A stretch of DNA of 64,000 nucleotides, taken from an archaeon GW2011_AR15 (GTDB lineage: Archaea > Nanobdellota > Nanobdellia > Woesearchaeales > GW2011-AR15). Both the position numbers and the translations under genes were made by a program. Under the pieces are notes generated by a model that had not been told where the DNA came from, made no database searches, and saw only the letters and a program-made list of their open reading frames with translations. This document shows positions 1 through 64,000 of this stretch, piece after piece (position 1 is the first letter of the stretch; each line of letters opens with the position of its first letter). Location: contig CP010425.1 in assembly GCA_000830295.1 (NCBI GenBank), forward strand, positions 512,001 through 576,000, in the 5' to 3' direction.

Positions 1-110
1 AATTGAGCTGGATATTGAGTCTATGAACAGCATAACAGTTAGGGATGTTCTTGCCGCAGTAAAGACGTTTCTGGGTTAATTTTATATAGATATATCCAAT
101 TTTTGCATTT

Positions 111-1079
111 ATGAAGATATTTATAGTAGACATGCTTGGATGCAGGAAGCCCTATCTCGGTTATCAGATTGAATCTGCCTTCAAGCAACTGAAACATGAG
201 ACAAAGACATTTGATTATAGGGCATTCAAGTTTCAGCATCTTCCGCTGACAAATTTTCTGCTGAATAAATTGATGGTTCTGCAGGCAAAATCATGGAAAC
301 CCGACTTGGTAGTCGTAAATAAAGGTGAATCCATTCTCAGAGGCACTATCTCCGACATAAAGAAAGAAGGCATAAAGACAGTCAACTGGAATCCAGACGA
401 GCCGTTTGGGCTGTTGCAAGCCTTCAATAAAATCCAGAACCTAGAGGAGTATGATGCCTGCTTCAATTATGATACGCAATATATTGAGCCAATGAAGGAG
501 ATTAATCCGAATTCCTATCATCTTCCTCCCGGTGCCGATCCATCATATGTCCACAAAGAACAGATTCCTCTAAAGCAAAGGAGATATCCTGCTGATATCT
601 GTATGGTTGGGACTGCTTATCCTAATAGGATCAGCCTGCTGTCAAAATTAGAAAGATATACGATGAAGGTTGCAGGTCCGGGCTGGGATAAAGCGCCGAG
701 AAATATTTCAGAGAACTCCTTGCCATATGTTGATAATATTGAGATGGTCAGGCTATTCAATGAATCAAAGATAGTACTTAACCCGTATGGCTCATCAAAA
801 AACTTCATTTGCCCTAATCCAAGAACTTTTGAAATACCTGCATCACGTTCTTTTGAACTCACGGATATGCCCAGAGAAACCAAAAAATATTTTACTCCCA
901 AAAAAGAATTTGTTGTCTACAGAGATGAAAAAGAATTTGTGGAGCTTGTAGAATATTATACAGAGAACAAAGAGGAAAGAGAGAAAATTGCCGAAGCCGG
1001 GTATAAGAGAGTATTAAAAGAGCACACAATGAAGCACAGAGTCAAGAGTCTTCTGGGTACTCTAAAGAGATCAGATTAA
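111..1079 (+). CDS. CgeB/Glyco_trans_1_2-type glycosyltransferase
   Basis: WNPDEP, DICMVGTAYPNR and NPRTFEIPAS motifs; C-terminal REKIAEAGYKRVLKEHT typical of CgeB-like GT-B enzymes. Confidence 0.8.
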   Translation: MKIFIVDMLGCRKPYLGYQIESAFKQLKHETKTFDYRAFKFQHLPLTNFLLNKLMVLQAKSWKPDLVVVNKGESILRGTISDIKKEGIKTVNWNPDEPFGLLQAFNKIQNLEEYDACFNYDTQYIEPMKEINPNSYHLPPGADPSYVHKEQIPLKQRRYPADICMVGTAYPNRISLLSKLERYTMKVAGPGWDKAPRNISENSLPYVDNIEMVRLFNESKIVLNPYGSSKNFICPNPRTFEIPASRSFELTDMPRETKKYFTPKKEFVVYRDEKEFVELVEYYTENKEEREKIAEAGYKRVLKEHTMKHRVKSLLGTLKRSD

Positions 1080-2192
1080 CCTCTTATTCTTAAGCTCCCT
1101 ATAAGCCTTATCAACCATATCTTTTGCTTCCTGATCCCTTGACCAGTTTACAAGCTCTTCCATACCTTCTTTAAGGGTTATTTTAGGAGAATAATCAAGC
1201 TTAGACTTTATCTTTGATATGTCTGAGAAACAATGCCTTATATCGCCTTTCCTGAATTCACCCGGAAATTCCGGCTTTACATCAGAGCCGAATATGTCAA
1301 TAAGTGTTGCTGACAGCTCATTCAGGGTAATCTTATGCCCGGCCCCCACATTAAAAACCTGGCCGTTTGCAGCCTTTTTCTCCATTGACAGCACACAGCC
1401 CTGCACAATATCATGCACAGACACAAAATCCCTGCTCTGCTCCCCATCTTCAAATATTAGTGGGGGCTTGTTGTTCTTTATCCTGCTCATGAAAATAGCA
1501 GCAACACCAGTATAAGGGTTGCTAAGGCTCTGCCTTGGTCCGTATACATTGAAAAACCTCAGGGCAACAGAAGGAATGCCGTATGCTTCCCCTATGTTCA
1601 GGGTCATTTCCTCCTGGTTCTTCTTTGTTATTGCATATATGCTGCTGTTGGAGAGCGGCTTTGTTTCCTTTGTGCCTACTGGAGTAAGCTCTTTCCTGCA
1701 GTCAGGGCATGCAATATTCCACTGTTTTTTCTCAAGCTGTTCATTTGTTCTTCTGACATTATGGAATTCCCTGCCGCAGCTTTCGCATTTATAGCTTCCC
1801 TCCCCGTAAATGCTCATGCTGGAGGCAATAATCATTTTTTTGACGCTGTGCTCTTCATTGGCCATGGCATGAAGAAGGTTTGCAGTTCCCAGCTCATTAG
1901 CTTCAACATATTCCTTTACCTGATACATGGACTGCCCGACTCCGACACGCGCAGCGAGGTTGAAAACAACATCAGAATCAGAGACAAGCCCTTTGAGCTT
2001 CTCGTAATCAGCCATATCGCCCTTCACAAATTTGGCATCCTTGTTCAGGTAATCCGGAGTTTTCCCAAGATGAACCTGCGGCTCAAGACTGTCAAATATA
2101 GTGACTTCATGGCCTTTCTCTACAAGGTTGTCAACAAGAAATGAGCCTATGAAACCTGCTCCGCCGGTAACAAGTATCTTGTGCGTCATCAT
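1071..2192 (-). CDS. NAD-dependent nucleotide-sugar epimerase/dehydratase (extended SDR) with CxxC...CxxC insert
   Basis: TGGAGFIG Rossmann motif, YAITK catalytic YxxxK, RFFNVYGP. Confidence 0.9.
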   Translation of the reverse strand: MMTHKILVTGGAGFIGSFLVDNLVEKGHEVTIFDSLEPQVHLGKTPDYLNKDAKFVKGDMADYEKLKGLVSDSDVVFNLAARVGVGQSMYQVKEYVEANELGTANLLHAMANEEHSVKKMIIASSMSIYGEGSYKCESCGREFHNVRRTNEQLEKKQWNIACPDCRKELTPVGTKETKPLSNSSIYAITKKNQEEMTLNIGEAYGIPSVALRFFNVYGPRQSLSNPYTGVAAIFMSRIKNNKPPLIFEDGEQSRDFVSVHDIVQGCVLSMEKKAANGQVFNVGAGHKITLNELSATLIDIFGSDVKPEFPGEFRKGDIRHCFSDISKIKSKLDYSPKITLKEGMEELVNWSRDQEAKDMVDKAYRELKNKRLI

Positions 2193-2222
2193 ACCTGCTA
2201 AAAGTTAGGTAACTTATAAAGT

Positions 2223-3263
2223 TTATTGCAAACCAGCCAAATACTGCTTAAGTGTTTTCCCCATTTCAACTGCACTGCATTTCTCCTCAAATAGTGCATT
2301 TCCGCCGGATGCAATTTTTTTCCTCAATCCTGCGTCTTTTTTAAGAGCCATTATGGCATCAGCAAGGCTTCTCTCATCTGCAGCATTGCAGAGATAGCAG
2401 TTTTTTTTGTGGCTAAAGAGTTCTTTTATTGCCGGAGTATCTCCTGTAATCAAGGGTTTTTCCATTGCAATTATCTCATATGCCTTATTTGGGATAACTC
2501 TCTGTGTTTTTTCAGACGCCCCGAAAATGCCAAGGCAGACATCCCCTCTGGAAATATATCCAGGCAAAGTTTCCAGTTTCTTAAACCCAAGAAAATCGAT
2601 ATTTTTTATTTTCAGCTTCTTGCATAATTCCTTTATCTCATTATATGTCTGGCCCGCCCCCACAATTTCAAACTTTATTTTCTCCTTTTCAAGAATCTTG
2701 GCAGCCTTTACAATATATTCTATGCCCTGCAAAGGTATGAAAGTGCCGTGAAAAGACACAACAAATTCTTTGCTTTTATGTGCTTTCCTCGGATAAAATA
2801 TCTCTTCATCTGCGCCAATAAACACTCTTCTAAATTTGTTTCTTTTAAGCCCGAATTCTTCCACAAAATAATTTATGTGGTTGTTTGTATCGAGCAAGAC
2901 AAGGTCAGACAGCAGGCAGGCATATTTATCCCCTTTCCAGAGCATCCACGCCTTTCCCGAGTTTTTTTCCACGGTTTTCCTGTCATTTACCAGATTATCA
3001 TAATCAGATATAAATGCGTCAAAAACAATTGGTTTCCTGTGGAATGCCTTGAGCAGTTTTGAAACAAGAAGGACAAATTTTCCTGTTGCTATTATAATAT
3101 CATAATCATTTCTTAGAACTCTTCTGGCAATATCAAAATACTTTGTCCATTTTCTGCAAAGATAAATATCCACATCCGCATTGTTTTTTTGCAGACCTTT
3201 GTAAAGTATTCTGCCTCTGGAGTATCCTTTTATGTTATAAGTCCCCAGCATAAGGACTTTCAT
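2223..3263 (-). CDS. Glycosyltransferase family 4
   Basis: FHGTFIPLQGIEY and VIPNKAYEIIAMEKPLIT GT-B motifs. Confidence 0.85.
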   Translation of the reverse strand: MKVLMLGTYNIKGYSRGRILYKGLQKNNADVDIYLCRKWTKYFDIARRVLRNDYDIIIATGKFVLLVSKLLKAFHRKPIVFDAFISDYDNLVNDRKTVEKNSGKAWMLWKGDKYACLLSDLVLLDTNNHINYFVEEFGLKRNKFRRVFIGADEEIFYPRKAHKSKEFVVSFHGTFIPLQGIEYIVKAAKILEKEKIKFEIVGAGQTYNEIKELCKKLKIKNIDFLGFKKLETLPGYISRGDVCLGIFGASEKTQRVIPNKAYEIIAMEKPLITGDTPAIKELFSHKKNCYLCNAADERSLADAIMALKKDAGLRKKIASGGNALFEEKCSAVEMGKTLKQYLAGLQ

Positions 3264-4399
3264 TTTGCATACACTCTCTCAATCCCATCAGAAATCTTTT
3301 TCCAGTCATATTTCTCAACAAATTTTGCTTCTGTTATTTTCTTATCATAAAGCTTTTTGTCATTAATAAGCATCATTACTTTTTCGGCAAGGCTCTTATA
3401 ATTGCTTGCTCTGAAATGCAGGCCGCCTTTTCCATTCCCTGTAACTTCCCTGAACACGTCAATATCCGAGGCAACATAAGGAACCCTGGAGGCCATGCTT
3501 TCCAGCAGCACTATGCCGAACCCCTCAACAGTCCCGGGATGGCATAAGACCCATGAGGATTTTAGTGTTTTTATTGCATCCCTGCATTTCTTTACATAGC
3601 CCAGAAACACAACATTTTTTTCAACCCCAAGTTTCCTGCTCAGGGACACAAGCTTTTTCCTTTCCGGGCCGTCTCCGATGATTCTGCACTTTACATCCGG
3701 AATATTCTTCTTTATTTCAGAAACAGCCCTCAACAAATCATCAACTCTTTTGTGCTCCACAAGCCTGCCTATGTAGCATATTGACGGGGTTTTCGTCTTT
3801 TTCGCCTTTATAGTCCCATAATAACCAGTGTTTATGCCGTTGGGCACAACAACAGAATCAAGCCCGTATTTCATAAGCTCTCTCTTAGTGGTATTTGAAA
3901 CAGAAATGACTTTTATTTTCAGCAGCCTTGACAGGAACAAAATTTTTCTTTCCATTATCTCTCCAAGTATTCCTGCTTTTTTCCCTGTATTTTTTACCCA
4001 GTTATTCATCCATGTCTCATGATAGGTTATGTGCGCCCCGGCTCCCAGCAATTTTGAGAATATTGCTGCAGGATAGCAGAAAAAACTCTGGCCGTCAACA
4101 ATTGCTATCTTGTTTTTAATCATGAGCCACGGAATCCTGAGTATTGCACCAAGACACCATAAACCCCTTTTAAGAATGCTGCCAGTTGATGTATACTCAT
4201 AAGAAAAGCCATGCCTTAATACTCTGATTCCTGAAAAAGTAGCTTCTTTGCCCTGCCCGGGCCGCCTGGAAGTCATTACATAAACATTGTGCTTTTTTGC
4301 CAGATGCCTGGCAAGATTGAAAGCCCTGTTTTCAACTCCCCCTGTTATCTCAGCCCTATCGCTTTCAGGGAAATACTCGCTAAGTATCAGTATGTTCAT
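3260..4399 (-). CDS. Glycosyltransferase family 4
   Basis: GGVE N-terminal motif, YIGRLVEHKRVD, EGFGIVLLESMA. Confidence 0.9.
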   Translation of the reverse strand: MNILILSEYFPESDRAEITGGVENRAFNLARHLAKKHNVYVMTSRRPGQGKEATFSGIRVLRHGFSYEYTSTGSILKRGLWCLGAILRIPWLMIKNKIAIVDGQSFFCYPAAIFSKLLGAGAHITYHETWMNNWVKNTGKKAGILGEIMERKILFLSRLLKIKVISVSNTTKRELMKYGLDSVVVPNGINTGYYGTIKAKKTKTPSICYIGRLVEHKRVDDLLRAVSEIKKNIPDVKCRIIGDGPERKKLVSLSRKLGVEKNVVFLGYVKKCRDAIKTLKSSWVLCHPGTVEGFGIVLLESMASRVPYVASDIDVFREVTGNGKGGLHFRASNYKSLAEKVMMLINDKKLYDKKITEAKFVEKYDWKKISDGIERVYAK

Positions 4400-5643
4400 T
4401 TTAACCTTTTATAGACAGCTGCAACGTCTTTTTTTATATGTTTTGCAGCAAACTTCTTTTTTATCTCCTGCCTTATTTTTTTAATGTCAACAGATATCTC
4501 TTTTTTCAAAGCTTTCTGCAGCAAACTCCTTAGTTCGTTTGCATCTCCGGCCCTGAACAGAAATCCTGTCTTGCTATTGATTATATCAGGGATGCCTCCA
4601 ATATCAGAAGCAAGCACAAGCTTTCCTGCTGCGCATGCCTCAAGCACAGCCCTGCCGAATGCCTCGCCGACAGCAGAAGGATAGACAAGTATGTCATGCT
4701 TCTCCATTATTTTTGGAATCTCAGAATATGAGACCTTATCATTTATCTTAACACTAAGATTGTTTTCATTAACCTGTTTCTCAAGAGTATCTCTCAGCAC
4801 GCCGCTCCCGTAAAAATTGCACACATATTTTTCCTTTATCCCTTTCAGCGCCTCAACAAGCAAATGGGCGCCCTTAGGCTTGCTGTATTCTCCCAGGTAT
4901 AGAATCTTAGGTATCTTGTTCCTGGGCTGCTTTAGCTTGAGGAACCTGTCAAATTCAGCTATGTTGTATATTGTTTTTATTTTTCCTGGCTCAATGCCTG
5001 CCATCAGCAGCCTTTTGCGCATGTAATTGCTTATAGGCATGTAAAAATCAAATTTGTCCATGTGTTTCTGATAAGTCTCAAATCTGCGCCTTATAGTGTA
5101 AATCAGGCCGGGATTAAGCCTGCTGAAAAAATTCAGGCGCATCTTCCCTATATTCTCAGAATTCATGTAGCAATCCAGGAAAACAAGCCTCGTGCACTTC
5201 CTGTCGCATATCTCTTTATCCTTATACATGAGAGTGCCTTTAGGGCAGAAAAGAACTGGGCCGTTCACATGAAGCACAAAAGGGACATTCAACTTTTTTT
5301 TCAGCTTTACAGCAGCAGCACTGCTGGCGTTCATGCAGTGGATAATGCCAAACTTTTCCTGTTTATGCAATATCTTTAGTTGTTTTAACAGGGAGCGCTC
5401 AAAAAACAGCATTCTTCTGAGATTTCCTGCAAATGTATTCGGGTCCCTGCCTGTTTTAAGGAGCCTGTGTATCTTTACCTTCTCCAAAGTCTCCTCTTTT
5501 TTCAGCCCCGGAAAATGAGAAGTAAGGACATGCACTTCGATGCCTTTTTCTTTGGAAAGCTCTCTAGCCAAAAGAAAGGCGCTTATCTCGCCCCCGCCCC
5601 TGCTCTCAGGAGGAAAATACTCTGAAACCATAAGTACCTTCAT
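4396..5643 (-). CDS. Glycosyltransferase family 4
   Basis: SEYFPP..GGGE, PKG, EAFGRAVLEACAAG. Confidence 0.9.
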   Translation of the reverse strand: MKVLMVSEYFPPESRGGGEISAFLLARELSKEKGIEVHVLTSHFPGLKKEETLEKVKIHRLLKTGRDPNTFAGNLRRMLFFERSLLKQLKILHKQEKFGIIHCMNASSAAAVKLKKKLNVPFVLHVNGPVLFCPKGTLMYKDKEICDRKCTRLVFLDCYMNSENIGKMRLNFFSRLNPGLIYTIRRRFETYQKHMDKFDFYMPISNYMRKRLLMAGIEPGKIKTIYNIAEFDRFLKLKQPRNKIPKILYLGEYSKPKGAHLLVEALKGIKEKYVCNFYGSGVLRDTLEKQVNENNLSVKINDKVSYSEIPKIMEKHDILVYPSAVGEAFGRAVLEACAAGKLVLASDIGGIPDIINSKTGFLFRAGDANELRSLLQKALKKEISVDIKKIRQEIKKKFAAKHIKKDVAAVYKRLK

Positions 5644-5670
5644 AGGGCCAAAAGAATACAGTGTTATTTA

Positions 5671-5832
5671 TTAAAATAGTGTATAGACAAACGGGCTTAC
5701 AGCAGAGCTCTGTCCGAATATTATCAGGATTGCAACTAGCAGGAGCATAATTATAATCGGTGTGAGCCACCAGACTTTTCTGACTTTAAGGAAGTCCCAA
5801 AGCTCTACCAGCATAGATTTATTTTTGGACAT
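5671..5832 (-). CDS. SxtK-like/DUF5989 small membrane protein (53 aa)
   Basis: ELWDFLKVRKVWWLTPII...SPFVYTLF matches the family signature; directly downstream of the carbamoyltransferase; start placed at ATG 5832. Confidence 0.85.
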   Translation of the reverse strand: MSKNKSMLVELWDFLKVRKVWWLTPIIIMLLLVAILIIFGQSSAVSPFVYTLF

Positions 5833-5860
5833 AATACCTGTTTGTGAGATATTTGATATT

Positions 5861-7621
5861 TTAATCTTTCGCATATTTCTCACTGTCCCAGAAATCCTGT
5901 GGGTTATCTTCCCTCTTAACCAGGAATCTGTCAATGACAAGGCAGTCTATGCCTGTCCCCGTCATGCATCTGTAGGCATCATATGGGGTGCAGACAATGG
6001 GTTCGCCCCTGATATTGAAAGAGGTGTTTATCAGTATCGGGATGCCGGAAAGCTTTCCGAATTCTTTTATGACATCATAATACAGCGGATTCTGTTTTCT
6101 TCTTATGGTCTGCAGCCTTCCTGAGCCATCAACATGCGTGACAGAAGGGAGTTTCTTGTGCCATTTTCTGAATACTGGATAGACCATGAGCATGAAATCA
6201 GTTGGCCCAGGCACCGGCCTGTCGCAGTCAAAATATTCGAGAGCATCGTCCTCACATACAACAGGGGCAAATGGCCTAAAGATTTCCCTATGTTTTACTT
6301 TTGTGTTAAGCAGTTCCTTGGCATCGGGATTGCACGGGTTTGCCAGTATGCTCCTTGCCCCCAATGCTCTCGGTCCCCATTCCATTCTCCCCTGGAACCA
6401 GCCGACAACTTTATTTTCGAAAATCATCTTTGCTGTTTTTTCAATAATTTCCCTTTCGTCTTTGAATTCTGAATATTTTATATTGTTCTCATCAAGGAAT
6501 TTCTTTATTTCCTGCCTGCTGAATTCCGGGCCAAGATAAGCATTTTCCTGTACATAACCTCTTTTTTTCCCGAGAAGTGTATTGTATATGTAGCATGCAA
6601 CGCCAAGGCTTGTCCCACCGTCGCCTGCCGCAGGCTGTATCCATATTTTTTTGAAAGGCGTGTTCCTCAGAATCCTCCCATTATATACACTGTTTAAGGC
6701 AACTCCTCCTGCCATGACAAGAACATCGCATTTTGTTTCCTTATGCAAATGGTTGAGGATTTTTGTCAGAGCCTCTTCTGTTATGATCTGGAGAGCCGCA
6801 GCAATATCTTTATGTTTTTGGGTAAGTGTGTCTTTTGGCTTTCTCACTGGGCCTCCAAGAAGCCTGCATAATTTGTCAGAGGGCATCCTGTCTGTATATA
6901 CATACCTAAAGTAGGAGAGGTCAAGCCTGAAGCTGCCGTCGTATTTTATGTCTATAACTTTCTTCATTTTCTTGTAGAAAGGATTTGTTTCAGGGTTCAT
7001 GTCACCGTAGGAAGCCAGGCCCATCACCTTATATTCTGAGTTATTCACAGAAAATCCGAGATATGCCGTTATAGTGCTGTACAGCAATCCGATAGAGTGC
7101 GGGAACTTTATTTCTTTCATCAGAGTTATCTCATTTCCTTCTCCAAGGCCGTAAGCTGTTGTAGTCCACTCACCAACACCGTCAGCAGTAAGTATGGCAG
7201 CCTTCTCAAACGGACTTGGAAGAAAAGAAGACGCAGCATGCGCCATGTGGTGATCCACAAACAGCACGTCCCCTTTGTATTTCAGCTCTTTTCTTATTTT
7301 GCTTACAACCCTGAGCTTTTCATTTATCCATGAAGGCATGGAGCTCAGAAAAACTTTATAACTCCAGGGGAAGGTGTCAATATACTGCGAAAGCAATCTT
7401 TCAAATTTCAAAAAAGGTTTTTCATAGAACCCGATATATTCTACATCATCAATCGCTATCTTTTGACTCTTAAGACAATACTTTACGGCATTTATCGGAA
7501 AAGAAGTGTCATGCTTCTTCCTTGTAAACCTTTCTTCTTCCGCTGCAGCAACTATCTTTCCGTCCTTCAGCAAAGCAGCTGAAGCATCATGGTAATAGCA
7601 CGAAATTCCGAGTATATACAT
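5861..7621 (-). CDS. O-carbamoyltransferase (NodU/CmcH/SxtI family)
   Basis: YYHDASAA, EEERFTRKKHD, HHMAHA, DGVGE, GPRALGARS, HVDGSGRLQT, NTSFNIRGEPIV. Confidence 0.95.
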   Translation of the reverse strand: MYILGISCYYHDASAALLKDGKIVAAAEEERFTRKKHDTSFPINAVKYCLKSQKIAIDDVEYIGFYEKPFLKFERLLSQYIDTFPWSYKVFLSSMPSWINEKLRVVSKIRKELKYKGDVLFVDHHMAHAASSFLPSPFEKAAILTADGVGEWTTTAYGLGEGNEITLMKEIKFPHSIGLLYSTITAYLGFSVNNSEYKVMGLASYGDMNPETNPFYKKMKKVIDIKYDGSFRLDLSYFRYVYTDRMPSDKLCRLLGGPVRKPKDTLTQKHKDIAAALQIITEEALTKILNHLHKETKCDVLVMAGGVALNSVYNGRILRNTPFKKIWIQPAAGDGGTSLGVACYIYNTLLGKKRGYVQENAYLGPEFSRQEIKKFLDENNIKYSEFKDEREIIEKTAKMIFENKVVGWFQGRMEWGPRALGARSILANPCNPDAKELLNTKVKHREIFRPFAPVVCEDDALEYFDCDRPVPGPTDFMLMVYPVFRKWHKKLPSVTHVDGSGRLQTIRRKQNPLYYDVIKEFGKLSGIPILINTSFNIRGEPIVCTPYDAYRCMTGTGIDCLVIDRFLVKREDNPQDFWDSEKYAKD

Positions 7622-7623
7622 TT

Positions 7624-7863
7624 TCAGAACTGCCTGTAATGGTCCTCCATTTTCTTCTTTTTGAGATTCAGGTCTGACCAGTAACTTCCTTTCTTTTTGA
7701 TATCTTTTTCCAGGAACTTTTTCCCGAACAATCTGGCAATCACAGAAGTCAGGCCTACACCAAGAAAGTATACAGGAGTCAGCAGGGTTGAATTTATGAT
7801 TAAAGTGATATTATGCCCGAATTCCTGAAACCCTTTCCTGAATCCCTCTAAAAAACCTTTCAA
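7624..7863 (-). CDS. SxtJ-like membrane protein (C-terminal part)
   Basis: INSTLLTPVYFLGVG...SYW...YRQF pattern; TTG start preceded by GAGGTGG and overlapping the upstream stop. Confidence 0.7.
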   Translation of the reverse strand: MKGFLEGFRKGFQEFGHNITLIINSTLLTPVYFLGVGLTSVIARLFGKKFLEKDIKKKGSYWSDLNLKKKKMEDHYRQF

Positions 7864-8063
7864 CCGAACCACCTCTTCACTAAAATACCTACAACAGCAA
7901 GAGCAGCAGTGTAAGGCAGAATATTCAGATAGCTCCATGAAAGAGGGAGCTTTTCAAGAAAACTTAATACAAAATATAAGAGAAAAGAGGAAACAAAATA
8001 AGCAGAGATAACGCCGACATATTTTCCCAGCGAGTATAATTTCTGACTTCTTTTAAAATCCAT
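7860..8063 (-). CDS. Small two-TM membrane protein (possibly the N-terminal part of SxtJ)
   Basis: Two hydrophobic segments; coupled to both flanking genes. Confidence 0.55.
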   Translation of the reverse strand: MDFKRSQKLYSLGKYVGVISAYFVSSFLLYFVLSFLEKLPLSWSYLNILPYTAALAVVGILVKRWFG

Positions 8064-8064
8064 T

Positions 8065-9003
8065 CTATCTTTCAATTTGTTCCTTAAACCAGGCTATGGT
8101 TTTTCCGAGACCTTCCTCAAATTCAACCCTCGGCTCCCAGCTCAAAAACTCCCTGGCCCGCGATATGTCCGGCTGCCTTCTTGTAGGGTCATCCACCGGG
8201 AGTTCTTTGAATATGAACTCAGATTTTGAATTTGTTAATTTTTTAATCAGTTTTGCTGCCTCAAGCACAGTAAGCTCTTTTGGGTTTCCAAGGTTTTTCG
8301 GGCCGATCTCTTTTGATTTCATCATCTTTACAATGCCGTCAACAAGATCGTCAACATAACAGAAAGACCTTGTCTGGGAGCCATTCCCGTAGATTGTTAT
8401 AGGCTTGTTCTTCAGACACTGGGTAATAAAATTAGGAATCACACGGCCGTCGTCAATCCTCATCCTCGGCCCGTAAGTATTGAATATCCTTACAATCTTC
8501 ACATCAAGCCTGTGCTTTCTGTGATATGCCATAAGCAATGCCTCACCAAATCTCTTGGACTCGTCATAACAGCTTCTTATGCCGACGGGATTCACATTGC
8601 CGAAGTATGACTCCTTCTGCGGATGCTCTTTCGGCTCTCCGTAGGCCTCGCTGGTGCTTGAAAAAAGTATTTTTGCATTCTTTGCGAGTGCAAGCTTTGC
8701 CATCCTGTCTGTCCCGACAGAGTTGGCTAAGGCAGTTTCAACAGGATACTCCTGATAATCTATGGGGCTGGCCCTTGAGGCAAGATGAAAAATCCAGTCT
8801 ATTTTGGCATTCTTTAAATCAAGCCGTTTTATCACATCATGCTTTTTGAATCTGAATCTCTTGTTTTTCCTGAGATGCTCTATATTCTTCAGGCTTCCGC
8901 TGCCGAGATTATCTATGCAGAGGACATCATGCCCGTCCTTCAGCAGCCTCTCACACAGATGGCTCCCTATAAATCCTGCTCCGCCGGTAACAAGGCATTT
9001 CAT
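8065..9003 (-). CDS. UDP-glucuronate decarboxylase (UDP-xylose synthase)-like SDR
   Basis: TGGAGFIGSHLC, HLASRASP, STSEAYG, RSCYDESKR, RIFNTYGPRM, DDPTRRQPDI; start placed at MKCLVTGG. Confidence 0.9.
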   Translation of the reverse strand: MKCLVTGGAGFIGSHLCERLLKDGHDVLCIDNLGSGSLKNIEHLRKNKRFRFKKHDVIKRLDLKNAKIDWIFHLASRASPIDYQEYPVETALANSVGTDRMAKLALAKNAKILFSSTSEAYGEPKEHPQKESYFGNVNPVGIRSCYDESKRFGEALLMAYHRKHRLDVKIVRIFNTYGPRMRIDDGRVIPNFITQCLKNKPITIYGNGSQTRSFCYVDDLVDGIVKMMKSKEIGPKNLGNPKELTVLEAAKLIKKLTNSKSEFIFKELPVDDPTRRQPDISRAREFLSWEPRVEFEEGLGKTIAWFKEQIER

Positions 9004-9150
9004 ATCCGCTAAAGAAACCGGGATTTGTTTTAAGCTTTTTGCTTTTGGAAATTTTTTTTGTGCTTTTTGAGGAGTAACTATCATAGTCCCAAATAGTGGA
9101 AAAATATAAATACTATAGTGTCCTACAAAGGAAAAATGGGTGGTAGGTAT

Positions 9151-12108
9151 ATGAAGAAATTCAGATTTACAACATTATTTCTTATTTTGATAACAATCTT
9201 ACTGGCATTTCTTGTCAATGCAGTTATAAGCAGCATTGTGCTGGTTTCTCCTGCCAACGATACCTGGACAACAGACACCACTCCGGATTTCAGCTATAAT
9301 GCAACCAGCACATCCAATGCAACGGTTCTATGCGAGCTTATTGTAAGCAATGTAGGATATGGCGTGAATGATACAGCAGCCAACAATACAGTGATTACAA
9401 GAACTGCCAATGACACAATAGCAGAAGGTTCACACCTATGGTATGTCAACTGCACAGATACAGATGTGGCAGTTGAAGTGCAGAGCGAAATATGGACATT
9501 GAATATAGATGCAACCGCACCCACTACAACAATAACTTCACCAGCGAACAACTCCTGGGTATCAGACAGTAGCCCAGAACTGCTTGTAAACATGACTGAT
9601 GCTGTTGACACAACCCTTAACTACACGGCATTTGTAGATGGAGGGGCAAATGCAACAGGCACAGCAACCAGCGGCGCAATAACAAGCATAAATTTAACCA
9701 CGCTTTCCGCAGGAACACATACAGTTTTTGTTGAAGCTCTGGATGAGAATGGAAATAATGGGACATCATCAGTATGGACATTAAATATTGACACAACTAA
9801 CCCCACTTCCCAGATAACCTCTCCAACGAACAACGCTTGGACAACAGATACCAGCCCGGAATTTCTCATAAACCTGACAGACACACAGGACAGTGTCCTT
9901 AACTATACAGTATTTGTAGATGGCGGCTCAAACGTAACAGGAACAGCAGATAACAATACAATAACAAGCGTCAACCTGACTGTGCTTGCTAACGGAGCCC
10001 ATACAGTTGTTGTTGAAGCGCGGGACGAGGCCAGCAACAGAGTAAACTCATCAGCATGGACAATAAATATTGATACTGCCAATCCGACAGCGGTCATAAC
10101 AAATCCGCCAAATAATTCGTGGTTAAGCGACGAAACACCAGAACTTCTAATAAATTTGACAGACGCTTTAGACACTGCTCTTAACTACACAGTATTCGTG
10201 GATGGAAGCTCAAATACTGTTGGTAGTGTGCTTAACAATACAATAACAAGCGTCAACCTGACAACATCAATATCAAACGGCACGCACACAATTGAAGTCC
10301 AGGCCACAGACGAGGCTAACAACAGCGCCAATTCCACAGCTTGGACGCTGAACATTGACACTGTCCTTCCTACAGTCTCACAGCTGAATGCTCCGGCCAA
10401 CAACACAAACGTTAGTGACGGAGACACAGTCACATTCAACTTTACCTCATATGATAATCTTGACACAAACTTAAGCTATATACTCTTCCTGAACAAGGTA
10501 GCAAATGAAACAGGATATACAGCAGGCAACAACACCTCAACACAGTTCACAGTATTGCATTTGCAGAACAGTACACTATACAACTGGACAGTGCAGGTAA
10601 CAGATGACGCCTCCAACATAGCCAACTATTCAGGGCTTTACTATTTCAGGGTTGCTGACACCACACCACTGACAACCTTCCCGACACTGGTATCAGCAGG
10701 AGTCAATGATTCAGACTCAGACGGCAACATAGAGATAGGATGGACTGCAGACTCAAACGCATTCTCATACAGGCTTTACAGGAGTGCAACCAATATCACC
10801 AATGCAACTTCCCTGACAGAGATAGCCAATCTTACAGCAACATCGTTTGAAGACAATACAACAATAAACGGCACAACATATTGGTATGCAGTGACTTCCC
10901 TGGATGACACAGACAACGAGAACAAATCCCAGGTATCAGCAAGTTTCAGCGCAACAGCAAATGATACAATAAAACCAAAACTGCCAACCAATGTCAATGC
11001 GACCACACTTTTAAACGGCTCAGTCAATGTAAGCTGGACAGCTCCTGTACAGGATGTCAACGGCGGCGCAGAAACAAACGTGAGCTATAGGGTATTCAGG
11101 ACAACCAATGTTTCATTATTGAATACCAGCTTATCCACAGAGAACATTCGTAACACTACAGAGCTTAACTATATAGATACCACCCTAACAACAGGCACAA
11201 ACTACACTTATGTTGTTACATCCCTTGACGATATGAGCAACTACAACGGTTCAATAGCGTCAGGAAACCAGAAGAACATAGTTCCAAGCGGATGTACAGC
11301 AGAATATAACTACTCAGCATGGGCTGCATGCACAGACGGGGCCCAGACAAGAACAGGTTCAAGAATATGCAGCGGCGGCGACACAACCCTAGTTACAGAA
11401 CAAAGGTCCTGCGGCAGCGGCGGCTCATCAGGAGGCAGCTCAGGCGGCACAGCATCAACAAACCCAACATCAACATACACTAAGCTTTGGGCATCAACAG
11501 CCGCAGGAGAAAAACTGACCCTTGACAGCACAGTAGTTGATGTGGATATAACTGAAGTATCCCTTGTCGTAGGCAAGCAGCTTTACGGGATTAAGATTAT
11601 AATAGAGAAATACTCAGAAAAGCCAACAGGGGTTTCAGAGGGGCCAGCAGGAGAGGTCTACAGCTACCTGAGCATTGATAAGGTAAACTTTGACAACGCA
11701 GATATAACAGGAAAAGTAACCATCAGCTTCAAGGTAAGCAAGGCATGGCTTGAGGAGAACGGCGTAGCCGAAGGAGGCATAACTCTGCTGAGATATGTGG
11801 ATGGCGAATGGCAGGAATTATCAACTTCAGTATCAGACTCAGATGAAGAGTATGTATACTATGAGGCACGGGCAGAAGGGTTCAGTTTCTTTGCAATTGC
11901 AGGAGAGAGAACAGAAGCACCAGTAGAGCAGCCTCAGGAAGAAGAAACTCCTGAAACAGAAAAGCAGCCAGCAGAGCCGGAAGCACCGGCAGAAGGATGG
12001 AAGTGGAACAAGTTCCTTGCTCTAGCCATAATACTGGTCCTGGCAATCGGATTGTTCTACTATCTCTTTGCACATAAGGGACACAGCAGGAAACATCCAA
12101 AGCATTAA
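9151..12108 (+). CDS. Large surface glycoprotein: signal peptide, Ig-like repeats, FN3-like domains, TSP1-like motif, PGF-pre-PGF domain, C-terminal TM
   Basis: Hydrophobic N-terminus; ~94-aa repeats; many N-x-S/T sequons; WAACTDGAQTR; G/S linker; VYSYLSI...FKVSKAWLEEN...YEARAEGFSFFAI; TM followed by basic tail. Confidence 0.85.
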   Translation: MKKFRFTTLFLILITILLAFLVNAVISSIVLVSPANDTWTTDTTPDFSYNATSTSNATVLCELIVSNVGYGVNDTAANNTVITRTANDTIAEGSHLWYVNCTDTDVAVEVQSEIWTLNIDATAPTTTITSPANNSWVSDSSPELLVNMTDAVDTTLNYTAFVDGGANATGTATSGAITSINLTTLSAGTHTVFVEALDENGNNGTSSVWTLNIDTTNPTSQITSPTNNAWTTDTSPEFLINLTDTQDSVLNYTVFVDGGSNVTGTADNNTITSVNLTVLANGAHTVVVEARDEASNRVNSSAWTINIDTANPTAVITNPPNNSWLSDETPELLINLTDALDTALNYTVFVDGSSNTVGSVLNNTITSVNLTTSISNGTHTIEVQATDEANNSANSTAWTLNIDTVLPTVSQLNAPANNTNVSDGDTVTFNFTSYDNLDTNLSYILFLNKVANETGYTAGNNTSTQFTVLHLQNSTLYNWTVQVTDDASNIANYSGLYYFRVADTTPLTTFPTLVSAGVNDSDSDGNIEIGWTADSNAFSYRLYRSATNITNATSLTEIANLTATSFEDNTTINGTTYWYAVTSLDDTDNENKSQVSASFSATANDTIKPKLPTNVNATTLLNGSVNVSWTAPVQDVNGGAETNVSYRVFRTTNVSLLNTSLSTENIRNTTELNYIDTTLTTGTNYTYVVTSLDDMSNYNGSIASGNQKNIVPSGCTAEYNYSAWAACTDGAQTRTGSRICSGGDTTLVTEQRSCGSGGSSGGSSGGTASTNPTSTYTKLWASTAAGEKLTLDSTVVDVDITEVSLVVGKQLYGIKIIIEKYSEKPTGVSEGPAGEVYSYLSIDKVNFDNADITGKVTISFKVSKAWLEENGVAEGGITLLRYVDGEWQELSTSVSDSDEEYVYYEARAEGFSFFAIAGERTEAPVEQPQEEETPETEKQPAEPEAPAEGWKWNKFLALAIILVLAIGLFYYLFAHKGHSRKHPKH
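9500..10370 (+). repeat. Three tandem ~282-bp intragenic repeats encoding Ig-like units (diverged copies on each side)
   Basis: NIDxTxPTxxITxPxNNxW...PExLxNxTDxxDxxLNYTxFVDG...HTxxVxAxDExxN repeated; coordinates approximate. Confidence 0.85.
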
Positions 12109-12141
12109 ACTTTTAAACCTTATTCTGTTTTTATTTTATTT

Positions 12142-14136
12142 ATGATACTCGGGAAGATATTCGGCAGAATAACCACAACAGAGTTCCAGTTCATCGTAGA
12201 AAAAGAGACCAGAAAATTCGAGTTTGTCCAGGTACTTCACAAGGTCTATGACTATGTGCTCTGCCAGGTTGTTGAAATAGAAAGGACAGACAGGGATATA
12301 GCCAAGTGCGTTGTCATAGGATATAAAGATGAACAGGGAAGAATCAAGCCGATAAGAATCCCGTTTGACCAGAATTCTGAAGTGCTGAGGGCAGAGGACG
12401 ATTTCATAAAGGAGATAATAAAGCTCGAAGATACAGAAAAGGGAGCATTCATAGGCAGGCTGGAAGGGAAGAATATTGACGTCCATCTGGACCTGACAAA
12501 ACTTCTTACAAAGCATGTTGCAATACTCGCAAAATCAGGGGCAGGAAAATCATATACAGTCGGGGTTCTTGTTGAGGAGATAGTAGACAAGAAAGTCCCT
12601 GTGCTCATAATAGATCCCCATGGAGAGTATTCCAGCCTGAAGCAGCCAAATGAAGAAGAAAAAGAGGAGCTTGCCAAATACGGGCTTGAGCCAAAGAAAT
12701 TTACAAACGTACAGATATACGGGGATACAAAGCTAAATCCGGAGCTAAGGCCGCTCAGGCTCAACAACAACCTCACTCCAGCCGAAATACTCCACCTCAT
12801 TCCGGGAAAGCTTTCAAATACCCAGACAGGCCTTCTTTACAGTGCATTAAAGCACCTTGATACCATCAACTTTACCAATGTCCTGCTTGAGCTTGACAAA
12901 GAAGAAAACAGCACAAAATGGACAATCATCAACAACCTTGAATACCTGAACAACCTTGATATATTTACAGAAAGCTTTACAGCATACAACGAGCTTATCC
13001 AGCCCGGAAGGTGCACCATAATCAGTCTGAAAGGCATTTCTCCCGATGTGCAGGAGATAATTGTCTACAAGCTCATTAAGGACCTTTTTGAGCTGAGGAA
13101 AAAAGAGAAAATTCCGCCATTCTTTACCATAATTGAGGAGGCCCACAACTACTGCCCTGAAAGAAGCTTCGGGGAGACAAGAAGCTCCAAGATACTGAGG
13201 ACAGTTGCGTCAGAGGGCAGGAAATTCGGGCTTGGGCTGTGCATCATAAGCCAGCGCCCTGCCCGCGTGGACAAGTCTGTCCTGAGCCAGTGCACCACCC
13301 AGATAATCCTGAAAATAACAAACCCCAATGACCTCAAGGCTGTCTACAACAGCGTTGAAGGCCTTACAGCAGAATCACAGGAGGAAATAAAGAACCTTTC
13401 AATAGGCACTGCCCTTGTGACCGGAGTCGTTGACATGCCTTTATTTGTCAATATAAGGCCCAGGATGACACAGCATGGCGGACATGCCGCAGACATGCTT
13501 GAGCAGGCAGAGGACAAGGATTTTTTTGAGGAAGTTAAGGAATTCCAGGAATCAGACCTTCTTCCGGTAATAAAGCCGAAAATAACAGTCAAGGACCTCA
13601 AGCTTATGTCTGATAAGGAGATAAAAACTGTCAGTGAAGTGCTTATCCCGGGTTTCCTTTTCTTATGCCAGGAGAAAGACAAGGAATTTAACCTGCTGGT
13701 TGAATCTGCCACCGGAAAAATAATAACAAATGTAGATGATTTTATTACAAAAGAGCTGCCGGATCTTGAGGAGATGACGCCGAACCAGATAAAACTGCTC
13801 CATACATCCTTCAAGCTTAAAAAATTCACTGCAGAGGAACTCTCAAAGCAGGGATTCCCTCTCAGCATTACGAACCAGCTTGATTTCCTGGAAGAGCAGG
13901 GCTACATAGAAAGATCATCCGGAGGCAGCTACATACTTTCAGAAAGATATGTGCTTTCCCAGCTTTCAAAATATGCAAGCTATGCAAAGATTGAATTTCT
14001 CAGTGTAAAGTATGATTCAAAAGAAGAAGCAAAAATGAACGTTGATGAGATAAGGGAAAGGCTCTCAAAATTCACTACATTGAAAGACCAGAGAGAATGC
14101 TGGATACTGAAGCATGATGTCAAGTATGCTGAATAA
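12142..14136 (+). CDS. herA: HerA-family helicase/ATPase (HAS barrel + DUF87) with C-terminal extension
   Basis: Walker A AKSGAGKS, IIDPHGEY, Walker B IIEEAH, EGRKFGLG, SQRPA. Confidence 0.85.
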   Translation: MILGKIFGRITTTEFQFIVEKETRKFEFVQVLHKVYDYVLCQVVEIERTDRDIAKCVVIGYKDEQGRIKPIRIPFDQNSEVLRAEDDFIKEIIKLEDTEKGAFIGRLEGKNIDVHLDLTKLLTKHVAILAKSGAGKSYTVGVLVEEIVDKKVPVLIIDPHGEYSSLKQPNEEEKEELAKYGLEPKKFTNVQIYGDTKLNPELRPLRLNNNLTPAEILHLIPGKLSNTQTGLLYSALKHLDTINFTNVLLELDKEENSTKWTIINNLEYLNNLDIFTESFTAYNELIQPGRCTIISLKGISPDVQEIIVYKLIKDLFELRKKEKIPPFFTIIEEAHNYCPERSFGETRSSKILRTVASEGRKFGLGLCIISQRPARVDKSVLSQCTTQIILKITNPNDLKAVYNSVEGLTAESQEEIKNLSIGTALVTGVVDMPLFVNIRPRMTQHGGHAADMLEQAEDKDFFEEVKEFQESDLLPVIKPKITVKDLKLMSDKEIKTVSEVLIPGFLFLCQEKDKEFNLLVESATGKIITNVDDFITKELPDLEEMTPNQIKLLHTSFKLKKFTAEELSKQGFPLSITNQLDFLEEQGYIERSSGGSYILSERYVLSQLSKYASYAKIEFLSVKYDSKEEAKMNVDEIRERLSKFTTLKDQRECWILKHDVKYAE

Positions 14137-14138
14137 AG

Positions 14139-15059
14139 ATGGCAGAGAAATCAAATGTAGTGAAAGAAGGGAAACTTGTGCCTTATGACGAATGGTCTTC
14201 TTATATTGACAGCCTAAGAAAAGAAGTTTCAATATTCGCAGCCGTAAAAGACGAGAAAAAAGCAGTAGAGCTGCTGAGGCCATGTTTCACAGAGGCGGTA
14301 AAATCAAGGGTTCCGAAGAAAAAGTTCGGCATATTTTTCTCAGGCGGGGTCGACTCAACCTTAATAGCATATACATGCAAAAAATTCACCAGCGATTTTG
14401 TGTGCTACACAGTAGGTATAGAAGGCTCGAAAGATATTGAATGGTCGACGAGAATAGCCAAAGAGCTTAGGCTGAAGCATGTCAAGAAGGTGCTTACGCT
14501 TAAGGAAGTGGAGGTTCTCTTCGGGAAAATAGCAAAACTTCTTGACGGGGAAGTATATAATGTGGTCAACCTCGGAGTCGGCAGCGTGGTGCTGGCAGCC
14601 ATAGAGCTGGCTGAAAATGATACTGAAAATGATAAGATAAGCACATTCTTCGGAGGGCTCGGGAGTGAGGAAATATTTGCCGGCTACAAAAGGCATGAAG
14701 ATTCCAAGGACATAAATGAAGAATGCTGGCAGGGGCTTAAGACAACATGGGCAAGGGATTTCCAGAGGGACTGTGCAATTGCAGCCAGCAGGAAAGCAGA
14801 ATTCCTTACGCCATTCCTTGACAAAGGGCTTGTTATAGCAGCGATGAGAGTATCAGGAGATTTGAAGATAAATAAAGGCCACAAGAAATACATCCTGAGA
14901 TGTCTTGCAAAGGATATGGGGCTAAAAGATGAATATGCATTCAGGCCCAAGATAGCAGCCCAGTACGGCAGCAGCTTTGACAAAGCAATAATGAAACTGG
15001 CAAAATCCAAAGGACTCAGCCACAAAAAAGAATACCTTGATTTTCTCAAGTCACAATAA
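14139..15059 (+). CDS. Asparagine synthase C-terminal-like adenylating enzyme (no glutaminase domain)
   Basis: PP-loop FSGGVDS, GLGSEEIFAGY, PFLD, K.ILR, RPKIAAQYGS. Confidence 0.8.
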   Translation: MAEKSNVVKEGKLVPYDEWSSYIDSLRKEVSIFAAVKDEKKAVELLRPCFTEAVKSRVPKKKFGIFFSGGVDSTLIAYTCKKFTSDFVCYTVGIEGSKDIEWSTRIAKELRLKHVKKVLTLKEVEVLFGKIAKLLDGEVYNVVNLGVGSVVLAAIELAENDTENDKISTFFGGLGSEEIFAGYKRHEDSKDINEECWQGLKTTWARDFQRDCAIAASRKAEFLTPFLDKGLVIAAMRVSGDLKINKGHKKYILRCLAKDMGLKDEYAFRPKIAAQYGSSFDKAIMKLAKSKGLSHKKEYLDFLKSQ

Positions 15060-15195
15060 AGAGAATAACAACCACAAACAAAAGAACGAATAAGAATATA
15101 TTCACCCAGTCGACAGATTTCTTCCCAGAGGTCAGCCTGTGTTTTGAGTTTTTCTTCCTTTCTATGTAGAGACCCTGTCTACTGTATTGCATCAT
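15046..15195 (-). CDS. Small membrane protein (C-terminal TM)
   Basis: Basic N-terminus and a long hydrophobic C-terminus; TATA-like TTTAAA upstream. Confidence 0.45.
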   Translation of the reverse strand: MMQYSRQGLYIERKKNSKHRLTSGKKSVDWVNIFLFVLLFVVVILFIVT

Positions 15196-15269
15196 CGTGG
15201 GTAAGCTTTTCAATGTAAATGTCTGTTTAAATATTTTTCTATACAGCAAAACATGTGATGTTTTTGATA

Positions 15270-16538
15270 CTATTCAGCCAGAAGGGGATAGATTTCAGAA
15301 AGCAGATACAAAGAGCCGGTAACTACCAGAATTCCGTCTTTCTTCATGCATTGCCTGAAAGCCCTTTTCGGCTCTCCAGCCACTTCATATTCCCTGTGTC
15401 CAGACCTGCCAAGCCACCTGCCGATATTCTCCGGCTTTTCTGAAAGATTGGCCATATCCTGACTGATAAAAAAAGAGGTTATTGCAATGCTCTCTGCAAC
15501 AGGAAGCATGTGCCTGAGCATGCCTCTGAAATTCTTGCCTTTTTTGAAAGCTATAAGGAAATGGAATTTTTTGCGGGGAAACATTTTCTTAAGTGATTTT
15601 ACAAATGCAGCCATTTTCTGGGGATTATGCGCGCCGTCCAGAACAACTGTTTTTCCGTTAATCTTCCTGGTGTCAAACCTTCCCTCAAACCTGGCAGACA
15701 ACAGGATACTTCCAATCTTTTTCCTGCTGCAGTCAAATCCCTCCCTTCTGCCCAGCATTTCAACAGCCTTTACAGCGAGTGCAGCATTGCTTTGCTGATA
15801 TTCGCCGGCGAGGCCGGTCTTTACCTTGCCTGTTACATAATGCACCACTGCATTTCTTCTCCGGCACGCCATATCAATAACTTTCTTTGCTTCTTCAGGC
15901 TGTACGGTTGATACCACAGTATTATTCTCTTTTATTATGCCGGCTTTCTGTGCCGCAATCTCCTTTATTGTTTTTCCGAGAATATTTGTGTGGTCCAGGC
16001 CTATTTTTGTCAACACAACAATCTTGTCTTTTCCCTCAGCAACATTTGTGCCGTCATAGAATCCGCCCATGCCAGTCTCAATTACAGCATAGTCAACTTT
16101 TTTTTCCCAGAAGATATAATAAGTAAGCCCGGCAAGAACCTCAAAATATGTCAGCCTGCCAAAGCTGCTTTTTCCTGTTTTTCTGATGGCAGGAAGAACA
16201 TCATTGAGATATGAGACAAATTTTTCTTTTGATATTAATCTGTTGTTTATCTGGCATCTTTCCCTTATGTCGCGCAGGTGCGGGCTCAGGTGAAGCCCTG
16301 TCCTGAATCCGAGCTTTGCCAGGATAAGGCTTGCCATATAGGCTGTGCTGCCTTTCCCGGAAGTTCCGGCAATATGGATTATCTTCAGCTTTTCCTGCGG
16401 CTCTCCAAGAAGCTCCAGAAAAAACTTTGTCCTGTCCAGGCCCAACTGCCCCGGAAACTTCTGCGAATCCCGCTTCGGCACAAAATCTAAAAGAAATTTT
16501 TCAGCATCATCAAATGTTTTCATATTCTGTTGGGCCAC
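15270..16538 (-). CDS. folC: Folylpolyglutamate synthase/dihydrofolate synthase
   Basis: HIAGTSGKGST, SPHL...RER, TYFE, ETGMGG.YDGTNV, IGLDHT..LG, DGAHNP, TGSLYL. Confidence 0.93.
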   Translation of the reverse strand: MAQQNMKTFDDAEKFLLDFVPKRDSQKFPGQLGLDRTKFFLELLGEPQEKLKIIHIAGTSGKGSTAYMASLILAKLGFRTGLHLSPHLRDIRERCQINNRLISKEKFVSYLNDVLPAIRKTGKSSFGRLTYFEVLAGLTYYIFWEKKVDYAVIETGMGGFYDGTNVAEGKDKIVVLTKIGLDHTNILGKTIKEIAAQKAGIIKENNTVVSTVQPEEAKKVIDMACRRRNAVVHYVTGKVKTGLAGEYQQSNAALAVKAVEMLGRREGFDCSRKKIGSILLSARFEGRFDTRKINGKTVVLDGAHNPQKMAAFVKSLKKMFPRKKFHFLIAFKKGKNFRGMLRHMLPVAESIAITSFFISQDMANLSEKPENIGRWLGRSGHREYEVAGEPKRAFRQCMKKDGILVVTGSLYLLSEIYPLLAE

Positions 16539-17020
16539 GGGAAAGGCTCTTCGCCTTCTTCATATGCAAGCTCTCCGTTTGCCTGCATTGTCTTTACCCT
16601 GCCATCAAGATATTCCTTCCAAACAATGAATTTTCCGTCCTTAAGCTCTCCGATGATGCCGTCGCTTACAACCTGCCTTTTCCCTGTGGCAATCTCAGTC
16701 GTGGCAAACTGCCATTCAACAGCAACATCACTGCCGTCAACAATAATCCTGTTTATGTAGACTTCTGTGTCACTGAAATGCTCCCTGAAATAAATAAGGT
16801 CTTCAAGTGTCTGGTTCTTGTTCAGCCTTCTCCCGGGATATGCAAACACGACATCCTCATGCAGGACGCTGTCAAGAAGCTCCAAATCACTGGTTTTCCA
16901 TGCGTTAGCATGGTCCTGCACAAGTTTTACGGCATACTCTTTCGAATATTCCTTAGTTGTGCATGAGGAAACAAGCATAGCAGCAATAATAAAAACCAAA
17001 AATAAAATTTTCTCTCTCAT
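16520..17020 (-). CDS. NTF2/SnoaL-like lipoprotein
   Basis: Signal peptide ending LVSSC; LHEDVVFAYP, VAVEW, DGKFIVWKEYLD SnoaL-like pattern. Confidence 0.75.
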   Translation of the reverse strand: MREKILFLVFIIAAMLVSSCTTKEYSKEYAVKLVQDHANAWKTSDLELLDSVLHEDVVFAYPGRRLNKNQTLEDLIYFREHFSDTEVYINRIIVDGSDVAVEWQFATTEIATGKRQVVSDGIIGELKDGKFIVWKEYLDGRVKTMQANGELAYEEGEEPFPWPNRI

Positions 17021-17021
17021 C

Positions 17022-17717
17022 TTAGGCCATGGCTTTGTCCTTATCAAGGTGCAGGATATCCTGCGGGATTTTCCAGCTGAACTTTTCAATGAGGGTATGC
17101 AGCACAGCGTTCATGGTGTAATATGATGCAGCTATTCCTGCAGTGAAAAGAGTCCTCTCGACAATTACAATGGGAAGCAGGCTTATCCACAGATCCGGCG
17201 TTGTTTGGATAGACCATACAAAAGCAGCGCTTCCAACAGCATGCGCAGTAAATGTTGCTCCGAGACTTTTTCCGATTATATTGTCAAATTTTTCCGGAAG
17301 CACTTTTACAGCTATTGGGATAAGCCAGAATAATGAGTAGGCCCATGCCTGCCTTCCTACAGGGTGCATAAGATAGGCAAGGCCTGCCAGAACAGGAATT
17401 AATAATGTATGTTTCTTTTTGGTTCCGAAATAGTATGAGGCAAACAGCATAGGCGTCAACCTTATCAGGTTTATGACGCTCCAGGCTTTCCCCGCAATAA
17501 AGAAATCAGCCAGCTCAGCCCCCAGTACGGTTATAACGCCGTAGACAGGCCCAAGGAAAGCTCCGGCAATAGGCCCGAAAAACTGGAACAAAGTAAAGAA
17601 CTGGTTCTCAACGCCAAGCACAGGCGAGAAATTGATTCTCATGCCAATGAAAACCATTGCTGTAAACAGCACGATGAACAATACCCTTTTCGGAGAGAAT
17701 ATTTTTTTTAAATCCAT
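17022..17717 (-). CDS. ECF transporter S-component-like membrane protein
   Basis: About six TM helices; FFTLFQFFGPIAGAFLGPVYG resembles the S-component AxxxGPxxG motif. Confidence 0.55.
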   Translation of the reverse strand: MDLKKIFSPKRVLFIVLFTAMVFIGMRINFSPVLGVENQFFTLFQFFGPIAGAFLGPVYGVITVLGAELADFFIAGKAWSVINLIRLTPMLFASYYFGTKKKHTLLIPVLAGLAYLMHPVGRQAWAYSLFWLIPIAVKVLPEKFDNIIGKSLGATFTAHAVGSAAFVWSIQTTPDLWISLLPIVIVERTLFTAGIAASYYTMNAVLHTLIEKFSWKIPQDILHLDKDKAMA

Positions 17718-17756
17718 AAGACCACCCTGCATAATAAGATTACCTGAAAGCTTTTT

Positions 17757-17819
17757 AAAGGTTTTGACACACGAGGTCTTTTCAAGACCAGTGTTTCAAA
17801 CCCCAAAGGTTTTGACACA
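17757..17819. repeat. Structured intergenic element: two 15-nt direct repeats (AAAGGTTTTGACACA) enclosing a hairpin
   Basis: Copies at 17757-17771 and 17805-17819; inner GGTCTT-TTC-AAGACC; GTGTTTCAAACC is imperfectly complementary to both copies. Confidence 0.8.
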
Positions 17820-17823
17820 ACAG

Positions 17824-18768
17824 CTAACCAACACTATCAAGCACGTCGTGCGCATCCATGCTCTTTATGTATGGAACCAGCTTTTCAAAATCTTTCTTTG
17901 CCGCTGCTTCCAGCTGCATCTTCAGCATCTCCTTTTCCCTGTTGCTGACCCTTGCAAACTTATCTGCCTCAACAAGCCCGTAAGGGTACCCTGGAAAAAC
18001 AGGGTCTTTGCTGTTTTCCTGCAGTATTGGAAGAAGCTCATCAACAGAATTTCCAGCATCAAGCCTGAAAATGTATTTTGACTTTGGATGAAGCTTCACA
18101 AAACAGACATCACCGGCATCATAATACCACGTTTTCTTTCCAGTTAACCCGGAAAGAGCTGCCGCAGCAGAGCCGCCATTGTCTGTGAGAAGCCCGGTTG
18201 TTTTTGAAAGCCCGTAAAATTCTTTTTTCAGGAGCTCTTCTTCATGCGGATATGCTGCCTCCAGAGAGCCGTCAACCACCACAAAATCAGCTTTGATGGT
18301 TCCGGCAACTATAAGCTCTGCAAACCTCCGTATTACATTCCCAACCAACGATATGCTTGCCCTCCTGCCCCCCAATGCCAGTTTTTTGTCAAAGGAATCA
18401 AATTCGTATTTTTTTATATCGATTTTCCCGGTTGTGAAAAAATAGTCGGTACTGAAACATAATTTTCCGCTTTTGTTTTCTGTGCTTATCAATGTATAAA
18501 ATTCAAATTTTCCGCTTTTAGTTCTCTTATTGTTTTGGTATATAGTATAATATATCCTGTTGAAAAACAGGCTCAGCGACGGGCTTTTCAGGAGTTCAAG
18601 ATTTCCCCCGTCGACAAAAGCGACTTTTTTCCCTGTCTTTTTTCCACTTATATCATGGAAATTTTCTTTTTTTATTTCAACAGGATTCTTTGCAGAATCA
18701 TCAAAAACAACAGAGCCGGAGCTGTCTTTCCCTATTTTTTCAAGCAGCTTTTCTATAATTTCCCTCAT
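17824..18768 (-). CDS. nurA: NurA 5'-3' nuclease
   Basis: AFVDGG, VVVDGSL, GLSKT, PGYPYGLVEADKFARVS. Confidence 0.85.
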   Translation of the reverse strand: MREIIEKLLEKIGKDSSGSVVFDDSAKNPVEIKKENFHDISGKKTGKKVAFVDGGNLELLKSPSLSLFFNRIYYTIYQNNKRTKSGKFEFYTLISTENKSGKLCFSTDYFFTTGKIDIKKYEFDSFDKKLALGGRRASISLVGNVIRRFAELIVAGTIKADFVVVDGSLEAAYPHEEELLKKEFYGLSKTTGLLTDNGGSAAAALSGLTGKKTWYYDAGDVCFVKLHPKSKYIFRLDAGNSVDELLPILQENSKDPVFPGYPYGLVEADKFARVSNREKEMLKMQLEAAAKKDFEKLVPYIKSMDAHDVLDSVG

Positions 18769-18861
18769 AAAAAGAAGATAATTCCCTTCTTTTTAAAACT
18801 ATTTTTGTTTCGTTTTATAATACAAAACTTTTTTATAGACCCCGGAGATTCCTCACTACTT

Positions 18862-21087
18862 ATGCCTCATGAACTTATCATAACAGAGAAACCTTCGGCA
18901 GCCAAAATGATAGCAGAAGCCCTGGCAGACTCAAAAATAGAGACAAAAAAAGAAAAGGGCATTGCCTACAAGACGATAACACACGACGGGAAAACAATCA
19001 CAATAGTTTCCGCAGTAGGCCATCTTTTCACTGTCGCAGAAAAGGAAAAATCATTCAAATACCCGTCATTTGACATAGAATGGAAGCCGGTTTATGAAGT
19101 TGTAAAGAATGCAGACTATGCAAAAAAATACGCAGACCTGATAAAAAAAGAGGCAAAGGAATCAGATTCTTTTGTTGTTGCATGCGACTATGACGTCGAG
19201 GGAGAGGTCATAGGCCTCAATATAATAAAATACCTTTGCAAGAAAAAAGACGCAAAAAGGATGAAATTCTCAACACTTACAAAGCCTGACCTTGTGGAGG
19301 CATATCAAAACATGTCAAAGACACTTGACTGGGGCCAGGCAAATGCAGGGGAAACAAGGCATTTTCTCGACTGGCTTTATGGCATCAACACATCAAGGGC
19401 ACTGATGCATGCAATAAAGAAAACAAATTCCTACAAGACGATGTCTTCGGGGAGAGTCCAGGGACCGGCATTAAGGATACTTGCGGAAAGGGAAAAAGAG
19501 ATACAGGAATTCAAGCCGCAGAAATACTGGGAAATAAAGGCAAAGCTGAAGAAAGACGGCAAGGAGTTTGATGCAAACCATATCGAAGACAAATTCTGGG
19601 AGAAGGAGAAAGCAGAGAAAGTCCTCAAAAAAATAAAGGATAAAAAAGGAACAGTTGATGAAGCAGTAAAATCAGAGAAGAGCATACCTGCGCCCTATCC
19701 GTTTGACCTTACGACACTCCAGACAGAGGCATACAGGAATTTCGGCATCAGCCCGACAAAAACACTGGAGATGGCCCAGAGCCTATATACAAAAGGCTAC
19801 ATATCCTATCCGAGAACAAGCTCGCAGCAGCTTTCAGAGAAAATAGGGTTCAAGAGAATTATAACAGAGCTGATGAGGCAGGAGCAGTATTCAGAATTAG
19901 GGAAAATCGTTCTCGGAGGCAGGCTTTTCCCGAACAACGGCCAGAAGACAGATCCTGCGCATCCGGCAATCTATCCCACAGGAATCATGCCCAAGGCGCT
20001 TCCTCCACCAGTCAAAAAAATATACGACCTTATCGCAAAAAGATTCCTTTCAACATTCGGCCAGCCGGCAGTCAAGGAAAATGTAAGGGCAGTCATAGAC
20101 ATAAGCTCAGAGAAATTTGTTGGTCAGGGCTCTGTCGTCGTGGATAAAGGATGGCATGTGCTTTACGAGCCGTATGCAAAGTCCAAGGACGAGATACTTC
20201 CGGAGCTTTCAAAAGATGACAAGGTTGATGTCAGGAAAATCGAGGAAGAGGAAAAAGAGACGCTGCCGCCAAAAAGATACACAGAGGCATCAATAATAAA
20301 AGAACTTGAAAAAAGGGAGCTTGGGACAAAATCAACAAGAGCCCAGATTATCCAGAACCTGATAGACAGGGAATATGTTTCAGGAAAATCGCTTGAAGTG
20401 TCAAAGCTCGGAATGGACCTCATTGAAACGCTCAGGAAATACTGCCCGACGATTATAGAAGACGAGCTTACTGCCCAGTTTGACCAGGAAATGGAAAAGA
20501 TAAAACAGGGCAAGGCAGACAAGGAAAAAGTTATTGCCAGGGCAGAGCAGGAGCTTACAAAGATACTTGAGCATTTCAAGAAGCATGAGAAAAGCATAGG
20601 CGAGGGCCTTATAGAGGCATACAGGGAGACAGAGTTCAAGCAGAATTTCATAGGCAAATGCCCTGTCTGCAAAAAGGGAAGCCTGAAAATAACATTCTCA
20701 AGAAAGAACAGGTCAAGATTCATAGCATGCGACGCATACCCGGACTGCAGGACAACATTCAGCATACCTCCCGGGAAAGTAGTTCCAACAGAAAAGGAAT
20801 GCGGGGAATGCGGATATCCGATGATAACTGTGATTGCAGGAAAAAGGCCAAGGCAGCTGTGCATAAATCCCAACTGCAAAACAAAGCAGCTTGAGAAGGC
20901 AGACATACCAAAGAAAAATGAGAAATGCCCGAAGTGCGGCAAGGGAATGCTTGTGTTAAAACAGAGCGTATACGGCCAATTCTATGCCTGCGACAGGTAT
21001 CCGGAATGCAGATACATAAAAAGCAATGGAAAGAATAGCGGAAATTCAAAAGAAAAGGAAACTGAAAAAGGCACTAAATCTTCCTGA
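18862..21087 (+). CDS. topA: Type IA DNA topoisomerase with C-terminal Zn ribbons
   Basis: ITEKPS, ACDYDVEGE (TOPRIM), SSGRVQ, catalytic ISYPRT, GTKSTR; start placed at MPHELII. Confidence 0.95.
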   Translation: MPHELIITEKPSAAKMIAEALADSKIETKKEKGIAYKTITHDGKTITIVSAVGHLFTVAEKEKSFKYPSFDIEWKPVYEVVKNADYAKKYADLIKKEAKESDSFVVACDYDVEGEVIGLNIIKYLCKKKDAKRMKFSTLTKPDLVEAYQNMSKTLDWGQANAGETRHFLDWLYGINTSRALMHAIKKTNSYKTMSSGRVQGPALRILAEREKEIQEFKPQKYWEIKAKLKKDGKEFDANHIEDKFWEKEKAEKVLKKIKDKKGTVDEAVKSEKSIPAPYPFDLTTLQTEAYRNFGISPTKTLEMAQSLYTKGYISYPRTSSQQLSEKIGFKRIITELMRQEQYSELGKIVLGGRLFPNNGQKTDPAHPAIYPTGIMPKALPPPVKKIYDLIAKRFLSTFGQPAVKENVRAVIDISSEKFVGQGSVVVDKGWHVLYEPYAKSKDEILPELSKDDKVDVRKIEEEEKETLPPKRYTEASIIKELEKRELGTKSTRAQIIQNLIDREYVSGKSLEVSKLGMDLIETLRKYCPTIIEDELTAQFDQEMEKIKQGKADKEKVIARAEQELTKILEHFKKHEKSIGEGLIEAYRETEFKQNFIGKCPVCKKGSLKITFSRKNRSRFIACDAYPDCRTTFSIPPGKVVPTEKECGECGYPMITVIAGKRPRQLCINPNCKTKQLEKADIPKKNEKCPKCGKGMLVLKQSVYGQFYACDRYPECRYIKSNGKNSGNSKEKETEKGTKSS

Positions 21088-21226
21088 TTATTGTTGATTT
21101 TTCTATGTTGCTGTGCACAGTGAATGTCCTGCCGCAATAGACGCATCTTTTCTTCTTGCCGTCGAGACTTCCACTGGGACTGTACTTCATCTGGTTTCCG
21201 CATTTAGGGCATCTCAATAGAAACAT
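21074..21226 (-). CDS. Small Zn-ribbon protein
   Basis: CPKC...CVYC; abuts the upstream gene. Confidence 0.7.
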   Translation of the reverse strand: MFLLRCPKCGNQMKYSPSGSLDGKKKRCVYCGRTFTVHSNIEKSTIIRKI

Positions 21227-21227
21227 T

Positions 21228-22001
21228 TTACATATTGAACTCTTTTCTGAGCGCCTCAATCTCTTCCATCCTCGATTTTCTTCTCATTATCTGCCTTTTC
21301 ATGCTCTCAGGCTTAAGGAACCTTATGTAGACGATAAGTATGTTGAAGACAAATGCAAGCAGGAAATTCACGATTGCCAGGCCCTCAACATCCATGCCGC
21401 TGAATAATGCCAGCCCCGTAAATCTGCCAATAGCATAAAACACGCTTGCAACAAGGATAGGTATGAACATGTAGAGGGGGACATTATCAGCCATCTTAAC
21501 AGCAAGGAAAGACACGAACATGCTGAATATGACCGGAAGGAACCCGATTATGACATTTGTTATAGGCGAGTCTGTTGCGCCTGCAGAAAATAAAACTATC
21601 AGGCCAATAGTAAGCAGGTAGACGAAGAAGGCAATTGATTCAAAAATTGTCTTCTCTTCAATTATCTCCACTTCTTCAATAGCCTCCTCAACAAGCTCCT
21701 CAGTATCTGTTTTCTCAAAATCTTTTTTTGCATCCTTTATCTCTTTTTTTGAGGCGCCTGCCATGAACTGCCCGAATGCCCCCTTTAGCTGGCCGACAAG
21801 GTCATTCTCCACAGGATCCTTATGCTTTGTTTCTTTCGCAGGACTTTTTTCCAGCTCAAGGAATACTTCATCAACTATATTTTTGTCATGGCCGGCGTCA
21901 AGAAGGACTTTTTCAATATTCTTCAAGGGTATGCCTTTTTTCCTCTCAGCTTCAACATACTCCACTAGCTGTTTCTTCAAAAAATGCTGGAAATTGTCCA
22001 T
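21228..22001 (-). CDS. Hypothetical membrane protein (acidic N-terminal domain, four C-terminal TMs)
   Basis: Long ORF; YVEAERKKG..L.NI...LLDAGH N-terminal motif; hydrophobic helices. Confidence 0.7.
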   Translation of the reverse strand: MDNFQHFLKKQLVEYVEAERKKGIPLKNIEKVLLDAGHDKNIVDEVFLELEKSPAKETKHKDPVENDLVGQLKGAFGQFMAGASKKEIKDAKKDFEKTDTEELVEEAIEEVEIIEEKTIFESIAFFVYLLTIGLIVLFSAGATDSPITNVIIGFLPVIFSMFVSFLAVKMADNVPLYMFIPILVASVFYAIGRFTGLALFSGMDVEGLAIVNFLLAFVFNILIVYIRFLKPESMKRQIMRRKSRMEEIEALRKEFNM

Positions 22002-22061
22002 TGCATAGAGTAGGAATCTTGGGGTATATAAGTTTTGTGCTGGTTATCCAAATGTTTTAAT

Positions 22062-22883
22062 ATGCCTTTACAATCAAGAGAACCAATGCTTGATTTTAAG
22101 AGACTGAATACATTCTCCAAAGAAATATCCGGATTAGATTATCAGGCGGCCAAAATGATTGTCCAGCACAAGCAGGTGTCAAAAAGGGAAAAGTGGATTT
22201 TGGACAGGTTTTTGAAAGGATATTACAACAAATTAGGTATGCCTGATTCAACCGAGATTATTCTCATGCCCACATCAGAAACAATTGCCCAGTCTACCCT
22301 TGATGTGTGCAAGGAGGGTATTGAACTTTTTCTTGATCAAAGCAGTATAGATTTAAGTGTTAAGATTACCGGCACAAATGGGATAGTATCAAGCTTTGTC
22401 AATGATCGGGTCTATGAATCTAACAGAGGAACTATCTTCCCTGATGCAGATTTTCATGCTTTTGTTTACAGGAGAATGAAAATGGGAATATTCCCTATGA
22501 AATATACTTGCTATGTTGATAGTTCGGATTTTTTTCAGGCTGAAGACTATGCAGCAGGAAAAACATTTATTTTGGGAAATATAGCAACATTGCTGGAGCG
22601 CGGTTTTATAAAAGGAAGATTATTGGATAAATCATACCTCTTTATGACAATGGCAGAGAAAACCGAATATATGAAACTAGTTGCTGCACACGAAACATAT
22701 CATCTTATTGGCAAATTAACGGATTTGGAAAAACAAAGCCATGAAGAAATGGGATTGACAGAAGACCCCAATTGCCTTGGCTATTCCAAATTCAAAATAC
22801 CCTCTTATCTATGTGGAGGCTGTAAAGATAGCATTGCTTCACTATGGCATGGATATAGATTGCGACAAATGTGCAGCCCGTAA
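22062..22883 (+). CDS. Putative zincin metallopeptidase (archaemetzincin-like C-terminus)
   Basis: VAAHETYHLIG followed by C...LCGGC; start uncertain (22062 or 22086). Confidence 0.55.
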   Translation: MPLQSREPMLDFKRLNTFSKEISGLDYQAAKMIVQHKQVSKREKWILDRFLKGYYNKLGMPDSTEIILMPTSETIAQSTLDVCKEGIELFLDQSSIDLSVKITGTNGIVSSFVNDRVYESNRGTIFPDADFHAFVYRRMKMGIFPMKYTCYVDSSDFFQAEDYAAGKTFILGNIATLLERGFIKGRLLDKSYLFMTMAEKTEYMKLVAAHETYHLIGKLTDLEKQSHEEMGLTEDPNCLGYSKFKIPSYLCGGCKDSIASLWHGYRLRQMCSP

Positions 22884-22894
22884 ATATATGACTC

Positions 22895-23320
22895 CTAACC
22901 GCATCCAATATTGATTATCGGACAGAGGTATATTATCTCTCTTTCATGTCCTTTTATGTTCTCCTTTCTAATTGCATTTGGGAAATCTAAAAAACATTTT
23001 TCATTATAAACTCTGAGTTTTTTTTCAGAGATATAATTTAGTGGAATTATCTCCTCACTATCTTTGTCAAGGGCGTACAATCCAAAACTATAATTTTCTC
23101 CGGTTTTGGAGTAATTATAGTCCTTTTTCAATTGTTCTAGGTAATAGTTCACATGATCCCTGGCCCCGTCTGCTTTTGTTTCCTCCAAAAGAGAATCTAA
23201 CACGTGCTCAAAAACATTAACAACAGGTTTTGATAAATATTCACGCCCCACTTTTGTTGTCAACTGGCTTGGATCCAAGTAAGCATAATCAAAGGCTATG
23301 TATAATGGGCATTCTTCCAT
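22895..23320 (-). CDS. Hypothetical protein
   Basis: 141-aa ORF in an AT-rich segment with TATA-like upstream sequence. Confidence 0.6.
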   Translation of the reverse strand: MEECPLYIAFDYAYLDPSQLTTKVGREYLSKPVVNVFEHVLDSLLEETKADGARDHVNYYLEQLKKDYNYSKTGENYSFGLYALDKDSEEIIPLNYISEKKLRVYNEKCFLDFPNAIRKENIKGHEREIIYLCPIINIGCG

Positions 23321-23386
23321 GCATAAATGATGGCAATATAATTTAAATGTATTTTATGTATAAAACCGGAAAATTTTCGACAGGGG

Positions 23387-24067
23387 TTATAGTTCACTAA
23401 ATTCCTCTGGGTCTTCCTTTTTTTCTTCAGCCCGAGGTTTTTCATGAGCCTTTTTTTCATTAGCCTCTGGCATGCTGTTTTTCTTAGCCAGGGCCTCCTC
23501 AAGGAATGCCGCGCCCTGCTTATACCAGTCAGGCTCCCCTTCAAAATCATCGACCTTCCTCTGGTCTGGCTCGCTGATTTTCTTGAAAACTTCCCTGATG
23601 TCCTTTGAGCCCTCAACATCAAAATACTCATAGAATTTCTCAGTCAGGCCAATCCTGTAGCTTCTTCCCTCATGCTCTTTTTTTATGAAGCCGAGCTCGA
23701 GAAGCTCTGCAATATGGTCATAGGCCTTGTTGTGCCTTATGTCCACGACCTCGCTCTGCAGCACAGGGGCTTTCCAGGCAATTACTGCAAGTGTCTCAAG
23801 CATTGTCTTCGGAAGCTCTGTTTCAGAGACAATTTTCCTTACCAATGGGAGGTATGCCTCCCTTACAGTCAGTTTCCAGCCGTCTTTCTCCTCCACAACC
23901 ATAAGCGGAGAACTCCTTTTTTCATATTCTTCTTTCAGCTTCTTTACATTATTGACCAGGACCAGTTTATTGGATACACCAGTAAGCTGGAGAAGTGTGT
24001 CAGCATCCATGAACCTGCCGGATGCAAAAAGAAGCGCCTCTATCTGGTTTTTGTAGTCCTGGCTCAT
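23387..24067 (-). CDS. scpB: SMC-Scp complex subunit ScpB
   Basis: IEALLFASG, LETLAVIAWKAPV, TEKFYEYF. Confidence 0.92.
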   Translation of the reverse strand: MSQDYKNQIEALLFASGRFMDADTLLQLTGVSNKLVLVNNVKKLKEEYEKRSSPLMVVEEKDGWKLTVREAYLPLVRKIVSETELPKTMLETLAVIAWKAPVLQSEVVDIRHNKAYDHIAELLELGFIKKEHEGRSYRIGLTEKFYEYFDVEGSKDIREVFKKISEPDQRKVDDFEGEPDWYKQGAAFLEEALAKKNSMPEANEKKAHEKPRAEEKKEDPEEFSEL

Positions 24068-24663
24068 TTTTTCGGGACAGCCTTATACAGCTCCCCATCC
24101 TTTTTAACTTTTCCTTCCTTAATAAGAACATTCAGGACCTGCTCAATATTCTCTGCCCTTACACCCATAAGCGGCTGTATCTGCCCTATGGTCATAGGCC
24201 TTGAGCTCAGCAGGACAACAATGAAATTCCTCAGCAGGACAGCGGTGTTTTTTATGTAATGCGTGTTTGACTCCTTGGCCTGCAATATACCGGTATTCAT
24301 AGCATGCATCCTTGCCTGGAGGTCATTGAGGAAACCCATCAAGTCGTTGTTTTTCACAACCAGATTTTCAGGAGCAATTATTTCGATGCTTGCAGGCATG
24401 AAATCAAAGCAGAATGAAAGCAGGCTGTTCATATCCTTTACAAGCAGCTCAACCTCTGCGAAAGTGCTGAAGAGCTCATCTTTCTTCTCGGCAGTTTCTG
24501 CATGCTCGCTCACTATCGTAAATTCCTTAACTTCCTTTATCTTCTTTATATGGGTCTTAAGTGCATCTTCCACATATTTTTTCGGCCTGCCTACAACCTC
24601 CAGGATTCCCACAATATGTATCCAGCCTTCTGAGACCTTACCTTCAATTTCCCTCTGATTCAT
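24064..24663 (-). CDS. Archaeal hypothetical protein (ferredoxin-like N-terminus, probable C-terminal winged helix), coupled to scpB
   Basis: EVVGRPK..VE.AL, FSTFAEVE, FDFMPASIEIIAP; 4-nt overlap with scpB. Confidence 0.7.
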   Translation of the reverse strand: MNQREIEGKVSEGWIHIVGILEVVGRPKKYVEDALKTHIKKIKEVKEFTIVSEHAETAEKKDELFSTFAEVELLVKDMNSLLSFCFDFMPASIEIIAPENLVVKNNDLMGFLNDLQARMHAMNTGILQAKESNTHYIKNTAVLLRNFIVVLLSSRPMTIGQIQPLMGVRAENIEQVLNVLIKEGKVKKDGELYKAVPKK

Positions 24664-24738
24664 AGGAATTAGCTAAATCTTAGCCTGTTTAAAATGTTTT
24701 CGATAAGCTTTTTATATAAAGCAATAGGACAGGCAAAT

Positions 24739-25290
24739 ATGGCAAAGCTGAAAGAGCTGGAATACAAATCAATAGAAGTGAGCAGCCTTTCTATTGAAGA
24801 GATGCTTGGCATAGGCATTCCTGACAGATACTGGGGCACGGTCAGAGCGGGATTTTCCAGCCCTGCGGGGAGAGAGTATCTTGCAGTGCATGTCAGAGAG
24901 CATCCGGAAGGCCCGTATATCCTTCTGGTCAGCGATACGAGAATGGATGCTGCTGATTTTCTGGGAATTGGCGAGGCAGTGAAAAGAATAACAGAAGGAG
25001 AACAGGATTATAGAGGGGGTGAAGAAATGCAGGGTTTCCTTGAAGACTGCTTTAAGAAAAGCAGATATGACCAGAGGATTACAAACAGGTCCGGGGATTT
25101 GTGCGAAGTTATAAGGCTCAAGAGAAAGCCTGACAGGGAATACCTTGCAGAGCTTGTAGAAAAATACGACAAAGTATTTACTGGCGTGCATATAGAGAAA
25201 ATATTTTTCAGTGATGTTCCTGTTTCTGTTTATTGGGCTTCTGAGCTTCCGGCATTCAGCAAGGATAAAGTGCATGTCGATCCTGTCTAA
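24739..25290 (+). CDS. Hypothetical protein
   Basis: 183-aa ORF downstream of a TTTATATA box. Confidence 0.6.
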   Translation: MAKLKELEYKSIEVSSLSIEEMLGIGIPDRYWGTVRAGFSSPAGREYLAVHVREHPEGPYILLVSDTRMDAADFLGIGEAVKRITEGEQDYRGGEEMQGFLEDCFKKSRYDQRITNRSGDLCEVIRLKRKPDREYLAELVEKYDKVFTGVHIEKIFFSDVPVSVYWASELPAFSKDKVHVDPV

Positions 25291-25333
25291 TGCTCAAAAA
25301 ACTTTTTATATTAAGCAAGATTAGCAGTATTAA

Positions 25334-25573
25334 ATGAGAATAGTTTACCTTCTTATAAGGGCAGAGCACGGCAAGATAGGCATAGTGAAAGCCCAGCTTG
25401 CAAAGCACGAAGAAATCTCTGAAATCCATGAAGTCTTTGGAAGATATGACATTGTGGCCAAGGTGCTGGCAGAGAACTACGGTGAATTCAAGAGGTTCAT
25501 ACAGAACAAAATAAGGGTGCAGGAAGGAATAAAGAGCATAGAGCCGATTTTTGTTGCTGAAGACCTTGAATGA
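25334..25573 (+). CDS. Stand-alone Lrp/AsnC ligand-binding (RAM) domain protein
   Basis: EIHEVFGRYDIVAKV...KIR...GI. Confidence 0.85.
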   Translation: MRIVYLLIRAEHGKIGIVKAQLAKHEEISEIHEVFGRYDIVAKVLAENYGEFKRFIQNKIRVQEGIKSIEPIFVAEDLE

Positions 25574-27763
25574 TTAATCAGTATATTCAGAATCAGTTAT
25601 CTCTTTTATCTTGGAAGCCTTTTTCTCGCCGATAAGCTCAACTTCCTTCAGTTTCTCTTCAGAGGCGTTGATTATTTTTTTCACAGAGCCGAATTTCTTC
25701 AGCAGAGGTTTTGAGAGTATAGGGCCGACGCCTGGAAGCGCAGAAACAATATATTCCTGCTGCTCTTTTAATGTAAGAGGCTTTGAGCTGTGCAGGGTAA
25801 ATCCCTTTTTTTCTTCTGTCTGCTCTCTCTTGGCTATCATAGCCATCAGCAGCGCAGTATCATCGCTGTTTTTTGTCGCAAGTATAGGGACGCCATAATC
25901 AATTGTTATTGCAGCAAGCATCCCTCTTATTGCATTAGGGTGGAGCTGCCTCTGGCTGTAGATATCCTCGTCCCCTTCAAGTATGATTATCTGCTTCCTG
26001 TATTTCTGCATGTCCTTTAGCTGTGTGAAGAGCCTCTTGTCAATAAGTGAATCTATGAAATCAGGGATTGTCTTGTATTCAACGCAGATATCGGGGCTAA
26101 GCACATAATCTCCCACATCAAGCTTCTCAAGGTTTATCTTTATGCCAAGCTCAATCAGCTTCTTTATCACACCCGAGCTTTTTTCCCTGTAATCGGCAAA
26201 AATCGTTATTTCTGTTTTAGGCAGGACGAATTCAGTCAGCTTTTTTTCTGTCCTCTTTTCAGCATTGAATTCCTTTTTCAGCTTTCTCAGTATGTCTTCC
26301 ATCCTTCTTTCCTTATGGTATGAAGACCACCTGTAGCCTTCATCCCTTGTCTTCTTTGCCACAAGCACAATTACGTCTCCTTTCTTCTGCCTGCCTGTCC
26401 TTCCCCTCCTCTGTATTGTCCTTATTGCACTTGGCACAGGCTCATAGAAAATTACAACATCAACCTCGGGGATGTCAAGCCCTTCCTCACCGACGCTTGA
26501 CATTACAAGCACGTTGAAATCATTGCTCTTGAATTGTTCTATAAGCCCTATCTGCTCTTTCTGGCTTAATCCTGTGCCTTTCTTTTTCTGCTGGCCGACA
26601 AACATCTTCGCTTTCATCCCCGGAATCTTGTTTATCTCTTCCACAAGGCTCGAGATGGAATCCCTGTACTGCGAGAAGACAATTATCTTTGCATCCTTTT
26701 CCTTTCCGTATTTCTGGAGTATGCTTTTCAGCTCATAGTATTTCGGATGCTCAATTTTCATCTCCTTCAGATTCCTTATTGTTATAAGTGCAGACTTAAA
26801 ATTCAGGTCAGAGACAAGATTTTTTACAGCTTTTGTCTTTGTTGTCTTTGCCTTTGCCACAAGGGATTCCATATATTCCAGCAGCGGAGTTATGCCCTGG
26901 CTCTCCAGCAGCTCAAGAGCATGCTGCACTTTCAGCGCCTCTGCAAGAAGGGAAATGGCTTTCATGCTCTCATAGTCCCTGGAATCCTTTACATTGACCA
27001 GCAGCTCCCTCTGCGTTGCAAGAAGATCTGTCTTGTTGTCCAATGCCCTGTTCATCGGCACAAGCTCCTTCATCCTTGATATCTTTTCCTTGAAGCAGTC
27101 GCTCAGGAATTTCTGCGCAGACCTGAAATGCTCAGGAAGATCAACATGAACCCATTTTACATTGACATCCTGCACATAAGGGGCAACATCAGGGTCATCA
27201 TCAGTTCTTATTTCTACATCTTCGATGTGCAGGTTCTTTATGACTTCCTTTATTTTCTCCAGCTCGCTCCCGGGGCTTGCAGTTAATGCTAATATCCTCT
27301 TGCTTTTGGCTTTCCTCATGTACTGCCCAGCTATCCACACATAGGAATAGTTTCCCACTGCCCTGTGGGCCTCATCAAAGCCAAGCAGGGAAACTTCCTC
27401 GAGCCTTATCCTGTTTGCAATTATGTCATTCTCCAGGCCCTGCGGAGTTGAGAAAATAATTTTTGATGTCTTCCAGAGCTCTTCTCTTTTTGCAGGCGTT
27501 ACATTGCCTGTAAAAATCGCCATATCCTTTTCATCTATTTCAAGATGCCTCAGAAAGACATTATAATACTGGACGACCAGGGGCTTTGTCGGGCCAAGCA
27601 GAAGGATTTTTGAATCCGGGAATTCCTTAAGCCTCAAAGAGGCCAGCATCAGGAAGATATATGTTTTTCCGAGGCCTGTCGGAAGGACTACAAGAGTGTT
27701 CTTCTCAGAGGCAGTCGCAAGTATTGTCTGCTGGTACAGCCTCGGCGCGAAATCTTTTATCAT
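25574..27763 (-). CDS. hef: Hef: DEAH helicase + ERCC4 nuclease + HhH
   Basis: PTGLGKT, DEAHR, TASPG, EEGLDIP, QRRGRTGR, VGDY...VEYKT, LPGVGP/IGEKKA. Confidence 0.93.
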   Translation of the reverse strand: MIKDFAPRLYQQTILATASEKNTLVVLPTGLGKTYIFLMLASLRLKEFPDSKILLLGPTKPLVVQYYNVFLRHLEIDEKDMAIFTGNVTPAKREELWKTSKIIFSTPQGLENDIIANRIRLEEVSLLGFDEAHRAVGNYSYVWIAGQYMRKAKSKRILALTASPGSELEKIKEVIKNLHIEDVEIRTDDDPDVAPYVQDVNVKWVHVDLPEHFRSAQKFLSDCFKEKISRMKELVPMNRALDNKTDLLATQRELLVNVKDSRDYESMKAISLLAEALKVQHALELLESQGITPLLEYMESLVAKAKTTKTKAVKNLVSDLNFKSALITIRNLKEMKIEHPKYYELKSILQKYGKEKDAKIIVFSQYRDSISSLVEEINKIPGMKAKMFVGQQKKKGTGLSQKEQIGLIEQFKSNDFNVLVMSSVGEEGLDIPEVDVVIFYEPVPSAIRTIQRRGRTGRQKKGDVIVLVAKKTRDEGYRWSSYHKERRMEDILRKLKKEFNAEKRTEKKLTEFVLPKTEITIFADYREKSSGVIKKLIELGIKINLEKLDVGDYVLSPDICVEYKTIPDFIDSLIDKRLFTQLKDMQKYRKQIIILEGDEDIYSQRQLHPNAIRGMLAAITIDYGVPILATKNSDDTALLMAMIAKREQTEEKKGFTLHSSKPLTLKEQQEYIVSALPGVGPILSKPLLKKFGSVKKIINASEEKLKEVELIGEKKASKIKEITDSEYTD

Positions 27764-27871
27764 GCAATTAGAGAAAGGAGATTTCTTTAAATAGGTTTAT
27801 TATTGCTGATGCGAAAAAGCTGATTTTCTTCAGCCCAAAATTTTATATACCACATATGTTTCTTGAACTGG

Positions 27872-28666
27872 ATGGTATTTGATACATTGCTTGGATGGAC
27901 ATTATCATTCCACCCCGCGCTTTCAATATTGATTCTCTCATTGATTGTCTCAATTATAATCACGCTGGCAATAAAATTCTTCACAGACCAAAGCCTTATG
28001 AAAGATCTTAAGGAAGAGCTGAAAGAACTGCAGAGGCAGATGAAAGAGTTGAGAAACAACCCTAAAAAACTGGCTAAAGTCAATGACCGGGTTATGGAAG
28101 TCAATATGAAATACATGACGCATTCCATGAGGCCAACTTTATTTACATTCATTCCGATAATCCTTGTTTTCGGCTGGATGAACATGCATATAGGGTTTTA
28201 TCCGCTAATGCCAAACGAGCCTTTTCAGCTTACTGCAGTATTTGAAGATGGATCAGACGGGCAGATATCAATGGTTCTTCCTGAAGGCATAACCCTGCTT
28301 GAGGGAGCTGCTGAAAGGGAAGTGCTGGACAATGAAGTCCAGTGGACACTTTCAGGGGAGCCGGGAGAATATGCTTTAGATGTGATGTACAAAGGCAAGA
28401 CATACACCAAGGACATCATAATAGCAGATGAGCCAATATATGCTCCTGTTGAAAAAAGCTTCAGGAAAAGCTATGTCCTGTTCACTTCTCCTGACGAGAA
28501 CGGCCTGAATACAATAAAGCTGAGCAATAAGCAGATAATTCCCTTTGAGGATGTCCCTGTAATGAAAGATATTCCGTGGATAAGCACATTCAACTGGTTC
28601 TGGACATATTTCCTGTTCTCACTTGTTTTTAGCATGGGCCTGAGAAGGGCATTAAATATATATTAA
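27872..28666 (+). CDS. EMC3/TMCO1 (DUF106) Oxa1-superfamily insertase with a large inserted soluble domain
   Basis: TM1, coiled coil, MRPTLFTFIPIILVFGW, WFWTYFLFS; upstream of rpl34e as in archaeal operons; alternative TTG start at 27863. Confidence 0.85.
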   Translation: MVFDTLLGWTLSFHPALSILILSLIVSIIITLAIKFFTDQSLMKDLKEELKELQRQMKELRNNPKKLAKVNDRVMEVNMKYMTHSMRPTLFTFIPIILVFGWMNMHIGFYPLMPNEPFQLTAVFEDGSDGQISMVLPEGITLLEGAAEREVLDNEVQWTLSGEPGEYALDVMYKGKTYTKDIIIADEPIYAPVEKSFRKSYVLFTSPDENGLNTIKLSNKQIIPFEDVPVMKDIPWISTFNWFWTYFLFSLVFSMGLRRALNIY

Positions 28667-28684
28667 CTCATATTTTGGATTAGC

Positions 28685-29755
28685 ATGCCATATAAAAACA
28701 TGAATAGATGGTCTTCTGAAAAAGCAAACAACTGGTATAAGAAGCAGGGCTGGATTGCAGGAATTAATTTCATCCCGAGCAATGCCGTCAACCAGCTGGA
28801 GATGTGGCAACAAGAGACTTTTGACCAGAAAACCATTGACAGGGAGCTGGGATATGCTGAAAAACTTGGCTTCAATGCTGCAAGAGTTTTCCTGCACAAT
28901 CTCCTCTGGGAGCAGGACCCAGAAGGGTTTGTAAAAAGAATAGAAGCATATCTAAAAATAGCTGATAAGCGCGGCATTAAAACAATGTTTGTTCTTCTTG
29001 ATGGCGTATGGAATCCTTTTCCCAGACTTGGAAAACAGCCGGAGCCTCTGCCCTACATTCACAATTCAGGTTGGGTCCAGAGCGCCGGAGCAGAATATCT
29101 CAGAGATGAAAGCAGGCATCCGCTGATAGAGTCATATGTGAAAGGCATAGTAAAGCATTTCGCGGATGACAGAAGAATCCTGATGTGGGATATTTTCAAT
29201 GAACCGAACAATCCCAACAGGGGATATATCGGAAAAGAAATCGTGAACAAGGAAAAAGCAGCCTTCAGGCTGCTTGCAAAGGCATTCTCATGGGCGCGGG
29301 ATGCAAAGCCATCACAACCTATAACAGCAGGTGTATGGGGCAGCATGCTGTTTGGCATAATATGGAAAAAAAGAATAAACCAGTTTATGCTGGCCAATTC
29401 AGATGCCATCACTTTCCACAGTTATAGGTCCGCAGGAAAACTGGAAAAGGAGATATTATATCTAAAAAAATTCAAACGCCCGGTCATCTGCACTGAATAC
29501 ATGGGAAGGCCATACAGCACTTTTGAGACATGCATGCCGGTCTTCAAAAAGCACAATACCGGCTGCTTCAGCTGGGGGCTTGTATCAGGGAAGACGCAGA
29601 CAATTTACCCGTGGTCATCATGGGCTTTAAGGCAGAAAAAAGAGCCAACAGTATGGTTTCATGACATTCTGAGGAAAGACGGGACAGCTTTCAACGAGAA
29701 AGAGGTTGAATTTATAAAAAATTTCACTAAAAAAACCTCCCACCATATTATCTGA
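28685..29755 (+). CDS. Glycoside hydrolase, GH5-like clan A, no signal peptide
   Basis: WDIFNEP acid/base, TFHSY, PVICTEY nucleophile, WGLVSGKTQT. Confidence 0.85.
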   Translation: MPYKNMNRWSSEKANNWYKKQGWIAGINFIPSNAVNQLEMWQQETFDQKTIDRELGYAEKLGFNAARVFLHNLLWEQDPEGFVKRIEAYLKIADKRGIKTMFVLLDGVWNPFPRLGKQPEPLPYIHNSGWVQSAGAEYLRDESRHPLIESYVKGIVKHFADDRRILMWDIFNEPNNPNRGYIGKEIVNKEKAAFRLLAKAFSWARDAKPSQPITAGVWGSMLFGIIWKKRINQFMLANSDAITFHSYRSAGKLEKEILYLKKFKRPVICTEYMGRPYSTFETCMPVFKKHNTGCFSWGLVSGKTQTIYPWSSWALRQKKEPTVWFHDILRKDGTAFNEKEVEFIKNFTKKTSHHII

Positions 29756-29807
29756 AAAGCTAAACCTATACGATATATTTATAAAGCAACTTTTTTTCCA
29801 AGAAGGT

Positions 29808-30074
29808 ATGCCAGAGCCAAGATTCAGGTCAAGGACATATAGGAGAATAACTAAGAAGCTCCCAGGAGGAGACCATGTTATTCACTATGCCAAAAGGAAG
29901 CCCGGAGTGGCCAAATGCGCCAAATGCGGCGCCTCTCTTAAAGGCATACCAAGAGAAAGACCATACAAGATGCAGATCCTTGGCAAGAGCAAGAAGAGGA
30001 ACGAGAGGCCATACGGCGGAAACCTCTGCTCAAAATGCTCAAGGCAGCTGATAAAAAAGGAAGCTAGACAATAA
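29808..30074 (+). CDS. rpl34e: 50S ribosomal protein L34e
   Basis: RSRTYRR...PGG, CAKCG..LKGIPR, RPYGGNLCSKC. Confidence 0.95.
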   Translation: MPEPRFRSRTYRRITKKLPGGDHVIHYAKRKPGVAKCAKCGASLKGIPRERPYKMQILGKSKKRNERPYGGNLCSKCSRQLIKKEARQ

Positions 30075-30104
30075 GTACATAACGTACTTGGCGGCAGGCG
30101 TGAT

Positions 30105-30512
30105 GTGAAAATGTACGAAACAGGAAGATTATGCGTGAAGATTGCCGGCAGAGATGCCAGGCAGAAATGTGTTATAATAGAAGTTCTTGATGATAATTTT
30201 GTCATGATAGACGGCCAGACAAGAAGAAGAAAGTGCAACATAAAGCACCTTGAGCCTCTTGATAAGGTCCTTAAGCTCAAAAAAGGAGCATCCCATTCAG
30301 ATGTTGTTTCTGCTCTCAAAAGCGAAGGTATTGAAGTGACTGAAAGAAAAACAAAAACCAAGAAAGAAAGAATAGTCAAAAAGAGAAAAGCAGCAGGGGA
30401 AATTGCCGAAAAGACAACTGAAGAACCTGCAAAAAAAGAAGAGCCTAAAGCAGTCAAGCCTGCCAAAGAGACAAAGAAAAAAGCAGAACTAAAAGAGAAG
30501 AAGAAAAAATAA
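30105..30512 (+). CDS. rpl14e: 50S ribosomal protein L14e with Lys-rich tail
   Basis: GRLCVKIAGRDA..KCVI, RRKCNIKHLEP. Confidence 0.93.
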   Translation: MKMYETGRLCVKIAGRDARQKCVIIEVLDDNFVMIDGQTRRRKCNIKHLEPLDKVLKLKKGASHSDVVSALKSEGIEVTERKTKTKKERIVKKRKAAGEIAEKTTEEPAKKEEPKAVKPAKETKKKAELKEKKKK

Positions 30513-30522
30513 TTTTTCTTAA

Positions 30523-31341
30523 TTACTTATTTTTGGCAACAACCTTCATTTCTTTCCATGCAAGCTCGAACAATTCTCCAAGCGCGCTTGCGAAGAAAGG
30601 CGTGTTTACCCAGATTCCCACGTCATAAGTTGGGTGGACATCCATGTCATCATTTACCATGAACATCATTTCTTTGTTATCCACTATGATAAGCCTTGCC
30701 TTTATTTTTGTGTTCCTTATCTCAGCATGCTTTGCAGCTTCCTTAAGGCCTTTATGATTAGGGTCTGTTATAGGGGCGGCAATCCTTATTTTGACCCCTC
30801 TCTTGTGGAGCTCGTCAAATAAGGGACCGAGAGCCTCAACTTTCCTTATCAGGCCCTGCTCTGTTGATATCATATCAACAGTCTTTTCAGCGCTCCTTAT
30901 CGTCATCTCCATATGATTATAGAGATTATGCCTTCCTCTCAGGCTTCCGCTCAGCTCGCTTGGCTCTATAAGCTCAATTCCCTGTGTGTGCAGTGAGCTA
31001 AGCTCCTGAAGAACATCAGTGGTTTTCAGGTTGTTAAGCCTCTCCACAGCGTCATCGGCATCTTTTCTCATATTTTTTTTGACACGCTCGACAACTTCAG
31101 TTGGCGGGACTGCAATATATTTTATCGGCTTGCCGATCTTCAAAACAACAAATCCTTTTTTCTCAAGGCTTTCAAGGACATCATATGACCTTGACCTTGG
31201 GACATTGGCAATATCAGAAAGCTCTCCTGCTGTTGATACTCCCCTTGAAAGCAGCGCTGTCCAGATCTTTACTTCATACAGATTTAGATTGAAATATCTT
31301 CTTAGCTTGCTAAGAAACTCATCTTTGACTATCATACTCAC
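30523..31341 (-). CDS. TrmB-family regulator (TrmBL2-like chromatin protein)
   Basis: LNLYEVKIW.ALL, VPRSRSYDVLESLEKKGF, C-terminal PLD-like domain. Confidence 0.88.
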   Translation of the reverse strand: MSMIVKDEFLSKLRRYFNLNLYEVKIWTALLSRGVSTAGELSDIANVPRSRSYDVLESLEKKGFVVLKIGKPIKYIAVPPTEVVERVKKNMRKDADDAVERLNNLKTTDVLQELSSLHTQGIELIEPSELSGSLRGRHNLYNHMEMTIRSAEKTVDMISTEQGLIRKVEALGPLFDELHKRGVKIRIAAPITDPNHKGLKEAAKHAEIRNTKIKARLIIVDNKEMMFMVNDDMDVHPTYDVGIWVNTPFFASALGELFELAWKEMKVVAKNK

Positions 31342-31494
31342 ACCCCGCGGTTATTTTAACTGGTTAAAAACTTAAAATAATTAATTGATACTAGTATTAA
31401 TAGGTTGCGGTTTTTTTACCCCTATGTAGTATATCTTCTTTGTCCCTGAATATAAAGAAAAATATATATAGACGCCAAATATAGCAATCATAAT

Positions 31495-32127
31495 ATGCAG
31501 TTGTCCCAAAAAGAGGTGGGGAAACTTCTTAAAAAATACAGGATAAGTATGCCTGAGACACATATTCTTAGCAGCAGCCATATAACCGGCACGGGCCTGA
31601 AATTTCCTGCAGTTCTGAAAGTGGATTCGCCTGAAGTAATCCACAAATCAGACATGGGGCTTGTATTTACAGGGCTGAGAAGCATCCATGATATCAACAG
31701 CAGTCTCCATACAGCGCAGACAATACTGGAAATGCACATGATAAAGGATTACAGCTTTGTATTGCAGGAGACTGCCAGGGGCCATGAGGTTATAATGGGG
31801 ATGAAGCGCGACAGGGCATTCGGCCCTGTTATTATATTCGGCCTTGGAGGCATATTTGTTGAGGTTATCAAAGACGTCAGCATGCGGATAGCTCCCCTGA
31901 CAAAAGAAATGGCCGCGGAAATGATTGAAGAGATAAAAGGGGCAAAAATACTAAGCGGCTACAGGAATACAAAGCCGGCAAATAAGGAAAAACTTGCAGG
32001 CCTGCTGGTGAAATTATCTGAATTATCAATAAAAGAAAAACATATACAGGAGATTGATTTCAATCCTGTAATCGCCAATGAAAAAGAGGCCGTAGTTGTG
32101 GATGCGAGGATGATAACAGATGCTTGA
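31495..32127 (+). CDS. acdB: ADP-forming acetate-CoA ligase, beta (ATP-grasp) subunit
   Basis: FPAVLKVDSP..IHKSD.G, FGPVIIFGLGGIFVE, EIDFNPV...VVDAR. Confidence 0.9.
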   Translation: MQLSQKEVGKLLKKYRISMPETHILSSSHITGTGLKFPAVLKVDSPEVIHKSDMGLVFTGLRSIHDINSSLHTAQTILEMHMIKDYSFVLQETARGHEVIMGMKRDRAFGPVIIFGLGGIFVEVIKDVSMRIAPLTKEMAAEMIEEIKGAKILSGYRNTKPANKEKLAGLLVKLSELSIKEKHIQEIDFNPVIANEKEAVVVDARMITDA

Positions 32128-33508
32128 GAATTTCTTCAGCCCAAAATCAGTGGCAGTGATAGGTGCGTCAAGGGAGAGAAGTTCTGCAGGCCAGGGAATC
32201 CTCAGGAGCCTTCTCAAAGGCGGAGTTTTCAGGAGCAGCACAAACAGGCCGTTCAGAGGAAAGATATATGCTGTTAACCCGAAGGCGGATAATATCCTCG
32301 GTGTAAAATGCTACTCCTCTGTGCTTGGCATAAAGGGGAAAATCGACCTTGCTGTGATTGCAGTCCCTGCAAAAATAGTCTCCAAGGTAATGAAAGAATG
32401 CATGCAGAAAAAAATACATGCGGTCATCATAATTTCGGCCGGGTTTTCAGAAGCAGGCCAGGAAGGGAAAGAATTGGAAAAGCAGATTCTTGAAATAGCC
32501 AGAAAAGGAAAAATAAGGATCTTGGGGCCGAACTGCCTGGGGCTGATGAGGCCTTCCTCAAATCTCAATGCATCTTTTGGTCCCTGCATGCCGAAAAAAG
32601 GAGATGTTGCTTTTTTTTCGCAGTCAGGAGCACTGATAGACAGCGTGATAGACTGGTCGCTTGAAAACAACTATGGGTTCAGCACAGTTGTTAGTATTGG
32701 AAACAAAGCAGACCTTACAGCAGAGGATTTTTTGCTGTGGGCGGAACACGATAAGGAGACAAAAGCAATTGCATTATATCTTGAAGACATAAAAGACGGC
32801 GGGAGATTCATGGCAGCAGCAAAAAGGGTTTCCGCAAAAAAGCCTATTGTGGCCTTGAAATCAGGAAGGCTGGAAACAGGCATGAAGGCTGTGTCAAGCC
32901 ATACAGGAGGACTGTCGGGAAGTTATGAAATTTACAAGACGGCATTCAGGCAGTCAGGAGTTCACATAGCGAACAGCGTAGATGATTTGTTTGAGATGAC
33001 TGAGGCGCTTGCCCATCAGCCGCCGTGCAGGAACGGAATTGCAATAATAACAAACGGCGGAGGGGCAGGAGTGCTGTGCGCTGACCACTGCGAAGAGCTC
33101 GGCGTAAAACTTACAGAGCTTAGCGAACATACAATAAGAAAGCTTGACAGCTCAGGAAAAATGCATCCGGCATACTCAAGAAGCAACCCGCTGGACCTGG
33201 TCGGCGATGCCCTTTCTGAAAGATATGATACTGCAATAGATACATTGCTCCAGCAAAAGGACATATACGGGCTGATAGTAATACAGACGCTGCAGACAAT
33301 GACACAGCCTATACTTGACGCTAAGGCAGTTCTAAGGGCAAGGAAAAAATATCCCGGCAAGCCCATAATAACAAGCTACATGGGAGGCAAGTTCTCAAGG
33401 GAGGCAGCCGAGCTTCTTGAAGCCAACAAAGTCCCTGATTTCAACGTGCCGTATAAGGCAGCAAAGGCAATGAAAGCACTGATAGACAGGTATCTGTGGC
33501 TGCATTAG
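32120..33508 (+). CDS. acdA: ADP-forming acetate-CoA ligase, alpha subunit
   Basis: PKSVAVIGAS, ISAGFSE, GPNCLG, SQSGA, phospho-His SHTG, NPLDL. Confidence 0.93.
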   Translation: MLENFFSPKSVAVIGASRERSSAGQGILRSLLKGGVFRSSTNRPFRGKIYAVNPKADNILGVKCYSSVLGIKGKIDLAVIAVPAKIVSKVMKECMQKKIHAVIIISAGFSEAGQEGKELEKQILEIARKGKIRILGPNCLGLMRPSSNLNASFGPCMPKKGDVAFFSQSGALIDSVIDWSLENNYGFSTVVSIGNKADLTAEDFLLWAEHDKETKAIALYLEDIKDGGRFMAAAKRVSAKKPIVALKSGRLETGMKAVSSHTGGLSGSYEIYKTAFRQSGVHIANSVDDLFEMTEALAHQPPCRNGIAIITNGGGAGVLCADHCEELGVKLTELSEHTIRKLDSSGKMHPAYSRSNPLDLVGDALSERYDTAIDTLLQQKDIYGLIVIQTLQTMTQPILDAKAVLRARKKYPGKPIITSYMGGKFSREAAELLEANKVPDFNVPYKAAKAMKALIDRYLWLH

Positions 33509-33513
33509 GTTTG

Positions 33514-33526
33514 GAAAGCTTTATAA
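33514..33526 (+). promoter_or_regulatory. BRE-TATA promoter (GAAAGCTTTATAA)
   Basis: The same or a near-identical string recurs at 44687 and 59273 upstream of genes. Confidence 0.6.
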
Positions 33527-33568
33527 TTAAGATAATTCCTGGATTCTGATTGGTGGGGTAAAATTTCA

Positions 33569-34657
33569 TTGCGTGATAATATGTGGGAATATGCATTTCT
33601 TGACGGGACAAAATATGAACCTTCTAAGCATGATGAATTAATCAAGAAACCGTTATGGGCATTTAGCTCAGAAGAGATGGAAGAAATGGGGCTCCCCCTA
33701 ATAAGAGATACGGCAATCACACAGAAATATTTTGACGTAATCCTTGCAGCTGACAAATCAAAACCTACTCCGGACCAGTCCGGTTTCTATGTTCACACAG
33801 GCGGGATGACTGAGAAAGGAAATATTGTATATGGGGGCAACCATGAAAAAGGGAGAGGAAAACAGGACACAATAACACACGGAGAAGAATCAGTTCTTGC
33901 AAGAGCGCTTGATGATTACGGAATAGAAGATCAGATTTCAATTATAGGCTTCTTAAGAGAAAAAGGGTTTGCCCCGGCCCCAAGGCATTGCGGACCGTGC
34001 AGGGACGGAATCCTGAAATATGACACAAGCAGGCTCAAGGTTTTCGGAGCCTCTAAAGACGGCGGGCATGTTGTGGTGTTGCCTTTCTCCAAATACCTGA
34101 AAGAAGATTTTGAAGAGACAGATGAATTCCTGGATTTTCCAGGAGAGCAAATTGAAACAGCTGTACATGGCCTGAAAATAGCATCATACAGAGGGCTTTC
34201 AGGAACTCCGGAACTTGAAAAGAAAATGGAAGACGGATTATATGGTGCAGTGATTGTGGCAAAGAACGGAAAGATGTGGAAAGGCAGTTTCAGGGGGGAT
34301 ACAGCATACCACTCTTCATATACAATTTCAGCTGCAATAGACACATTCAGGAATTCCGGATTGTTAAGAGGAAGGGATATAGATATAGAAAAACTGATTC
34401 TGGTGTCTCAGAATTCCGCTCCGCAAATTCCTTACAAGGACAGGCAATATTTCCTTGATTTTGCAGAATCAGTCCAGCTGTTCAACAACAGGGGGGATGA
34501 GCCTCTTCCTGTTTACATGCTCCAGGCTGATGAAAAAGGGGATATAGTGAAAGGATGGAAAACAGACTCATACGAATGGCTGCCTCTTCCATTTTCCGGA
34601 AAGCTGTTTGGTCTCGGCCCGTCCTACGTGAAGAATATAGAAGCGTTATTAATCTAG
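33569..34657 (+). CDS. Two-domain cytidine-deaminase-family protein (domain 1 active, domain 2 degenerate)
   Basis: SGFYV..., GGNHE, THGEES and HCGPCRD Zn motifs; second domain has PYKDRQ in place of PCxxC; ends EWLPLPF. Confidence 0.8.
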   Translation: MRDNMWEYAFLDGTKYEPSKHDELIKKPLWAFSSEEMEEMGLPLIRDTAITQKYFDVILAADKSKPTPDQSGFYVHTGGMTEKGNIVYGGNHEKGRGKQDTITHGEESVLARALDDYGIEDQISIIGFLREKGFAPAPRHCGPCRDGILKYDTSRLKVFGASKDGGHVVVLPFSKYLKEDFEETDEFLDFPGEQIETAVHGLKIASYRGLSGTPELEKKMEDGLYGAVIVAKNGKMWKGSFRGDTAYHSSYTISAAIDTFRNSGLLRGRDIDIEKLILVSQNSAPQIPYKDRQYFLDFAESVQLFNNRGDEPLPVYMLQADEKGDIVKGWKTDSYEWLPLPFSGKLFGLGPSYVKNIEALLI

Positions 34658-34806
34658 AAAATTACAGACAGATAATCTTCGGCATATTTATCTTCAACCC
34701 TCTATATTTTCCGGTTTATCCATATTCTCAAAAATATATAATACAATACTATATAATCTAAGATAAGAAATCTTTATAATTAAGTTTATTTTTAGGATTG
34801 GGTAGA

Positions 34807-37800
34807 ATGGCGGGGTTGGATAATTTAGTTTCTACTAATATACGCGACTTCCATGCAAAATTTTCAACTTCACCCGCCGAGCACATAGAAATTCCGAGCA
34901 CACAGAAACTAACCTCTACTGATAAATTTGACAAGACTCTTGAATACCTTACTTCTATCCAGAAATACAGCGGACTGGCTGCCCCGTCAATGCTGGCCAA
35001 TATAGGTGGGGTAGATGCAGCACTCAGTCTCTATGCCAATGTTGCACAAAAAACAAAGGGAACCCCACATATTCTTTTCATTGACAGGAACCCAAGCCAT
35101 ATAGATAATCTCCTGTTCAGGATGATTACTGCAGTGCTAAATCCGGGAAGCAGGAGGGAATATATTGCTGACATCTTTGGAGTTACTGATCCTGAGCAGA
35201 GGAAGAGCATCAACCCCGATTCAATCTCACTCGACGACAAGGTAATCAAAGCTTATGATGTAAGTAAGCATTACGAGATGCTTAAAGCAAAAGCAAAGGA
35301 GAAGTTTGCGGAAAGTCCCAAATTGCTTGAGGAATATCTTGAATCTATCTACAGGATAACAAACCATCTTGGGGCAAATTCAAACTACAGGCAGTTTGTA
35401 ACTGGCCTCAGAGCAAATATAGACGCAAACCCGAAAACCCATTACCTGGCCTCAGATGGCCTGTACAGGAGTGTATCAGGAGTAATAAAAAACGGCAGCA
35501 CATATGCCCACGTCATGTGGGGAGACATAACCCTCCCTGACGGTGAGGCAGCAATAAGGAAAGTCATAAAGAAATATGGGCTTTCAAAGGGAGGCACACT
35601 TCCTTTTGATATTGCATTTATTCCTGACCTTAAAAACAGCATGGACAGCCTTGTCCCTTTCCTGAGAAAAAATGTAGGGGACGTCATATATACCAGGAAA
35701 GATGTCAAGAAAAATGAGAGGTTTTTGGATACAGAGGACGCCAGCCAGCTTGTAATCTCAACAAAGAAAGCCAAGGAAATAGAAGGTTATAAAGAAGAAA
35801 AACTGAAACGGGTAAAGATAGGGGAAAAAGTGCGGGTCTCAAAGGCAGAGGCAAGGGAAGGCATCCCTCCGGTCCTTTTCCTTTCAAAGCTGGATATCGG
35901 CTCAAAATACTGCGATGAGAAAACCCTTGAATATATTACAGAGAAGGCAATAGGCGCGGGCGTGGAGCTTGCGCTGGTCAACGGGGCAGTTTACGGGCCT
36001 TTCTTTTTCTGGGAAAACAAGAGAAGAGCGCTGATTGATCCGGAGTATCCGACACTTGATGCCCAGTTGAGGAGATATGCTGAGTGGAGGCAGGGATTCA
36101 AGAAAGTAGTCCATATAATGAATGATAATGATTCCAAGATTATTGAAGACCTGAATGCGCTCTTTGTGAATGAATATATGAGGAGGACAGAAGGAAAACT
36201 GAATATAGGAACAAGCGTGGGATGGCAGAGGGAATACAGGAATTCAAGGTGGGATGATGCAAAAAGAATCATAAGGGACTGCGTATATCCGTTCCTTCTT
36301 TATCTGGGAGAGGATGCAGCAGGGCTATACACCGAAGACAACTACAGGTCGCCAATATTTGAGCTTGTTTCAGGATTCCAGAGGCTTGAAGAGGGCGGAA
36401 ACTTAAAGCCGGCGGAAAAAAAGGTTCTCCAGGGAAACAGGAAAAAAAGGAAGGCTTTTGAAGCAGTAATGAACCATGGCAATGACAAATTTGAGGTTGT
36501 CCATGAGTTCTCCAAGATGTTTGATGAGAAAAAGAACCTCGGCATAAGATACTCAGGAGGCTGGACATTCTCAAAAATCACAGAATACACAGACCCGATA
36601 TCTGTCCCAAAGCAGAACGTACTGAGGTCGCAGAACGGCCACCTGAAAGATGTGCTTAAGGAGCAGATTATAGCAGACGGAAGGGCAGCGATGCTGTATT
36701 TCAATGCAACAGACGGGGAGAGAGTGACTCTCCTTGTCCCTGGCATGGCGGATGACAGAAGATATTTCACAAATGAGTTCGCGCCAATAAGGCAGGTATT
36801 GCAGGATCCAACACACAAGAGGGCGTCACAGCAGAACAAGACCCTGAATGTGCCGGGCGGAGTTGTCATTTCAGGCGACATAAAGAAAAACATGACAATA
36901 GAGCCATATATTCCGTTCATAATTGAAAGGATGGAAAAAGTCCAGAAGACCGGAACACCATATGAAGAAACAGTAATCCCTATTATCCATGACGTTCAGA
37001 CAGGCTCAATCACTGAGAGAGTGGACATGTTCATGAAATTCCTTGACTATGCAATACATGAGAGAAAAGGAAAGGGAATACTTTCAGTAGGCGACCTTCT
37101 TCAGGGAAGGAATTACAGGGAAATGCCAAATGAGAACCACTGGCTTTCAACAGTTTCCATCAGTGTGCAGCAGGACAATGTAAATGAAATGATAAGGCCA
37201 TTTGTCCCTTACATTAAATTCTTCAAGATGGTTGACGGCAACCACGAGTGGAATTCTGACAGGCTGGCAACAGGAGTCAATTATCATGCAAACATGCGCG
37301 CAATGTTCAGGGAATACAACAGGCATGTTCCTGAGGAAAAACAAATTGATTTTGAGCACTTTGAATTTATAGAGAACAGCAAAGGCGAAATAGTAAAAGC
37401 GCCTTTTGGCAGCCATAAAGAGCAGGACGTAAACATTCTTTTTTCACACATGTATTCCCAAAAAGGCTCAGGAAAAGGAAGCAGCAGGAACCCGGTTACA
37501 CATATGGCCTCATGGCTTGATACAATAGGCAGCATCGCAGACCCTTTCAATATACTCCTTGGAGCGCATTATCACCAGGTTGAGATGATGGGAACAAACG
37601 GCAGGCTTGCTGCTATTCTTGGAAGCAACGCAGGGGAATCAGGGTTTGAGATGGCAAGAGGTTATGCCAGCGTGCCTATGAACGGCCTGCTTATTTTCAA
37701 GCCTGACGGAAGCATAGTTGTTGAGATAGTCTCTGAGCAGTTCTTCAAAAACTACAAGCCAAAGAATCCGGAGATAGTAGCTGCAGGAGGAGTTGATGCT

Positions 37801-37908
37801 TATCTGAAGAATGCATTCCAGCAGGCAGTGTATCCGTTGCATGACGGAATAAGGCAGGGATACGAGCTGCAGCCCTTCTACAAGAGAGAGCTTAAAATAT
37901 CAGAATAG
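34807..37908 (+). CDS. Large protein: putative Rossmann/SAM-binding-like N-terminus, degenerate phosphoesterase, intact calcineurin-like metallophosphoesterase
   Basis: C-terminal HDVQTG, VGDLLQG, DGNHE, SH and GAHYH motifs; central LFLSKLDIGS...LVNG...IMNDND as a degenerate copy. Confidence 0.7.
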   Translation: MAGLDNLVSTNIRDFHAKFSTSPAEHIEIPSTQKLTSTDKFDKTLEYLTSIQKYSGLAAPSMLANIGGVDAALSLYANVAQKTKGTPHILFIDRNPSHIDNLLFRMITAVLNPGSRREYIADIFGVTDPEQRKSINPDSISLDDKVIKAYDVSKHYEMLKAKAKEKFAESPKLLEEYLESIYRITNHLGANSNYRQFVTGLRANIDANPKTHYLASDGLYRSVSGVIKNGSTYAHVMWGDITLPDGEAAIRKVIKKYGLSKGGTLPFDIAFIPDLKNSMDSLVPFLRKNVGDVIYTRKDVKKNERFLDTEDASQLVISTKKAKEIEGYKEEKLKRVKIGEKVRVSKAEAREGIPPVLFLSKLDIGSKYCDEKTLEYITEKAIGAGVELALVNGAVYGPFFFWENKRRALIDPEYPTLDAQLRRYAEWRQGFKKVVHIMNDNDSKIIEDLNALFVNEYMRRTEGKLNIGTSVGWQREYRNSRWDDAKRIIRDCVYPFLLYLGEDAAGLYTEDNYRSPIFELVSGFQRLEEGGNLKPAEKKVLQGNRKKRKAFEAVMNHGNDKFEVVHEFSKMFDEKKNLGIRYSGGWTFSKITEYTDPISVPKQNVLRSQNGHLKDVLKEQIIADGRAAMLYFNATDGERVTLLVPGMADDRRYFTNEFAPIRQVLQDPTHKRASQQNKTLNVPGGVVISGDIKKNMTIEPYIPFIIERMEKVQKTGTPYEETVIPIIHDVQTGSITERVDMFMKFLDYAIHERKGKGILSVGDLLQGRNYREMPNENHWLSTVSISVQQDNVNEMIRPFVPYIKFFKMVDGNHEWNSDRLATGVNYHANMRAMFREYNRHVPEEKQIDFEHFEFIENSKGEIVKAPFGSHKEQDVNILFSHMYSQKGSGKGSSRNPVTHMASWLDTIGSIADPFNILLGAHYHQVEMMGTNGRLAAILGSNAGESGFEMARGYASVPMNGLLIFKPDGSIVVEIVSEQFFKNYKPKNPEIVAAGGVDAYLKNAFQQAVYPLHDGIRQGYELQPFYKRELKISE

Positions 37909-37917
37909 TTCTGGCAA

Positions 37918-38712
37918 TCAATCCATTTTCTTTATTATGAATTTATAAGTCAGATAGCCACTCACAAGGGAAATGCCAAAAGCAGCCAAAGTCCCGAATA
38001 CAAGCCCCAGAACAGGATAAAAATATCTTACTGCCCCGCTATAAACAGCAACATTTATCACTCCTGTGACAAGCAGGGTCTTTGCAAGCGCTGCTGAGAT
38101 TTTCGGTCCCCTGTATAAATGCGTTATTATCATTGTTGAACTGTACATGGCGGGAAATACAGAGAACATCCCTCCGAAAACAGGGCCGCCAAGCCTGCTG
38201 GCAAATACTGCAAATACGATTATTGCCCCGCTTATTGCTGCCCTTGCCAAAATTTGTAAGGGAGTATATCTGACTTTTATCCCTTTGGATGATTTTATTT
38301 TTAGCTTCTTTTCAAAGATATAATATGACATTAACAGTATCAGCAAACAAATCATAAGGGATACAGCATAATTTTCATATCCCACTGCGACAGCAATAAA
38401 AGCCAACACAAACCATACAGCTATCCCGGCTGCAATTGCCTTAAACGGGCCGTATTTTGCCATTAGTGCATAAACAACCAGGAACAACCCGCTGAACGAA
38501 AGGAAAAGGGGCTGCATCGTAGTTGCCTGGACAGCAACATCTGTTGACTCTACAAGACCTATAAAAAATATAGTTATCACGACAGTTGAAGGAAGCCCGC
38601 CTATTGCCCCGCCTATTTTGCTTCCAAATTTTTCTGCTATGGCTGTTGTAAGAATGACCCACAGGCTGCCGGTTACAAAGGCCAGAATTAAATTTGTTAA
38701 AAACTGATTCAT
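37918..38712 (-). CDS. Multi-pass membrane protein with two homologous halves (DUF3147-like)
   Basis: AEKFGSKIGGAIGGLP and ASRLGGPVFGGMFSVFP internal duplication; about eight TMs. Confidence 0.7.
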   Translation of the reverse strand: MNQFLTNLILAFVTGSLWVILTTAIAEKFGSKIGGAIGGLPSTVVITIFFIGLVESTDVAVQATTMQPLFLSFSGLFLVVYALMAKYGPFKAIAAGIAVWFVLAFIAVAVGYENYAVSLMICLLILLMSYYIFEKKLKIKSSKGIKVRYTPLQILARAAISGAIIVFAVFASRLGGPVFGGMFSVFPAMYSSTMIITHLYRGPKISAALAKTLLVTGVINVAVYSGAVRYFYPVLGLVFGTLAAFGISLVSGYLTYKFIIKKMD

Positions 38713-38750
38713 TAAGGCAGGTAACAGCAGACATTATTTTAATTTTGCTA

Positions 38751-38815
38751 AAAAAGGCGAAACCCCTGGATTTTCGCCTTTTTGCATCCCGAAAATCTGC
38801 CGGAAGCAGATTTTC
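38751..38815. repeat. Double-hairpin (REP-like) intergenic element
   Basis: AAAAAGGCGAAA/TTTCGCCTTTTT stem (38751-38783), then GAAAATCTGC/GCAGATTTTC stem (38791-38815). Confidence 0.8.
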
Positions 38816-38821
38816 ATGATT

Positions 38822-39883
38822 TCAATAATTAATCTTATATCTCAATATAGCACCCATCCCGCCCAGTCCGTCCAGCTTGCTTCCTGCCTCATGCTCAGAG
38901 CTGATTATGTGGACTTCGCCCTGCATATTCTCAACAGCCTTCATCATATACTCAACCTGCTCAAAAGTATTGTCTTGCCTTTTCTTCTGTATAAGCCTGT
39001 CAGTTACAAGAAGTTCAGAAACAGCCCCGCTGTCAACAGCCTCTTTGATTTCTTTCAGGCCATACTGTGCTTTTCCTTTTTTTGCAATCTCCCCAAGAAA
39101 CCCCTCGACTTTCCTGCTCTCGTCAGCAAATTTTTCCAGCTTCAGGACCTGCTGGACCTCATCCCTCTTTATCACCTCATTTATCCCGTTGACGCCGACT
39201 GAAGAGCATGTGGCATAGACAACTTTCTTCTTTAAATCGCCTGTTATTATTTTCTGTATATATTCTTTCCAGAATCCCGGGCTGGCGATTATTATGTTTG
39301 AGAAATTATGCCTCTTGTCATAATCCTCGACTGTTTTTTTTATTGCAGCAAAAAAATCGCTTGTTTCCGTCTTCACATCTGCCTTTTTTTGGACATCCCC
39401 TTTTATCTGGCCAAGCATCTCAAAGCCGTATTTTTTCAGCTGCGCAAAATATGCCTCTTCCCTGTCATGCACGACCAGCATTATCTTGCTGTTAAGGCCT
39501 TCTGCAGATTCCTCCAGCTTTTCAATCTGGTATTTCAGCAGGGCCTGCTTCTGGAGTGAAAATTCTGTCCCTCCCTCAAGGGATATTGTATGATGGCTGC
39601 CGAGCGGGATATCGTCGGGGCCTTCCCTGATTATCCCTGAAACCCTCAGCACATTGGAATATTTTGAGAATTCTATTTTGTCAACCTCTATCGCAAGCGT
39701 CACAGGTTTTCTTATTATCTTTGTATTTCTTTCATCTTCCTTCCCCAGCTTCACTTTTCTGTATGTGCTCGCCTTCAGAATATCGGATTTCTCAATAATA
39801 TAAGTCAGGTACCACAGGTCGTCCATGGATTCGACCTGCGCCCTTACAAAATTTTTCCTGTAATCCTTCTTTATTATCCTCAT
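38822..39883 (-). CDS. pelA: Pelota/Dom34 ribosome rescue factor
   Basis: ESMDDLWYL, LRVSG.I, GSHHT, ASPGFWK, HEAG..LDGLGG.GAILRY; start placed at MRIIKK. Confidence 0.95.
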   Translation of the reverse strand: MRIIKKDYRKNFVRAQVESMDDLWYLTYIIEKSDILKASTYRKVKLGKEDERNTKIIRKPVTLAIEVDKIEFSKYSNVLRVSGIIREGPDDIPLGSHHTISLEGGTEFSLQKQALLKYQIEKLEESAEGLNSKIMLVVHDREEAYFAQLKKYGFEMLGQIKGDVQKKADVKTETSDFFAAIKKTVEDYDKRHNFSNIIIASPGFWKEYIQKIITGDLKKKVVYATCSSVGVNGINEVIKRDEVQQVLKLEKFADESRKVEGFLGEIAKKGKAQYGLKEIKEAVDSGAVSELLVTDRLIQKKRQDNTFEQVEYMMKAVENMQGEVHIISSEHEAGSKLDGLGGMGAILRYKINY

Positions 39884-39939
39884 AATCCTATAGAGAAAAT
39901 AATAAGATTTATATATGTAATTGACTGTTTTTCCAGGAT

Positions 39940-41130
39940 ATGAAAAAAGCACAGCTGACAAATCCCAACCCTCAGTCAATGATTGCTTTGCTGATTTTTA
40001 TAATCGGGGTTGCCCTTGTTATGTACATACTTTTCCTTCCTCCGGCCGAGAGGGCAGAGCTTCTTGAGCAGAACAGGAGTACGCCGGGAGACGGCACAAG
40101 GGATGAGATTTCAATTCTTATGACACAGGAGCCTGGCAGGATAAGCAACATAGCAGACACTGAGATAATAAAAGACCTTCCGTCTTTCAACCTTTTTACA
40201 AGGACAGATGCAAAGACACTTGCAGAATTTGATTCCATTTACATAAAAAAATCACTGTTTGAAGAGCAGATGCGGAATATTACTTTTGGGATAGAGGACC
40301 TGGAGCACACAGATAATTATGCATTGTCATACAATGTACAGCGGCACAGCGGAGTACTGACCATTATTCTTAATGATAACATTATTTTAAGCAATGAAAT
40401 AACAACAGCCAGCCCCGCCCCTCTTAAGCTTCCCAAAGACCTGCTTAAGGAAAACAACAATCTTGTTTTCAGGGTATCCGGCCCGGGCATTGAATTCTGG
40501 AAAAGCAATCAGTATATCCTTGAGGACATAAAAGTTACAGCAGATTTCACAGACATTTCAGCGCAGGAGAACATACAGATAATCCATGTGACAGAGCAGG
40601 AAATAGATAATCTCGAATCCATGGACCTTAGATTTGCAGTAAACTGCGAAGAGCTTGCAAACGCGCCTCTTGAGATATACTTAAGGAAGAGGCTTATCTA
40701 TTCAAGCGTGCCTGACTGCGGCACAAGCGTGCTTATACCTCCTGTAGACGGCAGCAGGCTTATTGAGGGAGAAAACGACCTTCTTTTCAGGACAGAAAAA
40801 GGCAATTACCTGCTTTACGGGATAGAGGCAAAGCTTCACCTGAAAAAACCATTGTTCCCTACATACTTCTTCAACCTTGATGCAGAGACATTTAATAAGG
40901 TCAAAAACGATGAAGGAGACCTCAATGTCTCAATACTTTTCCCCAACAGCGAGGACAGGAAAAAAGGGATTATACTTGTAAATGATTACATACTTGAGAT
41001 AGAGACATATGACACATTCTACAACAGGAAGATAAACTCATTCGTCAGGCAGGGCAACAATGCAGTTGAGATACAGCCCAAGGATGAGAAGCTGGATATC
41101 GTCGAGCTACATGTATTTTTAGCAGAGTAA
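39940..41130 (+). CDS. Membrane-anchored beta-rich extracellular protein
   Basis: MKKAQ basic leader then a TM (class III-like signal possible); YILFLPP.ER..LL; repeated L..G.N.l.F modules. Confidence 0.7.
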   Translation: MKKAQLTNPNPQSMIALLIFIIGVALVMYILFLPPAERAELLEQNRSTPGDGTRDEISILMTQEPGRISNIADTEIIKDLPSFNLFTRTDAKTLAEFDSIYIKKSLFEEQMRNITFGIEDLEHTDNYALSYNVQRHSGVLTIILNDNIILSNEITTASPAPLKLPKDLLKENNNLVFRVSGPGIEFWKSNQYILEDIKVTADFTDISAQENIQIIHVTEQEIDNLESMDLRFAVNCEELANAPLEIYLRKRLIYSSVPDCGTSVLIPPVDGSRLIEGENDLLFRTEKGNYLLYGIEAKLHLKKPLFPTYFFNLDAETFNKVKNDEGDLNVSILFPNSEDRKKGIILVNDYILEIETYDTFYNRKINSFVRQGNNAVEIQPKDEKLDIVELHVFLAE

Positions 41131-41170
41131 AGTTTATATAGCTTAAATATTCTAGAAGACTATTAGGGAA

Positions 41171-42868
41171 ATGGCACTTGAAAAGTTAAAAGATCTGCTG
41201 AAAAATGAGACAGATAACCTGGGATTTGCCGAGGCATTATTCGGTGTCTGCGGGGCCGTATTCTTATATCTCGTTGACCTGACCACAAAATGGAACGGCT
41301 ATCCGCTGCTGGAGGTATTTTCAGGGGCATTATTAATAGATGCATTGAGAATAGTGATTTTTGGTTTTTTTACAATAAGACTCCTTATGCTGATTGTAGA
41401 GCATAACAAGCAGGGATTCCACTGGTCAGCATATATCTCCGAGGGACTGCTTCATCTTTTATGGATAATGACTGCAGCAATTGCCCTAAAAAATCCCACT
41501 TCAACACTTCACCTTCTTTTTTCCATCCTTATCTATTTCCTGTTCGGGAAAGCTGTCCCTGAAGAGCATAAGGAAGATTTTACAAGGGCAATCCTTGTGT
41601 TGACTTTTATGGACTTCTATGGCTACGCATTGTTAAAAGGCATAAGCATAGGCTTTATCCTGGAAAACCAATTCAATAGGATACTTGTCCCATTATGGGG
41701 TTTTTATGTTATAGGATTTGCCATGAAGCACAACAGTTCTGCGATATTCAGCTGGACCTTCTTCATCATCTCCGCCATTTATGTCGCAGCCCTGTTTGAC
41801 GGGGTTTCACTTATGGCCCAGCAGACAGACAACCTTGACCAGGGAATTATAAACCAGGCAAAATCATCAGTATTCGGAGGGCTTAACCTTCTTTTTGGGA
41901 TCCCGCAGATGATAACAGACGGATGGAACAATTTCTACCAGCAGACATTCAACCAGTCATACATCTATGGGGGCGAGCAGGAGGAGACAAAGAATCCGCA
42001 GGGTGTTTACCTCACTGAAATTGAAAGGGGAGACTATACGAATTATGCAGATTCTCCTATCTATATATGGGCAAGGCTTGAGGCAAGGACTCTCGACAAA
42101 CCGATAAACCCGGTAACAGTAACCTGCAGCGCCGAGCTGGACGACGGGAACATAACACAGGGCATTGTCAATGAGGAAAGCACAGAATACAAATTCCTCG
42201 TCATATCTGGCGTGGACAGGACAATATCATGCAGGTTTAACAACCTTACAGAAGGAAGGTATACGGCGGTATTCAATGCCACTTTTGATTTCGCAACTGA
42301 TGCAAGGCGCAAGGTCTATCTTATGGACAGGGACAGGTATATAGAGGAACTGCAGGCCCTCAACCAGAGAGGCCAGCAGGCCACAGGAAAGGATGTCCTG
42401 CTCCAGCTTGAAATTACAGACACCGCCCCGGAAACAATCTACACCTCTGGGCCGGTGCTGGTAGGCATAGGCAGCGACAATGTTCCCTGGGACATAGGAG
42501 ACCAGAATAACATAAAATACAGGTTCGGCGTAACAGCAGAGAACGAGTGGACCATAGGCGGAGAAATACTCAAGATAAACAAGATTGAAATGATAGTTCC
42601 CCCGACATTTGACATAATTACTACAAGCTGCGACATAAAGATGCAGCCCGCAGGCTCAAGAGAAGGGGACAAGGTCTATGCAACAACAGCAGTTATTGAT
42701 GATATAGATAACCTTAAAACAATAAACTGCCTTATGAATGTGGACAAGAGGAGCCTTGATCCTGTGCCTGTAACCACAAGGTTCCTGAGGGCACATGTCG
42801 ACTATACCTATATGATAACAGAAGAAATAGATTTTGAGGTGGAGCCTCTTCCCGGCAATACAACATGA
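41171..42868 (+). CDS. Multi-TM N-terminus plus extracellular domain paralogous to the downstream lipoproteins
   Basis: About 6-7 TMs; C-terminal FDFAT, SGPV, Cys pairs and VDYTY correspond to motifs in the next three genes. Confidence 0.7.
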   Translation: MALEKLKDLLKNETDNLGFAEALFGVCGAVFLYLVDLTTKWNGYPLLEVFSGALLIDALRIVIFGFFTIRLLMLIVEHNKQGFHWSAYISEGLLHLLWIMTAAIALKNPTSTLHLLFSILIYFLFGKAVPEEHKEDFTRAILVLTFMDFYGYALLKGISIGFILENQFNRILVPLWGFYVIGFAMKHNSSAIFSWTFFIISAIYVAALFDGVSLMAQQTDNLDQGIINQAKSSVFGGLNLLFGIPQMITDGWNNFYQQTFNQSYIYGGEQEETKNPQGVYLTEIERGDYTNYADSPIYIWARLEARTLDKPINPVTVTCSAELDDGNITQGIVNEESTEYKFLVISGVDRTISCRFNNLTEGRYTAVFNATFDFATDARRKVYLMDRDRYIEELQALNQRGQQATGKDVLLQLEITDTAPETIYTSGPVLVGIGSDNVPWDIGDQNNIKYRFGVTAENEWTIGGEILKINKIEMIVPPTFDIITTSCDIKMQPAGSREGDKVYATTAVIDDIDNLKTINCLMNVDKRSLDPVPVTTRFLRAHVDYTYMITEEIDFEVEPLPGNTT

Positions 42869-43803
42869 AAAAATATATTGCAGCATTAATTCTGCTGGCA
42901 GTTATTACAGCCTGCACAGGCGGCTCAGGAGAGGCAGACCTGGAAAAAGACATATACAAGGGGACAACAGGGGTTGTCCTGAGTTTCTTTGAGAACAGCC
43001 TTGGAGACGAGGTATTCGAGAATGAACAGCTTAATCTTCCTATCAAGCTCGAAAACAAAGGAGCATACCAGGTCACAAATTCAAAGCTCGTGGTGGCAAC
43101 AGAAAGGGGTTTCATAGAATTTTCAAACGGGAACAACATATACCAGAAATCAGGCATAAGGCTGGACGGCAAGAGCGTCTTTGTTACATTTGACGATTTC
43201 CATATAGAAGAGCTTGTAATGAATGTAAAAGAGCTTGACCCGCAGAGCGAATATCATGACTCGTTCATAACCGTCAACTTCTGCTATGACTACAAGACCT
43301 CTGCATTTGCAGAGGTATGCATAGATACAGACCCTCACGGCCAGAGAGTCAGCGACAAAGCATGCTCGCAGATAAACTCAATAAGCATGTCAGAAGGGCA
43401 GGGCGGCCCTGTTGTCATAGAAAGGGTAGAAACAAGGATGCTGGTGGTTGATAATTTCATAAAGCCCCAGTTCAAGATTTACATATCCAACAGGGGAGAA
43501 GGCACAGTGATAAGCCCAAACAGGATAGATTCAGTCTGCAGCCAGGGCTCAATAGGCCAGGAAACATACAATTCCCTGAGGCTTACAGCACTGGACATGT
43601 CAGGATTCTCAATGGGAAGCTTTGAATGCATTCCCTCAGAGCTTGTGCTTTACAATGATGAGGATTTCATAACCTGCACCCTGAAAACAGGGATAAGCAG
43701 GGACAGGCAGCCTTACCTTACTCCTCTGAAAGTGGAGCTTTCATACGGCTATATGGAGACAGCATCAAAAGAAATTAAAATAAAGAAAATATTAAGATAC
43801 TGA
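42865..43803 (+). CDS. Cys-motif lipoprotein, paralog 1
   Basis: Lipobox ITAC; GTTGVVLSF, CYDYKT..VCID, GGPV, NRGEG, LSYGY. Confidence 0.75.
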   Translation: MKKYIAALILLAVITACTGGSGEADLEKDIYKGTTGVVLSFFENSLGDEVFENEQLNLPIKLENKGAYQVTNSKLVVATERGFIEFSNGNNIYQKSGIRLDGKSVFVTFDDFHIEELVMNVKELDPQSEYHDSFITVNFCYDYKTSAFAEVCIDTDPHGQRVSDKACSQINSISMSEGQGGPVVIERVETRMLVVDNFIKPQFKIYISNRGEGTVISPNRIDSVCSQGSIGQETYNSLRLTALDMSGFSMGSFECIPSELVLYNDEDFITCTLKTGISRDRQPYLTPLKVELSYGYMETASKEIKIKKILRY

Positions 43804-43805
43804 GA

Positions 43806-44687
43806 ATGAGAAAAGAGCTTATTGTTTTGTCCTGCCTGCTTGTATTCCTGAGCGCATGCGTCATTGATTCAGGAAGCACAAACCAGCAGAACTGGAGGTC
43901 AGGAACACAGGGCATAGTGATGAGCTTTGTCCAGAACAGTCCGCCGTCTGAGGTCGTAAGCAGGTCAAATGTGGTGGTTGTTCTTGAATATTCAAACAAG
44001 GGAGCAGCTACAACAAGCCCGACATTCTATCTTGGGGGATTTGACAGCAATATACTTCCTTTCGGCAATACAAGGGTTTCTCCGGGAAGCATAGGAGGCA
44101 AGGACCAGTATAACATAGCAGGCTCCCAGCCGGGGTTCCTCAAATGGGAGACAGGCATAAACCTTGGCTCGTTAAGGGAGGTCGACAGCTTTAAGCAGTA
44201 TCTTAGTGTGACAGCATGCTATCCCTACCAGACACTGGCTTCCCCTATAATATGCGTCGATCCGCAGAAATACGAGTATATTGCGCCTGCAAGATGTGAT
44301 TTTGATGTAAAAGAGCTAGGCAGCAGCCAGGGAGGGCCAATGGCAGTCACAGAAGTGAAGCAGAAAGCCACCACTAATGAGATATTCCTTGAGATACATG
44401 TGGAAAACAAAGGCAGCGGCACTCCCTACCTGCAGGGAGACTGCCTTACCCTCGGTTATGAGCAGGTTGACCAGGTAAGCCTTGCTGAGGTTACAATGTC
44501 AGGCAGGAAATTCAGCTGCTCACCATCAACAATAAGGCTTGTAAACGGAAAAGGCTATGCCATATGCAGCCTCGGCATAAATGTTGACTCATATTACGAG
44601 ACGCCGCTGACAATAAGGCTCAATTACAATTACAGGGATACGCTGCCAAGAAAGGAAATAACAATAATAAATGTGGATAAAAAGTAG
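43806..44687 (+). CDS. Cys-motif lipoprotein, paralog 2
   Basis: Lipobox LSAC; GTQGIVMSF, CYPYQT..ICVD, GGPM, NKGSG, LNYNY. Confidence 0.75.
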   Translation: MRKELIVLSCLLVFLSACVIDSGSTNQQNWRSGTQGIVMSFVQNSPPSEVVSRSNVVVVLEYSNKGAATTSPTFYLGGFDSNILPFGNTRVSPGSIGGKDQYNIAGSQPGFLKWETGINLGSLREVDSFKQYLSVTACYPYQTLASPIICVDPQKYEYIAPARCDFDVKELGSSQGGPMAVTEVKQKATTNEIFLEIHVENKGSGTPYLQGDCLTLGYEQVDQVSLAEVTMSGRKFSCSPSTIRLVNGKGYAICSLGINVDSYYETPLTIRLNYNYRDTLPRKEITIINVDKK

Positions 44688-44725
44688 AAAGCTTTATAAT
44701 GTAGAAATGCAGGACTTAATAGAAG

Positions 44726-45679
44726 GTGAATAGCATGAAGAATTTCAGATGGGTCATATTTTTGCTAATTGTAGCTATGCTGACAATGGCTCAGGAAGGG
44801 TGCCAGAGCTCAGGCAAGGGCACAGACAAGATAAATCCTTATATTGGCGGCACGAGAGGCCTTTCAGTCTTGTTTGCAGATGGTGCCCCTCCGGAAGAAG
44901 TGTTTGACAACAAGCAGTACCCATTTGACATTGATGTAAAGCTTCTTAATGTCGGGGAAAAAGATATCTTAAAAGATGATGTAAAAATAGTAATTTCAGG
45001 GCTTAACCCGTCTGATTTCGGCAAGACAGACAACTTCTTCATAAAAGACGGAATTGAAGAGGATGTGCTGGCAACATACAAGGATTTTGAAGGAAACATA
45101 ATAAATCCCTCAGAAGTCTATGTGACCTTCCCCGGGCTTAATTTTCAGGACAAGCTTACAGGAAACTTCCAGCTTAAGGCAAGGGCAGATGTATGCTACG
45201 GATATGAAACAGAAACTGTGGCAGACGGGTGTATAAGGTCCGATGTATTATCAGTTGACCCTGATGCAGTCTGCCAGGTAAACGAGGAAAAGACAGTATA
45301 TAATTCAGGAGCTCCGATCCAGGTAACTGGGTTTACAGAGCAGCCAAGCGGGACAGATAAGATAAGATACCTGTTTACAGTCAAGCACGTGGGTTCAGGA
45401 AGAGTCTATCTCCCGGACAGCAAATGCCCGTCTGTAAGAGGCTCAGAAGACAGGCTTTACTTCAAGATTAAGTCAAGTGTAGCTGACCTTACATGCAGCG
45501 GGCTTGTAGGCGGCAGCGGAAAAGAAGGTGAAATAATCCTGAGAAACGGCGAGCAGACAATAAGATGCGTCCAGCAGACCAAGAGCCAGATTGACTATAT
45601 AGACAGGATAACAATAAGCCTTACATATGACTACCAGGATTCATATGATGAGACTATACTGGTCAAGAAGAGCGATTAA
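44726..45679 (+). CDS. Cys-motif lipoprotein, paralog 3
   Basis: Signal peptide ending QEGC; GTRGLSVLF, CYGYET..CI, GAPI, HVGSG, LTYDY; own promoter at 44687. Confidence 0.75.
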   Translation: MNSMKNFRWVIFLLIVAMLTMAQEGCQSSGKGTDKINPYIGGTRGLSVLFADGAPPEEVFDNKQYPFDIDVKLLNVGEKDILKDDVKIVISGLNPSDFGKTDNFFIKDGIEEDVLATYKDFEGNIINPSEVYVTFPGLNFQDKLTGNFQLKARADVCYGYETETVADGCIRSDVLSVDPDAVCQVNEEKTVYNSGAPIQVTGFTEQPSGTDKIRYLFTVKHVGSGRVYLPDSKCPSVRGSEDRLYFKIKSSVADLTCSGLVGGSGKEGEIILRNGEQTIRCVQQTKSQIDYIDRITISLTYDYQDSYDETILVKKSD

Positions 45680-45698
45680 ATTTTTTATACTCTTTTTT

Positions 45699-46655
45699 TT
45701 AATTCTTGCTGTTATTTATATATGAGATTCCTGCAATAAGGGCTTCCAGCTGTATAAACTCATCGCTGCCCTCCACCATCCTGAACTCTATCTCTCCGCA
45801 GAGCTTTATCATTTCCAGCTTTTTCAGGTCATCCACTTTCTGCTTCCAGATTGAAGACTGTATCTGCTTTATTATATCAAGCCCGGATAAGCCATTCTCA
45901 AACATTGTATTAAGGAGCTTCTTTCTTGCCTCCAGCATATTGTTTTTGAAAGCCAAATCAAGTATCTCCTGCACTTCTTCAGGAAGCGCCTGCGAAGCTA
46001 TGCTGTAGACAGCCTTTTCTGTAATCTCCTGCGCCACGGCTGCAGAGCTCTGGAGCAAATTCTCAACTTTCCTGCAGTCCCCTCCGGTTACCTCATAAAG
46101 GGCCTGCTTTGCATCTCCTGTAACCTTTATCTTTTCCTCAGAGGCAATCTTATCTATGATGCTGAATATATCCTCTTTTGGCAGGGGCTTGAATTTGAAG
46201 ACAACGCACCTGCTCTGTATTGGGTCTATTATTTTTGATGAGAAGTTGCATGACAGGATGAACCTGCATGTCTTGGTGTAATTTTCCATTGTCCTCCTCA
46301 AAGCCTGCTGCGCCTCCCTTGTAAGGGCATCGCACTCGTCAAGGAATATGATCTTGAAAGGCACGTCTCCTATAGCTTTTGTCCTGGCAAAGTCCTTGAC
46401 CTTGACACGGACAACGTCAATACCGCGTTCGTCAGAGGCATTCAGCTCAAGGAAATTCTCTCTCCAGATATCTTTAAAAAGCTCCCTTGCAACCACAAGG
46501 GCAAGTGTGGATTTGCCGACACCAGCAGGCCCTGCAAAAAGCAAGTGGGGCATGTTCTGCTGCTTTACAAACGCCTCTGCCCTCTTCACTATGTCTTTCT
46601 GGCCTTTTATCTCCTTAAATGACTTTGGCCTGTATTTTTCTGTCCATATTTCCAT
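45699..46655 (-). CDS. rfcS: Replication factor C small subunit (no intein)
   Basis: WTEKYRP, GPAGVGKST, ELNASDERG, DECD, SRC motif. Confidence 0.96.
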   Translation of the reverse strand: MEIWTEKYRPKSFKEIKGQKDIVKRAEAFVKQQNMPHLLFAGPAGVGKSTLALVVARELFKDIWRENFLELNASDERGIDVVRVKVKDFARTKAIGDVPFKIIFLDECDALTREAQQALRRTMENYTKTCRFILSCNFSSKIIDPIQSRCVVFKFKPLPKEDIFSIIDKIASEEKIKVTGDAKQALYEVTGGDCRKVENLLQSSAAVAQEITEKAVYSIASQALPEEVQEILDLAFKNNMLEARKKLLNTMFENGLSGLDIIKQIQSSIWKQKVDDLKKLEMIKLCGEIEFRMVEGSDEFIQLEALIAGISYINNSKN

Positions 46656-46728
46656 AAAAGGAGTAGAAACTGGTTTAGTTTAAAAAATTATAGGATAAAG
46701 TGAAATAAGAAAAGAAGAGTGATTAATA

Positions 46729-46752
46729 TTAAATTATATCTTCTTCCGCAAT
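46729..46752 (-). other. Orphan, synonymously recoded copy of the last 7 codons and stop of the PRC-barrel gene
   Basis: Minus strand ATT GCG GAA GAA GAT ATA ATT TAA (IAEEDII*) versus gene end ATT GCC GAA GAG GAT ATT ATA TAA (IAEEDII*). Confidence 0.8.
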
Positions 46753-46790
46753 TAATGAAAATTTAAGAAATTTTCAATATTGCCTCAGAG

Positions 46791-47075
46791 TTATATAATA
46801 TCCTCTTCGGCAATCACCATGAAGTCCCCCATGGCAATCACAGCGCTGAAAGGTATAAGCAGCCTGTCCTGGCTGTCTTTTTCCAGTTCAAGCTTCTCTG
46901 TGTAGGTTGTAGGGTTATTCACGACTATATGTATAAGCTCTCCTGATTTTGTCTCGAAGATCAGGTCACCAACTTCACCGAACCTTTTGCCTGTTTTGCT
47001 GACAATAGTCTTTCCTAGCAACTGTTTTGAGAATTTCTTTGAATCGTTATCTTCAAATGATTTTTTTACAGCCAT
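46791..47075 (-). CDS. PRC-barrel protein (CdpB-like archaeal cell-division candidate)
   Basis: LLGKTIVSKTGKRFGEVGDLIFE...G.L, IPFSAVIAMGDFMVI. Confidence 0.85.
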   Translation of the reverse strand: MAVKKSFEDNDSKKFSKQLLGKTIVSKTGKRFGEVGDLIFETKSGELIHIVVNNPTTYTEKLELEKDSQDRLLIPFSAVIAMGDFMVIAEEDII

Positions 47076-47159
47076 GATCTATCTACCCCTTATTTGGTTG
47101 AAATACATAAATTAAATTGTTTATATAAAGATTTCTATTAATAAATCTTACTATATTTC

Positions 47160-47921
47160 TCAGAATTCCCCTATCCTCTTGTCTACTTTGTCATAATGCC
47201 AGAACATTGCTATGGCGCCAAAAAGAAGACCGGCCAGCAGGGCAATTATCGGGGAAAGGAAAAAGCCTATGGCTGAAGCCACAACCACAAATGCAAGGGT
47301 AAATGTCCAGAAATATATGTGAGGGTAGAACAGGTATAACCCCACATTACCGGGGAGAGGTATAAGGGAATATATGGCAAACAGGAGGCTGAGCACCATA
47401 AGCTGCATTACAAAAGGGTTTGATTTGAACGGTGAGAGCAGAAGCAGCAGTATCACATTAAAAAAAGGCCCCATAAAGCCTGCCTTGGCCCATTCCCAGT
47501 CGTTTGTATAGTATCTGAATTCACCAAGCCTTGAGGCTGTCAGATGCCTTATATTTATGGCTCCGGGCAGGAAGAATATGAGGTATCCTCTTGAAGCAAA
47601 AGTCACAACCAGGGCAATCATAAGCCCTATAATCCCGTATTCATAGACAGGGTCATATCCATAGTATACAGCGACAACCCTCTGCCCAACCTGGTTGAAA
47701 ACAGTACAGATGAGCGCCATAAGGCAGCCAAGGCCGAAATTCTTTATTCCTTCAAGGAAATTGAAAGTCTCTCCTCCCCATTTGTTGAAAGACCAGACAA
47801 ACCCGATCATAACAACAGTTATAATAATCTGCTTTATCTCTTCCTTTGAAAGGGAAAAGCCAAACCTTTTCAGGTTATAGAAGAAAGTCCTGTATTCTTT
47901 TGCATATGAATGCGATGGCAT
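47160..47921 (-). CDS. Site-2 protease (M50)-like membrane protein lacking catalytic residues
   Basis: FNQVGQR at the HExxH position, GFMGPFFN, SLIPLPGNVG at the NxxPxxxxDG position. Confidence 0.6.
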   Translation of the reverse strand: MPSHSYAKEYRTFFYNLKRFGFSLSKEEIKQIIITVVMIGFVWSFNKWGGETFNFLEGIKNFGLGCLMALICTVFNQVGQRVVAVYYGYDPVYEYGIIGLMIALVVTFASRGYLIFFLPGAINIRHLTASRLGEFRYYTNDWEWAKAGFMGPFFNVILLLLLSPFKSNPFVMQLMVLSLLFAIYSLIPLPGNVGLYLFYPHIYFWTFTLAFVVVASAIGFFLSPIIALLAGLLFGAIAMFWHYDKVDKRIGEF

Positions 47922-47968
47922 GAGAAGAAATTGGCTGGGAGACTATATAAAATTTTCTTATTTTATCT

Positions 47969-48640
47969 CTACTGCTCTTTATTGAGATAAGCAAGAACAC
48001 CGTCTATATGGCCTGCCCCCATCACAGCAAGGATTTTCTTGTCCGGAAAGAGCCTGTGCAGCCTGTGCAGCTGCCTTGCCATGTAAATATCCCTTTCATC
48101 AATGAGTATCCTATGCAGGGAAGGATATCTCTTTTTCGTGTATCTTATCACTTTCCTGACAAGCTCTTCAGGCGGTATTTTTGAAAAATCAAAAGCCATT
48201 TCCTCAGCAGGGGGCCTAAAGGAGTCTATGAGAAGCCTGAACAGCTCCCTTTTCCTGAAATTCTTTGAGAACCTTTTCATGGTTATTGATATGTCCCTGT
48301 CTATAAGGGCGATATCTGCCTTGCTTTTCTCTGCCAGCTTCAGTGCAGCAAGCATCTCGCTTCCCGGTTCTATATTCACAATCTTTCCGATTTTCTTCTG
48401 AACGAATTCTCCAATCACATAGAATATGAATCCTCCGAGCCCAAAAGCTTTGATGAGCTCAAGGTTTTTCGGCCTTCTTACTTTGTTTTTCAGCGCATAA
48501 AGCCGGTTCCTGTCAAGCTCCACAGCAACAATATCAGGCGATATTTCTCCGAACGCAGCATTTACTCTCCTGGTGCTTTCGCCGGCAACATGGGAAGTTC
48601 CGACAAGTGCAATGTTCCTAAATTTCTTCATAGAAGACAA
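47969..48640 (-). CDS. TraB/TIKI-family protein
   Basis: VGTSHV, VAVELD..R, PGSEM, IDRDI..T, LIDERD.YMA, VMGAGH. Confidence 0.88.
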   Translation of the reverse strand: MSSMKKFRNIALVGTSHVAGESTRRVNAAFGEISPDIVAVELDRNRLYALKNKVRRPKNLELIKAFGLGGFIFYVIGEFVQKKIGKIVNIEPGSEMLAALKLAEKSKADIALIDRDISITMKRFSKNFRKRELFRLLIDSFRPPAEEMAFDFSKIPPEELVRKVIRYTKKRYPSLHRILIDERDIYMARQLHRLHRLFPDKKILAVMGAGHIDGVLAYLNKEQ

Positions 48641-48662
48641 GCCATATTAGAAAAAATATAAA

Positions 48663-49226
48663 TCATTTGGTTTTCAGGGCAATTCTTGTCCATACAAAGT
48701 ACACAAGCAGCGCCATAATGCTTCCTGCCAGGAACCATAGGGCGTAATTAGGCCCACTTTGAATAGCTGCAGCAGCCATATCAGCTTCTGCTGCCAGCAT
48801 TTCAGTTTTGAGGGCAGCAGGAGCAGGATTGTTTTGGGAAGATAAAAACTGCACTGCCAGGCTTGCCACTCCCATAATGAAGACAACAGGGAGGAATTCT
48901 TTCAGCCTTGAGGCCATGCCTGCTGATTTTTTCGGGGCTATCACGACATATTTATTTGAGAGCGAGTAGTGGATTATCTTTTTGCCTTTTTCTGAATATT
49001 TGTAATGCTCGTCCTTCACAAGGTCGGATTTGACAAGCAGCGCCATGTTGTAATGGACAGTTGAGAGCGGAATTTTGAGCTTTTCTGCAATTTCTGTTTC
49101 AGTCATCATCTCTTTTTTTGACATAATGTCAAGTATCTTCCTTGCAGTATCATTGCTCAGCACCTGGGCGAGCTGCTTTGACTTTTCCTCGTCAAGGCTT
49201 ACAAGAAGAAATGACTCATCTGCCAT
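48663..49226 (-). CDS. ArsR-type winged-helix regulator with C-terminal TM helices
   Basis: LSNDTARKIL, TEIAEKL.IPLSTVHY, YSEKGK; two hydrophobic segments; start placed at MADESF. Confidence 0.8.
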   Translation of the reverse strand: MADESFLLVSLDEEKSKQLAQVLSNDTARKILDIMSKKEMMTETEIAEKLKIPLSTVHYNMALLVKSDLVKDEHYKYSEKGKKIIHYSLSNKYVVIAPKKSAGMASRLKEFLPVVFIMGVASLAVQFLSSQNNPAPAALKTEMLAAEADMAAAAIQSGPNYALWFLAGSIMALLVYFVWTRIALKTK

Positions 49227-49284
49227 AAGAGAGGTGAACAGAGACATATATTTAAATAATTGCAAGACTTTAATCCGGATTGAA

Positions 49285-49623
49285 ATGAAGACGCATTTCC
49301 CGACACTGAGGGGACTCCTTATCAGGCTCAAGCTCTACATGTCAAGGACAGGCAGCTACATAAGCCTTGTCAACACAGCGATGATACTTTTCATATTTCT
49401 TTCGGATCTTGAAAAATACAATATAGATATTGAAATAAGAGATTGGATAATCCCTATCTTTATCGTCGGAGTCCTAGGCATGCTCACTTTCGGGTATCTT
49501 GAAGACAGGTTGGGATTCTACAGCGAGGAGCAGAAGGCATCGCAGTCAAGAAGCCCCTATTTCAGGGAGATAATAGAGAGACTGGACAAGATTGAGAAGC
49601 AGTTAGAGAAGAAATCAAAATGA
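49285..49623 (+). CDS. Small two-TM membrane protein with C-terminal coiled coil
   Basis: Two hydrophobic segments, then EIIERLDKIEKQL; TATA-like TTTAAATA upstream. Confidence 0.65.
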   Translation: MKTHFPTLRGLLIRLKLYMSRTGSYISLVNTAMILFIFLSDLEKYNIDIEIRDWIIPIFIVGVLGMLTFGYLEDRLGFYSEEQKASQSRSPYFREIIERLDKIEKQLEKKSK

Positions 49624-49640
49624 TTCTGAGGTATCACTAA

Positions 49641-49650
49641 CTTTTTAAGC
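49641..49650 (+). promoter_or_regulatory. TATA box of the RNase P RNA gene
   Basis: CTTTTTAAGC about 25 nt upstream of P1. Confidence 0.55.
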
Positions 49651-49672
49651 TGCCATGCCTTTCCCTGTTAAT

Positions 49673-50045
49673 GTAGGGCAGTGCTTAGCTATCGGTGCTT
49701 TAGGAAGGTGATAAAGAATCATCGGTCTTCGGAGGGCTTTATGTCCTCCTTAAGGTGTTTCCATCAATGCTTTCTTAAAGGACTGAGGAAAGTCCACCCA
49801 CTATCGTAGCCACTCGTGAAAGCGAGGCCCTGAAAAGGGCGGCAACCACTCAGAAACGAGACCGCCCATATCCGCTGTGATGCATGCGAAGGCTCTGGTG
49901 ACAGAGCTGAGTTCCTGCTGAGTTTGTTTATGGGAACGGATGAAACGGTGAGCCCTGGCTTGTGCAACCCGCAAGGGGCTCAGTAAAATGCTAAGACAGG
50001 CTATCCTAACGGAGCCTGACAAAAGGTGGCTTACAGCTGCCCTGC
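49673..50045 (+). ncRNA. rnpB: RNase P RNA (archaeal)
   Basis: CR-I GAGGAAAGTCC (49785-49795); CR-II CAGAAAC; CR-III TGAAACGG; CR-V ACAAAAGGTGGCTTAC pairing with AAGTCCACC (P4); P1 GTAGGGCAG/CTGCCCTGC; P2 CTTAGC/GCTAAG; followed by a T-tract. Confidence 0.93.
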
Positions 50046-50051
50046 TTTTTT

Positions 50052-50447
50052 TTAAACTTCAGGAACAGAGCTGAATAGTGATTTAAGCCCGGTCTTGAGG
50101 CTGGCAGGATCTGCAAACTTGTGGTGCAGATGCGGCATAATAGACCACTGCATGTTGATTTTGGGGTTTGCAAAGATTACCTTAAGGGTAGTATTTGATG
50201 AAAGTTTAGGCCAGTTCTCTATCATAAATTTCAAATTCTCTCCTGTATTTAATGTTACAAGGACAGCCTTATCCCCAAGCCTTTCAAGCACACTATTTTC
50301 AAGCCTTTCCATTACAATATACTCCACAATTCCTTTACCCTCATGCTCGCACGTGATTATATTTCCTTCTGCAAATTTCTTGGTCATATCTCTCTTAAAA
50401 GAATTTAGGTAATCAATAAATGCAGAAGTCCATTCTGATAAATTCAT
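50052..50447 (-). CDS. Hypothetical protein (last gene of the NAC-minD operon)
   Basis: Overlaps the minD stop; VTLNT.EN...NW..L, W.I.P..H. Confidence 0.7.
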   Translation of the reverse strand: MNLSEWTSAFIDYLNSFKRDMTKKFAEGNIITCEHEGKGIVEYIVMERLENSVLERLGDKAVLVTLNTGENLKFMIENWPKLSSNTTLKVIFANPKINMQWSIMPHLHHKFADPASLKTGLKSLFSSVPEV

Positions 50448-51220
50448 TTTAGGCCCAGTCTTTTCATAATATAGTCAAACAAGTTATCGTTCTCTTCAGC
50501 AGACGCAACATACTTCTCTCCAAGCAGCTCGGCGGCAAGCTCTTTGTAGCTCAGTGATGCCGGGGCATTGGGATGCGTGTGTGTTACAGGATTTTTCATT
50601 TTTACTGCTTCCCTGACAGTCTCGTCTTCAGGAATCATGGCAATCACTTTCGTCTCCAGCATTGCCTCAACATCCTCTTTGCTGAGCTCAAGCTCATCCT
50701 CATATACCCTTGAAAGTATGACCCCTCTTACAGTTTTCCCATGCTCCCTGGCTGTTTTTATTGTTCTCAGCGCATCGCTTACAGCGGGAAGCTCAGGAGT
50801 TGAGACAACAAGCACCTCGTCCCCCATTTTTATTGATTCAATTGTGTCCTCTGTCAGCCCAGAAGGGCTGTCTATTATCACAAAATCAGCCTCTCCTGCC
50901 AGATCCCTTAGCATTTTGGCCAGCTTTTTCATGTCAATCCTGCCTTTGTGCTTCAGTGAAGGGCTGGCCGGCACAACTTTCAGGCCGTGGGAATGCATGT
51001 ATAATGCATCAGAAATATGCTTACCCTCTTTTATGACATCCTGCAGTGTTACAGGAACCTGCGGCGAGCCCAGGTAAAGGGCAATATTAGGGGTTGAAAA
51101 ATTGCAGTCGACAACAATGACATCCCTTCCGAATACAGTCAGGGCTGTCCCCAGGTTAATGGCGGTTGTTGTCTTTCCAACCCCGCCTTTGCTGGAGGCT
51201 ATTACGATGAATTTTGTCAT
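50444..51220 (-). CDS. minD: MinD/ParA-family ATPase
   Basis: Deviant Walker A KGGVGKTT, IIDSPSG, IPED..VREA, C-terminal amphipathic helix LFDYIMKRLGLK. Confidence 0.9.
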   Translation of the reverse strand: MTKFIVIASSKGGVGKTTTAINLGTALTVFGRDVIVVDCNFSTPNIALYLGSPQVPVTLQDVIKEGKHISDALYMHSHGLKVVPASPSLKHKGRIDMKKLAKMLRDLAGEADFVIIDSPSGLTEDTIESIKMGDEVLVVSTPELPAVSDALRTIKTAREHGKTVRGVILSRVYEDELELSKEDVEAMLETKVIAMIPEDETVREAVKMKNPVTHTHPNAPASLSYKELAAELLGEKYVASAEENDNLFDYIMKRLGLK

Positions 51221-51663
51221 TTTACGATTTTTTCAACAGTTTCAAGGCATTTTTTAAGAGTGTGAAAATCCTCAGTGATGCTGTCTATATCCACTTTTAT
51301 CTCTGCTTCATCAACAACAGAAGTCATTGTTACATGTCTCCTGAATTCGCTTGACTTGTCATGGGTTACTCTCCTGAGTTTCCTGAAAAGAAGGTATTTT
51401 TGTATGTTTTTGCGGATATCTTCTACATCATAATATTCAAGAACAGCATGAGCCTTGGCAATCGGGTTGCCCGGGATTTCTGCGATTTTTCCGTCATCAA
51501 ACGCCTTCTGCACAAGCGCATCAACAACAAACTCATAAGAATTTATCATCCTTTCAACAACACTGAGCAGCACATCGACCGTCCTCGTGTACTTCAGTGT
51601 CACATAGATAAGATGGTCAATCCTCTTTAATTCTTCTTTTGCATTTTCCAGGTTCTCTGTCAT
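51217..51663 (-). CDS. Hypothetical helical protein (probable paralog of the next gene)
   Basis: AKEELKRIDHLIYVTLKY; coupled by 4-nt overlaps. Confidence 0.75.
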   Translation of the reverse strand: MTENLENAKEELKRIDHLIYVTLKYTRTVDVLLSVVERMINSYEFVVDALVQKAFDDGKIAEIPGNPIAKAHAVLEYYDVEDIRKNIQKYLLFRKLRRVTHDKSSEFRRHVTMTSVVDEAEIKVDIDSITEDFHTLKKCLETVEKIVK

Positions 51664-52121
51664 TTTATCACTTTTTGCATTTCCTTCATGAGAAGCTTTC
51701 CTTTAATAATGTATTCCTTCAGTTTCTCCTTTGATATGATATTGAGCCTGTAATCCTCTGAGGCAAACACGAACCTGTCCTTCCTCACAAACTCAACATC
51801 AGATTCATTCTGGGTTTCCATGAACTGGTTGAGGTCATCCAGGAAATTATAGTATTCAATGTTTATCTTATGTTTCTTCATCACCGGCTTCACTGCTTCG
51901 AGAGCAGAGGGGAAATCACCAATAAATTCAGGAATTTTAAAATGTTTCGTTTCATAATGGAGCAAAGCAAGCACAAGGTTCTGCATTGACATGAAAAGAT
52001 TCTTGAAGACCAGTTTCAGGAGCTTTGGGTCCTGCACAATAGGGTAAGTCATTGTAAGCACATGGTCAGCAACCCTCATATACCTGATTGCGTTTTCCTT
52101 TGCTTCCTGATATTTTTCCAT
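51660..52121 (-). CDS. Hypothetical helical protein
   Basis: AIRYMRVADHVLTMTYP...EFVRKDRFV; coupled in the operon. Confidence 0.75.
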   Translation of the reverse strand: MEKYQEAKENAIRYMRVADHVLTMTYPIVQDPKLLKLVFKNLFMSMQNLVLALLHYETKHFKIPEFIGDFPSALEAVKPVMKKHKINIEYYNFLDDLNQFMETQNESDVEFVRKDRFVFASEDYRLNIISKEKLKEYIIKGKLLMKEMQKVIK

Positions 52122-52460
52122 TTATTTCTTCAAAGAGAGGATAGCCTCAGCCAGGTCTCCCCTGCTTTTTTCCAGCGCACTTTTTGCTTTTTCTTTTGAT
52201 ACGCCTGCCTGCTGCATGACTGTCTTTATGTCCTCTTCGCTTATTTCAGGCTCTTCCTCTGCAGCCCTTCTCTCTTCCTGTCCGCTTATCTGATAAGAGC
52301 TTTGCCCAGAAATCTTTATTTTCTGCACAGAAGGATTCCTTATGATTATATCTTCCTTTTTTGTCCTTATTATTACAGCAACAGCATCTATGTCTTCCTG
52401 CTCCATCCCAAGCTTCTTCATGGCCTGCTGCATCTGCTTTGGATTCATGCCCGGGAACAT
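52122..52460 (-). CDS. nac: Nascent polypeptide-associated complex protein
   Basis: GMNPKQMQQAMKKLGM, NAC domain, UBA-like EEDIKTVMQQAGVS...GDLAEAI. Confidence 0.95.
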   Translation of the reverse strand: MFPGMNPKQMQQAMKKLGMEQEDIDAVAVIIRTKKEDIIIRNPSVQKIKISGQSSYQISGQEERRAAEEEPEISEEDIKTVMQQAGVSKEKAKSALEKSRGDLAEAILSLKK

Positions 52461-52501
52461 AGTGTAAAAAAGAAATCAAGCCAATTTTAAAAAGATTATT
52501 G

Positions 52502-52549
52502 AAAATTGTTAGGTTTTACAATTTTTAATCCCGAAAACTATAGTTTTCG
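52502..52549. repeat. Hairpin plus perfect 18-bp palindrome
   Basis: AAAATTGT/ACAATTTT stem, then CGAAAACTATAGTTTTCG (52532-52549). Confidence 0.7.
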
Positions 52550-52599
52550 TTATTATTAAAGAGGGGAAAAATAAAGAAAAATTAACTTTTTCCGCCTTT

Positions 52600-52941
52600 C
52601 TAGTAATCTCTTATTATGGCATCATCAAGCGACCGGATAAGCAGTGGAAGGCTCAGCTCGTGCATTCCGATTATGCTGCCGACAACAGGGACATATCCTT
52701 TCGGAAGGTGCTCATAGAGATTCGGGATTTCTTCCCTCCAGGGGTCCACATAATAATAATGGTTCTGATTGTGGATTATGTCTATGTTGACCATGTACTT
52801 ATTTCCTTCCTGATACGGCTCTATGCTTCTCACAATAAAAGCCTCAAAAGGCCCGCTTTCTTTATACCCGACGCCGTAAAGCTCGTTCATCGAGTCCAGC
52901 AGTTTATGTAATCCCATTTTCATTTCTTCATCAAGTTTCAT
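52600..52941 (-). CDS. Hypothetical protein
   Basis: GGAGGA Shine-Dalgarno before MKLDEE; 113 aa. Confidence 0.6.
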   Translation of the reverse strand: MKLDEEMKMGLHKLLDSMNELYGVGYKESGPFEAFIVRSIEPYQEGNKYMVNIDIIHNQNHYYYVDPWREEIPNLYEHLPKGYVPVVGSIIGMHELSLPLLIRSLDDAIIRDY

Positions 52942-53206
52942 TTTACATTCCTCCTTGTATAGGTTTATGCAGGCTCCAGACAAATCACACTACAGGTTAA
53001 GGGAAACTAAGAAACAATGCTGCACTTATGCAGCCGTAGCCGTAGAGAAAACACTTGCAGAATCTGATATTTTTTGATTCCCCATTGGCATTCAATAAGA
53101 GAAGCTGACGTAATATTTAAACATAATGGCCAATCTATATTACTCTAATTTTATATATAACTTCTTTTTACCACTTAAAAAAAGTAAATCTTATGGAGGA
53201 ATTAAA

Positions 53207-53614
53207 ATGAGCAAAACAATTGAATACGTTGTCAAAGGAGAAGGCAGCACAGTAAAGAAAGCTGAAGCAGAGCTTAAAAGAGATCTTTCAGCAGCAATAA
53301 AGAAATTCGGCAAAGAATTTGGAGAGCTTGAACATGTCTCTCTTTACGTTGCAGAAGCAAAAATAAACGGAGAGCCACATAAGGCACACCTAGTGGAAGG
53401 GACATTTGAAGGGCCAAACTATACAACACTCGAATCAAAGATGGAGACAGCATTTAACAGCGAAGGGTATAAGATTGGCAAAATTTCAGTGGCACAGACA
53501 TACATGGTTCCGGAGGAGATGTATAATGCAGCAGTAAAGCCAAAATCACCAACAGCATATGCTGCTCCACAAAAGCCAAGCATTACTGATACCATTATAG
53601 ACATATTAAAGTAG
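53207..53614 (+). CDS. Hypothetical protein
   Basis: GGAGGA Shine-Dalgarno before MSKTIEY; TTTATATA upstream. Confidence 0.65.
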   Translation: MSKTIEYVVKGEGSTVKKAEAELKRDLSAAIKKFGKEFGELEHVSLYVAEAKINGEPHKAHLVEGTFEGPNYTTLESKMETAFNSEGYKIGKISVAQTYMVPEEMYNAAVKPKSPTAYAAPQKPSITDTIIDILK

Positions 53615-53627
53615 TAAAGGAAACAAA

Positions 53628-55199
53628 ATGCCCTTTCCCCAGGAAACTGTAGATAAAGCCAGAGCCATAGCTCATGAATATTCCATAAGAGACAAATCTA
53701 AGCTTAATCAGGCAAAGCGGCTTTTCGACGGGGAATTTCTTCATATTAATTACGGCTTTGAAGATGCCATAAGGCAGGGCAGATGCGGCCATTATCTCCA
53801 TCAGGTCCAGAGAGATGCAGACTGCTTTTCCCTGGCAGGCATTAATTATATTATTGCAAAGGAGGCAGGTCTGAAGCCCAGAATATGGTGGGTTACTGAA
53901 ATGAGGGATGTTTTTCAGGAAGATAAATCAGATGACCAGCCGATAAGTGATCATTCTTTTATAACTGTAGAGGCTAAAGGAAAAACATATCTGAATGATC
54001 CATTCTACAGCACATTTGCAGAAATAAAATTTGAGCCCGGAAGAATAATAATTTTCGGGAAAGACGATCTATACGGGAAAATCATCAGGACAAGGCTCTA
54101 TAAAACGATGAAGGAAATTGGCGAAGAAGAATATGTAGAAATGATGGACAGGCACCAGTCCCCTGAATACGGAAAGGAAGTGCTCAGAGCAGGCCAGGTT
54201 GTCCATAATTTCGGCAAGAGAGTAGCATTACAGCTGCTGCCTCAGGACGAACTGGCATCAGCAGCCATATATTCTGTTGACACTCCGCTTTATGAGAAGA
54301 CGCCGAATATCGAAGAAGTATATATGTTAAAGGGAGGAGTGCATAAAGACGGAACTTGGAAATACGAAGACGGGGAAGTTGTAACATATTTTGCGAAAAG
54401 CGCAGGGTGGCTGCTTGAGCAGCATCAGCTTAAGCATATGCAGATAGTTCTGCCCTATTCAGCTGTCATGTCATATATTGAAAACCTTAGGCAGGCATCA
54501 GAATTCTCAGGAAGGAGAACTCCCCTCCACCGGCTATACTCAAAAAACAAGCTGCTTTATTTCAGGGAAAGAGGATTTAGTGTTACAGGAGAAATCACAA
54601 AAGAAAACGGCGTTGATGCCAAAAAACATCAGCAGCTCCTGGAAGAGATTGTCAATAACGGGCTTGTTTCGTTTGGAAGGGAGCCTGAAGAAGCGATGCC
54701 CTTCATCCACCAGTACAGCAGCTATACAGCACAAAACATTGCAGCAATGTGCGAGGCAAACCCGCACGGATTTGTCTATTCTGAGGATATGAGGGACAAT
54801 TTCATAGAGCAGAGTCTTGAGCCAACAGGAGCATTGTTTGAGGAAGGGGGGAGGAAAATCTGGGGGGTTATACTGGCCAAGTCAGGCCTGGCATCAGGCC
54901 TCAAGGAAAAGCAGAGAGACCTGATCAGATACAAGTTTAACACCAAAGATAATTTTATTGAAAAATTTGCGGGAGCCCTTAGGGAACGCAGAGACAACAT
55001 ACATGCATTTGAGGGAGTAATTGATTTTGCGCTTTTCCAGAGAGACAATCCCATGGGAAAAATTACTGCAACAGGAGAAGAACAGATGCAAACGTACAGG
55101 CATATAGTCCACACAAGAATGATTGACCTCTCAAAAATACTCAGGGTTCTTGAGGTTAGACAGTTTCAGCATGGCCTCAAAAAAATATTGGCTGCATGA
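53628..55199 (+). CDS. Protein with N-terminal transglutaminase/NAT-like Cys-His-Asp domain
   Basis: DCFSLA...AKEAGL, DHSFITV, YLNDPFY triad spacing. Confidence 0.6.
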   Translation: MPFPQETVDKARAIAHEYSIRDKSKLNQAKRLFDGEFLHINYGFEDAIRQGRCGHYLHQVQRDADCFSLAGINYIIAKEAGLKPRIWWVTEMRDVFQEDKSDDQPISDHSFITVEAKGKTYLNDPFYSTFAEIKFEPGRIIIFGKDDLYGKIIRTRLYKTMKEIGEEEYVEMMDRHQSPEYGKEVLRAGQVVHNFGKRVALQLLPQDELASAAIYSVDTPLYEKTPNIEEVYMLKGGVHKDGTWKYEDGEVVTYFAKSAGWLLEQHQLKHMQIVLPYSAVMSYIENLRQASEFSGRRTPLHRLYSKNKLLYFRERGFSVTGEITKENGVDAKKHQQLLEEIVNNGLVSFGREPEEAMPFIHQYSSYTAQNIAAMCEANPHGFVYSEDMRDNFIEQSLEPTGALFEEGGRKIWGVILAKSGLASGLKEKQRDLIRYKFNTKDNFIEKFAGALRERRDNIHAFEGVIDFALFQRDNPMGKITATGEEQMQTYRHIVHTRMIDLSKILRVLEVRQFQHGLKKILAA

Positions 55200-56321
55200 C
55201 TATATCAACTTTTTTAATTCTCTGAAAGGGAAATACTTTGCATATTTCATAAGTGACGGTCTCGCAGCAATTATTTTTATTATCATGCTGACAATCCTGT
55301 CCCTGCTCTCATCATGCAGTATTTTCTTCATTTTACTGCTGGAGAAAGTCCCTATCAAATCATTCCAGTCTGTTGCAGTGAACCTCTGGTGCATCCTGTG
55401 GGCGAGAAGGTGGACATATAGGTTCAGGAACATCTGTTTTCTCCATTCTTTGTCATAATCCAGTTCTTTGTCAACGCATTCTGCCAGTATAATGGCTGCC
55501 TTTAGGCTCTGGTTTATGCCGCCTCCTGAAGTTGCCTTGACAAAAGTTGCGGCATCCCCTAGGATATATACATTGTCTTTCTGCGCCCTTACTTTTGGGT
55601 TGAAGACAGGGATTACTCCGGACTGATTCTCTATGGTTCTTTTATTATAGTCTTTTCCTATCTTTTTCATGGCAAATTTTTTGAAAAGTGCCATTGAATT
55701 CTTATAGGATGCCACTCCGATCCTTACAGTTTCTGGGTCAACAGGCACTATCCAGGCATAGCAGCCGATATACGGGTAAAACTCAACAATATTGTTATTT
55801 TTCATCTTCGCCTCTATCTGCGTGCCTATGACAAATTCCCGCCCTTCAAACAGGCCTGCTGCTTTTGCGACTTTGCTTAATGGACCGTCTGCGCCAATCA
55901 GGACATCTGCTTCTGACTCTATTGCTTTGCCCCTGCAAGATATTTCTGAAATTATTTTCTTCCCGTTTTTCCTGAAAGAATTAAAGCTGTGGCTGAGATG
56001 GTATTCTGCCCCTGCACTTTCAGCCATCTTTGCAAGATAGCTGTCAAACTTTTTTCGGCAGACAACATAATTCTTTTTTATTCCTGCATTGACAAATTTT
56101 CCGTTCGGAGAAAATATTTTTGTCCTTTCCACAGTATTCAGCACGAAATCTTTTTTCGGCTCAAATATAGTCAGGAAATAATCACTCAGGATTCCAGTGC
56201 ACTGCACCGGAGGGCCGACAACAGGATTTTTTTCATATACACTCACAGAATGGCCTTTCTTTGCCAGAAGATATGCGGTATAGTTTCCGGCCGGACCAGC
56301 GCCTATGATATCAATTTTCAT
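55200..56321 (-). CDS. Geranylgeranyl reductase-family FAD oxidoreductase
   Basis: IIGAGPAG, PVQCTG, R..FD..L, GADG..S, YAWIVP, GDAA..VK..SGGGI. Confidence 0.88.
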   Translation of the reverse strand: MKIDIIGAGPAGNYTAYLLAKKGHSVSVYEKNPVVGPPVQCTGILSDYFLTIFEPKKDFVLNTVERTKIFSPNGKFVNAGIKKNYVVCRKKFDSYLAKMAESAGAEYHLSHSFNSFRKNGKKIISEISCRGKAIESEADVLIGADGPLSKVAKAAGLFEGREFVIGTQIEAKMKNNNIVEFYPYIGCYAWIVPVDPETVRIGVASYKNSMALFKKFAMKKIGKDYNKRTIENQSGVIPVFNPKVRAQKDNVYILGDAATFVKATSGGGINQSLKAAIILAECVDKELDYDKEWRKQMFLNLYVHLLAHRMHQRFTATDWNDLIGTFSSSKMKKILHDESRDRIVSMIIKIIAARPSLMKYAKYFPFRELKKLI

Positions 56322-56368
56322 TCCGGAAATGAAAGCTTCCAATTATATATAACTAGTTTACTACTAAT

Positions 56369-56427
56369 AAATAACTACAAATAGAAAACTTTAAATATTG
56401 TTTGTAGTTACCACGCGGTAGTTATTT
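56369..56427 (+). promoter_or_regulatory. Inverted repeats flanking a BRE-TATA box in a divergent intergenic region
   Basis: TAACTACAAA (56372-56381) and TTTGTAGTTA (56401-56410) flank GAAAACTTTAAATA; extra half-site GTAGTTATTT at 56418-56427. Confidence 0.6.
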
Positions 56428-56447
56428 GAATAACGAGAGGAATATCC

Positions 56448-57215
56448 ATGGGAAACTTATACAAAACAGCTGCTTCAGTTTTTCTAATAGCGAGTCTTGG
56501 CCTGGCAGGGTGCGTGCGCTCTGCAGGCAGTTCATCTGTACCTACACAAAATTCTCCAACATCAACTATTGGGAATACCCTGACATCAACTCCAACATCA
56601 ACTTACTCTCCAACACCAGTTCTAATGCCGACCAGGGTATATGAAGACAGGGGCGTCATCAAAGTGTACAAATGCGATGACCTTAACAGGAACGCAATGT
56701 GCGACCCAGGGGAATACCCATCAGGATACCAGCTTGAGCTTAACGGCCAGCCATTTGTCCTGCCGCCATTTTCAGAAATTGAGGGTATAATACACTCAGC
56801 AGGAATGGACATTCCTTATGTCCAGCAGGGAGGAGTTCTTTACCTATATGTAGAGCCAGGAACATACAACTTCAGAGACCCGATATACGCAGGATGGATC
56901 AGGATATCTCCGAATGAATTTGAGATGAGAACTGTTACAGACGAAGATGCAAACCTTGAGAGGCTTGTAAACCCGCCAGTTGTTTTTGTCAATATGCAGG
57001 TAGGAGCATCGGCAACGCCTACACCTACAGTCCCTTATGTGCTGCCAACATATACCCCGACTCCACAGAATACTCCGCAGAAAACACCTCAGAAAACACC
57101 AACACCACAGCACCCTACAAATACACCGCCTCCTCCGCCTACTAACACCCCTCCGCCTCCACCAGCTACATCAACTCCAATAGACATAGTTTTCCCAACA
57201 CCTAATGATCCGTAA
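56448..57215 (+). CDS. Lipoprotein with SdrD-B-like motif and Pro/Thr-rich repeats
   Basis: Lipobox LAGC; DDLNRNAMCDPGE; PQKTPQKTP and PTNTPPPPP repeats. Confidence 0.7.
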   Translation: MGNLYKTAASVFLIASLGLAGCVRSAGSSSVPTQNSPTSTIGNTLTSTPTSTYSPTPVLMPTRVYEDRGVIKVYKCDDLNRNAMCDPGEYPSGYQLELNGQPFVLPPFSEIEGIIHSAGMDIPYVQQGGVLYLYVEPGTYNFRDPIYAGWIRISPNEFEMRTVTDEDANLERLVNPPVVFVNMQVGASATPTPTVPYVLPTYTPTPQNTPQKTPQKTPTPQHPTNTPPPPPTNTPPPPPATSTPIDIVFPTPNDP

Positions 57216-57280
57216 GGAGAAAAGTATGAAAATCAAAAAACAATTTTCAAATTTCAAAAACACGGGGTGTTTTTAAAAAA

Positions 57281-59221
57281 ATGAAAAAGACAACAATGCT
57301 GTTTACAATCTTTTTGATACTCGCGGCAGCTTTTGCATTTGCAGCATATACAGTCAACTGGACAATAAATGGCAATATGCCATTCCATGCAAGGGCATAT
57401 CTTTGCCCGGGCGGTATATGTTCAGAAAGCACAGCAACACTGGTCCAGAACGGTTTCGGCACCAGCTCACTAAAGCTGAATTTCTCAAGCGCAGGCGCTT
57501 CAGACAGGTATGCAATATTCATCTATCCGGAAGATGCATGCCATGTTCCTACAGCAATCCATGTGGATTTTTCAGGATCAGGAAACACAACAAGCAACGT
57601 ATCATTTTACAAGCAGGGCAGCACTACTTGCGGCTCCAATGTTAATTTTACAACTGTTTCAGATTCAAGCATAACTCTTGGAGATTCAGTTACTGTTACC
57701 TCCCAGCTCCAGGGAGCATGGGGATTTGCAGACCCTCTGGTTAATTTTACACCTAACGCAATAGCATCATACTACCAGTCAACTGTGGATGTTAATTTCA
57801 GCGCCAATGGCGCAGTCCTGGATTCAGATCAGATAATTATAGAATGGGAAGACCAGTGGGAAACAGTATCCTACAATTTTACACCCAATGCAACAGGAAA
57901 CTACACGCTGAGAATAGCCACAAAGATGGACAATGAATGCAAGTGCAACGGAAGCAATTACAAATATCAGGAAGTAGTAGTTGAGGTTACCCCCTCGGCA
58001 TGCGTTGATGAATGTGTACTGGGCGAATATTGTACAAACAACACCGCCATGGAGTGCGGCAACTTTGACTCAGACTCATGCCTGGAATTGAATATAATTG
58101 AAGTCTGCGGAAACTCAACAACAGACATATCATGTATAGGTGGCAATGTAACAGAAGTATTTACAAATTCAACATGTGTGGTAAGCTCAGGCAATGCTTT
58201 TTGCGATGATGTTGTAAATACAACAGTAATAGAAAGCTGCGGCCTTGATTTCTGCATAGAATACACCGATAAGGACCCTGAGATACTGGAATATGTCCAT
58301 GATGAGAACACATGCTCGCCCTCAACGCTGATGTGCGTTTATGATCCGGGAGACGTATATGACTTCTGCCTGTCATCTGATATACTTATGCAGGCAGTCT
58401 GTGTAGGGGATGACAATGACTTTGAAGCCTATGACTGCAACAGTCTTGACGGATGCTATCCCTTTGATATACCAGACAGCGGCTCATGCAGCTGCCCTTA
58501 CGGAGGATGCAGCCAGCCATGCCAGGAGCCACAGACAACAGGCATGCTGTACAGGAATTACTCATGCGGCGCAGGAGCATGCTCATATGTGAACCTTTCA
58601 ATGGTAGATTCAGATTCAGATTTTGTAGATGACAGGTGCGATGCCTGCCTGGACGTAGACCACGACGGGGCATGCGACTCAGTGGACAACTGCCCCCTTA
58701 TAAGCAACCCGACACAGGTTGATTCAGACGGGGACGGGCTTGGAAACGCATGCGACGAAGATAAAGACAGTGACGGATATCCTGCAGGACTTGACTGCAA
58801 TGACTGGAACGCAGATGTTCACCCCGGAGCTCCGGAAATACCGAATAACGGAAGGGATGATGACTGCAATCCATTTACAGATGACAAGGGAACTGCTGAG
58901 CCAAGGCAGATATTATACATAGACACAATCTATGATGAAACACTTATGCAGCCGGGCAGGGACTTTGTTGTAGTGGTTTCAGTGACAAATACAGGCAAGC
59001 ACAGGCTGGAAGATGTCAAGATAGAGGTAAGCATGCCAGGATTCCAGGAAAGGCAGTCTACGCTGCTTGGAGACCTCAGGTCAGCTGAAACAGAATCAAG
59101 GCAGTTCATTATATCACTGCCTGACAAATTCACCACAGAATATGAATACCTGAGAATAACTGTCAGCAATGATGACTACAGCAGAAAAGTCTACAGGGAG
59201 CTTAAGCTTCCACCCCAATAG
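57281..59221 (+). CDS. Cys-rich secreted protein with thrombospondin type-3 Ca-binding repeats, MopE-like motif and C-terminal Ig/CARDB-like domain
   Basis: [24 protein letters not shown]; DCND....[17 protein letters not shown]; VSVTNTG. Confidence 0.8.
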
Positions 59222-59272
59222 TCATTTAAGAATGGTTACAAATAGTATTCACTTACAAATGCTAATATAAAC

Positions 59273-59286
59273 GAAAGCTTTAAATA
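59273..59286 (+). promoter_or_regulatory. BRE-TATA promoter of the putative S-layer gene
   Basis: GAAAGCTTTAAATA; followed by a leader with a strong GAGGAGG Shine-Dalgarno. Confidence 0.6.
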
Positions 59287-59361
59287 TTAGCTCAGAGTCA
59301 TTCAAACTTAGACATCCTGTTATAGGATTGCAAAACAAAAAACTCGAGGAGGAAAGCAAAA

Positions 59362-60696
59362 ATGAAAATAAAAAGCATGATGCTTATAGTAATGACGTTA
59401 GTTCTAGCTATAGTAAGCATGTTCGCAGTAAGTGCTGCTACAAACGACACACCCTGCTGCGGAGATCCGGCAAATACATCAAAACTTGATGTGGCTGAAT
59501 GCCTGGTAGAAGTTAACGGCAGAGCTGTATACAATGACGTCACAGTTCTGAAAGCATTCGACAGAGGAGAAGAACTTGAAATTGAAGTGGAGTTCGTATC
59601 TCTACAGGATGCTGAAGATGTTCAGGTAGTTGTCTTTATGACAGGTTATCACAGGGGACACAAATTCACAGACGATGTTTTCGACATGACACCATCATTT
59701 GATGTAGAGGCAAATGTGTCATACAAAAAGACACTTCACTTGAAGCTGCCAGATGATTTCGAGCTTGACACAGGCGACGAGCTTAAGTTGAGGCTGGAAA
59801 TATCAGACAAGTACGCAAGCTCACACATCAGGGAATACAACCTTAAAGTGGAAGCACTTAGGGAAAGTGTCATAATACAGGACATAATCCTAGACCCTGC
59901 TGACAGAGTTCAGGCAGGAAGGGGTCTGTTTGCTGCAGTAAGAGTCAAGAACATGGGAGAAGACACAGAAGAAAGCCTTAGGGTTGAAGTGTCAATGCCG
60001 GACCTTGGCATAAAAGCAACAGAATATATTGATGAGCTTGATTCAGATGAAGCAACAACTTCTGAAGACTTGTTCCTCAGGCTGCCAGCATGCGCTGAGC
60101 CAGGAACATACAGTGTTGAGGCAACAGTCACATACGCTGATGGCGATGAGTCTGTTACAGCAGAGACAACAATAGAAGTTGGCGAAGATCCAAGCTGCCC
60201 ATTATCAGGCGGTTCAGACAAGACAGTAGTTACTGTCCCTGGAAAACAGGATGTTGTTAAAGGTTCTGCAGGAAGCGTTTACCCAATAATGCTTCAGAAC
60301 ACAGGCGCAACAGACAGGTCATACGAGCTGTCAGTCTCAGGCCTATCATGGGGAACCTACAGATTCGACCCTGGAGCACTAGTACTGCTTAGGTCAGGAG
60401 AAACAAAAACAGTTTACCTGTACGTAGCAGCAAACGATGATGCACCAGAAGGCGAACAGGTCTTCAAGGTAACAGTTGAAACTTCAGGCGACGAGAAAGA
60501 AATTGCTCTTACAGCAAATGTTGTCGCTGGTGAATCTTCAGGCCTAGGCGGCTTTGGCGATGTCAGGAAAGCCCTGGAAGTCGGAGTTATAGTATTGATA
60601 GTACTCCTGATTGTACTGGGACTTATCATTGGCTTCAACAAGCTTAAGGGAAACGAAGGAGAGCCGGAAGAAGTTTCAGGCCAGACATACTATTAA
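59362..60696 (+). CDS. Putative S-layer/major surface protein (three Ig-like domains, C-terminal TM, GQTYY tail)
   Basis: Signal peptide, VRVKNMG, PGTYSVEATV, TM then acidic tail; strong Shine-Dalgarno; T-rich terminator region. Confidence 0.7.
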   Translation: MKIKSMMLIVMTLVLAIVSMFAVSAATNDTPCCGDPANTSKLDVAECLVEVNGRAVYNDVTVLKAFDRGEELEIEVEFVSLQDAEDVQVVVFMTGYHRGHKFTDDVFDMTPSFDVEANVSYKKTLHLKLPDDFELDTGDELKLRLEISDKYASSHIREYNLKVEALRESVIIQDIILDPADRVQAGRGLFAAVRVKNMGEDTEESLRVEVSMPDLGIKATEYIDELDSDEATTSEDLFLRLPACAEPGTYSVEATVTYADGDESVTAETTIEVGEDPSCPLSGGSDKTVVTVPGKQDVVKGSAGSVYPIMLQNTGATDRSYELSVSGLSWGTYRFDPGALVLLRSGETKTVYLYVAANDDAPEGEQVFKVTVETSGDEKEIALTANVVAGESSGLGGFGDVRKALEVGVIVLIVLLIVLGLIIGFNKLKGNEGEPEEVSGQTYY

Positions 60697-60762
60697 TTTA
60701 TTTTTTTTACTTAATTTTATTAATTTATTATTAGCTATTGATACAACAGAGGGGAGAGAGAG

Positions 60763-61791
60763 TTGACAAGCAAAAAACTGCTATTGGTTCTTTTCCTTAG
60801 TATAATTGCTCTTGGTATAGTCAGTGCCCAGTCAGCAGAGCAGAATACCCACGAGTTCGTTGTCAATAAATATTATCCGCCGACAGTTGTAAGGCAGGAG
60901 ATAGTTGTAGTAGAAAAGCAGCCTGAAGTGCAGGAGAGAATGCAGGAGATTATAATCACTCCTGATAAATATGAATACACAATTGATTCATGTGATGCAG
61001 CACAAATATCCTTTCTATTAACCAACCCAGGCACAGAATCGCACATATACACTTTCAGCGTTGAGGATTTTGTCGGAGAAGCAAGAATTCCCGCTGATTT
61101 GACATTAGGGGGAAAAGATTCACTTACTGTCAATTTTGAGCTGACGCCAAAGTGCGGCTCAAGCGGGGATTTCAATCCAAAGCTTATAGTTGAGACAATC
61201 AATGAGAAAGCAACATTCCCTGTACTGCTGCATGTGAACGAAGTCGACCTTCTGGATGAGGAAGACTGCAGCTTCTATTTCAATGAGACAGTATGCAGAT
61301 CAGATGCATATGTAAAGATACTTCAGGGCTCAACATATGTTGTTGATTTGTCAGCAATCTTCTATGACCCTGACGGGGATAGGCTCAGGTATAGCGTTGA
61401 ATACAGCGGAGCAGTTAATAAGGTATGGATATGGGGAAATAAGGCAAGATTAAAGCCAAGGTTTGACTGGTATGGTAAAGAAGAGATTGTATTTGTAGCA
61501 AATGACGGGAAAGGCGGAAGGGCAGAATCAAGGAAAATTTTCCTTCACGTTGTTCCCAATCACAGATCCTACCTGCAGAACTTCCTTGCAGCATATTTTG
61601 TTCCATTGCTTGCATTCCTTGCAATTGTGATTGCAGCAGCCGCGGTGTTCCTTTATGTCAAAAACAGGAGAAAGGAAAGGGAAGAGAAGCAGAGAGAGGA
61701 AAAGCTAAAGCTGAAGGCAGAAAGAGAAGCTGCCAGGGCTGCACGGAAGAGCCAGGCTGCAAAAAAAGCGAACAGAAAGAAGTCTAAATAG
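60763..61791 (+). CDS. Surface protein with Ig/cadherin-like domain, TM and basic tail
   Basis: Signal peptide; DLSAIFYDPDGDRLRY...P..DWYG.EEIVF.A.DG; TTG start. Confidence 0.7.
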   Translation: MTSKKLLLVLFLSIIALGIVSAQSAEQNTHEFVVNKYYPPTVVRQEIVVVEKQPEVQERMQEIIITPDKYEYTIDSCDAAQISFLLTNPGTESHIYTFSVEDFVGEARIPADLTLGGKDSLTVNFELTPKCGSSGDFNPKLIVETINEKATFPVLLHVNEVDLLDEEDCSFYFNETVCRSDAYVKILQGSTYVVDLSAIFYDPDGDRLRYSVEYSGAVNKVWIWGNKARLKPRFDWYGKEEIVFVANDGKGGRAESRKIFLHVVPNHRSYLQNFLAAYFVPLLAFLAIVIAAAAVFLYVKNRRKEREEKQREEKLKLKAEREAARAARKSQAAKKANRKKSK

Positions 61792-62986
61792 GTTTTTTCA
61801 ATATTTTTCTTACAGCATACAGGAACATGCCTGAAGACCAGGCAAAAGGATATTCTGCCTTGTATAAAGGCCTCTTTACAGGCTTTCCCTTATTGTCGTA
61901 AATCTCGTATACTATACCATAGTCCACAATCATATCTGCAATTGTGTTAAGTATCTCTACAGCCTCTTTTTCCAGTCCTGCTTTCTCTTTTGCCAAAGCA
62001 CTGGCGCACCCAAGCCAGAGCCATGAAAGCCCATTGTGATAATCACTCAGTCCAAGCATACTAAGCAGGGGAGCTGTCATTTTCTTTGGATATAGGGGAT
62101 ATACGCATGCAGAAGGGACTTTATCAATTCCGTGCTTCTTTGAATATTCTGCTATTGGAATACTGTGTTTCTCCGGCGCAATATCCCATACCACAGCCAG
62201 CATATTTCCGTCTGTTGAAAAATGCTCCCGCCTCTCGTCATGTATCCAGTCTGTATAGTATCTTCCGTTCCAGAAAACTTTTTCTATCTTTTCCTTTGTT
62301 CTGTTATACAAAGAAAGGTACTTCAAATGCTTTTTTTTCATTTCCAGCATCATGAACATATCGCTCAGGCATTTCAGGGCATGGCAGTGGCATATATTTG
62401 TGTAAAGCACCTTCCCTTCCTTTTTCATGCTGTCTGCCCAGTCAGAGTAATGCTTCTGCTCAATAATAAGGTCTGTATCATGGTCGCATGAGTAGTTCCA
62501 CAGCAGAGCCTTCTCTATCCTGATAACATATTTCTTCAGAAACCCGATGTCCCCGGTCTCCTTTACATACTCGTGGGAAGAAATCACAATAAGGGAATTC
62601 TGGTCAACTGTCTTGTGCTTATTCTTATCTGTCGTATAATATGGCTTTCTTTTCCGCTTCCATTCCACGCCAAGATATTTCATCACAATGCCGAAATGTG
62701 ATGCCCCGACTTTGAGCGGAATCTGGCTGGATAAGTCTATATTAAGCCTGTGCTTGGCTATCTTCCTCGGCAGCTGCCATTCCTCGTTTATATGATCAAG
62801 ATAATTAGAAAGGTTCTTCCTGACAATATCATAATCCCTGATAGCCAGGCTGCCATAGCTTGCAAAGCAGGAATCCCTGGCCCAGTAATCCTTGAAATGG
62901 TGCAGCCCTGCGAAAATACCTTTCTCTGCATAGCACTCCCTTAGATTCTTTTTGGCTATCTCCACAGCCTTTTCTATATTTTTCAT
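61784..62986 (-). CDS. (alpha/alpha)6 glycoside hydrolase (GH15/GH100/GDE_C-like)
   Basis: AG..HFKDYWARDS, DWADS, DYHNGLSWLW, FAWSSG. Confidence 0.8.
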   Translation of the reverse strand: MKNIEKAVEIAKKNLRECYAEKGIFAGLHHFKDYWARDSCFASYGSLAIRDYDIVRKNLSNYLDHINEEWQLPRKIAKHRLNIDLSSQIPLKVGASHFGIVMKYLGVEWKRKRKPYYTTDKNKHKTVDQNSLIVISSHEYVKETGDIGFLKKYVIRIEKALLWNYSCDHDTDLIIEQKHYSDWADSMKKEGKVLYTNICHCHALKCLSDMFMMLEMKKKHLKYLSLYNRTKEKIEKVFWNGRYYTDWIHDERREHFSTDGNMLAVVWDIAPEKHSIPIAEYSKKHGIDKVPSACVYPLYPKKMTAPLLSMLGLSDYHNGLSWLWLGCASALAKEKAGLEKEAVEILNTIADMIVDYGIVYEIYDNKGKPVKRPLYKAEYPFAWSSGMFLYAVRKILKKPI

Positions 62987-63063
62987 AATTTTTTATCTGT
63001 CCTGTTTATTTATATAGTTTTCATAAAGTTTATATAAACACTTTTACACCCTAGTATAGAAAA

Positions 63064-63327
63064 ATGGATTTTGACAAGCTGATGAAATATCAGAACATGC
63101 TCCAGAACAGGCTGAGGCAGGAGGAGCAGACAGACAGGAAGATAGATATTCTCTCTATAATTAACAGGCTCACATCAGGGCCGAAGAACATTGTCCAGAA
63201 AGAGCAGATAGTCCTTGAAGCATCTTCAATGGGGTTTACAGAAGAGGAGATAGACTCCCTTATAGACACTTTAATTGAGGACAATATAATCTATGTGTCT
63301 TCTCCGGGATACATCAAAAAAAGGTAA
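63064..63327 (+). CDS. Small winged-helix protein resembling the MCM C-terminal wH
   Basis: EEEIDSLIDTLIEDNIIYVSSPGYIKK; TTTATATA upstream. Confidence 0.6.
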   Translation: MDFDKLMKYQNMLQNRLRQEEQTDRKIDILSIINRLTSGPKNIVQKEQIVLEASSMGFTEEEIDSLIDTLIEDNIIYVSSPGYIKKR

Positions 63328-63381
63328 ACTTTTTTTGGGCTCTGGAAACAGGTGAGTTTTCAGGATATAAAGAAAAGATAG

Positions 63382-64000
63382 TTATTTCTGATAATCAGGA
63401 ACAAGTATAGCATTAAGCCCCTTCTTTCTTGCATCCTCTATCTGTTTTTTCATCTCTGCATCAACTTCATTTATCCCTGAAAAATTGTCATCGGGGCTGA
63501 ATGCTGCCCAGGCTTCTTTTATAGGGTATTTTATGAAAATTTTTTCTCCTGCATCCGGTGTAACCCACGATTCCGCCCCTGAAACATATCCCTTCATGTA
63601 TGGCCACAGCTTTCCGTTATTGAAAAAGAAAGAAGGCTGGTAATCATTTTTTTGCTCTTTCCCCTCCAGGCTGTAAAAAAAAGCATGCGGAACAATAATA
63701 TCCACTCCATTATCCAGAAGCCAGTCCCTTGTCTTCTCAGCCTGTGCAATCGTTAGCTCTTCGCCATAGCCCGCAAAAGCCTCAGTTAATGCAGGCCTGC
63801 TGCCATACAACTCTTTTGCGGAATTCAATAAGACCGGGTGTATTTTATTCTCATCAAAATAGAATATATCGTCTGTCCCGTATATGTCAAAATATTGCTG
63901 GTGCGTGAAGAAATCTCCTTCATAGATTACAGTTTCCCACAGGTTCTCTTCACCCATCAGATGCCCTGTCAGAAGCACGCCGTGGCTGCTGGTCCAGTTA
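63382..64000 (-). CDS. GH106 (alpha-L-rhamnosidase)-like protein, C-terminal part; runs off the window edge
   Basis: GVLLTGHL.GEE, TEAFAGYG, VPHAFFYS, DYQPSFF, LWPY. Confidence 0.65.
   Translation of the reverse strand, partial: NWTSSHGVLLTGHLMGEENLWETVIYEGDFFTHQQYFDIYGTDDIFYFDENKIHPVLLNSAKELYGSRPALTEAFAGYGEELTIAQAEKTRDWLLDNGVDIIVPHAFFYSLEGKEQKNDYQPSFFFNNGKLWPYMKGYVSGAESWVTPDAGEKIFIKYPIKEAWAAFSPDDNFSGINEVDAEMKKQIEDARKKGLNAILVPDYQK

Follow-up and report, generated by a model that had tools for sequence, protein, structure and literature searches.

A conserved five-gene envelope cluster of Woesearchaeales, possibly a surface platform on the membrane with which bacterial cell walls are contacted

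Among uncultured archaea, those of the Woesearchaeota type rank with the most diverse, and we know of no account of who their partners are or of how contact with them is made. A locus in the genome of archaeon GW2011_AR15 bears on this question, namely what a set of neighbouring envelope genes, present in almost every sampled genome of the order, does at the cell surface. The window analysed here is a stretch of 64,000 nucleotides (contig CP010425.1, positions 512,001 to 576,000 of the forward strand), and between its positions 39940 and 45679 lie five co-oriented envelope-protein ORFs on the + strand, designated A to E. In line with the initial annotation, which could place the shared domain in no characterised family, no Pfam or NCBIfam family reaches its cut-off on any of A to E. 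No description of the five-gene cluster was found in the literature; the supplementary family tables of PMC8204110, which lay outside that search, may list the families, and the same paper describes 51 families, mostly unknown ones, as a module confined to Woesearchaeota and Pacearchaeota. The features of the locus are as follows.

39908 to 39915, + strand: TTTATATA, a TATA-like box by consensus match only, 32 nt upstream of A's ATG
39940 to 41130, + strand: A, 396 aa, pilin-type (class III-like) leader followed by beta modules
41133 to 41140, + strand: TTTATATA, a TATA-like box by consensus match only, 38 nt upstream of B
41171 to 42868, + strand: B, 565 aa, membrane part plus extracytoplasmic beta domain
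41171 to 41990, + strand: membrane part of B, residues 1 to ~273, about seven predicted helices, sequence poorly conserved
41991 to 42868, + strand: two-lobed beta domain of B, residues ~275 to 565, extracytoplasmic, diverged copy of the C/D/E type
42865 to 43803, + strand: C, 312 aa, lipobox (ITAC), two-lobed beta-sandwich
43806 to 44687, + strand: D, 293 aa, lipobox (LSAC), paralogue of C
44693 to 44700, + strand: TTTATAAT, a TATA-like box by consensus match only, 33 nt upstream of E's GTG
44726 to 45679, + strand: E, 317 aa, GTG start, paralogue of C and D
45680 to 45702, no strand assigned: T-rich stretch where the convergent genes E and RFC-small meet

The start of C overlaps the stop of B by 4 nt (ATGA), this junction being overlapping or no longer than 10 nt in 17 of 23 loci, and B and C are translationally coupled. 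C and D are separated by 2 nt, while gaps of 40 nt and 38 nt separate A from B and D from E. The TATA-like boxes before A, B and E would allow three separate transcripts, the first box being a possible promoter of A with a short leader or none, and the T-rich stretch following E likely represents a terminator region.

The motifs GTxGxxxxF, CYxYxT...C, GxP(V/M/I), (N/H)xGxG and LxYxY were all found in C, D and E, and pairwise comparison (C versus D, E=3e-22; C versus E, E=8e-16) together with family profiles (C/D, 4e-65; C/E, 1.7e-38) places their paralogy, at the level of sequence, far beyond chance. The five co-oriented envelope genes, their ordered motifs and their paralogy, as initially annotated, were thus borne out. 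The N-terminal cysteine is invariant, and C holds six further conserved cysteines besides that of the lipobox. By a loose pattern devised for this analysis, a lipobox-like [hydrophobic]-x-[GAS]-C was present in 20/24 C, 19/19 D and 20/26 E family members. The annotation of all three as lipoproteins fits the window's C and D, which carry a lipobox (ITAC and LSAC), but less readily the window's E, the signal of which ends in the non-canonical QEGC; most E orthologues have a canonical lipobox, and E is the copy best kept in other orders. Archaeal lipoproteins are known to bear a thioether-linked archaeol. AliA-dependent archaeol lipidation of lipobox proteins has been reported, with AliA present in DPANN, in the available text of PMC12462473. 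A PDB search with the C/D/E sequence profile returned one chance-level match only, and complex prediction for the mature parts of C, D and E with E as partner, run without controls, gave scores of 0.00, 0.35 and 0.02 as compared to a mark of 0.32, which speak neither for nor against a complex.

B combines a membrane part with a domain of the same type. The profile of its C-terminal 296 residues aligned with the C family over the full length (hhalign 70.7%, E 3.8e-5) with collinear motifs, the strand order is identical in the AlphaFold models of B and C, and by these measures the C-terminal domain of B is a diverged copy of the C/D/E domain. Against the D and E families hhalign gave only 1.6-4.4%, and BLASTP of B versus C detected no significant likeness. 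The earlier claim that one domain recurs in four adjacent genes, in a single case as part of a membrane-integral protein, is upheld by the profile alignment, the collinear motifs and the models. In the AlphaFold model about seven helices lie between residues 19 and 214, and a hydropathy scan returned 4 strong segments only. The positions of residues 1-270 conserved in at least 60% of the aligned rows, the start methionine set aside, were D36 (16/23), L155 (14/23), P174 (18/23), Y266 (19/23), G268 (17/23) and a glycine column at 262 (15/23). Because conserved polar residues are almost absent, the membrane part looks like an anchor. A channel or secretion role, two of the options initially put forward for the complex, gained nothing in its favour. 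B as a lipidation enzyme of the AliA or Lgt kind was likewise considered and dropped on account of the few conserved positions in this region.

Structural comparison of the C and B models by Foldseek and VIA yielded generic Ig-like or CARDB-like sandwich matches only, the best Z being 9.1 for C and 11.4 for B, each over ~100 aligned residues; the matches of B refer to its beta domain, which filled the match lists. Such generic Ig-like folds, as modelled, say nothing on function. A single S-layer protein, SbsC, appeared among the PDB matches as a weak row (Z 6.9). No family member and none of the window's proteins matched CARDB, DUF11 or NPCBM_assoc at the Pfam gathering cut-off; sub-threshold matches to CARDB occurred in 2/24 C-family and 4/26 E-family members, and to DUF11 in 2/24. 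The thought that the domain might prove to be a generic S-layer or Ig family, one half of what was initially set down as overturning the complex, is therefore right for the fold, which is Ig-like or CARDB-like, but not for the family. Beyond the phylum, the sole hint of a possible relative came from the ESM Atlas, in which a cluster of 319 aa with the label Aenigmatarchaeota is a structural neighbour (TM 0.69) of B residues 275-564.

A differs from the other four in both anchor and ectodomain. Its N-terminus, MKKAQ...IALLIFIIGVALVMYILF, consists of basic residues, a [KR][GA] motif and a hydrophobic helix, followed by a conserved YILFLPPxER; [KR][GA]Q is present in 17/23 homologues and [KR][GA]x in 21/23, so that the class III-like leader noted initially proves to be a conserved one. 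The same leader type recurs in the genome on 16 ORFs that are pilin-like candidates and mostly cluster beside T2SSE ATPases, and a Peptidase_A24 prepilin peptidase is encoded as well (PF01478, G000:C1:891267-891596, 42.7 bits, above cut-off). By its leader, A would count as a type IV pilin-like (class III signal) protein. No T4F ATPase or platform gene lies near A, the T2SSE matches being located at 345, 352 and 806 kb and the cluster at 552-558 kb. The ectodomain comprises three ~110-aa beta modules, each with an LNG-type motif, which are recognisable as repeats by hhalign (module 1 versus 2, 96%, E 2.5e-9; 2 versus 3, E 1.7e-3). Sub-threshold Pfam matches to CBM_35, BetaGal_ABD2 and BcsB, each in 2/23 members, suggest that the modules are CBM-like and that A may bind glycans; a PDB search with the sequence profile of A gave 0 matches.

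The order A, B and three paralogues is kept in 17/20 same-order loci, with RFC-small beside the cluster in all 20 and pelota too in 17/20, whereas loci of other orders have A-B-C-E in 4/5 cases and A-E in 1. In a phylum sample of 401 genomes, C/D/E profiles matched 352 and A matched 357; on comparison of the rows, both were present in 345 genomes, A only in 12, C/D/E only in 7 and neither in 37. Within the order the cluster is mostly single-locus, its composition is like that of its surroundings, and it is a lineage-specific, vertically kept core feature. The proposed restriction to DPANN stands as far as matches carry names, all 28 taxon-named matches being Woesearchaeota, Nanoarchaeota-type or plain 'archaeon'. 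A link to neighbouring pilins or VirB4-like ATPases was not borne out: no pilin, VirB4-like or T2SSE ATPase gene is found near the cluster, which is flanked by pelota, RFC and other housekeeping genes. A gene of 405-418 aa that follows E in other orders was rejected as a sixth member, as its product lacks any hydrophobic segment; with one sub-threshold PHP_C match (1/5) it may be read as cytoplasmic and PHP-type, and we take it to be EndoQ-like. DNA sequencing runs with matching sequence were groundwater and soil metagenomes, and no RNA run among those listed contained it.

A pointer to the function of the cluster comes from the proteins that occupy the position of B. A C-terminal peptidoglycan hydrolase scored above the Pfam cut-off in 12/84 B-slot proteins (SLT in 8, M23 in 3, NlpC/P60 in 1), drawn from nine families of the order, and three unrelated enzyme classes are thus found on one scaffold. 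The hydrolase sits C-terminal to the beta domain, the B-type domain being detected in 11/12, weakly in 2. No SLT, Peptidase_M23 or NlpC/P60 catalytic domain is present in the window's B, which belongs to the 72/84 B-slot proteins without a recognisable hydrolase, so that the hydrolases may be sporadic additions to a suitable anchor and uninformative about the core function. Elsewhere in the genome, a gene for an M23 peptidase stands beside pilin-like genes. For murein synthesis, neither SEDS nor PBP genes were found in this genome, which is 96.8% complete, and the one match to the Mur-ligase family is of a kind that also matches in wall-less archaeal controls; the hydrolase substrate is therefore not the cell's own wall. 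The available texts of PMC8204110 and PMC9723730 describe extracellular murein-type transglycosylase proteins in Woesearchaeota and Pacearchaeota and propose that these target bacterial walls. The hydrolase domains on B-slot proteins lend indirect support to the suggestion, already made on the initial annotation, of attachment to another cell.

Our preferred reading, which we hold tentatively and at somewhat short of an even chance, is that the cluster specifies a surface platform, tethered to the membrane, through which the cell touches the walls of bacteria. All five products would sit on the outside of the cytoplasmic membrane, A being held by its pilin-type N-terminal helix, B by its poorly conserved multi-helix part, and the three paralogues C to E by a lipid attached to the lipobox cysteine. 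B and these three would each display one two-lobed, disulfide-rich beta-sandwich domain and A its three CBM-like modules, and we infer that the five assemble as one membrane-proximal platform. Its outward face would meet the wall of another organism, presumably bacterial peptidoglycan, with binding through A and, in some lineages, cutting by the hydrolase on the free C-terminus of B; in the window's genome B is enzyme-free.

The same data may be read in other ways. A rather unlikely but serious alternative is that the products serve as a scaffold of the cell's own envelope, either as a structural layer close to the membrane or as an S-layer anchor, needed for shape and integrity, on which the hydrolases of some B orthologues are merely surface-anchored. 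Near-universality in the order also fits a housekeeping envelope role, as do a mostly single locus among housekeeping genes, a composition like the surroundings and the restriction of the enzyme to 12/84 B-slot proteins; archaeal S-layer proteins are built of Ig-like domains, as these modules appear to be, and SbsC (Z 6.9) was among the PDB matches. The proteins are however small, with ectodomains of ~30 kDa, and neither the three CBM-like repeats and pilin-type leader of A nor the presence of three unrelated wall hydrolases on the same scaffold is explained. Another reading is a capture device resembling the Sulfolobus bindosome, in which A, held at the surface by its pilin-like helix, would collect glycans or muropeptides for uptake together with the lipoproteins. 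Its class III-like leader on a large non-pilin protein and its weak CBM-type matches agree with this, and such leaders are widespread on archaeal binding proteins according to the available text of PMC13705601; yet an ABC transporter, a solute-binding fold and a T4F ATPase or platform gene are all absent nearby and the membrane part of B lacks conserved polar residues, making an uptake role improbable.

That the five are unrelated surface proteins and chance neighbours without a common function would agree with the separate promoters that the TATA-like boxes make possible, but is very improbable given an order kept in 17/20 same-order loci and partly in other orders, the translational coupling of B and C, and the joint presence of A and C/D/E in 345/401 genomes. 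Least credible of all is that the cluster serves membrane fusion and has its kin in the class II fusogens (HAP2/fusexin). Domain III of both HAP2 and archaeal Fsx1 does align with the beta domain of B (Z 8.9-10.2, 80-104 residues), but of the fusogens this Ig-like domain alone was matched, at a level with dozens of glycosidase Ig domains (top Z 11.4), and neither an elongated domain II nor a fusion loop was seen; the likeness being generic, this reading was rejected.

The contact platform that we favour can be extended to a bolder and unlikely proposal, that Woesearchaeales and neighbouring orders share an organelle of host contact, as yet undescribed, of which the cluster is the core and in which B to E would form a hetero-oligomeric base, A a peptidoglycan-binding arm, and SLT, M23 or NlpC/P60 lineage-specific blades. 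If this were true, the unknown hosts or prey of a very large archaeal group would be bacteria, and the cluster a handle for finding them. Found in almost every sampled genome of the order and made up only of surface proteins of undescribed families, the cluster, tied by fusions to three classes of wall hydrolase, offers clonable targets for establishing whom these cells touch and how, and extends the short list of DPANN envelope components by a class III-signal protein that is not a pilin and by three predicted lipoproteins with good conservation.

FlaF and FlaG are anchored beta-sandwich proteins that bear a class III signal, and with proteins of this type and the bindosome binding proteins A shares [KR][GA]Q and the hydrophobic helix behind it, as well as a genome that encodes a prepilin peptidase; unlike these, it has a 390-aa ectodomain of three beta modules, its hydrophobic stretch begins ~10 residues past the motif, and its gene adjoins neither a T4F ATPase nor a platform gene. 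C, D and E share with AliA/AliB-lipidated archaeal lipoproteins a signal peptide ending in [L/V/I]-x-[G/A/S]-C, whereas the mature domain of these predicted lipoproteins is of no described family. As in the CARDB, DUF11 and NPCBM_assoc Ig-like domains, the first lobe of the cluster's domain has an NxG(A/E) strand motif, and the CARDB domain 3idu matches B structurally (Z 9.2); unlike a single CARDB module, the domain is two-lobed, with long shared strands and three conserved cysteine pairs. With HAP2 and archaeal Fsx1 B shares the ~100-residue Ig-like sandwich of domain III, no other fusogen domain being matched. Large extracytoplasmic proteins bearing SLT domains are likewise described from the same lineages, as fam00969 (PMC8204110), compared here by description only, and as GH23 proteins (PMC9723730); unlike in these, the enzyme is here an optional C-terminal add-on to the B protein of a conserved cluster.

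The cluster comprises five co-oriented genes, A to E, with pelota and the small subunit of RFC as its flanks:

38822-39979, minus strand, pelota
39940-41130, plus strand, A (396 amino acids)
41171-42868, plus strand, B (565 amino acids)
42865-43803, plus strand, C (312 amino acids)
43806-44687, plus strand, D (293 amino acids)
44726-45679, plus strand, E (317 amino acids)
45699-46655, minus strand, RFC small subunit

The start of C lies inside the end of B (4-nt overlap), D follows C after 2 nt, and gaps of 40 and 38 nt separate A from B and D from E. A TATA-like octamer precedes A (at 32 nt), B (38 nt) and E (33 nt) but neither C nor D, and a T-rich stretch lies 3′ of E, from which the cluster may be read as three units (A, B-C-D and E) or as a single unit that has promoters inside it. 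Its G+C content (0.42-0.455) resembles that of the remainder of the window, and the genome, in which the window spans C1:512001-576000, is a single contig of 1,157,790 bases (96.8% complete). No Pfam-A or NCBIfam model was reached by any of the five proteins. Further upstream, past pelota and a gene for a DUF3147 membrane protein, lies a 1,036-aa ORF (34798-37908, plus strand) that matched no Pfam family at E ≤ 1e-5 and gave no phmmer match among 25 related loci. In the interval 27863-29755 (plus strand), an ORF for a membrane insertase of the YidC/Oxa1 type (EMC3/TMCO1-like) precedes an ORF that matches GH5 cellulase weakly (E 1.2e-6).

Sequence comparison identifies C, D and E as paralogues, both by BLASTP (C versus D 3e-22; C versus E 8e-16) and by profile-profile comparison (4.2e-65 and 1.7e-38), and every motif listed for them in the initial annotation was recovered in all three, in collinear order. 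Each begins with a signal peptide closing in a cysteine; this residue never varies in the family alignments and in most homologues belongs to a canonical lipobox, for example LLAGC or LSAC (by a loose pattern, 20/24 C, 19/19 D and 20/26 E family members); E of the window and its nearest relatives carry the atypical QEGC or QESC. The C family has six further conserved cysteines, a number sufficient for three disulfides. C orthologues of 420-460 aa with long Cys-rich insertions and 19-29 cysteines occur in one family of the same order, Woesearchaeales (L041:8662-10044 and L042:9040-10302). The AlphaFold2 model of C (32-row alignment, pLDDT 85.6, pTM 0.79) is all-beta and two-lobed, and its strands 130-153 and 284-307, at about 24 residues, appear long enough to bridge both lobes. 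Foldseek and an exhaustive VIA search returned only generic Ig-like sandwiches, namely integrin leg domains, complement MG domains, cohesins, transglutaminase barrels and Gram-positive adhesins, the best match (Z 9.1 over 88 residues) being at a level that the VIA tool itself rates as common.

The AlphaFold2 model of B (23-row alignment, pLDDT 79.3) places about seven helices within residues 19-214, then a long, poorly modelled helix and a beta domain at 278-558 whose strand order is that of C, both long strands included. BLASTP detected no similarity between B and C; a profile of the C-terminal 296 residues of B matched the full C family by hhalign at 70.7% (E 3.8e-5, 312 columns) and D and E much more weakly (1.6% and 4.4%); a first run with the untrimmed profile gave 37-45%. 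The motifs pair collinearly, B over C, as F-x-F-x-T-x-A/CYxYxTxA, GPV/G(G/A)PV, NxWxxG/NxGxG and YxY/YGY. On these grounds we accept the proposal that the domain of C, D and E has a fourth, diverged copy at the C-terminus of B. Over residues 275-564, the ESM Atlas model of B aligns with two archaeal clusters, 319 and 275 aa long (TM 0.69 and 0.63), to which no family is attached. Within residues 1-270, conservation in at least 60% of the 23 rows is confined, start methionine aside, to D36, L155, P174, Y266, G268 and a glycine at column 262, and the membrane part therefore looks like an anchor and neither the enzyme nor the channel that had been considered. The length of B orthologues lies between roughly 420 and 1,280 aa.

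In A, the N-terminal MKKAQ is succeeded by ten polar residues, a strongly hydrophobic helix and the sequence YILFLPPxER, conserved throughout the family; among the homologues 17/23 carry [KR][GA]Q and 21/23 [KR][GA]x. A whole-genome scan for a basic-[GA]-x motif ahead of a hydrophobic stretch gave 45 ORFs. In 16 of these x is Q, and most of the 16 are clustered at 635-645 kb, 663-666 kb, 808-810 kb and 343 kb, T2SSE ATPase genes adjoining the latter two sites. As a prepilin peptidase is also encoded, A bears the usual pilin-type leader of this organism, in line with the class III-like signal initially noted, although no pilus genes lie near A. The remainder consists of three modules, about 110 aa long, that share an L-x-I-x-LNG-x-x-I motif. 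The first two are homologous (hhalign 96%, E 2.5e-9), and the homology of module 3 to module 2 is weak (E 1.7e-3). Pfam matches of the A family were all sub-threshold (CBM_35, BetaGal_ABD2 and pectate-lyase-like in 2/23 members each, BcsB in 1/23), and the A profile found no match in the PDB. One family of the same order has a 568-aa A orthologue with long Cys-rich insertions (L042:5642-7348), and in one genome of another order A is directly preceded by the gene of a 1,211-aa protein whose domains are fn3, Big_7 and DUF4215 (L047:2574-6209).

The C/D/E profile matched 352/401 genomes of the phylum sample, with 3-4 matches in nearly every same-order genome and 1-2 in other orders, and the A profile 357/401, almost always as one copy. 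Both were found in 345 genomes, A only in 12 (mostly weak matches), C/D/E only in 7 and neither in 37, a tally that is descriptive, related genomes not being independent. Six genomes flagged as unpublished (G242, G243, G321, G332, G359 and G395) are included, all positive for both profiles; without them the counts are 346/395 and 351/395. The order A, B, three paralogues is present in 17/20 same-order loci, counting one where C was overlooked by ORF picking and found by profile and one whose D-slot copy classifies as C. RFC-small adjoins the cluster in all 20 and pelota too in 17, and the B-C junction overlaps or spans ≤10 nt in 17/23 loci. Five loci from other orders have different flanking genes and read A-B-C-E (four) or A-E (one); there the gene after the cluster encodes a conserved 405-418 aa protein (L045:5809-7026, L046:11797-13029, L047:10654-11892, L048:7093-8349 and L049:7747-8979) with a DLHIHS-like start, a CPxC pair, one sub-threshold PHP_C match and no hydrophobic segment, which we take to resemble endonuclease Q. 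Searched exhaustively against 1.84 billion cluster representatives, a profile of eight E-type sequences gave 3,074, 2,173 and 621 matches at E ≤ 1e-3, 1e-10 and 1e-30, a modest, lineage-sized family. The suggested restriction to DPANN holds as far as the taxon-named matches extend, all 28 being Woesearchaeota, Nanoarchaeota, Nanoarchaeia, Nanobdellota or plain 'archaeon' (3). An Atlas structural neighbour of B labelled 'Aenigmatarchaeota' is a candidate lead beyond these taxa.

Proteins in the B slot, the gene position between A and the first C/D/E-type paralogue, were scanned in two sets (25 and 59; 51 of the latter backed by the B profile and 8 assigned by position), and 12/84, from nine families of the same order, carry a peptidoglycan-hydrolase domain above the Pfam cut-off.

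Hydrolase domains of B-slot proteins (locus, bits)
SLT (8): L044 62.7, L029 44.9, L036 36.0, L062 34.9, L070 36.1, L073 24.2, L094 32.7, L078 46.4
Peptidase_M23 (3): L034 61.9, L055 55.6, L060 60.1
NlpC/P60 (1): L037 52.1

The hydrolase lies C-terminal of the beta domain, and a B-type domain was recognised in all of the 12 but L055, with weak signals in L060 and L078; at L034, which lacks A, the B gene is 5 kb from C-D-E. Three unrelated wall hydrolases have been recruited repeatedly to the free end of B. No such domain was found in the other 72/84, including B of the window, whose genome has no SLT or NlpC/P60 match and one M23 peptidase at 645 kb, a 358-aa membrane-anchored protein directly 3′ of pilin-like genes. 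There, at least 10 ORFs with a [KR][KR]AQ and hydrophobic pilin-type leader form a run (G000:C1:635619-646078; locus L050, 644180-647500) that ends in this Peptidase_M23 protein (61.8 bits), a second link in this genome of pilin-like surface proteins to a murein hydrolase. Searches of the genome found no SEDS or PBP transpeptidase and a lone Mur-ligase-family ORF (15270-16538, minus strand; Mur_ligase_M 34.1 bits), which, given the absence of SEDS and PBP, is probably not a murein ligase. That family also matches in Methanocaldococcus and Haloferax controls, and on these results taken together a murein wall of this archaeon's own is unlikely.

Among the five proteins, which are predicted to be extracytoplasmic and membrane-tethered, a novel two-lobed domain occurs four times and repeat protein A bears a pilin-type leader; the cluster shows strict conservation, gene order and B-C coupling. 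Our tentative preference, held at somewhat short of even confidence, is that A to E together would form a membrane-proximal platform directed at bacterial peptidoglycan, with A as its binding arm and B carrying the cutting domain in lineages having one. The main rival, a scaffold of the cell's own envelope on which the enzymes are passengers, is favoured by the near-universal cluster and by the 72/84 B-slot proteins that lack an enzyme, yet we consider it rather unlikely. A bindosome-like capture role appears improbable, the absence of any common function of A to E a little more so, and a fusogen very improbable indeed.

Passages of PMC8204110 and PMC9723730 describe large extracellular murein-type transglycosylase proteins of Woesearchaeota and Pacearchaeota, proposed to attach to or attack bacterial walls, and PMC8204110 a module of 51 families, mostly unknown, specific to these two groups. 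The five-gene cluster is undescribed in those passages, and our literature search found no account of it. Its folds are generic, and its anchors are of known kinds: the predicted lipidation of C, D and E would correspond to the lipobox archaeol lipidation by AliA/AliB demonstrated in Haloferax (PMC12462473), and the class III signal of A to that also borne by non-pilin binding proteins (PMC13705601). What is new is the two domain families, the five-gene organisation kept across an order, and the tie to murein hydrolases through fusions on B; in kind, we rate the cluster as a candidate surface host-contact or wall-lytic apparatus.
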